Source: Nostoc punctiforme PCC 73102
GTDB taxonomy: Bacteria > Cyanobacteriota > Cyanobacteriia > Cyanobacteriales > Nostocaceae
DNA length: 32,000 nt
Assembly (NCBI RefSeq): GCF_000020025.1
Contig: NC_010628.1
Coordinates: forward strand, 1,140,001-1,172,000
Direction of reading: 5' to 3'
Shown: positions 1-32,000 of the stretch, one piece after another
Position numbering within the stretch: position 1 is the first letter of the stretch
How the letters are laid out: every line of letters begins with the position of its first letter
Program-made: the position numbers and the translations under genes
Notes under the pieces: generated by a model
Seen by the model: the letters and a program-made list of their open reading frames with translations, nothing else
Database searches by the model: none
Told to the model about the DNA's origin: nothing

Positions 1-1
1 C

Positions 2-1702
2 TTAAGTGTGAGTTTCAGCCCGGATGGCAAAACCATCGCCACGGCATCATCTGACAAGACAGCGCGGTTGTGGAACCTGCAAGGTAAACTGCTGCAAGAA
101 TTCAGAGGGCATCGCAGTGGTAGAGGTATGAGTTTCAGCCCGGACGGCAAAACCATCGCCACGGCATCAGAAGACGGGACAACGCGGTTGTGGAACCTGC
201 AAGGGCAACTGCTGCAAGAATTCAAAGGGCATCAAGGCAGTGACGAAGGTGTGAGTTTCAGCCCGGACGGCAAAACCATCGCCACGGCATCACAAGACAA
301 GACAGCGCGGTTGTGGAACCTGCAAGGGCAACTGCTGCAAGAATTCAAAGGGCATCAAGGCGAAGTCTCAAGTGTGAGTTTCAGCCCGGACGGCAAAACC
401 ATCGCCACGGCATCATCTGACAAGACAGCGCGGTTGTGGAACCTGCAAGGGCAACTGCTGCAAGAATTCAAAGGGCATCAACGCGGTGTCAATAGTGTGA
501 GTTTCAGCCTGGACGGCAAAACCATCGCTACGGCATCATCTGACAAGACAGCGCGGTTGTGGAACCTGCAAGGGCAACTGCTGCAAGAATTCAAAGGGCA
601 TCAAGGCCTAGTCTTAAGTGTGAGTTTCAGCCCGGACGGCAAAACCATCGCTACGTCATCAGATGACAAGACAGCGCGGTTGTGGAACCTGCAAAGGCAA
701 CTGCTGCAAGAATTCAAAGGGCATCAAGGCGAAGTCTCAAGTGTGAGTTTCAGCCCGGACGGCAAAACCATCGCCACGGCATCAGAAGACGGGACAGCGC
801 AGTTGTGGAACCTGCAAGGGCAACTGCTGCAAGAATTCAAAGGGCATCGCAGTGGTAGAGGTGTGAGTTTCAGCCCGGACGGCAAAACCATCGCCACGGC
901 ATCAGCTGACAGGACAGCGCAGTTGTGGAACCTGCAAGGGCAACTGCTGCAAGAGTTCAAAGGGCATCAAAACGTAGTCTCAAGTGTGAGTTTCAGCCCG
1001 GACGGCAAAACTATCGCCACGGCATCCTGGGACTGCACAGCGCGGTTGTGGAACCTGCAAGGGCAACTGCTGCAAGAATTCAAAGGGCATCAAGGCGCAG
1101 TCAATAGTGTGAGTTTCAGCCCGGACGGCAAAACCATCGCCACGGCATCAGTTGACGAGACAGCGCGGTTGTGGAACCTGCAAGGGCAACTGCTGCAAGA
1201 ATTCAAAGGGCATCAAAGCGGTGTCAATAGTGCGAAGTTCAGCGCAGTCAATAGTGTGAGTTTCAGCCCGGACGGCAAAACCATCGCCACGGCATCATCT
1301 GACAACACAGCGCAGTTGTGGAACTTGCAAGGGCAACTGCTGCAAGAATTCAAAGGGCATCAAGGCCTAGTCTTAAGTGTGAGTTTCAGCCCGGACGGCA
1401 AAACCATCGCCACGGCATCATCTGACAACACAGCGCGGTTGTGGAACCTGCAAGGGCAACTGTTGCAAGAATTCAAAGGGCATCAACGCGGTGTCAATAG
1501 TGTGAGTTTCAGCCCGGATGGCAAAACCATCGCCACGGCATCTTATGACAAGACTATTAAACTCTGGGATCTAGATTTACACCCTTTAATGAGGCGCAGT
1601 TGTGATTCGGTACGCGATTATTTAACCTATAATCCTTTAAAAGATAATCCTGATGTCAGCGAGAATGACAGGCACTTGTGCGACGGTATTGGCAGAAAGT
1701 AG
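2..1702 (+). CDS. WD40-repeat protein, 3' portion only (the gene continues upstream of the window); 13 near-identical blades plus a short Cys-containing tail
   Basis: The frame is open from base 2 (LSVSFSPDG, mid-blade), so the GTG at 8 is not a real start. There are 13 copies of [40 protein letters not shown] at a 120-126 nt period. The tail [12 protein letters not shown]...[13 protein letters not shown] resembles the C-terminal cap I associate with cyanobacterial STAND/NACHT-WD40 proteins. Stop TAG at 1700-1702. Confidence 0.93.
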
Positions 1703-1732
1703 GGAGCAGGCTTGCCGTGAGCGTAGCCGAAC

Positions 1733-1815
1733 GGGGGCAGGGGGCAGAGGAGCAGGGGAGCAGGGGAGCAGAGGAGAGTTTTTGTACAAGTTCTTTCCCC
1801 TCTGCTCCTCTGCAC
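1733..1815. repeat. G-rich octamer run (CAGGGGAG/CAGAGGAG) with a complementary C-rich arm; an imperfect hairpin just after the WD40 stop, possibly a terminator
   Basis: gggggcagggggcagaggagcaggggagcaggggagcagaggagag (1733-1778) and tcccctctgctcctctgc (1796-1815) are largely complementary. The same GGGGAGCAGAGGAGCAGG motif recurs at 27791-27808. Confidence 0.6.
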
Positions 1816-1837
1816 TCAAGCTTGTGAGAAATGCGGG

Positions 1838-1896
1838 CTATTGAACCTGATGCAGAGTAGGCGATCGCACTTTGGGAAAACTTCAGGGGCGATCGC
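1838..1896. repeat. Direct repeat copy 1: duplicate of the last 21 nt of the RelE/ParE-like gene plus a HIP1-containing 28-nt unit
   Basis: ctattgaacctgatgcagagtaggcgatcgc at 1838-1868 is identical to 2499-2529. It is followed by actttgggaaaacttcaggggcgatcgc, which matches the units at 2530-2584. Confidence 0.85.
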
Positions 1897-1897
1897 C

Positions 1898-1927
1898 TTG
1901 ATCGAGGAAAAGTGCGATTGGTATACT
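1898..1927 (+). promoter_or_regulatory. Possible sigma70-type promoter for the TA cassette (TTGATC - 18 nt - TATACT)
   Basis: ttgatc at 1898-1903 and tatact at 1922-1927, about 30 nt upstream of the ATG at 1959. Based on hexamer resemblance only. Confidence 0.3.
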
Positions 1928-1958
1928 GAGAACAACTTCTAGAAAGGGCGATCGCATC

Positions 1959-2207
1959 ATGACGACACGCGAACTCTTATTCCAGGAACTAGCAAACACA
2001 TCCGATGAACTTTTGCTACCAGTGCTGCAATTTTTGCAATTTCTCAAAACGCATCCGATTCAATCTGCTGAACTTGAACTGGACACTTTGGAAACCATCA
2101 TCAGTCTTCGGCAGGGATTAGCCGAGTTTGATCGCGGTGAAGGACTTCCTGCTACTCAAGCCTTAGAAGAACTGCGTCATCGACTCCAGATTCCCCCTCG
2201 CCCATGA
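1959..2207 (+). CDS. Type II antitoxin (ParD/RelB-like; the N-terminus is DUF2281-like)
   Basis: 82 aa. The stop overlaps the downstream toxin start (ATGA at 2204-2207). The N-terminus has an LLLPVLQFLQFLK motif, and the C-terminus has LRQGLAEFDRGEGLPATQALEELR, typical of ParD-type antitoxins. Confidence 0.75.
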   Translation: MTTRELLFQELANTSDELLLPVLQFLQFLKTHPIQSAELELDTLETIISLRQGLAEFDRGEGLPATQALEELRHRLQIPPRP

Positions 2208-2521
2208 CTTATCAGGTTTTACTTCAGCCAACTGCGTTTCAAGACATAGAAAACATTTACCGTTGGACGTATGACAACCTAGATGCTGAAACTGCTAATC
2301 AATGGTATTACGACCTGCAAGATGAGATTGCCTCCCTACAATTGTTTCCCAAACGATGCCCAATAGCACCCGAAGCACAAGCGATTGGGCGAGAAATTCG
2401 TCAACTCCTCGTCGGTAAACGTAGACAATATCGAGTATTGTTTGTGGTTGAGGAGAATGTTGTAGCTATTATTCATATCCGCCACAGTCGTCAAGCACCT
2501 ATTGAACCTGATGCAGAGTAG
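2204..2521 (+). CDS. RelE/ParE-family type II toxin
   Basis: 105 aa. Pattern: AxxDIxxIYxW ... W ... FPxRCP ... R(Q)LLVGKRRxYRVLFVVEENVVAIIHIRH, the characteristic ParE/RelE fold signature. Translationally coupled to the upstream small ORF. Confidence 0.8.
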   Translation: MTYQVLLQPTAFQDIENIYRWTYDNLDAETANQWYYDLQDEIASLQLFPKRCPIAPEAQAIGREIRQLLVGKRRQYRVLFVVEENVVAIIHIRHSRQAPIEPDAE

Positions 2522-2584
2522 GCGATCGCGTTTCAGGAAACTTCAGGGGCGATCGCGCTTTGGGAAAACTTCAGTGGCGATCGC
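2499..2584. repeat. Direct repeat copy 2 plus a tandem of about 28-nt HIP1-bearing units
   Basis: 2499-2529 is identical to 1838-1868. Next come gtttcaggaaacttcaggggcgatcgc (2530-2556) and gctttgggaaaacttcagtggcgatcgc (2557-2584). Confidence 0.85.
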
Positions 2585-2597
2585 GCTTTGAGGAACG

Positions 2598-2647
2598 AAA
2601 CCCAACATTTTCATTGATTTGTTGGGTTTTGCTTCCCTATGGGAAGC
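2598..2647. repeat. Two adjacent perfect hairpins (Nostoc-type small dispersed repeat look-alike)
   Basis: aaacccaaca (2598-2607) pairs with tgttgggttt (2620-2629), a 10-bp perfect stem. gcttccc (2631-2637) pairs with gggaagc (2641-2647). Confidence 0.6.
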
Positions 2648-2707
2648 TACGCGAAGGTTTAACTCAACCTATAAAGTTTATGATTTTAATCAAGTGCCCA
2701 AAAACAA

Positions 2708-2746
2708 GATCCCCCTAGTCGTATTTTTCATCGAGCTAGGGGGATC
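2708..2746. repeat. Perfect 11-bp inverted repeat (gatccccctag / ctagggggatc) with a 17-nt loop
   Basis: Seen directly at 2708-2718 and 2736-2746. It lies in a 440-bp non-coding stretch. Confidence 0.6.
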
Positions 2747-2965
2747 ACATATATGGTAGTCTATAAAAGATTCGGTATAGTTCCTTACGAATCGATTCTA
2801 TAGCCTATATTTCAGTTTGGGTAGTATTACCTTTAGAATTTATAGTATTTTTACAGCTTCTTAATGAATGCTTCATCCCTGTTCTTCCCTAGAGAAGCGG
2901 TATATGTAAGTATGACAGTACGCAATGTGCGTAACTTGTCATTTTTGTGAGTATCTGTAAAAAAT

Positions 2966-3529
2966 ATGAAATTTAAGATTGTTGCTACCGTCGTTTTGTT
3001 AGCTTGTTTTGGGTTTGCAGAGCAGGCCCTGGCATTAAACCAGCTAGATTTAGATCAGTTGAAGGCAACAAGTGCCTGTCCCCGATGTAATTTGAGTGGT
3101 GCTGACCTCACTAAACTAAATCTAACTGGAGCAAATTTGCGAGGGGCTGACTTGAGTGGTGCAACATTATCTAAAGCTAATCTTACCAATGCCGATCTCA
3201 CAGGTGCAAATTTAGAAGGTGCGATTCTGAATTCTGTCAATCTCATGGGTGCTTCCTTAACCGGAGCAAATTTGAAATCAGCATCTCTAGAATACGCTGA
3301 TTTATCTTATGCCGGTTTCATCAGTGCCAATTTGGAAGCAGCAAACTTAAAAGATGCTAAATTGCAGTTTACTAATTTTCGGGGGGCTAACTTCCGACTA
3401 ACAACTATGGCTAATGGTGTCGTCACCTCAGATATGCCTTATAGCTGGTCGTCAGAGCGTCAAAAGACCAGAGAATGTAACGATTTCAAACCCGAAAATA
3501 CTCCAGGCACAACCTGTTATTCAAAATAA
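2966..3529 (+). CDS. Secreted pentapeptide-repeat protein
   Basis: N-terminal signal-like segment MKFKIVATVVLLACFGFAEQALA, followed by about 20 consecutive A(D/N)LxG-type pentapeptides (ADLTKLNLTGANLRGADLSGATLSKANLTNADLTGANLEGA...). Confidence 0.9.
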   Translation: MKFKIVATVVLLACFGFAEQALALNQLDLDQLKATSACPRCNLSGADLTKLNLTGANLRGADLSGATLSKANLTNADLTGANLEGAILNSVNLMGASLTGANLKSASLEYADLSYAGFISANLEAANLKDAKLQFTNFRGANFRLTTMANGVVTSDMPYSWSSERQKTRECNDFKPENTPGTTCYSK

Positions 3530-3531
3530 AC

Positions 3532-3655
3532 GGGGAATGGGGAATGGGGAATGGGGCATGAAGAAGAGACAAGGGAGACAAGGAAGAGGGAGGAGACAAG
3601 GAAGAGACTTGTCCAATAATTTCCCCTTGTCCCCCTCGTCCCCTTCCCCCTGCCT
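3532..3655. repeat. STRR-like heptamers (GGGGAAT x3-4) joined to a G-rich/C-rich imperfect long hairpin
   Basis: ggggaatggggaatggggaatgggg at 3532-3556. A purine-rich arm (gagacaagggagacaaggaagaggg...) is followed by a complementary pyrimidine-rich arm (ccccttgtccccctcgtccccttccccctgcc). It lies immediately 3' of the pentapeptide gene. Confidence 0.75.
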
Positions 3656-3737
3656 CATTCAACTATGCTGGTATAGCAAAAGCATTTTGTTTGTTAATGG
3701 TTCTTTATCATGGGAAAAAAGCTTGTAGTTAATTGAA

Positions 3738-4925
3738 TTGATGCTTACCCATATTAAAGACTTAGCAGCAAAACTAGCGCCTCGCTTGATTGAAATTCGC
3801 CGCCACATCCACTCTCACCCAGAACTCAGTGGTCAAGAGTACCAAACAGCAGCCTTCGTAGCTGGTGTTTTGTCTTCCAGTGGTCTGCATGTACAAGAGG
3901 GAGTTGGCAAAACGGGCGTAGTTGGAGAACTCCAAGGCACTGGCCAAAATGACCGTTTATTGGCAATTCGCACCGATATGGATGCCTTGCCAATTCAAGA
4001 GGGCACAAATTTGGAATACGCCTCTCGTGCAGAGGGTGTTATGCACGCTTGTGGTCACGATGTCCATACTACCGTGGGGTTAGGAACAGCGATGGTTCTT
4101 TCCCAGATGGCAGAGGAATTAGGTGGGAAAGTGCGGTTTTTATTTCAACCAGCCGAGGAAATTGCTCAAGGAGCAAGCTGGATGGTGAAAGATGGGGCGA
4201 TGGAAAACGTCTCAGCTGTATTAGGGATTCATGTTTTCCCTTCTATACCCGCAGGATCTATTGGCGTGCGTTACGGGGCTTTAACAGCCGCCGCAGATGA
4301 TTTAGAAATTCTAATTATGGGAGAATCTGGGCACGGTGCGCGTCCTCATGAGGCCATTGATGCAATTTGGATTGCTTGCCAAGTTATTACTGCATTGCAA
4401 CAAGCGATCAGCCGAACGCAGAACCCCTTGCGTCCTGTAGTATTGAGTATCGGAAAGATTAATGGTGGCAGAGCGCCGAATATAATTGCTGATAAAGTGC
4501 AGTTATTGGGAACCGTGCGATCGCTCCATCCCGAAACCCGTGCCCATCTCCCAAACTGGATTGAAAACATTGTATCTAGTGTCTGCCAGACCTACGGGGC
4601 AAAGTATCAAGTCAATTATCGCCAGGGTGTACCCAGTGTTCAAAATGATTATGCTTTGACGCAATTGTTACAATCAGCCGCAGAAGAAGCCTGGAGTAGC
4701 GATCGCGTTCAAGTTTTACCCGAACCTTCTCTTGGTGCTGAAGATTTTTCTATGTATTTGGAACACGTCCCTGGCTCCATGTTTCGCTTGGGTGTGGGCT
4801 ACAAAGAAAGAATGATTAACCACCCATTACACCATCCCCAATTTGAAGTCGATGAATCTGCCATTCTCACTGGGGTTGTAACTATGGCTTATGCCGCTTA
4901 TAAATATTGTCAGCAAAATTTTTAA
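3738..4925 (+). CDS. M20-family amidohydrolase (N-acyl-L-amino-acid amidohydrolase / hippurate hydrolase type)
   Basis: The signature HACGHDVHTTxxLG and GxxxFLFQPAEE, plus ...GHGARPH..., mark the M20D subfamily. The likely true start is the ATG at 3741; TTG at 3738 opens the ORF. Confidence 0.9.
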   Translation: MMLTHIKDLAAKLAPRLIEIRRHIHSHPELSGQEYQTAAFVAGVLSSSGLHVQEGVGKTGVVGELQGTGQNDRLLAIRTDMDALPIQEGTNLEYASRAEGVMHACGHDVHTTVGLGTAMVLSQMAEELGGKVRFLFQPAEEIAQGASWMVKDGAMENVSAVLGIHVFPSIPAGSIGVRYGALTAAADDLEILIMGESGHGARPHEAIDAIWIACQVITALQQAISRTQNPLRPVVLSIGKINGGRAPNIIADKVQLLGTVRSLHPETRAHLPNWIENIVSSVCQTYGAKYQVNYRQGVPSVQNDYALTQLLQSAAEEAWSSDRVQVLPEPSLGAEDFSMYLEHVPGSMFRLGVGYKERMINHPLHHPQFEVDESAILTGVVTMAYAAYKYCQQNF

Positions 4926-4927
4926 AC

Positions 4928-4966
4928 AAAAGCTTCCAGCACATCAGGACTGGGAGCTTTTGTTTA
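4928..4966. terminator. Bidirectional rho-independent terminator between convergent genes
   Basis: aaaagcttccag (4928-4939) pairs with ctgggagctttt (4950-4961), a 12-bp stem with one G-U. The flanks are A-rich on the 5' side and T-rich on the 3' side. Confidence 0.7.
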
Positions 4967-5006
4967 ACTAACTTGTTTTAGCGGATATAGAAAGCTCAAA
5001 AGCATC

Positions 5007-6059
5007 CTACGCATTCGATTCGCTAACAACGCCCAATTTCTCTTGAATTCGGGTCTTAGCGGCTTTGAATTCAGTCGCCAGTTGCTCACTTTGATCGCTG
5101 CTCAAGTTGTTACGAATGGCAGCAAACATTGTGCTTTCTTCTTGACGAATATGGTCGCCAACAGCTTCCATCAGCTGTCTAACTCGATCTTTGAATTCAG
5201 ATGAAGAAGGGCTGATAGCCTTAATTTGCTCTAACACCCGCTTCATCTCAGCTTGCTCGTCAAACAATTCTTGGGTGTTATCTTGACCGTAGAAAGGACG
5301 TACTCTTGGATAGACTACTTCCTCTTCAGCTTCGGCATGAGCGGTTAGATCCTTGTAAATCTGACCGAAGTATTCTTGGATCTTTTGTGGATTGTCGCTT
5401 TGCAGAAGTTCGGTAAATAGGGTATTTACCTTGTTGTGATCGAGGCGGATAACATCCTGGATATTCAGATCGCTTTTGTCACTGGTTTGGGTAACAGCAC
5501 TACCTACTACACCACTTACCGCAGCCATCGCGTCTTGAACGCGCGCCCAAATTCCTTGATCTGCATCTTGTCCAGTGAATTCACGGACACCCAGAATTTC
5601 CAGAATGCCTTTGAGTTGTTCTTGGTGAGCGCGGTTCTCAAAGTTAATGGTATTCAAAGGCCCGATCGCTAACAACACATCAGCACCAACTTTTTGAGCA
5701 GCCTTGTGAACTATCAAGCCACTCATTACTAGTTGATGTTTCAGCAATTCATGCTGAGATACTTTTTCATACAGGCTCAACTCAGAACCTTTGAACAATT
5801 CGCGAGCTTTTTCAATGAATTGTGTAACATTTTTTTTGGGTTCAGCCTGAATGCCATACTGACCAATTACAGTTTCCAGAACGCCAAGATTTTTTTCATC
5901 ATCTTTGAGGAAATTTCGGATGCGATCGGCAATTTCGGCATCGAGTCCTTCTCTCAAAAGCGATTGTTCATTTTCGATAACCAACTGTTGAAGTGCTTTG
6001 ATACTAGCCAATTTCACAGCAATAGCATTGCGTTTCGTATCATCTAAAGTAGCTACCAT
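5007..6059 (-). CDS. Hemerythrin (HHE cation-binding) domain protein with an N-terminal helical, ferritin-like or unknown domain
   Basis: The C-terminal half has spaced H/E motifs: DVIRLDHNKVNTLF, LTAHAEAEEEVVYP, VGDHIRQEESTMF. The N-terminal 190 aa is helical and I cannot assign it. Confidence 0.8.
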   Translation of the reverse strand: MVATLDDTKRNAIAVKLASIKALQQLVIENEQSLLREGLDAEIADRIRNFLKDDEKNLGVLETVIGQYGIQAEPKKNVTQFIEKARELFKGSELSLYEKVSQHELLKHQLVMSGLIVHKAAQKVGADVLLAIGPLNTINFENRAHQEQLKGILEILGVREFTGQDADQGIWARVQDAMAAVSGVVGSAVTQTSDKSDLNIQDVIRLDHNKVNTLFTELLQSDNPQKIQEYFGQIYKDLTAHAEAEEEVVYPRVRPFYGQDNTQELFDEQAEMKRVLEQIKAISPSSSEFKDRVRQLMEAVGDHIRQEESTMFAAIRNNLSSDQSEQLATEFKAAKTRIQEKLGVVSESNA

Positions 6060-6338
6060 CCGTAGTTCTCCTCGGCAAAGTGTTCATAATTATTACTGAT
6101 TTAAGATTGACATGGAGGATAGGGAGATTTCATCTTTCTTTTGAGTGATAGCTCTCATGACTCTGGGTAGACAAAAGTTTAGCGTTACAGAACAGAAATA
6201 CAAATTGAAGCGATCTCCTCGATTTATAGTTCTAAATTAAGGACAGTTATTTAGGATTACATCCAAATTGAACAGATAAACAGATTACCTAATTTTGAAG
6301 CAATCTATATCTCTAGAATGAAAATTAATCTCAAAAAA

Positions 6339-7805
6339 TTACTTCTTATTCAAGAGGTCAAAATCATAAGTAGTTCCAGAAGAACAACGCTCACAACGCT
6401 CTATTTTGACTAGCAAAGCTTCTCCTTGACGCTCACCCGAAGGCGAAAACTTAATCATTCCTGTGGCTCCAGAAGTTGAAAAATCACGATTAGACAATAC
6501 CTTTTGCAACCCTTCGCGAGTATTATCTTGTTTCAAGCCAGTGATAATTACTTGGAGTGCATCATAAGCTCCGGCTGTTCTCTGATTTACCCGTGCATTC
6601 CAAAGCTTAAAGGCATTTTCTGCAAATGGATTATTTTTATTAGCATCACGATGCCAATATACAGGTAGTACCATTCCTTCTAGATCGGTGCCATTTTGCA
6701 AAGTTGTTGAACTGTACATAGTTTCGGAAGCAAAGAGAGGTTTTCTGCCTTTAACCTCTTGTGCTACTTTGGTGGCAAAATATATATTTCTGACTGAAGG
6801 TAATAGTAAAAAGCCACTGGCGTTTTCTGTTTCTATAGCTTTATCTACAAAAGCTCTATAATCCAAATCTTTGTCTGCCAAATTGCAAGGTGTGCTAATA
6901 ACCTTACTTCCATATTTTTGGAGAGCTTGAGTGTACTGTTCTACAAGTATCTGATTAGATGAAAAGCCTGAATTATCTCTTGAGCTACGAACATCGCCAC
7001 AAATAGCAACATTTCTTCCCTGTCGAGCAATGTAGCGAGCATGAGTATCTACTAAATTATCATATAGCGGATTTACATGAAATAAGTAGTTTGTTGTGGA
7101 ACTATTTGGCTGACTACTTACTGCATTATTATCTAGCTTTTCTTGATTTTCGGCTTGAGTTGGGCGCTCGACAGGAAAGACTAACACCAAGTGCTTTTCA
7201 TTATAAATTGCAGCATTACGTCTAACTCCCACTGCTGCCACAATACTTTTGTCTTTAAACAATTCATTATCTAATTGGGCAAAGTCTTCTCTATTCTCAG
7301 CACTTGCAATCACAAGTTGCAGCTTTTTACCATCAATTCCTCCTTGATTATTAATTTCATTTTGAGCTTGAGCTACACCACGCAAAATTTCTTCTGATAA
7401 ATTAGTATCAAAGTTAATTGATGCTATAACAGCAACTTTTAGAGCGCTAGAATTATCCCGTAAAATTTTAGCGTTATTTAAGTAAATTAGAGTTTCTGGG
7501 TCATTAGGATTATTTTTTAATGAAGCGCTAAACTTTTGAACAGCAGTGGTAAAATCTTTTTGTTCAAAAGCTTTCACTCCATCTGTTTTATCAGGATATG
7601 TTTGCACTTTCAACAAAATTCTTGTACCCAAATTCATTAAGGGAGGCTTATTCTTAACTTCACTTGAACTAGATGTAGGGTTGTTTAATGATGTTATTAC
7701 GATATTAGAAGAAAGTTGTCTAATTAACCACAAAATAGCTGCTACCATTACTCCAGCCAGCCCCAGAGAAATAAGCAACTTCAGGTTCTCTTTTTTATTA
7801 GTCAT
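6339..7805 (-). CDS. Membrane-anchored periplasmic binding protein (LivK / Peripla_BP_6-like) with one TPR-like motif
   Basis: N-terminal TM segment LISLGLAGVMVAAILWLI. TPR-like segment FEQKDFTTAVQKFSASLKNNPNDPETLIYLNNA. LivK-type core: LKVAVIASI...LRGVAQAQNEINNQGGIDGKKLQLVIA...VAAVG. Confidence 0.8.
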   Translation of the reverse strand: MTNKKENLKLLISLGLAGVMVAAILWLIRQLSSNIVITSLNNPTSSSSEVKNKPPLMNLGTRILLKVQTYPDKTDGVKAFEQKDFTTAVQKFSASLKNNPNDPETLIYLNNAKILRDNSSALKVAVIASINFDTNLSEEILRGVAQAQNEINNQGGIDGKKLQLVIASAENREDFAQLDNELFKDKSIVAAVGVRRNAAIYNEKHLVLVFPVERPTQAENQEKLDNNAVSSQPNSSTTNYLFHVNPLYDNLVDTHARYIARQGRNVAICGDVRSSRDNSGFSSNQILVEQYTQALQKYGSKVISTPCNLADKDLDYRAFVDKAIETENASGFLLLPSVRNIYFATKVAQEVKGRKPLFASETMYSSTTLQNGTDLEGMVLPVYWHRDANKNNPFAENAFKLWNARVNQRTAGAYDALQVIITGLKQDNTREGLQKVLSNRDFSTSGATGMIKFSPSGERQGEALLVKIERCERCSSGTTYDFDLLNKK

Positions 7806-7877
7806 GAATAATACTCCAAGTTATACAAAGCTTATTAAAAATCAAGATGCAGTCGAAAATTAACCTATACTTAAATT

Positions 7878-9248
7878 TTAAAAATATTTAGAAATAAGTT
7901 TGTTTATTATTTCTGACATACTCACAATAATAAGCGTCAAAAAACCTGCAAGTAAAACTAGCAATACTACAAGCAAAAGTCCATTAATTCCAGATTGGAG
8001 AAGATTGTTTGTGAGCAAACTTTTGAAAGTCAATACAATTAGTGAATTTGCTATTATAGCAATCACAATTAAATAACTCTTTTCCAAAAGCGAACGAGAT
8101 TGAATTAAGATTACCCCACCTAAAATTAGCAACCACAATCCAGAGCTAATCCAAGTAGTGCCTAAAAAACTAATAAGTGCGATCGTTAACAATGAACTAC
8201 CTGAACCTGTAATTATGGCTCCAGAGAATAATTTGCTATTAGAGAATTGTGGTAGATACCCAGTTGTTTTTTGTTGAGTTTGTGATTGTGACTCTAATAG
8301 TTTAGAAGGTGAAATGACTGTAGGAGGTAATGTATGCCTTAGTGGTGGTAGATTATTCAAGTCTTGTAAGACAGCCTGTGCAGATTGATAACGCTGCTCA
8401 TGATTTTCTTGGAGTAATTTATCCAGAATCAATTCTAATTCTTGACTTATGGGTTGTGTTAAATGCTTTCGCCAACTAGAAGTCCAACCATAGCCTTGTT
8501 TGAGCCAGAAATTCGAGGGAGAAATATTTGTTAGTAGATGAAAGCAAGTTATGCCTAAACTATACATATCACTGGAAGGAAAAACTTTACCAAATTGCAT
8601 TTGCTCAATTGGTGCATAACCTAATGAACCAATAATTGTCCCAATTGCAGTGGTTGTAGTTTCCGCCTTTTGCTTTGAAACCCCAAAATCAATTAGTACT
8701 AACTTATTATCACTCTTACGGCGAATAATATTTTCTGGCTTAATATCTCGATGAATTATTTGCTGTTGATGTATGGCAACCAGCACAGATAATAAATCAT
8801 TCAAAAAAGATCGAATCTTACCTTCATCAAAAAAACCGTATTGTTTTAACTCCTGCAACAGATTTTGACCTTCGATAAACTGCTGCACTAAATATAGATA
8901 TTCACCTTCCTTAAAATAACCATACAAATTGGGAATTTGTAGATGTTCCCCTAATTCTTGTAGACGTTTGGCCTCTCGTTCAAATAATTGAGTTGCTTTT
9001 TGATGTGCATGAGTACCTTGACTGCCATAAAATTGACTGAGAACCAGTTGCTTAACAACACATCGTTCGTTTAGCTTGTCTATATCCTCTGCTACGTATG
9101 TGCGTGCAAACCCTCCTCTCCCTAATGGTGCGATTATACGGTAACGATTTCTGAGTAGCGATCGCAACTGTGTCCCGCAACTGAGGCAGTAATTTGTCCC
9201 ATCAGGATTTTGGGGATTCTCGCAATTGGGGTTTAGGCAGCAGATCAT
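7878..9248 (-). CDS. Hanks-type Ser/Thr protein kinase with an N-terminal 4-Cys zinc ribbon and a C-terminal multi-TM domain
   Basis: CLNPNCENPQNPDGTNYCLSCG zinc ribbon. Kinase motifs: LGRGGFARTY, VVKQL, HRDIKPENI, DFG, GYAPIE. The last 120 aa or so are strongly hydrophobic (3-4 TM helices). It lies 72 bp upstream of the binding-protein gene on the same strand. Confidence 0.9.
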   Translation of the reverse strand: MICCLNPNCENPQNPDGTNYCLSCGTQLRSLLRNRYRIIAPLGRGGFARTYVAEDIDKLNERCVVKQLVLSQFYGSQGTHAHQKATQLFEREAKRLQELGEHLQIPNLYGYFKEGEYLYLVQQFIEGQNLLQELKQYGFFDEGKIRSFLNDLLSVLVAIHQQQIIHRDIKPENIIRRKSDNKLVLIDFGVSKQKAETTTTAIGTIIGSLGYAPIEQMQFGKVFPSSDMYSLGITCFHLLTNISPSNFWLKQGYGWTSSWRKHLTQPISQELELILDKLLQENHEQRYQSAQAVLQDLNNLPPLRHTLPPTVISPSKLLESQSQTQQKTTGYLPQFSNSKLFSGAIITGSGSSLLTIALISFLGTTWISSGLWLLILGGVILIQSRSLLEKSYLIVIAIIANSLIVLTFKSLLTNNLLQSGINGLLLVVLLVLLAGFLTLIIVSMSEIINKLISKYF

Positions 9249-10046
9249 AATAATTATTTTATTGCTGTCAGTTTATTAATTTTTAAATTATACTTTGGAT
9301 TCAGTATAAACTCTGTAATGCAACGTTTCTACATGGACATTTGTTGTAATTGGTGTAAAATGTTGGCTAGTTTTATCGCCTCATTCAAAAAATCTTGTTG
9401 ATTAGCAAAATCGGGGTGGCATTGGACTTTATCATTCAACTTTTTATGACAAGGTAATGCCCATAATTATCTCTTGCAAGATATGTAATACTAAAGCCAC
9501 CTTCACGTGATTATTTTTAATTGTATATTTATCACTCTGTAATTGCTGTCCTAATAACCAAGCTATTATTCAAAAGCCCAAAATGCTGGTGCAGACTGTC
9601 GCACAGGATAGACTAATTTACAGAAAAAATATATCTTAATGTACATAATTTCATAAGTTCATAGCGAATCCTCTTGAAAAAACTCTGCGTACCTTTCTTC
9701 AGCGTCCCTAGCCTATGCGAAAGCAAAGTGCATCTGCGTTTAAAACCGCTACGAATTAATGCAAATCTGTACTTAGAAGTTTTAAACAGACATTTACCCA
9801 CTGTTAAACTACATTCGGTTAAATCTTCTAATAAAATCGGGTAAATAATTCAACGCTAAGTAAATATTCACCCTGCCAAAATTTCGGTCTATACAACCTT
9901 GACAAACCTCACCGCAATTGTGACGATTACGCTAGAATTGTTAAAGGTTCTTTACAGAATTTGCTGATCATCCCCAATTCTGTTAAAACAGCCTAGCATT
10001 CAAATGTAAATCTAAAAACCCCCTCTAGAGTTCACCAAAAGCTTCT

Positions 10047-11837
10047 ATGACGCTCCCAATTCGCAACGTCGCCATTATCGCCCACGTTGACCACGGCAAA
10101 ACTACGCTGGTTGACGCACTCCTCAAACAATCCGGCATTTTCCGCGAAGGCGAAGACGTTCCGGATTGCGTTATGGACTCCAACGCCCTAGAACGGGAAC
10201 GGGGTATTACTATCCTGTCCAAAAATACGGCAGTTCGCTACAAAGAAACACTAATCAATATTGTTGATACTCCTGGACACGCTGACTTTGGTGGCGAAGT
10301 TGAACGCGTACTCGGCATGGTTGACGGATGTCTTCTGATTGTCGATGCCAATGAAGGCCCCATGCCCCAAACACGCTTTGTTCTCAAAAAAGCTTTAGAA
10401 AAAGGGCTGCGCCCCATTGTTATTATCAACAAAATCGACCGTGGTAAAACTGACCCTCACGTTGCTGTCGATAAAGTTTTGGATCTGTTCTTGGAATTAG
10501 GGGCAGACGAAGACCAGTGTGATTTTACCTATCTGTTTGCCTCCGGTATGGCAGGTTTCGCCAAGGAAAGCTTGGAAGCAGAATCGGTAGATATGCAACC
10601 CCTGTTTAACGCGATTCTGCAACACGTTCCACCACCAGTAGGCGACAGCAATAAGCCTCTGCAATTGCAAGTTACAACCCTAGATTATTCTGAATATCTG
10701 GGACGGATTGTCATTGGCAGAATTCACAACGGTACTATCCGCTCAGGACAGCAAGCGGCTTTAGTTACAGAAGATGGCACCATTGTCAAGGGTAAAATTA
10801 CCAAGTTGATGGGCTTTGATGGACTGAAGCGCGTAGAGATGGAAGAAGCAACCGCAGGTTATATTGTCGCGGTGGCTGGTTTCGCGGATGCTTATATTGG
10901 GGAAACAATTACTGACCCCAATGAACCGCAAGCTTTACCACTCATTAAAGTAGATGAACCAACCTTGCAAATGGCCTTCTGGGTAAATGATTCGCCCTTT
11001 GCTGGTCAAGAAGGTAAGTTGGTAACATCAAGACAAATACGCGATCGCCTATTCCGCGAACTCGAAACCAACGTTGCTTTGCGTGTCGAAGAAACCGATT
11101 CTCCCGATAAATTCCTTGTTTCCGGTCGGGGAGAACTCCACTTGGGTATCTTAATTGAAACCATGCGTCGGGAAGGCTTCGAATTTCAGGTATCTCAGCC
11201 ACAGGTAATTTACCGCGAAATCAACGGTCAACCTTGCGAACCTTACGAACTCCTGGTGTTAGACATTCCTGCTGATAGTGTGGGTAGCTGTATTGAACGC
11301 CTGGGACAACGCAAAGGCGAAATGCAAGATATGCAACCAGGTAGTGGCGATCGCACCCAGTTAGAGTTTGTCATTCCTGCTCGTGGATTGATTGGTTTCC
11401 GGGGTGAATTCATGCGGATGACCCGTGGTGAAGGCATCATGAACCACAGTTTCCTAGACTACCGTCAACTCAGTGGTGATATTGAAGCCCGTAACAAAGG
11501 CGTTTTAATCTCCTTTGAAGAAGGCGTTTCTACCTTCTACGCCATGAGAAATGCCGAAGATAGAGGAGCATTCTTTATTACTCCCGGCACAAAGGTTTAC
11601 AGAGGCATGATCGTGGGAGAACACACTCGTTCTCAAGATTTGGAACTAAATATCTGTAAGACCAAGCAGTTGACCAACCACCGGGCTGCTGGTGGCGATG
11701 AATTGGTGCAACTGCAAGCACCGATAGATATGAGCCTAGAGCGTGCTTTGGAATACATCGCCGCCGATGAATTGGTGGAAGTTACACCCCAATCGATTCG
11801 TTTGCGGAAGATGTCGAAGAAGTTGGCGAAACGGTAA
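10047..11837 (+). CDS. typA: Translational GTPase TypA/BipA
   Basis: [22 protein letters not shown] (G1), [12 protein letters not shown] (G3), NKIDR (G4). Full length of 596 aa with the typical TypA C-terminal domain. Confidence 0.97.
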
Positions 11838-11860
11838 GTAAGAATTCTTAATTGATTTAG

Positions 11861-11885
11861 AAAGCCCGCATTGGCGGGCTTTTTA
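11861..11885 (+). terminator. Rho-independent terminator of typA
   Basis: agcccgc (11863-11869) pairs with gcgggct (11874-11880) across the loop attg, followed by tttt. Confidence 0.8.
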
Positions 11886-11959
11886 GTTGGTTCGCTACAA
11901 CATTTTTCAAATGTTAAACTACATTTAAAATCGCAAACATAGATTGAGTATATATTTCG

Positions 11960-13078
11960 ATGGATGACTTGCGTGATTCTCTTGACCGCATCAAATCTAT
12001 TTGTTCTGAAATCGTTGTACAATTTGAATCTTCTGATGTAGCTGAGTCACTAAAAGCATTGCAAAAAGCAGTTAACGAAGCAGCAAAATCTTGGTCTGGC
12101 TCATGGCTTGGATATCATTCCCGTGTCTATTACAACCAACTTCAACCAGTTCCACCCGGTGCACGATTTAGTCAAGAATGGGGGCTTTCAGATGGATTAT
12201 CTAACGAAACTAGGGGTGATTGGTGTGAATATGACTTCGATTCTATCTATAACATTCTAAAATCGAAGGCAATCAATTTTTCGTTAGAGCAACTAAACGA
12301 ACTTGCCAATTATGCAAATGAAGAGATTCCTGATTTACGAGAAGAATTAATATCGATAATTTTTTCTTGCTTGGCTAGTGGAGAAGACACATACCTAGAT
12401 CGGCTCAAACAAGAAGCTGAACTATGTAAAACATCCTCTGTAGGAGAGTTTGTTGATTATCTTCGAGGCGGTGGACAATTTTTTTCGCGTGACAGGGTTG
12501 CTGTACTGTCTGGCTCTCAAACCCCGCCACATATTTATCTTCAAGCACAGTTGTTGGCTGTTCAATCACCTTCCACAGTCGCAAAAAGTTTAAAGAAAAT
12601 AGCAAATCGGCTAGCATTACACTTAACCAATAAATCTCGTACTTATATGTATTCATCTCAGCCAGGTACACATGTCTTTATTGGACACGGACACTCACCG
12701 TTATGGAGGGATCTCAAAGACTTTATCAGTGAGCGATTAAAACTACCTTGGGATGAATTCAATCGGCTTCCAATTGCTGGAATCAATAATACTGTGCGCT
12801 TATCCCAGATGCTGGATAGTGCAGCGATCGCATTTTTGATAATGACTGGTGAAGATGAACAAAGTGATCTGAAGCTCCGTGCAAGAATGAATGTCATACA
12901 TGAAGCAGGTCTTTTTCAAGGACGCTTGGGTTTCAGACGCGCAATTCTCCTTTTAGAAGAAGGCTGTGAAAACTTTTCCAATGTTGATGGAATTGGTTAT
13001 ATTAACTTTCCACGCGGGAACATTAAAGCTTGTTTTGAGGATGTTCGTATGGTTCTTGAGCGTGAAGGCTTGGTGTGA
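11960..13078 (+). CDS. TIR-like (Cap12/PycTIR-type, PF10137-like) effector domain protein with an unassigned N-terminal domain of about 235 aa
   Basis: C-terminal region: HVFIGHGHSPLW...AAIAFLIMTGEDEQ...RARMNVIHEAGLFQGRLGFRRAILLLEEGCENFSNVDGIGYINF. This reproduces the motif order I know for the 'predicted nucleotide-binding protein containing TIR-like domain' family, including the conserved Glu. The N-terminal part (WSGSWLGYHSRVYY...) matches nothing I recognise. Confidence 0.8.
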   Translation: MDDLRDSLDRIKSICSEIVVQFESSDVAESLKALQKAVNEAAKSWSGSWLGYHSRVYYNQLQPVPPGARFSQEWGLSDGLSNETRGDWCEYDFDSIYNILKSKAINFSLEQLNELANYANEEIPDLREELISIIFSCLASGEDTYLDRLKQEAELCKTSSVGEFVDYLRGGGQFFSRDRVAVLSGSQTPPHIYLQAQLLAVQSPSTVAKSLKKIANRLALHLTNKSRTYMYSSQPGTHVFIGHGHSPLWRDLKDFISERLKLPWDEFNRLPIAGINNTVRLSQMLDSAAIAFLIMTGEDEQSDLKLRARMNVIHEAGLFQGRLGFRRAILLLEEGCENFSNVDGIGYINFPRGNIKACFEDVRMVLEREGLV

Positions 13079-13089
13079 ACGCGTGGGAA

Positions 13090-13181
13090 GCGATCGCCAT
13101 TACCGTACATTTAGTCAAATTTTTGAGTAAAAATTAAGAAGACTGAAAAAGGCAATTATCATGACTATTCGTGAAACTGCG
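13090..13181. repeat. Direct repeat copy 1: leader plus the first 7 codons of the DUF2281-like gene (MTIRETA, then TAG)
   Basis: gcgatcgcc...agtcaaatttttgagtaaaaattaagaagactgaaaaaggcaattatcatgactattcgtgaaactgcg is about 85 percent identical to 13839-13920. Confidence 0.8.
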
Positions 13182-13223
13182 TAGGCATAGCCCGTCATAG
13201 ACATCTCTGTTTCTTAAAACGTA

Positions 13224-13253
13224 TTGACAACGTAAATACACAATGTCTACTAT
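13224..13253 (+). promoter_or_regulatory. Possible promoter of brnTA (TTGACA - 18 nt - TACTAT), implying a nearly leaderless mRNA
   Basis: ttgaca at 13224-13229 and tactat at 13248-13253. The ATG is at 13261 with no Shine-Dalgarno sequence in between. Confidence 0.35.
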
Positions 13254-13260
13254 GTAAGGT

Positions 13261-13557
13261 ATGGATGTGTATTTCGTGCTTAATGGTGTCACTTTCGTTT
13301 GGAACGAAGAAAAAGCTTGGATAAATCCCAGCAATCATGATGGCGTGACATTTCAGCAAGCCACAGAGGCATTTTTCGATCCGTTTTTAGTAGTTGTTGA
13401 TGCAAGTCGCAATGATGAACAAAGAGATGCTGTTATTGGCTTAGACAGACGGTGGAATCTTCTGTATGTCGTCTACATTGAACGTGAAAACGACATAATT
13501 CGGATCATTTCAGCTCGTAAAGCAACACGCAAGGAGCGAGAATATTATGAAAGCTGA
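13261..13557 (+). CDS. brnT: BrnT-family (DUF497) type II toxin
   Basis: FVWNEEKAWINPSNHDGVTFQQATEAFFDPF...DEQRDAVIG...LLYVVYIERENDIIRIISARKATRKEREYY is the canonical BrnT pattern (FxWDxxKAxxNxxKHGVxFxEA ... IRIISAR). Confidence 0.88.
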   Translation: MDVYFVLNGVTFVWNEEKAWINPSNHDGVTFQQATEAFFDPFLVVVDASRNDEQRDAVIGLDRRWNLLYVVYIERENDIIRIISARKATRKEREYYES

Positions 13558-13831
13558 AGCACTGAAAAAGCGACTCGATAAAAATCGTCCAATGACTACA
13601 ATCACAATTCGTATTCCCGAAGATGTCATTGAAGATTTGAAAAGAATAGCGCCATTACTGGGATTTTCTGGCTATCAGCCGTTAATGCGTGCCTATATTG
13701 GACAAGGGCTAAGAGTTGATCTGGAACGACTAGAGGATGATACTATCTCAGCACTGATTGCTAGCTTGAAGCGTCATGGTGTTAGCGATGAGGTTATCCA
13801 TGAAGCCCTCAGTGAAGTTACTCAAAAATAG
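13547..13831 (+). CDS. brnA: BrnA-type antitoxin (RHH/CopG-like)
   Basis: It overlaps brnT by 11 nt. ITIRIPEDVIEDLKRIAPLLGFSGYQPLMRAYIGQGL is the typical BrnA core. Confidence 0.82.
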   Translation: MKAEALKKRLDKNRPMTTITIRIPEDVIEDLKRIAPLLGFSGYQPLMRAYIGQGLRVDLERLEDDTISALIASLKRHGVSDEVIHEALSEVTQK

Positions 13832-13838
13832 TTCAATT

Positions 13839-13920
13839 GCGATCGCCCGTAGTCAAATCTTTGAGTAACAATGAAGAGGACTGAAAAAGGATTATTCTCA
13901 TGACTATTCGTGAAACTGCG
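13839..13920. repeat. Direct repeat copy 2 (leader plus the first 7 codons of the DUF2281-like gene)
   Basis: See 13090-13181. Identity ends exactly after ...cgtgaaactgcg. Confidence 0.8.
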
Positions 13921-14181
13921 ATGCCTTCGGCGAGCTTCGCTAACGCAAAATTGCAGCAACTTTCCGAACCACTCCTGCAAGAAGTGACCGACTTCATTGA
14001 TTTTTTTATGCACAAACATCAAGTTAAAATTGCTGAGAGTCAGCCTGATGAAACGCTTGTGGGAAAATGGTCACAATGGTTTGAGGCTGTGGATTCCCTA
14101 TAGGTATCTCCACCTGAATCAGTCAGTAATTATCAGCAACTTCTACTCGACAAGTATCGACAACAAGGGCTAGAACCATAG
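13900..14181 (+). pseudogene. DUF2281-like small antitoxin-type gene interrupted by an in-frame TAG at 14101
   Basis: KLQQLSEPLLQEVTDFIDFFMHKH is the DUF2281 motif. After the TAG at 14101-14103 the same frame reads VSPPESVSNYQQLLLDKYRQQGLEP, then TAG (14179-14181). This looks like the natural C-terminus of related Nostoc proteins, from memory. The 67-aa N-terminal product may still be made. Confidence 0.55.
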
Positions 14182-14473
14182 CATAGATTTACAGTGCTAG
14201 GTGTAGCCGATATCTTAGCGAAATTGCCTACAACTGATGCGCTCAAACTCTATGTGCCTCTCTCTAGTGAACAGCAATTGGCTCTCAACATATCCAAAAC
14301 TGAGCCACTGAGTGGCAATGGCTAGCTACAGAGATTGATTAGTAAAAGCATTCAATATAAAAATAACCCAATGGTGATGGGGGGCATAATTACTGCCTGC
14401 GGAGGCAGAAATCCTGTCTTCATATACTTATAACGACGAGTTAAAGCCTCCCACATCACACGCAGCAGTAATG

Positions 14474-14764
14474 TTAGTCTTGAGACTCCTCAGAGATAGT
14501 TTCCGATTCGGTTTCAAGTTCTTCTGTTTGGACTTTAACTGGAGGTTTAACGGGTTTTGGACCACGCGCTAGGGCAGGATTCCCCTGCTGCCTGTTGTCA
14601 TCTCCGTAAGATGCTTTTTTCCCTTTGTCAGACGAGCGGTTACGGCTCGGTTTTGAGCTTTTGGGGTTGGATTCAATAGGAGTTATAGAATCCTTATTTT
14701 CGGAATTGTTGTCAGTATTTGCTTGGGACTGACGTTCCGATTTTTTGATTGGACGTTCTACCAT
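14474..14764 (-). CDS. Hypothetical low-complexity (Lys/Ser/Pro/Asn-rich, acidic C-terminus) protein
   Basis: 96-aa ORF with no family motif and predicted disorder. It is the only long ORF in the interval 14200-15100. Confidence 0.45.
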   Translation of the reverse strand: MVERPIKKSERQSQANTDNNSENKDSITPIESNPKSSKPSRNRSSDKGKKASYGDDNRQQGNPALARGPKPVKPPVKVQTEELETESETISEESQD

Positions 14765-15114
14765 TGTTGATTTTTGTAAATTTATCTGTATAGTACATCG
14801 GTTTGGTGACTGTTAAACTGTTAAGTAGCATTTTTTTAAAGATTTTATTGTTAAAATTATTAAATAGCTATGTTTATTGATTTAGAAAAAAAGTAGCTAT
14901 CTAACTTTATCAACTACATCAAAAAACATTCTTGCAGAAGAATTCAGAAGCCAGAATCAAGAAGAAACTTTCCAGGTTTTCTATGACCACTAACTAAATA
15001 TATATATTTAGTAGGGGGTCTTAAACTAATTTATTTATCTGCTTCTTCGCTCAGAATTAATTCTGTTAGCGGTAGCAGGGCATTTAGCCCATTCTGACTC
15101 CTGATCCCTAAATT

Positions 15115-15969
15115 CTAATCAACAAAATCAGGTCGTGCCTTACCTGTTGATTTCAACTTTTGCTCTAAAACTGTCCAATTTTCTTGTTCAATTAAGTTAG
15201 TTAACTCATCGAGATTGTGACGATACTGTTGCAGCGATCGCAGCAATGCTTGACGATTATACCGCGCCATCATCACGCCCAACTCTGGATTCCCACCACC
15301 CACACGGCTGGTATCCCGAAAACCCGAACTAGCTAACTTTTGAGCTAATTCCAAAACATCGGGGTCAGTTTCACTCAAACAAGCAGCAATCAATGAGGAA
15401 CTGACCATTACAGGTAAATGGGAAATCCAACTAACAGCGCGGTCATGTTGCTCTGGTTGACAATAGTAGATATTAGCTCCTAGCGATCGCACAATTTCTT
15501 CTACAACCGCAATTGCACTAGTTGGCGTTGTAGCTATCGGTGTTAATACATAAGGTTTATCAACAAATAAATTCCGTTGTGCAGCTTCTATGCCACTATC
15601 TGTTCTTCCCGCCATTGGATGACCGCCGATAAAATTATCCCAAAGGGGAGAAATTGCCTTGACTATCTGTGCTTTCGCCGAACCCACGTCAGTCACGATG
15701 GTAGCTGTAGACAAATGAGCGATCATTTGCTCCAATTGGGGCACAATAAGCGCTAGAGGTGTACAAATAAATACAACCTCTGCGGCTGCTAACAGACTCA
15801 GATCAACTGATGCTTCATCAACACTGCCGATAGCAACTGCCTTTTGACAGGTAGATTCACGGCGGCTGACTCCTAAGATATGATGTCCTTGCGATCGCAA
15901 ATCAAAACCCAAAGATCCGCCGATCAATCCCAACCCTAAAATCCCAATATTCATTTTTAATTTTGACAT
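15115..15969 (-). CDS. tyrA: Arogenate/prephenate dehydrogenase
   Basis: Rossmann motif IGILGLGLIGGSLG, then ...HPMAG...; size and layout match cyanobacterial TyrA. The likely true start is Met6 (MNIGILG, 15954). Confidence 0.9.
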   Translation of the reverse strand: MSKLKMNIGILGLGLIGGSLGFDLRSQGHHILGVSRRESTCQKAVAIGSVDEASVDLSLLAAAEVVFICTPLALIVPQLEQMIAHLSTATIVTDVGSAKAQIVKAISPLWDNFIGGHPMAGRTDSGIEAAQRNLFVDKPYVLTPIATTPTSAIAVVEEIVRSLGANIYYCQPEQHDRAVSWISHLPVMVSSSLIAACLSETDPDVLELAQKLASSGFRDTSRVGGGNPELGVMMARYNRQALLRSLQQYRHNLDELTNLIEQENWTVLEQKLKSTGKARPDFVD

Positions 15970-15978
15970 TCCGTTTTT

Positions 15979-17598
15979 ATGACTTTACCAACTATTAAAG
16001 TTGGCATCCAAGGGGTAGCATCGATGACTGTAGAGGAATTACTAGAAAAGTACGCAGCAGGAGTCTTAAATTTTAGTGGTATTGACCTTGCGGAAGCTAA
16101 TCTGAGTGGGGTCAAACTCAGTGGCGTGAATCTTAGCGATGCTAATTTGAGTATAGTTAACCTCAGTGGCGCGAATCTGAGCGAAGCTAACTTGAGCAAT
16201 GCCAAGCTGAATGTAGCCAGACTCAGTGGCGTGAATCTATCCAACGCCATCTTAAATAACGCTAGTCTCAACGTCGCTAATTTGATTCGAGCCGATCTCA
16301 GCCGCGCTCAACTTAAAGGAGCCTTATTGATTCGCGCTGAGTTAATTCGCGCTGACCTCAGTCGCGCTGACCTGTCGGAGGCTGACCTCACCAGTGCTGA
16401 TTTACGAGAGGCGACACTCCGCCAAGCGAATCTCCGCCACGCTAACTTGAGTGAGAGTGTCTTGAGAGGCGCTTCCATGACGGGAGCAAATTTAGAGATG
16501 GCTAACTTAAATGCCAGCGATCTCAGTCGTTGCGATCTGAGTGGTGCAAATTTGCGAGATACTGAACTCAGACAAGCGAATCTTAGCCATGCCAACTTGA
16601 GCGGAGCAGATTTGAGTGGAGCAAACCTCCGTTGGGCAGATTTGAGTGGGGCGAACCTCCGTTGGGCAGATTTGAGCGGCGCAAAATTGAGCGGGGCTAC
16701 TTTAATTGGCGCAGATTTAACCAATGCGAATTTAACGAATACAATTTTTATCCACGCCGATTTAACTCAGGCAAAATTAATTAGGGCGGAATGGATTGGT
16801 GCTGACTTAACTGGAGCAACATTAACTGGGGCCAAGCTTTACGCCACCTCCAGGTTTGGTTTAAAAACCGAAGGTATGATTTGTGAATGGGTCGATCTTA
16901 GTCCAGCCGGCGATCGCTCCATTATCCAAAAGTTCCATTCCGAAGACTCACGAGACTTTTTTAACGAAACACCGCCGACAATCCGCATTATTGTTGATGC
17001 AGCCTTAGAACACGAAGCCAATTTTGCGATCGCAGGCGCTTACTATCAAATAGCTCAGGAATATCGGGTACTAAGACAACCCCCAAGCATCGAAAGTGGT
17101 CGTCGTCGAACTGTTTTCACATTTTATGTAGATAGCGACGAAGCATTATTTTCCACTGCTTACATTGTGATTCTTCCCTTTCTAGATGCGGCATCTACTC
17201 ACAATAATATTTCCAGTGTCGTGGAAATCATTAACAATGAAATTGTTGCAAATCAAGATTTAAAATTGCCAAAATCGCCCCTGATTGTGAAACAATTAAA
17301 TATTCTTCTAGAGCAAGCCATAAGTCAGGCGGCAACAATTAAACAGACGAAAAAAAATATTGAAGTAGCCACAAAGTTAAATTTTTGTAAAGCCCCAACT
17401 CAAATAGTTTTAACGAATTCTAGCGCCCACACATTGATTGTCCATGACCATCCCAACTTTGGGAAAAGATTTATTAATCGCTCTGCTCTTAATGCTTCAA
17501 CTTATGATGATATATCTAATGAAGCAACAAAATACATATTACCTTCGTTAAGTATGGTAATAGATTTTGTAAAAGGTTTTCACTATATTAGTCATTAA
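15979..17598 (+). CDS. Pentapeptide-repeat protein with a non-repeat C-terminal domain of about 240 aa
   Basis: About 55 consecutive A(N/D)LSx pentapeptides (residues 35-300), then a unique domain from GLKTEGMICEWVDLSPAGD. The likely start is Met16 (MTVEELLEKY, 16024). Confidence 0.9.
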   Translation: MTLPTIKVGIQGVASMTVEELLEKYAAGVLNFSGIDLAEANLSGVKLSGVNLSDANLSIVNLSGANLSEANLSNAKLNVARLSGVNLSNAILNNASLNVANLIRADLSRAQLKGALLIRAELIRADLSRADLSEADLTSADLREATLRQANLRHANLSESVLRGASMTGANLEMANLNASDLSRCDLSGANLRDTELRQANLSHANLSGADLSGANLRWADLSGANLRWADLSGAKLSGATLIGADLTNANLTNTIFIHADLTQAKLIRAEWIGADLTGATLTGAKLYATSRFGLKTEGMICEWVDLSPAGDRSIIQKFHSEDSRDFFNETPPTIRIIVDAALEHEANFAIAGAYYQIAQEYRVLRQPPSIESGRRRTVFTFYVDSDEALFSTAYIVILPFLDAASTHNNISSVVEIINNEIVANQDLKLPKSPLIVKQLNILLEQAISQAATIKQTKKNIEVATKLNFCKAPTQIVLTNSSAHTLIVHDHPNFGKRFINRSALNASTYDDISNEATKYILPSLSMVIDFVKGFHYISH

Positions 17599-17600
17599 AT

Positions 17601-17670
17601 ATGGGGAATGGGAAATGGGGAATGGGAATTAATTATTAGACAAATGACTAATTACTAATGACTAATGACA
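17601..17670. repeat. STRR-like heptamer arrays (GGGGAAT-type, then ATGACTA/TTACTAA-type)
   Basis: atggggaatgggaaatggggaatgggaatt at 17601-17630. atgactaattactaatgactaatgaca at 17644-17670. Confidence 0.8.
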
Positions 17671-17686
17671 AAATTTTGGAGGAAAA

Positions 17687-18280
17687 ATGAGCAATCTCTT
17701 TAATAAAATGATCGGTCGAACTCGCTATGTAGTCTTTCGCCTATTTCTGCACTTGGGGGGAGGTGAGGTAGCGCCAATTTTGGGAGTATTAAATAGTGCT
17801 GGGCGAGATGCGATCGATGCCGATGGCGACTTAGAAGTTTTGGGAGAAGGCTTGGTAGAAATTAGCCAAACTCTTCTACAATACGATGAATATTGGCTTT
17901 CTGCTGCCAACGAAGGCGACGTACTTTGGAATGAAGGCGAGGCGGGAGATTATGTTAATGAATTATTTACTGACTCTGCCGAAAGATATCTCAGTGAACC
18001 AGATTATAGTTCTGACTCTGGATTGAATGAACCTTTATCTATACCTGTAACTCGCAATGTCATTGTAATGATTACAGTAGCTTATGAGGGAGAAGTACCA
18101 GAGTTAGAAACCGATCTTTCTAACGTTCAGGCGCTCAAGGAAGGATTGAAAGCATTGATAAATTTGCATTATAAACATAGATTAAAGGCAATCCAAGTGC
18201 ATTTTTCCCCAGCACAGTTAGGCGATGAACTCACTAGCGATCAACTGTTGCAATATTACCCAGAATTGATTCCTTTATAA
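17687..18280 (+). CDS. Conserved hypothetical protein, DUF1517-like C-terminal domain (assigned from memory of the pattern)
   Basis: ORF with a good RBS (ggagg at 17679-17683). Pattern: LLQYDEYWLSAA...EGEAGDYVNELF...ER ... VIVMITVAY ... LKAIQVHFSPAQLGDELTSDQLLQYYPELIPL. Confidence 0.7.
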   Translation: MSNLFNKMIGRTRYVVFRLFLHLGGGEVAPILGVLNSAGRDAIDADGDLEVLGEGLVEISQTLLQYDEYWLSAANEGDVLWNEGEAGDYVNELFTDSAERYLSEPDYSSDSGLNEPLSIPVTRNVIVMITVAYEGEVPELETDLSNVQALKEGLKALINLHYKHRLKAIQVHFSPAQLGDELTSDQLLQYYPELIPL

Positions 18281-18350
18281 TATGTTGGGTAGTCCGTACT
18301 TACTACTCACATCGAGAAATTGTTAAGCTCAGAGATAGGACAATAATCCA

Positions 18351-19235
18351 ATGATCATGACCATAGTACGTAAATTTACAGCCGTTTTTTTAGCTCTGAG
18401 TTTGTGTGTCACAACTGTCGCTTGTGGTGGGGGAAACGAAACTACTCCTCCCGCTAAGAACGTTAGCCAAAGCTCTACTAACACAAAGCTGAGTGATGGA
18501 GAGTATAAAATACAACAAGCTACTTATGACGATGCAACTGGTGAATACAGCTTGTTTTTACTTAACAATAATCCCCCAACCTTTGCAACCGAAAATTTGC
18601 AAATGGCACGGTTAACTGATGATGAAATCAAGCAAGGTAAGAAGACCTATCTGAAGGTAGAAAAAGGACAACCGATTTTATATCTAACGGAAGACTTTAA
18701 AATAGATTACGTCCACAACGTTACCGAGAATAAAACCAATCCCCAAACAGGACAACAAGAGACGGTTGTAGTCCGTCGAGAAAATAGCTTTTGGTCTCCA
18801 TTTGCTGGGTCTGTGGCTGGTAGCTTGGCGGGACAGGCAATTGGTAGTATGTTGTTTAGACCCCAGTATTATGTACCCCCTGCCTATTATCCAGGACAAG
18901 GATTAAGTGGCTTCGGTGGATATGGTGGAAGCTATGGCCAAGCAGTCCAAAGTTACCAAAGTCGTTATAATGCGCCACCCGCAGCAGTGACAAATCGGAC
19001 TGCGTTCCGCAATACAGGGACGATTAGAAGGTCATATCCTGGAAATACAAATATACGCAATACACCGCGTAGCACTACAGGTAATAACCGTCCTTCTGGT
19101 TCTGGCTTTGGTGGTAGTACGTTGCGACCCTCTGGTAATTCCAGCACTACCAGACGCAATTCTGGCAGTGGTTTTGGTAGTGGACGTAGTACAGCACCCC
19201 GCCGCTCAAGTGGTTTTGGCAGCAGACGACGTTAG
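18351..19235 (+). CDS. Probable lipoprotein/secreted protein with a G/S/R/N/Y-rich low-complexity C-terminal tail
   Basis: Signal-like N-terminus FTAVFLALSLCVTTVACGGG. The last 110 aa or so are compositionally biased (SGFGGYGGSYG...RRSSGFGSRRR). Confidence 0.75.
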   Translation: MIMTIVRKFTAVFLALSLCVTTVACGGGNETTPPAKNVSQSSTNTKLSDGEYKIQQATYDDATGEYSLFLLNNNPPTFATENLQMARLTDDEIKQGKKTYLKVEKGQPILYLTEDFKIDYVHNVTENKTNPQTGQQETVVVRRENSFWSPFAGSVAGSLAGQAIGSMLFRPQYYVPPAYYPGQGLSGFGGYGGSYGQAVQSYQSRYNAPPAAVTNRTAFRNTGTIRRSYPGNTNIRNTPRSTTGNNRPSGSGFGGSTLRPSGNSSTTRRNSGSGFGSGRSTAPRRSSGFGSRRR

Positions 19236-19294
19236 AAAATTTTCGATTTAATTAAGTAGACTGCCTAAGAAGTTAAAGTAATGTGTTGCATAAA

Positions 19295-19329
19295 GAAGCC
19301 GGAGGGTCATAGGTCAATCCTCCGGCTTC
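19295..19329. terminator. Bidirectional stem-loop between convergent genes
   Basis: gaagccggagg (19295-19305) pairs with cctccggcttc (19319-19329), an 11-bp perfect stem with a 13-nt loop and a T-rich 3' flank. Confidence 0.65.
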
Positions 19330-19367
19330 TCTTTATATCTATGCAATTCGCGCTCAGAAATTATGAA

Positions 19368-19739
19368 TTATTCGGTCAAATAATAGGAAATACTAAATAT
19401 AAATAATGCTAAAAGAACAGGAATCATTTTATTAAAATCTATTTGCTTTTCTTGAACTATTTCTAAACAAGACATCGGAATCATTAGGGGCCAAAAGATA
19501 GTTGTTACCAAAAACATCACAACTGATAAAAACTTATCTTCTGGAGTTGAAGCAGGATGACGTAGAGAAAATATTAACCAATTGATTAAAAAATAACATG
19601 TCATTAACAGATAACCAATAGTTAAAGTCAGTTGTATCTGATTCACCTTAAGTACTCCTGAAGTTATGTGAGCTTCACTAAACATCAACCGTACAAAGTT
19701 ATAACATATTTGGTTTTCTTCCTCGCTCTGGAAAACCAT
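19368..19739 (-). CDS. Hypothetical small membrane protein (about 3 TM)
   Basis: 123-aa ORF with hydrophobic segments (LTIGYLLMTCYFLINWLIF, VVMFLVTTIFWPLMIP, IPVLLALFIFSISYY). AT-rich, with no family motif. Confidence 0.5.
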   Translation of the reverse strand: MVFQSEEENQICYNFVRLMFSEAHITSGVLKVNQIQLTLTIGYLLMTCYFLINWLIFSLRHPASTPEDKFLSVVMFLVTTIFWPLMIPMSCLEIVQEKQIDFNKMIPVLLALFIFSISYYLTE

Positions 19740-19905
19740 AGTATCCTTATATACTAAATAAGTAACATTCTTGTTATGTCAAATTTCTCTTGCTGTTTGT
19801 AGAGCCTCATCAACCCTCTTTGAAGAAACTTTTTAAATTTTGGATGATGAATATTTATATAGCACGCTCCAAAATTTAAAATTTGGTTAGCTATGAGAGT
19901 AATAA

Positions 19906-20679
19906 TTAAGCAGTCTTAAAAAATCGAATAATTTCGCGGACATGATCGAGAAATTGACCATCGGTGGAAAGTTGCGCGATCGCAGTTCGTGCTTCTCTTG
20001 CCAAACGTTCATGTTCAGTTTGATTTGTCGCCCGTAATTCCTCAAAATTAGCTGCAATCCGGGCTAAATCTCTGCGAGTCTCTTCGGCAAAGCGTTGTTG
20101 AGTTGCGGGTAATGAATAGGGTTGTTCTGGGTTGAGTTGATCTTCCAACGACTGGATTTTTTGCTCCAATATCGAGAAGCGATCGCGCAATTCAAAAATA
20201 TCTTCGCGTGGATACTTCCATTCTTGGCGAATCATGGCTAACCGTGCATATAAATACTCATAAGCTCGAATAGCTGGACGCAGAATCGTTAATAACAAAG
20301 CTGCACCAGAGCTTATATATCCCACCGTACTAATACCAGTGGCAGCAAGGGTATAAAGACCAACGGCTGAAAATAAGTGTAAAGCAATGGCAACCCAGAG
20401 CGATCGCTTTGCCAACGATGTGACATACTTCACTTGTTTCTCATCGACTGGAATTCCTTTCTCAGTTGATTGTGCTGCTTCTGCTAAGACTTCTTTGGCT
20501 TGAAAATGCACATTCCACGGTACCGTAACAATTACTAACAGCCACCAAAAACTTGCACCACCAATCACCCAATCAAGAAAATTACCAGCAGGGATGTGCA
20601 ACCATTGCAGTAAGCCAAAAGCTGTTAGCACCACAACCACAATTCCTGCAATGGAGCTGATGAAAAAGTTAATATACAT
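19906..20679 (-). CDS. Conserved hypothetical membrane protein (4 TM) with a C-terminal coiled coil
   Basis: 257 aa. TM segments in residues 1-140, then the heptad-like region ELRDRFSILEQKIQSLEDQL...EELRATNQTEHERLAREA. The gene contains HIP1 sites, consistent with native genome composition. Confidence 0.8.
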   Translation of the reverse strand: MYINFFISSIAGIVVVVLTAFGLLQWLHIPAGNFLDWVIGGASFWWLLVIVTVPWNVHFQAKEVLAEAAQSTEKGIPVDEKQVKYVTSLAKRSLWVAIALHLFSAVGLYTLAATGISTVGYISSGAALLLTILRPAIRAYEYLYARLAMIRQEWKYPREDIFELRDRFSILEQKIQSLEDQLNPEQPYSLPATQQRFAEETRRDLARIAANFEELRATNQTEHERLAREARTAIAQLSTDGQFLDHVREIIRFFKTA

Positions 20680-20924
20680 CTTGCCCTGTCTCCGGTGAAA
20701 CTATACCTCGATCGTGACTCTAACCCAGAGTTATACGTAAAATATTGTGATGGTTTTTCTGTTTGCACACACCAACTTTTCGATGAGATAGCTACGCCAA
20801 TTAGGTTGAGTATCTTTGCTACCTTTTTGTGTAAAGTAGCAACAGACATGATTGTGATGGTTTTTCTAGTTGCACATATATAAATAAAATAAACCACTGC
20901 TTAGAAACAAAGAAGTGAGAAATA

Positions 20925-21392
20925 ATGAAATACTGCTTTGTAGAGTTTCAAGTAGATGATTCCAAAAGATTCAATGATCTTTGTAAAGTTTTCAACGAAA
21001 TTAAAAAAGATAAAGACAATAATTTTTGGCGTAATGAAGAAGATTGGCTAATTTTTTTTGACCGCAAAGCATTATCACATTTTTGGTGGACTAGCGAAGA
21101 GGAAGAGACTGAATATTTCCGTCGCTGGTTTGCAACACCTGTGGAACAGAGGTGGACAGATCCTAGCCTCGAAACTCCTTGGGACTTTTATTCTATGTTT
21201 GATGCTTTTCAAAATGGTGAATATCAATTAATTGCTTGTAGAATGGTTTCTGCCAACAGAGCTAAACTTGAGTTTGAACCCTTTAACTATCCCTATGGCG
21301 GAACTGGTGCAATACAGGCGTTAGTTGAATCCTTCGATTTTATAATTCTTGCAGAAGACGACGGTACAGGATACACAAAATTTAACCTGTAG
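20925..21392 (+). CDS. Orphan hypothetical protein (Trp/Phe/Glu-rich, 155 aa)
   Basis: Clean ORF with an RBS-like gtgag 8 nt upstream. I recognise no motif. AT-rich. Confidence 0.6.
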   Translation: MKYCFVEFQVDDSKRFNDLCKVFNEIKKDKDNNFWRNEEDWLIFFDRKALSHFWWTSEEEETEYFRRWFATPVEQRWTDPSLETPWDFYSMFDAFQNGEYQLIACRMVSANRAKLEFEPFNYPYGGTGAIQALVESFDFIILAEDDGTGYTKFNL

Positions 21393-21432
21393 TTTGGGAA
21401 AAGAGTGAGAAAATTCAAACCTTTCCCCGTCT

Positions 21433-21849
21433 CTATTGAATGAGATAACTACGCCAAATTGATGGAGTGTCTTTACTACCCTTTTCTGGAATTAGCGATC
21501 GCCAAGTTTTACCTTCTTGCTGAATTTGCAAGTAAACATCAAAGGGTTGTTTTGGTTGCGTCAAGCGCCGTTTTGGTAGCTTAAGAATCAAGTCGTAGGT
21601 TCCCCGAACGTGGAAAGCCGGTAAATTTTCAATCGTTAGGGGTTGTTCTTGGGTAATTGATAGCCGCTTGATTTCAAATCCTTGAAAATCTAGATCCAAC
21701 TGTTGGCTAAGTTTTTGTTGAGTTTGCTCTAGCCCAAGTGCGATCGCTTTTTGCACTAACTCGCTAGTCGGTAGCAATCCAATACTGCCACAAGCTGTAA
21801 CTAGCATCAGCAATATTGCTGTCAAAACTAACCGCACTATGTTATTCAC
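21433..21849 (-). CDS. Hypothetical lipoprotein
   Basis: Signal peptide plus lipobox: LLMLVTAC-GS. 138 aa. Confidence 0.75.
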   Translation of the reverse strand: MNNIVRLVLTAILLMLVTACGSIGLLPTSELVQKAIALGLEQTQQKLSQQLDLDFQGFEIKRLSITQEQPLTIENLPAFHVRGTYDLILKLPKRRLTQPKQPFDVYLQIQQEGKTWRSLIPEKGSKDTPSIWRSYLIQ

Positions 21850-22107
21850 TGCCTAATCTGCTATTTTCTTCCTTATCAGTTTAACCGGACGGGTTGCTGC
21901 TTTTTCCGCGTTGAGTAATTTAGGAATTATGCAGACAATAGCCGAAAGATTTTAATTACAGATAAGGGCAATTTATGAATTGCCCCTGTTGTTAGAATTT
22001 GGTAACGAGATTTTGATTTTCATTGAAGAAGGCAGGAGCCAGAAAACAGTATTCCTTCTGCCTCGTGCCTTCTGCCCTCTGCCTTTCTAGATAAATTTTG
22101 TAAATCT

Positions 22108-22728
22108 TTAAAAAATTTGTTCTAAGCGTTGGAAATCGCGTTGCACTTCATACCAGAGACTTTTATTATGGGGGTCTGTTTTCAAAGCTTTTTTGAGATA
22201 AATTCTGGCTTTGAGCAATTGGTTTTCAGAAATTAGCGCCCGTCCCCAAATTTGATAAGTGATCGCTTGCCATTGGCGAACTTCTGCATCTGTTGACAAA
22301 CGATCTGCTAAAGCTTCCACCAGTGCGATCGCTTGCGGAAATCGTTTCTCTTGCAAGAATCGCTGCAATTGTTCATAAGTCTTCCACTTCAGCCGTTCTT
22401 CTATTTCCAACAGATTAGGCGGCTTTGGTTTCCCTGGTTGCTGGTTTACCACCGTTGTGACTGGTGTTTTCTGTCGCTGCGTTGTCTTAGCAGCATCACG
22501 CCCAGTTGACACCTGAGTTGAATGTGCAGCAGTTTCCTCTGGCAGTACTACCGTCAGCAGGAGTTTGTAAGCCTCTGTCAAGGCAATAAACTTATCTTTG
22601 GCTTTGTTGTCATCTGGGTTGATATCGGGATGATATTGCTGCGCCAATCGTCGATAAGACGCTTTGATATCAGCAAAAGAAGCTCCCGATCTTAAACCTA
22701 GCAAACGGTAGCAATCTCCAAGATCCAT
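22108..22728 (-). CDS. J-domain (DnaJ-like) protein with a TPR-like C-terminal region
   Basis: DCYRLLGLRSGASFADIKASYRRLAQQYHPDINPDD contains the HPD motif. The C-terminus is helical and TPR-like (AIALVEAL..., ARIYLKKALKTDPHN). Confidence 0.88.
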   Translation of the reverse strand: MDLGDCYRLLGLRSGASFADIKASYRRLAQQYHPDINPDDNKAKDKFIALTEAYKLLLTVVLPEETAAHSTQVSTGRDAAKTTQRQKTPVTTVVNQQPGKPKPPNLLEIEERLKWKTYEQLQRFLQEKRFPQAIALVEALADRLSTDAEVRQWQAITYQIWGRALISENQLLKARIYLKKALKTDPHNKSLWYEVQRDFQRLEQIF

Positions 22729-22853
22729 CTTGAGCTATGAGCTATCGAATATTTAGCTATCGGCTATTATCTGTCAGTATTCAGCTTTAAGCCTGGACTA
22801 TTAATGATAAAGGCTAATTTTCTATTTTAAAGTTCAATGTTGACAGTTTGTTT

Positions 22854-22965
22854 GGGAATGGGCATTGGGCATTGGGCATTGGGCACTGAGGATTGGGAAT
22901 TGGGTTATTAATTCTGCCCCCTGCCCTCTTCTCCCTGCTCCCTTGCCCCCTGCCCCTTGCTTCCC
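22854..22965. repeat. Heptamer array (GGGCATT x about 7) plus a C-rich octamer-like run; on the minus-strand transcript it forms a G-rich/C-rich hairpin right after the clpP3 stop
   Basis: gggaatgggcattgggcattgggcattgggcactgaggattgggaattgg at 22854-22904. ctgccccctgccctcttctccctgctcccttgccccctgccccttgcttccc at 22914-22965. Confidence 0.8.
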
Positions 22966-23577
22966 TTACTCGCCTGCTACTATAGAGGTTCGTTCTTCAA
23001 TCACACGGTCAATTAAACCGTATTCTTTAGCCTCTTCAGCAGACATGAAAAAGTCACGATCCATATCTTTTTCAATTTTTGCTATGGTCTGACCGGTTTT
23101 ATCGGCATAAATGCCATTAAGCTGGTGACGAATCCGCAGAATCTCTCTAGCTTCAATTTCGATGTCGGTTGCTTGTCCACGGGTTCCACCTGAAGGCTGG
23201 TGAATCATAATCCGTGAATGAGGCAATGCTAGGCGCTTACCTTTGGTACCAGCAGCTAACAGGAAAGACCCCATTGAAGCAGCTAAACCAACGCAAATAG
23301 TTACTACATCTGATTTTATATGTTGCATGGTGTCAAAAATCGCCATGCCAGATGTAACCATTCCACCGGGAGAATTGATGTATAAATAAATATCTTTACC
23401 CGGATCGTCAGAGTCCAGATACAGCATTACAGCAATTATTTGATTGGCAATTTCATCATCAATATCTCGCCCCAAGAATATAATCCGTTCTCGGTAAAGG
23501 CGATCGTAGATGCTAATCCAATCTGTATATTGTCCACCGGGCATCCGGTAAGGGACTTTAGGAACGCCTATAGGCAT
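22966..23577 (-). CDS. clpP: ATP-dependent Clp protease proteolytic subunit (cyanobacterial ClpP3 type)
   Basis: Catalytic Ser context GLAASMG, His context IMIHQP, and Asp present. N-terminus [14 protein letters not shown]. Located downstream of clpR, as in the known clpR-clpP3 operon. Confidence 0.95.
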
Positions 23578-23596
23578 AATTTACTCCGTTTTTAAT

Positions 23597-23640
23597 TAGT
23601 CATTAGTCATTAGCCATTAGTCATTGGTCATTGGTCATTA
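23597..23640. repeat. STRR2-like heptamer array (TTAGTCA/TTGGTCA x6) inside the clpR-clpP3 spacer
   Basis: tagtcattagtcattagccattagtcattggtcattggtcatta, seen directly. Confidence 0.85.
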
Positions 23641-23683
23641 ATAATTTTTGGTTATTAACAAAGGACGAATGACAAAGGACAAA

Positions 23684-24346
23684 TTAAAGGACACTGGCTG
23701 GGAGGGGGGGATTTGCGAGTTCTTCTTTCTCAAAAACTCGATCGATTAGACCGTATTCCTTCGCTTCATAAGGTGTCAGATATAACAGCCGATCCATGTC
23801 TTTAGTAATTTTTTCTCGGGGCTGCCCGGTAGTCTGATGTAAAATATCAACTAACGCGCCTTTGTTTACCAAAACTTCCCTTGCCCGAATTTGAATATCC
23901 GTTGCTTGACCTTGGGCGTAGCTCTTAGGCTGATGCAGGATAATCGAAGAGTGAGGCAAACTAGCGCGGCAACCTTTTGTCCCAGCACTGAGAAGCATGG
24001 CTGACATACCCATCGCGGAACCGACGCAGATGGTATGGATAGGAGGCTTGATATATCTCATGGTGTCATAGATGGCGAAGGCTTCGGTTTCAAAGCCAAT
24101 GGGTTCGCCACTGTAACCAGATGTACCGGTGGAGTTGATATAGATTTTAATGGGCTTTTCTGGGTCATCGGATTGCAAAAACAGCAACTCAGCCACGATT
24201 AATTCCGTGACAGCAGGCACCAGTGGCATCCCAATATAGACAATTCGCTCCTTCAATAAGAGGGAAGGTAAATCTGGCGGTGGTGTCCGGTAAGAGCTAT
24301 CGCCGTAATATGGGGCTTGAACAGCTTTGATTGGGGAAATGTCCAT
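23684..24346 (-). CDS. clpR: ClpR, a ClpP-like non-catalytic subunit
   Basis: ClpP fold motifs are present, but aligning with the neighbouring ClpP puts GSAMGMSAM against GLAASMGSF, so the catalytic Ser position is Gly. The extended N-terminus with PPPDLPSLLL is typical of ClpR. Confidence 0.9.
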   Translation of the reverse strand: MDISPIKAVQAPYYGDSSYRTPPPDLPSLLLKERIVYIGMPLVPAVTELIVAELLFLQSDDPEKPIKIYINSTGTSGYSGEPIGFETEAFAIYDTMRYIKPPIHTICVGSAMGMSAMLLSAGTKGCRASLPHSSIILHQPKSYAQGQATDIQIRAREVLVNKGALVDILHQTTGQPREKITKDMDRLLYLTPYEAKEYGLIDRVFEKEELANPPLPASVL

Positions 24347-24584
24347 AGCAACTGATCGCCTGAAACTATGCCGTTAACTGTAATACATCCTAGCGCGATG
24401 CACGCTTCCCTCAAGGTGCGGATTTCTCCCTAATGCTTCAGGTGGCTTTGCATCTGCCAATGTTTGGCTTCTAAGATATTCTGATTATATTCATGTATTT
24501 GTGTTGGATAGGTTTTCCGTAAAGCTAAAGTGGTGCTTTGAAGTTATTTATTAATATGTATATCCTGAATAAGGACTTTAAGTT

Positions 24585-25841
24585 ATGAAGGTTAGCTTGC
24601 AGCCTGCCTTGAATGATGGTAATTTAGACGCGAATCAACTGAATAGTCAACGTCAGTTGGGAATTTCGATTTCGGCGATCGCAGAGACTCAAGACCGCCA
24701 TGTGCCCCTGAATTTATGTTTAATTCTGGATCACAGTGGTTCTATGAATGGGCGATCGCTAGAAACGGTGAAAAAAGCAGCGAATCGTCTGGTAGATAGA
24801 CTTAATCCTAGCGATCGCCTCAGTGTTGTAGTTTTCGATCACCGTGCCAAAGTCTTAGTACCTAGTCAAAGTGTCGAAGATCCAGAAAAAATCAAAAATC
24901 AAATCAACCGCCTAGCCGCCGATGGTGGAACTGCAATTGATGAAGGATTGCGCTTAGGGATTGAGGAGTTGGCGAAGGGAAAGAAAGATACTGTTTCCCA
25001 AGCCTTCTTATTAACCGATGGGGAAAATGAACATGGTGATAATAATCGCTGTTTGAAATTTGCCCAATTAGCTGCTAGCTATAATTTGACTTTGAACACT
25101 CTGGGCTTTGGTGACAACTGGAACCAAGATGTTTTAGAAAAAATTGCTGATGCTGGTTTAGGGACTTTATCTTACATTCAAAAGCCGGAAGAGGCAGTGG
25201 ATGAGTTTAATCGCCTGTTTAGCCGCATTCAAACAGTGGGATTAACTAACGCTTATCTGTTATTGTCTCTGATGCCCCATGTCCGGTTAGCGGAACTTAA
25301 ACCTATTGCCCAAGTTTCCCCAGACACAATTGAGTTACCACTGCAACAAGAAGCTGATGGACGTTTCGCTGTGCGGTTGGGAGATTTAATGAAAGATGCA
25401 GAACGGATAATCTTAGCTAATATTTATTTGGGACAATTGCCAGCAGGTGAACAAGCGATCGCTAATGTACAAGTCCGCTACGACGATCCAGCCGCCAACA
25501 AGGTAGGTTTAGTTACACCAAATATCCCAGTTTATGCCCATGTAGTGAGAAACTACCAAGCAGATCCGAATCCCCAAGTGCAACAGTCAATTTTGGCATT
25601 AGCTAAATATCGCCAAACCCAGCTAGCCGAAACGAAATTGCAACAGGGCGATCGCTCTGGTGCAGCAACAATGCTACAAACGGCTGCTAAAACTGCTCTG
25701 CAAATGGGAGATACTGGGGCGGCGACGGTGTTGCAAACTTCTGCCACTCAGCTACAATCTGGTGGAGATTTATCTGAAAGCGATCGCAAGAAAACCAGAA
25801 TTGTCTCCAAAACAGTTTTGCAAGATACCCCTCCTCAATGA
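24585..25841 (+). CDS. von Willebrand factor type A (vWA) domain protein, paralogue 1
   Basis: MIDAS motif LILDHSGSM, then GGTAIDEGL and FLLTDGEN. The C-terminal helical region has the internal repeat GAATMLQTAAKTALQ / GAATVLQTSATQLQ. Confidence 0.9.
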   Translation: MKVSLQPALNDGNLDANQLNSQRQLGISISAIAETQDRHVPLNLCLILDHSGSMNGRSLETVKKAANRLVDRLNPSDRLSVVVFDHRAKVLVPSQSVEDPEKIKNQINRLAADGGTAIDEGLRLGIEELAKGKKDTVSQAFLLTDGENEHGDNNRCLKFAQLAASYNLTLNTLGFGDNWNQDVLEKIADAGLGTLSYIQKPEEAVDEFNRLFSRIQTVGLTNAYLLLSLMPHVRLAELKPIAQVSPDTIELPLQQEADGRFAVRLGDLMKDAERIILANIYLGQLPAGEQAIANVQVRYDDPAANKVGLVTPNIPVYAHVVRNYQADPNPQVQQSILALAKYRQTQLAETKLQQGDRSGAATMLQTAAKTALQMGDTGAATVLQTSATQLQSGGDLSESDRKKTRIVSKTVLQDTPPQ

Positions 25842-27118
25842 AAGTTAAATTGCTCTCGGCGTTAAATGACAATAATGTTGATATGGCTCAAACAAATAGC
25901 CAACGTCAACTAGCAATGACGATTTTTGCAATCGCTGGCGAGTTTGACCAAAATCTGCCCCTTAACCTCTGCCTGATTCTGGATAGAAGTGGTTCTATGC
26001 ATGGACAACCGATTAAAACGGTGATTCAGGCAGTGGAAGGATTAATAGATCGGTTGAAAGTTGGCGATCGCATCTCAGTTGTGGCTTTTTCCGGTTCTGT
26101 GGAAGTCATTATCCCCAACCAAGTTATTGAAGACCCCGAAAGCATCAAATCTCAAATTAAAAGCAAACTTAGCGCTAGTGGCGGCACTGCGATCGCTGAG
26201 GGTTTGGAACTGGGAATTACAGAACTGATGAAGGGCACAAGAGGAGCTGTTTCCCAGGCGTTTCTGCTGACGGATGGGCATGGTGAAAGCAGTTTGCGGA
26301 TTTGGAAGTGGGATATTGGGCGAGATGACAATAAGCGCTGTCTCAAACTGGCGCAAAAAGCTGCCAAACTGAACCTAACTATCAACACTTTCGGATTTGG
26401 TAATAGCTGGAATCAAGATTTGCTAGAAAAAATTGCCGATGTCGGTGGTGGTACTCTAGCTCATATTGAACATCCTGAACAAGCTGTGGAGCAATTTAGC
26501 CGACTATTTGGCCGGATTCAGTCAATTGGGCTAACAAATGCCTACTTGCTGTTATCTCTAGTGCCGAATGTCCGATTAGCAGAATTGAAACCCATTGCCC
26601 AAGTTGCCCCAGACACAATCGAGTTACCAGTGGAACGAGAAACTGATGGTAGCTTTGCTGTACGTTTGGGAGATTTGATGCAGGATGTAGAACGGGTAGT
26701 TTTGGCGAACATTTATTTGGGACAATTGCCAGAGGGGAAACAAGCGATCGGGCATCTGCAAATTCGTTATGATGACCCAATGGTTAACCAAGAAGACTTA
26801 CTTTCGCCCCTGATGCCGATATATGCAGATGTAGTGCGGGCGTATCAACCAGCATCTAATCCCCAAGTTCAACAATCTATTTTAGCATTAGCGAAGTATC
26901 GCCAAACCCAGTTAGCCGAGGCGAAATTGCTACAAGGCGATCGCACTGGTGCAGCCACAATGCTACAAACAGCAGCTAAAACCGCTTTGCAAATCGGAGA
27001 TAAAGGTGCGGCGACAGTATTGCAAACTTCCGCCACTCGCTTGCAAGCTGGAGAAGAACTTTCCGAAGCAGACCTCAAGAAAACTAGGATTGTATCAAAG
27101 ACCGTTTTACAGGAATAG
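25838..27118 (+). CDS. vWA domain protein, paralogue 2 (tandem duplicate; ATGA start/stop overlap)
   Basis: LILDRSGSM, GGTAIAEGL, FLLTDGHG. Collinear with paralogue 1 throughout, at roughly 65-70 percent aa identity by eye. It carries an extra segment of about 8 aa (ESSLRIWKWDIGRDDN aligned against NEHGDNN). Confidence 0.9.
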   Translation: MKVKLLSALNDNNVDMAQTNSQRQLAMTIFAIAGEFDQNLPLNLCLILDRSGSMHGQPIKTVIQAVEGLIDRLKVGDRISVVAFSGSVEVIIPNQVIEDPESIKSQIKSKLSASGGTAIAEGLELGITELMKGTRGAVSQAFLLTDGHGESSLRIWKWDIGRDDNKRCLKLAQKAAKLNLTINTFGFGNSWNQDLLEKIADVGGGTLAHIEHPEQAVEQFSRLFGRIQSIGLTNAYLLLSLVPNVRLAELKPIAQVAPDTIELPVERETDGSFAVRLGDLMQDVERVVLANIYLGQLPEGKQAIGHLQIRYDDPMVNQEDLLSPLMPIYADVVRAYQPASNPQVQQSILALAKYRQTQLAEAKLLQGDRTGAATMLQTAAKTALQIGDKGAATVLQTSATRLQAGEELSEADLKKTRIVSKTVLQE

Positions 27119-27142
27119 TAAAAATTCAGCGTTGCTGATTAA

Positions 27143-27265
27143 CAGTATGAAAGTTTCGCGCCACAGTTTTGGTTTTTCTGCTGGGGCATAATGAACGAAG
27201 GTGAACAGCCAATCAAGATAACCTACGATTACTCAAAAGACCATAGACCGGACTTAAAACAATGA
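27143..27265 (+). mobile_element. Remnant of an IS4/IS1634-type transposase gene (about 40 codons only)
   Basis: It translates to ...GEQPIKITYDYSKDHRPDLKQ followed by a stop. The I(T)YGYSKDHRPDLKQ block is a hallmark of IS1634/IS4-group DDE transposases. There is no remaining ORF or terminal repeats. Confidence 0.6.
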
Positions 27266-27496
27266 TGGTCTATGACTTCGCTACATTTTTCTATTGGGTA
27301 TAAATCCCGGTTGTTACCTTTATGACCTGGTTGACCCCCTCGCTTTTTGGTGTAGCAAATCCGATACTGACTTGTCACTCGAAAGAAGCTTTTGCGTCAT
27401 GTGTCATATTTTATGACACACTGTGTGTCCCTCGCTGACCTTAATTTCCTCTGCTACCCCTACTTATTGAGCCGATATATTTGGCTAACTTTCTTA

Positions 27497-27780
27497 ATTA
27501 GCAGTGGATTATTCAGATTTAGCTGGTGTGTGCGAAGTCTCGGCCCTAGCGTTTCTCCTGGTCACGGTTATACTGCCATCATTGCTGATTGTATTGGTCG
27601 GTTAAACCCATCAGGTATTATTTTATGCAGTCTTTTTATGGCACTTTTGTAAATAGCCAGCAAATTAGTGCAGATTAAATTAAGACTTCCTTTAGCTTTA
27701 GCTAGGATGTTTCAAGGTATTTTATTCTTTTTCTTTTAGCAGCAGATATATTAATTTACAACCGAGTAAGAGTGATATAA
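27497..27780 (+). pseudogene. Decayed 3' end of an ABC-transporter permease gene (NupP/YufP, COG4603-like)
   Basis: ...SPGHGYTAIIADCIGRLNPSGIILCSLFMALL, then TAA, then IASKLVQIKLRLPLALARMFQGILFFF, then a frameshift, then LLAADILIYNRVRVI and a stop. This mirrors the family C-terminus GYGFDGIAVALLGKNHPLGIVLSALLFGAL..GA..MQ...GVP..IV.VIQALIIIFVAA. It has one in-frame stop, one frameshift, and no N-terminal part. Confidence 0.55.
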
Positions 27781-27784
27781 GTGG

Positions 27785-27849
27785 TGAGTAGGGGAGCAGA
27801 GGAGCAGGCTCCCTTGTCTCTTCTTCATGCCCAATGCCCAATGCCCAAT
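27785..27849. repeat. Composite G-rich motif plus GGGCATT-type heptamers (complement orientation)
   Basis: ggggagcagaggagcagg at 27791-27808. ctcccttgtctcttcttcatgc (27809-27830) is the exact reverse complement of 3556-3577. atgcccaatgcccaatgcccaat at 27827-27849. Confidence 0.85.
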
Positions 27850-28792
27850 AACTAAATATTTAAGGAGATTTAATGTGTCTAATTATAAATTAGCGCCGTT
27901 CCTAAAGATAATAACTATTGCATTGATTGCTGGTGTAAGTAGTGTGGGTATCAGTCTGCTTGCAGGCACAACTAAACTTGACCGTCTGTTGGGAATTCAA
28001 AAGCCAAAAGGTGAGAGTGCTAAAACGAGTTTAGGTAGGGCAATGAGTGCAGATACACAGTCTATTACCCCAGCTACAGACCAGATGAATGAAGTACCAA
28101 AGACTTTTCAGGGAACAATTGTTTATCAAGCAAAACTAAAAGCAAATGAGAAAGTCATCGCCTTAACTTTTGATGATGGCCCTGGCCCAAAAAATACGGC
28201 GCAGGTTTTAGAAATTTTGAAGAAAAATAATATTAAGGCAACATTCTTCATGGTTGGAGAAATGGTGAAATATTTTCCCCAGATTGCCAAGCAAGTGGCT
28301 GCTGATGGTCATGTAATTGGTAATCATACATGGCATCATTGGTATTTTCAAATGGATGGAGCGACTGCGGCTAGTGAAATTGATCGCACAGCAGATATTA
28401 TTTACAAGACGACTGGAGAGAAAACTACTCTGTTTCGTCCCCCTGGAGGCTTTCTGAATAATGGACTAGCCCAATATGCCAGAAACGAGAAGTACGCTGT
28501 CATGATGTGGTCAGAACAGTCGGGAGACGCTGAACGTCGTTCGCCTCAAGTGCCAATGCTAGTCAAAAATGTGCTGAAATATGCAAAATCAGGTGCAATT
28601 GTACTGTTGCACGATGGGGGCGGTAATCGTTCCAAATCTGTCAAAGCTTTACCAGAAATGATCGCAGGTTTGAAGGCTCAAGGCTATCGATTTGTGACAA
28701 TTCCCCAATTGCTGGAAATGCAAGCTCAAGAAGAAAGTGCAGTAACGGCAGTATCACCTGTAATCACAAATCATGAAAATCCAGACCATTAG
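27827..28792 (+). CDS. Polysaccharide deacetylase (NodB homology domain), membrane-anchored
   Basis: NodB motifs TFDDGP, HTWHH, RPPGG, LLHD. One N-terminal TM segment (IITIALIAGVSSVGISLLAG). The ATG at 27827 lies inside the heptamer array. A likelier start is the GTG at 27875, 7 nt after AAGGAG. Confidence 0.9.
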   Translation: MPNAQCPITKYLRRFNVSNYKLAPFLKIITIALIAGVSSVGISLLAGTTKLDRLLGIQKPKGESAKTSLGRAMSADTQSITPATDQMNEVPKTFQGTIVYQAKLKANEKVIALTFDDGPGPKNTAQVLEILKKNNIKATFFMVGEMVKYFPQIAKQVAADGHVIGNHTWHHWYFQMDGATAASEIDRTADIIYKTTGEKTTLFRPPGGFLNNGLAQYARNEKYAVMMWSEQSGDAERRSPQVPMLVKNVLKYAKSGAIVLLHDGGGNRSKSVKALPEMIAGLKAQGYRFVTIPQLLEMQAQEESAVTAVSPVITNHENPDH

Positions 28793-28827
28793 CTTAATCA
28801 TCAGTGACAAACTAAACTATTGGGCAA

Positions 28828-29016
28828 CAATGCCATTGTTTCGACTGACAATGCTATTGCATCGGTCTGCATTAACGTTGCATCGACTGACAATGCTATT
28901 GCATCGGTCTGCATTAACGTTGCATCGACTGACAATGCTATTGTATCAGCTAGCAATGCTATTGCATCGATTGACAATGCCATTGTATCGGTCTGCATTA
29001 ACATTGCAGCAATCTA
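28828..29016. repeat. Minisatellite of 9 tandem 21-bp units (two alternating unit types; the 42-bp super-unit is repeated exactly twice)
   Basis: Units: caatgcYattgYatcgRYtga and cattaacgttgcatcgactga. 28849-28890 is identical to 28891-28932. It fills the entire gap between the deacetylase stop (28792) and the TamB stop (29014-29016). Confidence 0.9.
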
Positions 29017-32000
29017 AAATCGAGTTTCATACTGAACTTGGAATAGATTTTCATCCCCTAAATTAGTTGAGCCTCGCATCAAAATTTCATCATTGAGTCG
29101 ATAAAGGACGTTATAACGGAAAGACTCATCGCTAGAAAGAGGACGTGATAAAGAAGCAGAGAAATTTCTATTAATATTAAACACACCTTCTGCTGATAAA
29201 TTCAGAACTGAAGCTGTCTTTGTTTCATTACTAGTAGTAGGGGTAGGGAATATCCGAAATTCGCTGAAACCAACAGCTTGACCGATCGCAGTAATAGTTC
29301 CTTGTAAACCACCTAAAATGGTAGAACTAGCGAAGTTAGTCAGCCCTTGTCCTGCATCTGCTTGACCGAAAGAACCAAGAATCGAGCCACCTAGCAAAGC
29401 AACTATTTCTCCACGACTACGGCTAGGTTCACTTGTCAGTTCCAGATTGTCGCCTAGTTCACTAGCTGGCCCGTCCACTCTTGCTTGAACGCGAACGGTA
29501 CGTAAAGTACCGAAGTTAGTCGCAGAAACATCGCTGATTTCAGCAGACAATGGTGATTCCAAAATTCGGCTGTTCGTTGCTGATGCTTCCGGTACAATCG
29601 CAGTAAGCCGGACATCCAAAGTAGGGTCAAGTCCTTGACTTGGGGTAAACCGCGCAGTTTGTTCGTAGCCTCGCGCCAAAGCAAACTCAGTAGAAAATAA
29701 GCTCAGTCGTCCTCCTGTCAAACGAATCAATCCTTCAGGAAGTGGCTTGGCTAATGTACCATTGATGGTCAAGTCGCCTTTTGCCTCAAAGTTCAGTATG
29801 GGCTGACTTAATGCGGCTCCTCCTGGTACAAAGCTTAGTAGGGGCTCAGTGGTAACATGAATATTCTTGTCTAAACTCAACTTTAAATCTGCAAACTGTA
29901 CAGGTAAATTAGGTGGAGTTGCTGCACTAGTGCTAGTATCTCTTGTTGCAGTTACTGGGCTAGCGTTATTCTCTGGTGTTGTCAGTGCGCTAGCGCTACT
30001 TTGGGCTGTAGGTATAGCATTAGCGTTAACCTGTTCTCTATTTAGATTTATGACGTTAGTGTTAGCTTCTGTTGTAGCTGCTGATTTTGCTTTAGCAGTA
30101 GAGTTTCCAATAATTACCTGACCATCACTCAGCTTAATATCTCCACCAATTACAGGTTTTAGGGCTGTTCCGCGAATTACAACATCGCCGCCAACACCGC
30201 CTTCATACAGTCCTGCAAGCTTAAAGTTGAGTTTGTCTGCTATTGATATTGTCAAAGGATTCGCTGCGCTTGGCTGAGGATTGAGAATTGGCAGGATGCC
30301 TGATGCAGTTATTTGCCCTTCATTGTAAAGAGCTTGAATGTTCTTAACACTCACCGTACTACCATTAAATTGTGCTGTCCCTGTCACATTCGTTAGGGGT
30401 TTAGATAAAGCTTGAGCGCTAATAGTTGCATTGTTAACTGTGGCGTTTCCATTAATAGTTGGTTCGTTTAAAGTACCCTGAACATTTAAGTCTACTTTTC
30501 CTTGACCATCTACCCAAGTAACTTGATTATTAGTAAACAGATTTAATAGTGCCAATCCTTCATTGTTCACATCGGCGTTGATGCTGATTTGATTGCTATC
30601 TGGTTGCACCTCGGCAAATGGTAACGGCGCAGGTACGCTACCTGTAATCGTAATTGGTTGTGTTCCTGTTACTAGTAAGGTACTGTCGAAATTCAAACGA
30701 GCATTGTTGTAGTCAAAGTTCACCTGTCCGCTTTGTACAGGTTGCTGGTTGAGAGTCGCATTCGCCAGTGTCACATTCCCTTGCGCTCTGGGATCTTGTA
30801 AACTACCTCCTAATGTGGCATCAGCATTTACATTACCAGTGATATCTATGGGATATCTTTCGATAAAAGGTTGTAAAAGTGATAAAGGTAAGCTTGCTAC
30901 ATTCAACTTTCCAGATAGTTGCTCAGTTCCTAACTGTCCCAAAAATGCCACCAGTCCTTGATTGATTCCAATACTCAAGGGCGAAAGTGTGACTATTCCA
31001 TCGGCAAAATTGCCTTGAACAACGACTTGATTAATGGAGTATTCCCCCCATTTCCAGTTAGCACCTTGGAAATTAAAGCCGACATTCAACCCAGATTTTA
31101 ATGAGCCATTAGCTATAATTCCTCCACTCAAAGCACCCGTTAATTCTGCAAGGGTGGGCAAAGATAAGTCTCTTTTTGCCTCTACTTGCTGTTGTTGTGT
31201 TATCGATGTTGCAATTTTTGAAAAATATGCAAGCTGGGTGAGCAAATCTGCATTGGGCAAACTGATAGGCTTGGTATCAAGTACCTCTGCTCCAGCTAAG
31301 GTTGGAGGCTGCAACCCGCTACCAAAGTCTTGAAAGTCGAAGATATTAAATGCTTGTAAAATTCTCTCAATTCTGGCTTGGTCTAAGTTAGCTTGGAGTT
31401 GAAATTGCGGGTCATTCCCTGTTTTCACATTTCCACTTAAAGCGATGTTGCTATCTCCAATCCGCAATAGACCATTAGCCAAGCTAGCAGTGCCATCAGC
31501 ATAATTAATGCTGCCGCGAAATTCATCTGCTGCAACTCTGGCAACACGAGGCCCTGCGATCGCAACGTCTCCCACAACTGCATAATTATTAAGATTGACA
31601 ACTAAATTTCCTGATAATTGCCCCGCCAGAGGTTTCAATTGATTGTTAGGTAAAAAGCCCCCAATCAAAGCTATGGGAAACTGTTGAGCGTTGATGAGCA
31701 AGTTATCTCCCTCAGTTCTACCTGTAGTAACTGTCTCATCCCGCTTGACTAAAAATGAAGTTGGACGATAATCTGCACCCAGGTTAAGCGCAATCCTGTC
31801 TTGCTTCCCGGCTAATCGCAGACTTGCTCCTTGTCCTCCCTGAAAATTCACGTTTCCAGTTAAAAGTGGGTCAAAGGCTAAATTACTAACCTGGAAATTC
31901 CGCAGTCGGATGTTGCCATTAGCTTGCGGAACATCTGGAGTACCTGTAACTTTTCCATTAAAATCAAGTACCCCCGCTAACGCTACGTCTCCAGGAACTT
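29014..32000 (-). CDS. tamB: TamB/DUF490-type translocation-and-assembly-module protein (cyanobacterial TIC236 homologue), 3' portion; the 5' end lies beyond the window
   Basis: The minus-strand frame stays open from 31851 to base 31999, so the GTG at 31851 is not the start. The sequence is long and beta-rich, repetitive in Gly/Asn/Thr. The C-terminus ...FRYNVLYRLNDEILMRGSTNLGDENLFQVQYETRF is typical of the DUF490 end. Confidence 0.85.
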   Translation of the reverse strand, partial: VPGDVALAGVLDFNGKVTGTPDVPQANGNIRLRNFQVSNLAFDPLLTGNVNFQGGQGASLRLAGKQDRIALNLGADYRPTSFLVKRDETVTTGRTEGDNLLINAQQFPIALIGGFLPNNQLKPLAGQLSGNLVVNLNNYAVVGDVAIAGPRVARVAADEFRGSINYADGTASLANGLLRIGDSNIALSGNVKTGNDPQFQLQANLDQARIERILQAFNIFDFQDFGSGLQPPTLAGAEVLDTKPISLPNADLLTQLAYFSKIATSITQQQQVEAKRDLSLPTLAELTGALSGGIIANGSLKSGLNVGFNFQGANWKWGEYSINQVVVQGNFADGIVTLSPLSIGINQGLVAFLGQLGTEQLSGKLNVASLPLSLLQPFIERYPIDITGNVNADATLGGSLQDPRAQGNVTLANATLNQQPVQSGQVNFDYNNARLNFDSTLLVTGTQPITITGSVPAPLPFAEVQPDSNQISINADVNNEGLALLNLFTNNQVTWVDGQGKVDLNVQGTLNEPTINGNATVNNATISAQALSKPLTNVTGTAQFNGSTVSVKNIQALYNEGQITASGILPILNPQPSAANPLTISIADKLNFKLAGLYEGGVGGDVVIRGTALKPVIGGDIKLSDGQVIIGNSTAKAKSAATTEANTNVINLNREQVNANAIPTAQSSASALTTPENNASPVTATRDTSTSAATPPNLPVQFADLKLSLDKNIHVTTEPLLSFVPGGAALSQPILNFEAKGDLTINGTLAKPLPEGLIRLTGGRLSLFSTEFALARGYEQTARFTPSQGLDPTLDVRLTAIVPEASATNSRILESPLSAEISDVSATNFGTLRTVRVQARVDGPASELGDNLELTSEPSRSRGEIVALLGGSILGSFGQADAGQGLTNFASSTILGGLQGTITAIGQAVGFSEFRIFPTPTTSNETKTASVLNLSAEGVFNINRNFSASLSRPLSSDESFRYNVLYRLNDEILMRGSTNLGDENLFQVQYETRF

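Follow-up and report, generated by a model that had tools for sequence, protein, structure and literature searches.

Gene and surroundings

The window analyzed in this study is a stretch of 32,000 nt of Nostoc punctiforme PCC 73102 (positions 1,140,001 to 1,172,000 of contig NC_010628.1, forward strand), and all coordinates below are positions within it. The gene of interest encodes a 372-aa protein with a C-terminal TIR domain (Table 1), which matches exactly in sequence the N. punctiforme protein deposited as ACC79706.1, WP_012407728.1, and UniProt B2IV30. The N-terminal start of the protein (MDDL/FRDSL) is kept among its cyanobacterial homologs. The motifs quoted in a preliminary description of this gene were all found in the 372-aa translation, where their residue positions were confirmed: WSGSWLGYHSRVYYNQLQPVPPGARF at residues 45–70, VFIGHGH at residues 239–245, AFLIMTGED at residues 291–299, RARMNVIHEAGLFQGRLGFRR at residues 307–327, and ILLLEEGCENFSNVDGIGYI at residues 329–348.

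Table 1. Positions, strands, and characteristics of the gene, its predicted domains and residues, and the flanking elements in the N. punctiforme window.
Feature	Position	Strand	Remarks
typA intrinsic terminator hairpin	11850..11892	+	core AAAGCCCGC-ATTG-GCGGGCTTTTT at 11859-11884; fold -20.7 kcal/mol
Sigma-70-like promoter match, TTTTCA-16-TAAAAT	11904..11931	+	weak, consensus-level, 9/12 positions
Single-gene mobile cassette	11924..13078	+	sole stretch common to Nostocales copies at other chromosomal sites
TIR-domain CDS	11960..13078	+	ATG start, 372 aa
N-terminal domain, proposed sensor/regulatory module	11960..12655	+	residues 1-232; AF2 model and domain profile
C-terminal PF10137 TIR domain	12674..13066	+	residues 239-369; Pfam, Foldseek, and PDB profile matches
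W264-D-E-F267 codons (LPWDEFN), predicted BB-loop substrate-binding aromatics	12749..12760	+	SfSTING alignment
Glu315 codon GAA, predicted catalytic	12902..12904	+	NVIHE315AG, aligned with ElSTING E86
Direct repeat of ~70 nt, first copy	13112..13181	+	downstream of the TIR cassette
BrnT toxin gene	13261-13557	+	PF04365, E 4.2e-23
BrnA-like partner of BrnT	13547-13831	+
DUF2281 gene	13900-14103		3' of the TIR ORF

The gene was described as lying directly between the typA terminator and toxin-antitoxin genes, and this is indeed its position, with a strong hairpin on the 5' side and the genes for BrnT, its BrnA-like partner, and a DUF2281 protein on the 3' side. The folding of the hairpin (z -3.98) was equaled in none of 200 shuffled sequences, and the conserved typA flank ends at the hairpin. 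The sigma-70-like match located between the hairpin and the gene belongs to a class of sites whose count is that expected from shuffled sequence, and it gives no evidence of function. The first copy of the direct repeat downstream is the remnant of a DUF2281 gene, consisting of its 5' region and first codons (MTIRETA), after which a stop follows. The BrnT/BrnA-like pair is not kept beside homologs of the TIR gene, and is neighboring hotspot cargo outside the TIR system. The base composition (GC 38–43%) did not point to a foreign origin.

C-terminal TIR domain

Pfam PF10137 (CAP12-PCTIR_TIR, a member of the STIR clan) matched residues 239–350 of the protein over profile positions 2–117 of 119 (E 5.9e-19), and the score, 68.7 bits where the gathering cut-off is 24.7, is far past chance. 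This significant match agrees with the preliminary description, in which the C-terminus had been recognized as a PF10137 TIR-like domain and expected at approximately residues 238–365. The full-length AF2 model, which was built on 46 homologs and has a mean pLDDT of 84, showed alternating strands and helices across residues 238–368, as in the TIR (flavodoxin-like α/β) fold. In a Foldseek search with the full model, TIR-STING (9lmq and 7un8) was the best match, followed by the TIR domains of TLR1/10, BtpA, PdTIR, and AbTir (probability 0.9–1.0). The family profile, compared with PDB sequences, also matched the Cap12 chains 9lmq and 7un8.

In the alignment of the family profile with PDB sequences, Glu315 is paired with Glu86 of ElSTING (9lmq), the catalytic residue of that protein, whose E86A mutant is the catalytically dead control (PMC12421889). 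Glu315 is invariant in all 46 homologs. The surrounding motif, RxNVxHExGLFQG, is invariant or nearly so in the same homologs, which come from many phyla, and is the best-conserved part of the protein. The conserved Glu of NADase TIRs is therefore in place, as had been proposed from the motif. In ElSTING, NAD+ is bound by the aromatic pair W34/F39 of the BB loop (PMC12421889). W264 of the N. punctiforme protein aligns with the Trp of the SfSTING segment IPWTDAF, while F267 falls one column off the Phe of that segment, this loop being covered by the SfSTING alignment; D265, E266, F267, and N268 of the LPWDEFN segment are invariant among the 46 homologs. By analogy with these characterized proteins, the PF10137 TIR domain is probably a killing module of the NAD+ glycohydrolase type.

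The AF2 model is of low confidence in the catalytic region, with pLDDT 52–75 across residues 300–340, 52–62 at residues 301–330 of the catalytic helix, and below 50 at residues 321–324. A TIR domain that is catalytically inactive and acts as a scaffold or adaptor would be compatible with this feature of the model, but the invariance or near invariance of Glu315 and its motif, where the protein is most conserved, argues against such a role, which we find scarcely credible.

N-terminal domain

When residues 1–235 were modeled alone by AF2, the model reached pLDDT 91.6 and pTM 0.84. It consists of long helices and a small β/loop element bearing the WSGSWLGYHSRVYY...PPGARF core, and in the model a 43-residue helix (residues 190–232) connects the N-domain straight to the first strand of the TIR domain. 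The AF2 models thus agree with the earlier view of this region as mostly helical. The region had also been said to match no known sensor domain, and searches of Pfam, of PDB sequences, of PDB folds, and of viral folds were all negative. No Pfam family was found below E 0.01 in the 24 members scanned. The sequence profile gave no match in the PDB (best E 0.028, over a short helical stretch), and no fold match was obtained in the PDB (best E 0.64) or among viral models (best E overall 0.27–0.64). In particular, no likeness to STING, SAVED, CARF, or cNMP-binding folds was detected by Pfam, PDB fold, or PDB sequence. We also considered a HEPN reading of the N-domain (Rx4-6H), and dropped it because the spacing of the sole candidate, R217-x3-H221, is wrong and the Arg is not invariant.

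The invariant core of the N-domain comprises G51, Y57, Y58, P65, G67, F70, G75, G86, W88, S132, D178, A181, P189, H191, and H221. Because the aromatic, His, and Asp residues of this core are invariant across phyla, a conserved ligand is suggested; such a core is more in keeping with a ligand of this kind than with a rapidly evolving protein of phages.

Family and distribution

The full-length two-domain architecture is not restricted to cyanobacteria. In species-representative genomes, the two-domain protein is encoded by at least 576 species, spread over almost every bacterial phylum and some of the archaea; they include Cyanobacteria, Proteobacteria, Acidobacteriota, Verrucomicrobiota, and Planctomycetota, together with Chloroflexota, Actinomycetota, Clostridia, and others, and one Methanotrichaceae archaeon. 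The profile of the N-domain alone retrieved 1,258 representatives at 50% identity, most of which have the canonical length of ~372 aa. The gene was found in one of 5,426 complete genomes of E. coli, and in five of 72,556 plasmids. Among 46 diverse members, the mean pairwise identity was 78% in the TIR domain (minimum 66%) versus 40% in the N-domain.

The preliminary description called the N. punctiforme protein an orphan. This holds insofar as no partner gene accompanies it, but the protein is not an isolated one, because it belongs to a large cross-phylum family, whose clusters at 90% identity number more than 5,600. The two-domain family carries generic annotation in the databases, and we found no publication on the protein or its family, the PADLOC candidate PDC-S35 (see below), or the two-domain architecture. 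A phage match annotated as "CMP/hydroxymethyl hydrolase" was rejected as a clue to function, being a 79-aa fragment adjoining a transposase.

In rare relatives (all metagenomic, ~6 among the top 150 representatives), the N-domain is joined to a C-terminus other than the TIR domain. In one protein (P0135), the C-terminus is a protein kinase domain (Pfam) with a match to the defense kinase PD-T4-6 (E 2e-38), and in another (P0249), encoded on two independent contigs, it is a PNP_UDP_1 domain with a match to the "PN-superfamily" effector of CBASS (E 9e-13). In two more (P0121 and P0140), the N-domain is followed by a single strong transmembrane helix plus tail, and three others (P0155, P0156, and P0177) have C-terminal regions without assignment. 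Because these fusions are rare and metagenomic, and the three that were looked up are singleton clusters, we take them as supporting rather than decisive evidence. It may be, and we put this forward tentatively, that the N-domain represents a widespread new class of infection- or ligand-sensing domain (bacterial and archaeal, with ~1,250 clusters at 50% identity), which would drive effectors of at least four types, namely the TIR NADase, the transmembrane tail, the PNP-type nucleosidase, and the Ser/Thr kinase. Such proteins would form a new modular one-protein immune family, in which the aromatic/His pocket could read a conserved infection cue, possibly a small molecule made by no linked enzyme.

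Search for a partner gene

At 80 loci of the family, we called the ORFs lying up to five genes away on each side and clustered those of 70 aa or more, which gave ~700 neighbors. No neighbor family was recurrent, the largest being present at four of the 80 loci. The Pfam and PADLOC summaries likewise showed no recurrent family, since no Pfam family exceeded four of 150 neighbors at ±1 or two of 139 at ±2. No conserved small ORF (25–120 aa) was found within 600 nt of the gene in the family loci, nor was any antitoxin-like partner conserved among the 80 loci and these small ORFs. Genes for a cyclase, CD-NTase, SAVED, STING, or CARF protein were said to be missing from the vicinity of the gene; none was detected by Pfam or PADLOC in the ORFs checked at ~2.2–22.7 kb of the window, and none is recurrent in the 80 related loci.

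Scattered among the neighbors at ±1 and ±2 are restriction-modification methylases, DpnI, ResIII, SIR2_2, PemK, HipA, integrases, and transposases. The neighborhoods are just mildly enriched in defense genes, and many of the neighbors are ordinary metabolic or housekeeping genes.

The typA-downstream slot and mobile copies

Three other cyanobacteria carry the gene elsewhere in the chromosome. When the window was compared with these loci (L002, L003, and L004) by blastn, only positions 11930–13078, 11924–13076, and 11957–13078 matched, with 77–80% identity, that is, the gene and at most 36 nt upstream of it. Because homology is confined to the gene and ~35 nt of upstream DNA, the gene travels as a single-gene cassette. 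Among the relocated cyanobacterial copies, one adjoins an integrase fragment and one a DUF772 transposase, these integrase or transposase remnants belonging to Nostoc and Anabaena.

The site downstream of typA is occupied by the TIR gene in two Nostoc strains (L001 and L096). In sister Nostocales without the TIR gene, homology to the window ends at 11891–11910, just past the typA terminator, while their TypA proteins are 96–98% identical to that of the window and the upstream gene order is partly or wholly common in two of the three strains checked. Other cargo is found in the slot in these strains: a Lobaria cyanobiont has an IetA-like AAA ATPase and BrnT, while Nostoc UHCC 0926 and Trichormus variabilis have unrelated genes of 275 and 251 aa, the latter two genomes also having PIN, DUF433, Phd, or DUF2281 modules there. 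The gene is not in fixed synteny across cyanobacteria, in line with the preliminary description, and sits in a variable slot rich in toxin-antitoxin genes. This content marks the typA-downstream slot of N. punctiforme as a putative hotspot for defense and toxin-antitoxin genes.

Outside the cyanobacteria, the copy of E. coli DEC5E adjoins hipBA where an integrated filamentous prophage ends. The copy on a conjugative Klebsiella plasmid belongs to a cluster flanked by Tn3/IS66, whose other products are a TPR protein, a DUF4231 (SLATT) protein, and two TIR proteins. Homologs from the Enterobacterales include WP_001419848.1 of E. coli DEC5E and WP_228298560.1 of K. variicola. In the family as a whole, one copy of the gene is situated between nadA and a NADAR-domain gene.

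These contexts bear on whether the protein has an anti-phage role at all. It could instead be an NAD+ (or nucleotide) hydrolase triggered by stress or starvation for dormancy, or a selfish toxin aiding the persistence of mobile elements or competition. The toxin-antitoxin genes around the gene in the window and in other genomes, the carriage of the gene by mobile elements, the heterogeneous neighborhoods, and the copy beside nadA would all be consistent with such a role. However, no antitoxin-like partner is conserved, and the patchy horizontal spread of the gene, together with the swaps of its TIR domain to known defense-type effectors, is typical of immune genes. We consider a function without an anti-phage role quite improbable.

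Comparison with known systems

Cap12, the TIR-STING effector (SfSTING, 7un8; ElSTING, 9lmq), is among the closest known systems. PF10137 is common to both proteins, Glu315 corresponds to Glu86, and the best PDB matches are those of Cap12. Oligomerization-dependent NAD+ hydrolysis leading to abortive infection, as in Cap12, is likely to be the common mechanism by analogy. In contrast, the TIR domain is N-terminal in TIR-STING and C-terminal in the N. punctiforme protein, which has neither a STING or SAVED domain nor a CD-NTase operon and whose regulatory domain is an unrelated helical fold. The protein scores 32.6 and 23 bits with the NCBIfam Cap12 equivalogs, the cut-off of which is 450.

PycTIR is similar to the N. 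punctiforme protein in having a C-terminal PF10137 TIR effector domain. With the PADLOC model of PycTIR, however, only residues 279–360 match (positions 195–269 of 288, E 3.5e-7), and the N-terminal region is unrelated; in addition, no pyrimidine cyclase (PycC) gene adjoins the gene in the window or at related loci. In the case of Thoeris ThsB, no ThsA-type gene is recurrent nearby, and the TIR domain belongs to PF10137, not to PF08937 or PF13676. Because the defining operon partners and sensor domains of these systems were tested for and not found, the N. punctiforme protein is outside CBASS, Pycsar, and Thoeris.

The best PADLOC matches of the protein are five models of PDC-S35, a single-gene candidate system (E 2.1e-13 to 2.2e-7), with CBASS TIR effectors and PycTIR being weaker. 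PDC-S35 has a C-terminal TIR-like domain, as does the protein studied here, and no conserved partner was found here either. The PDC-S35 models have 231–278 positions and cover at most residues 193–362, one model reaching the helix that precedes the TIR domain. They leave residues 1–190 unmatched, and the large N-domain is outside that candidate. The combination of a sensor and a toxic effector in one polypeptide, with sporadic distribution and carriage by mobile elements, is also seen in the PD-T4-6 kinase and in the DUF4062 TIR-like NADase "Swarozyc." The sensor domain differs in these systems and DUF4062 is another TIR-like family; the resemblance is one of analogy, not homology.

A further comparison with CBASS and Pycsar concerns their receptor effectors, which are mirrored by the C-termini found on the N-domain (TIR, transmembrane, and PNP nucleosidase). 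The aromatic, His, and Asp core of the N-domain is invariant across phyla, as a small-molecule pocket would be. From this standpoint, the protein could be both receptor and effector for a diffusible nucleotide signal that is produced elsewhere, with the N-domain as a new second-messenger-binding domain and without an infection sensor of its own. The signal could be the product of an unlinked cyclase (that of CBASS or Pycsar, or Cas10 of type III CRISPR) or of the phage itself, or it could be a housekeeping nucleotide or alarmone. However, no linked cyclase was found in the window or at the 80 loci, and the N-domain is unlike STING, SAVED, CARF, and cNMP-binding folds. Moreover, the gene occurs alone on a cassette, in a filamentous prophage, and on plasmids, in hosts ranging from E. 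coli to Methanotrichaceae, and such movement of a lone gene into very different hosts argues for a function without a specific partner. We think it unlikely that the protein depends on a signal made elsewhere.

Many bacterial TIR domains generate signals (bioRxiv 10.64898/2025.12.03.692087), and the catalytic Glu is common to TIR domains of both kinds. The TIR domain might accordingly act like that of ThsB or of plant TIR proteins, making a cADPR-type or other nucleotide for an unlinked effector instead of depleting NAD+. In contrast to this expectation, the characterized members of PF10137 (TIR-STING and PycTIR) are NAD+-depleting effectors, the 80 loci show no linked effector gene, ThsA-like or other, and the rare relatives swap the TIR domain for terminal effectors (transmembrane tails, a nucleosidase, and a kinase). 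We judge signal generation by this TIR domain to be very improbable.

Proposed mechanism and significance

Taking these considerations together, we favor, as reasonably likely, the reading of the preliminary description, namely that the protein is an autonomous abortive-infection system in which a sensor and a NADase are combined in a single protein. The data show the identity of the domains, the conserved active site, the lack of a partner gene, the movement as a one-gene cassette, the variable or mobile settings, and the joining of the N-domain to other defense-type effectors, whereas the NADase activity, oligomerization, trigger, and phage protection in the following scheme are modeled on TIR-STING and related TIR NADases. 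In the uninfected cell, the N-domain would probably hold the TIR domains apart. An infection-linked trigger, which may be a phage component or a small molecule induced by infection, would bind the aromatic/His core of the N-domain. Binding would lead to oligomerization, in which the TIR domains would stack head-to-tail and form composite active sites from W264 and F267 of the BB loop and Glu315. The destruction of NAD+ at these sites would then bring about arrest or death of the cell ahead of the release of phage progeny.

The logic of TIR NADases and abortive infection is already well known, so that the system would be an extension of known biology and not a surprise; the new and valuable part is the undescribed, widely distributed sensor domain, together with its trigger. 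If the single-protein system is confirmed, it would be a broadly distributed one-gene immune system, present in 576 species or more, among them cyanobacteria, Enterobacterales, and methanogenic archaea. Its sensor domain has no known fold match, and what this domain recognizes could prove to be a new infection cue. Since the core of the N-domain is invariant across phyla, a conserved small molecule or a host process could be that cue, and not a particular phage protein. The homologs of E. coli DEC5E and Klebsiella make the proposal testable directly with standard coliphage panels.

Truncated or split copies of the gene were found in Nostoc TCL240-02, in Synechocystis salina, and in metagenomes. 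Four proteins consisting of the N-domain only (P0397, P0413, P0441, and P0034), considered as an architecture of their own, turned out to be such truncated or split copies. Recurrent inactivated copies are as expected of a costly toxic gene.

Variable gene content downstream of typA

Comparison of the window with four Nostocales loci (L088, L089, L090, and L096) showed that the slot immediately 3' of typA is a hypervariable hotspot. Depending on the strain, its cargo is the TIR gene, an IetA-like AAA ATPase, or unassigned genes of 251 and 275 aa, followed by shuffled small genes of the toxin-antitoxin type (BrnT, DUF2281, PIN, DUF433/DUF5615, DUF29, and Uma2). In the window, a BrnT/BrnA-like cassette is flanked on both sides by a direct repeat (Table). 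Each copy comprises sequence from upstream of the DUF2281 gene at 13900 together with that gene's first seven codons (MTIRETA), which in copy 1 lead into a stop codon. This arrangement suggests insertion or duplication of the BrnTA module at the 5' end of this antitoxin-like gene. A ParE-family toxin ORF near the left end of the window is solitary, with no antitoxin ORF of at least 90 aa beside it in the window ORF list, and the real start of the WD40 protein near the left edge may lie outside the window.

Table. Coordinates of the features discussed
Feature	Sequence	Position	Remark
WD40 protein, 13 repeats	Window	8-1702	Near left edge
ParE-family toxin ORF	Window	2204-2521	Solitary
typA slot compared	Window	11891-14200
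Direct repeat, ~70 nt	Window	13112-13181 (copy 1); 13850-13920	Copies 86-90% identical
79-aa ORF (L091)	Microcystis phage vB_MaeS-yong1, MT855965.1	3406-3687	Annotated 'CMP/hydroxymethyl hydrolase'
Gene cluster (L092)	Klebsiella variicola plasmid pKGB1a, NZ_CP071736.1	23.8-30.0 kb	Conjugative IncF plasmid
TIR gene homologue (L093)	Escherichia coli O55:H7 DEC5E, NZ_CP038383.1	2726324-2727430
Region with TIR gene copy (L094)	Anabaena minutissima FACHB-250	L094 4166-11665

Copies and homologues of the TIR gene in other genomes

Copies of the TIR gene that are split or end prematurely recur in several lineages (P0034 and P0274 in Nostoc sp. TCL240-02; P0397 in Synechocystis salina, locus L097; P0413; P0441), a pattern that fits an accessory gene which is costly or toxic and is often inactivated. 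The Anabaena copy adjoins a DUF772 transposase; nadA (quinolinate synthase) lies ~2 kb upstream of this copy and a NADAR-domain gene ~3 kb downstream of it, a tie to NAD metabolism that may be a coincidence.

In the Klebsiella plasmid cluster, which is bounded by Tn3 and IS66, the homologue of the TIR gene is accompanied by genes for a recombinase, two small TIR proteins, a DUF4231 (SLATT) protein, and a TPR protein; the cluster may be a multi-TIR defence island. The cyanophage ORF, which adjoins a DDE transposase, is 54% identical to residues 281-369 within the TIR domain of the window protein. A captured fragment is one explanation for this ORF; a decoy that disturbs TIR assembly is also conceivable. 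The E. coli homologue, the sole one among 5,426 complete E. coli genomes, is located at the end of an integrated filamentous prophage encoding a Zot-family protein, a pII/X replication protein, and a GspD-like secretin, and immediately adjoins hipBA. For experimental work it offers a handy native system.
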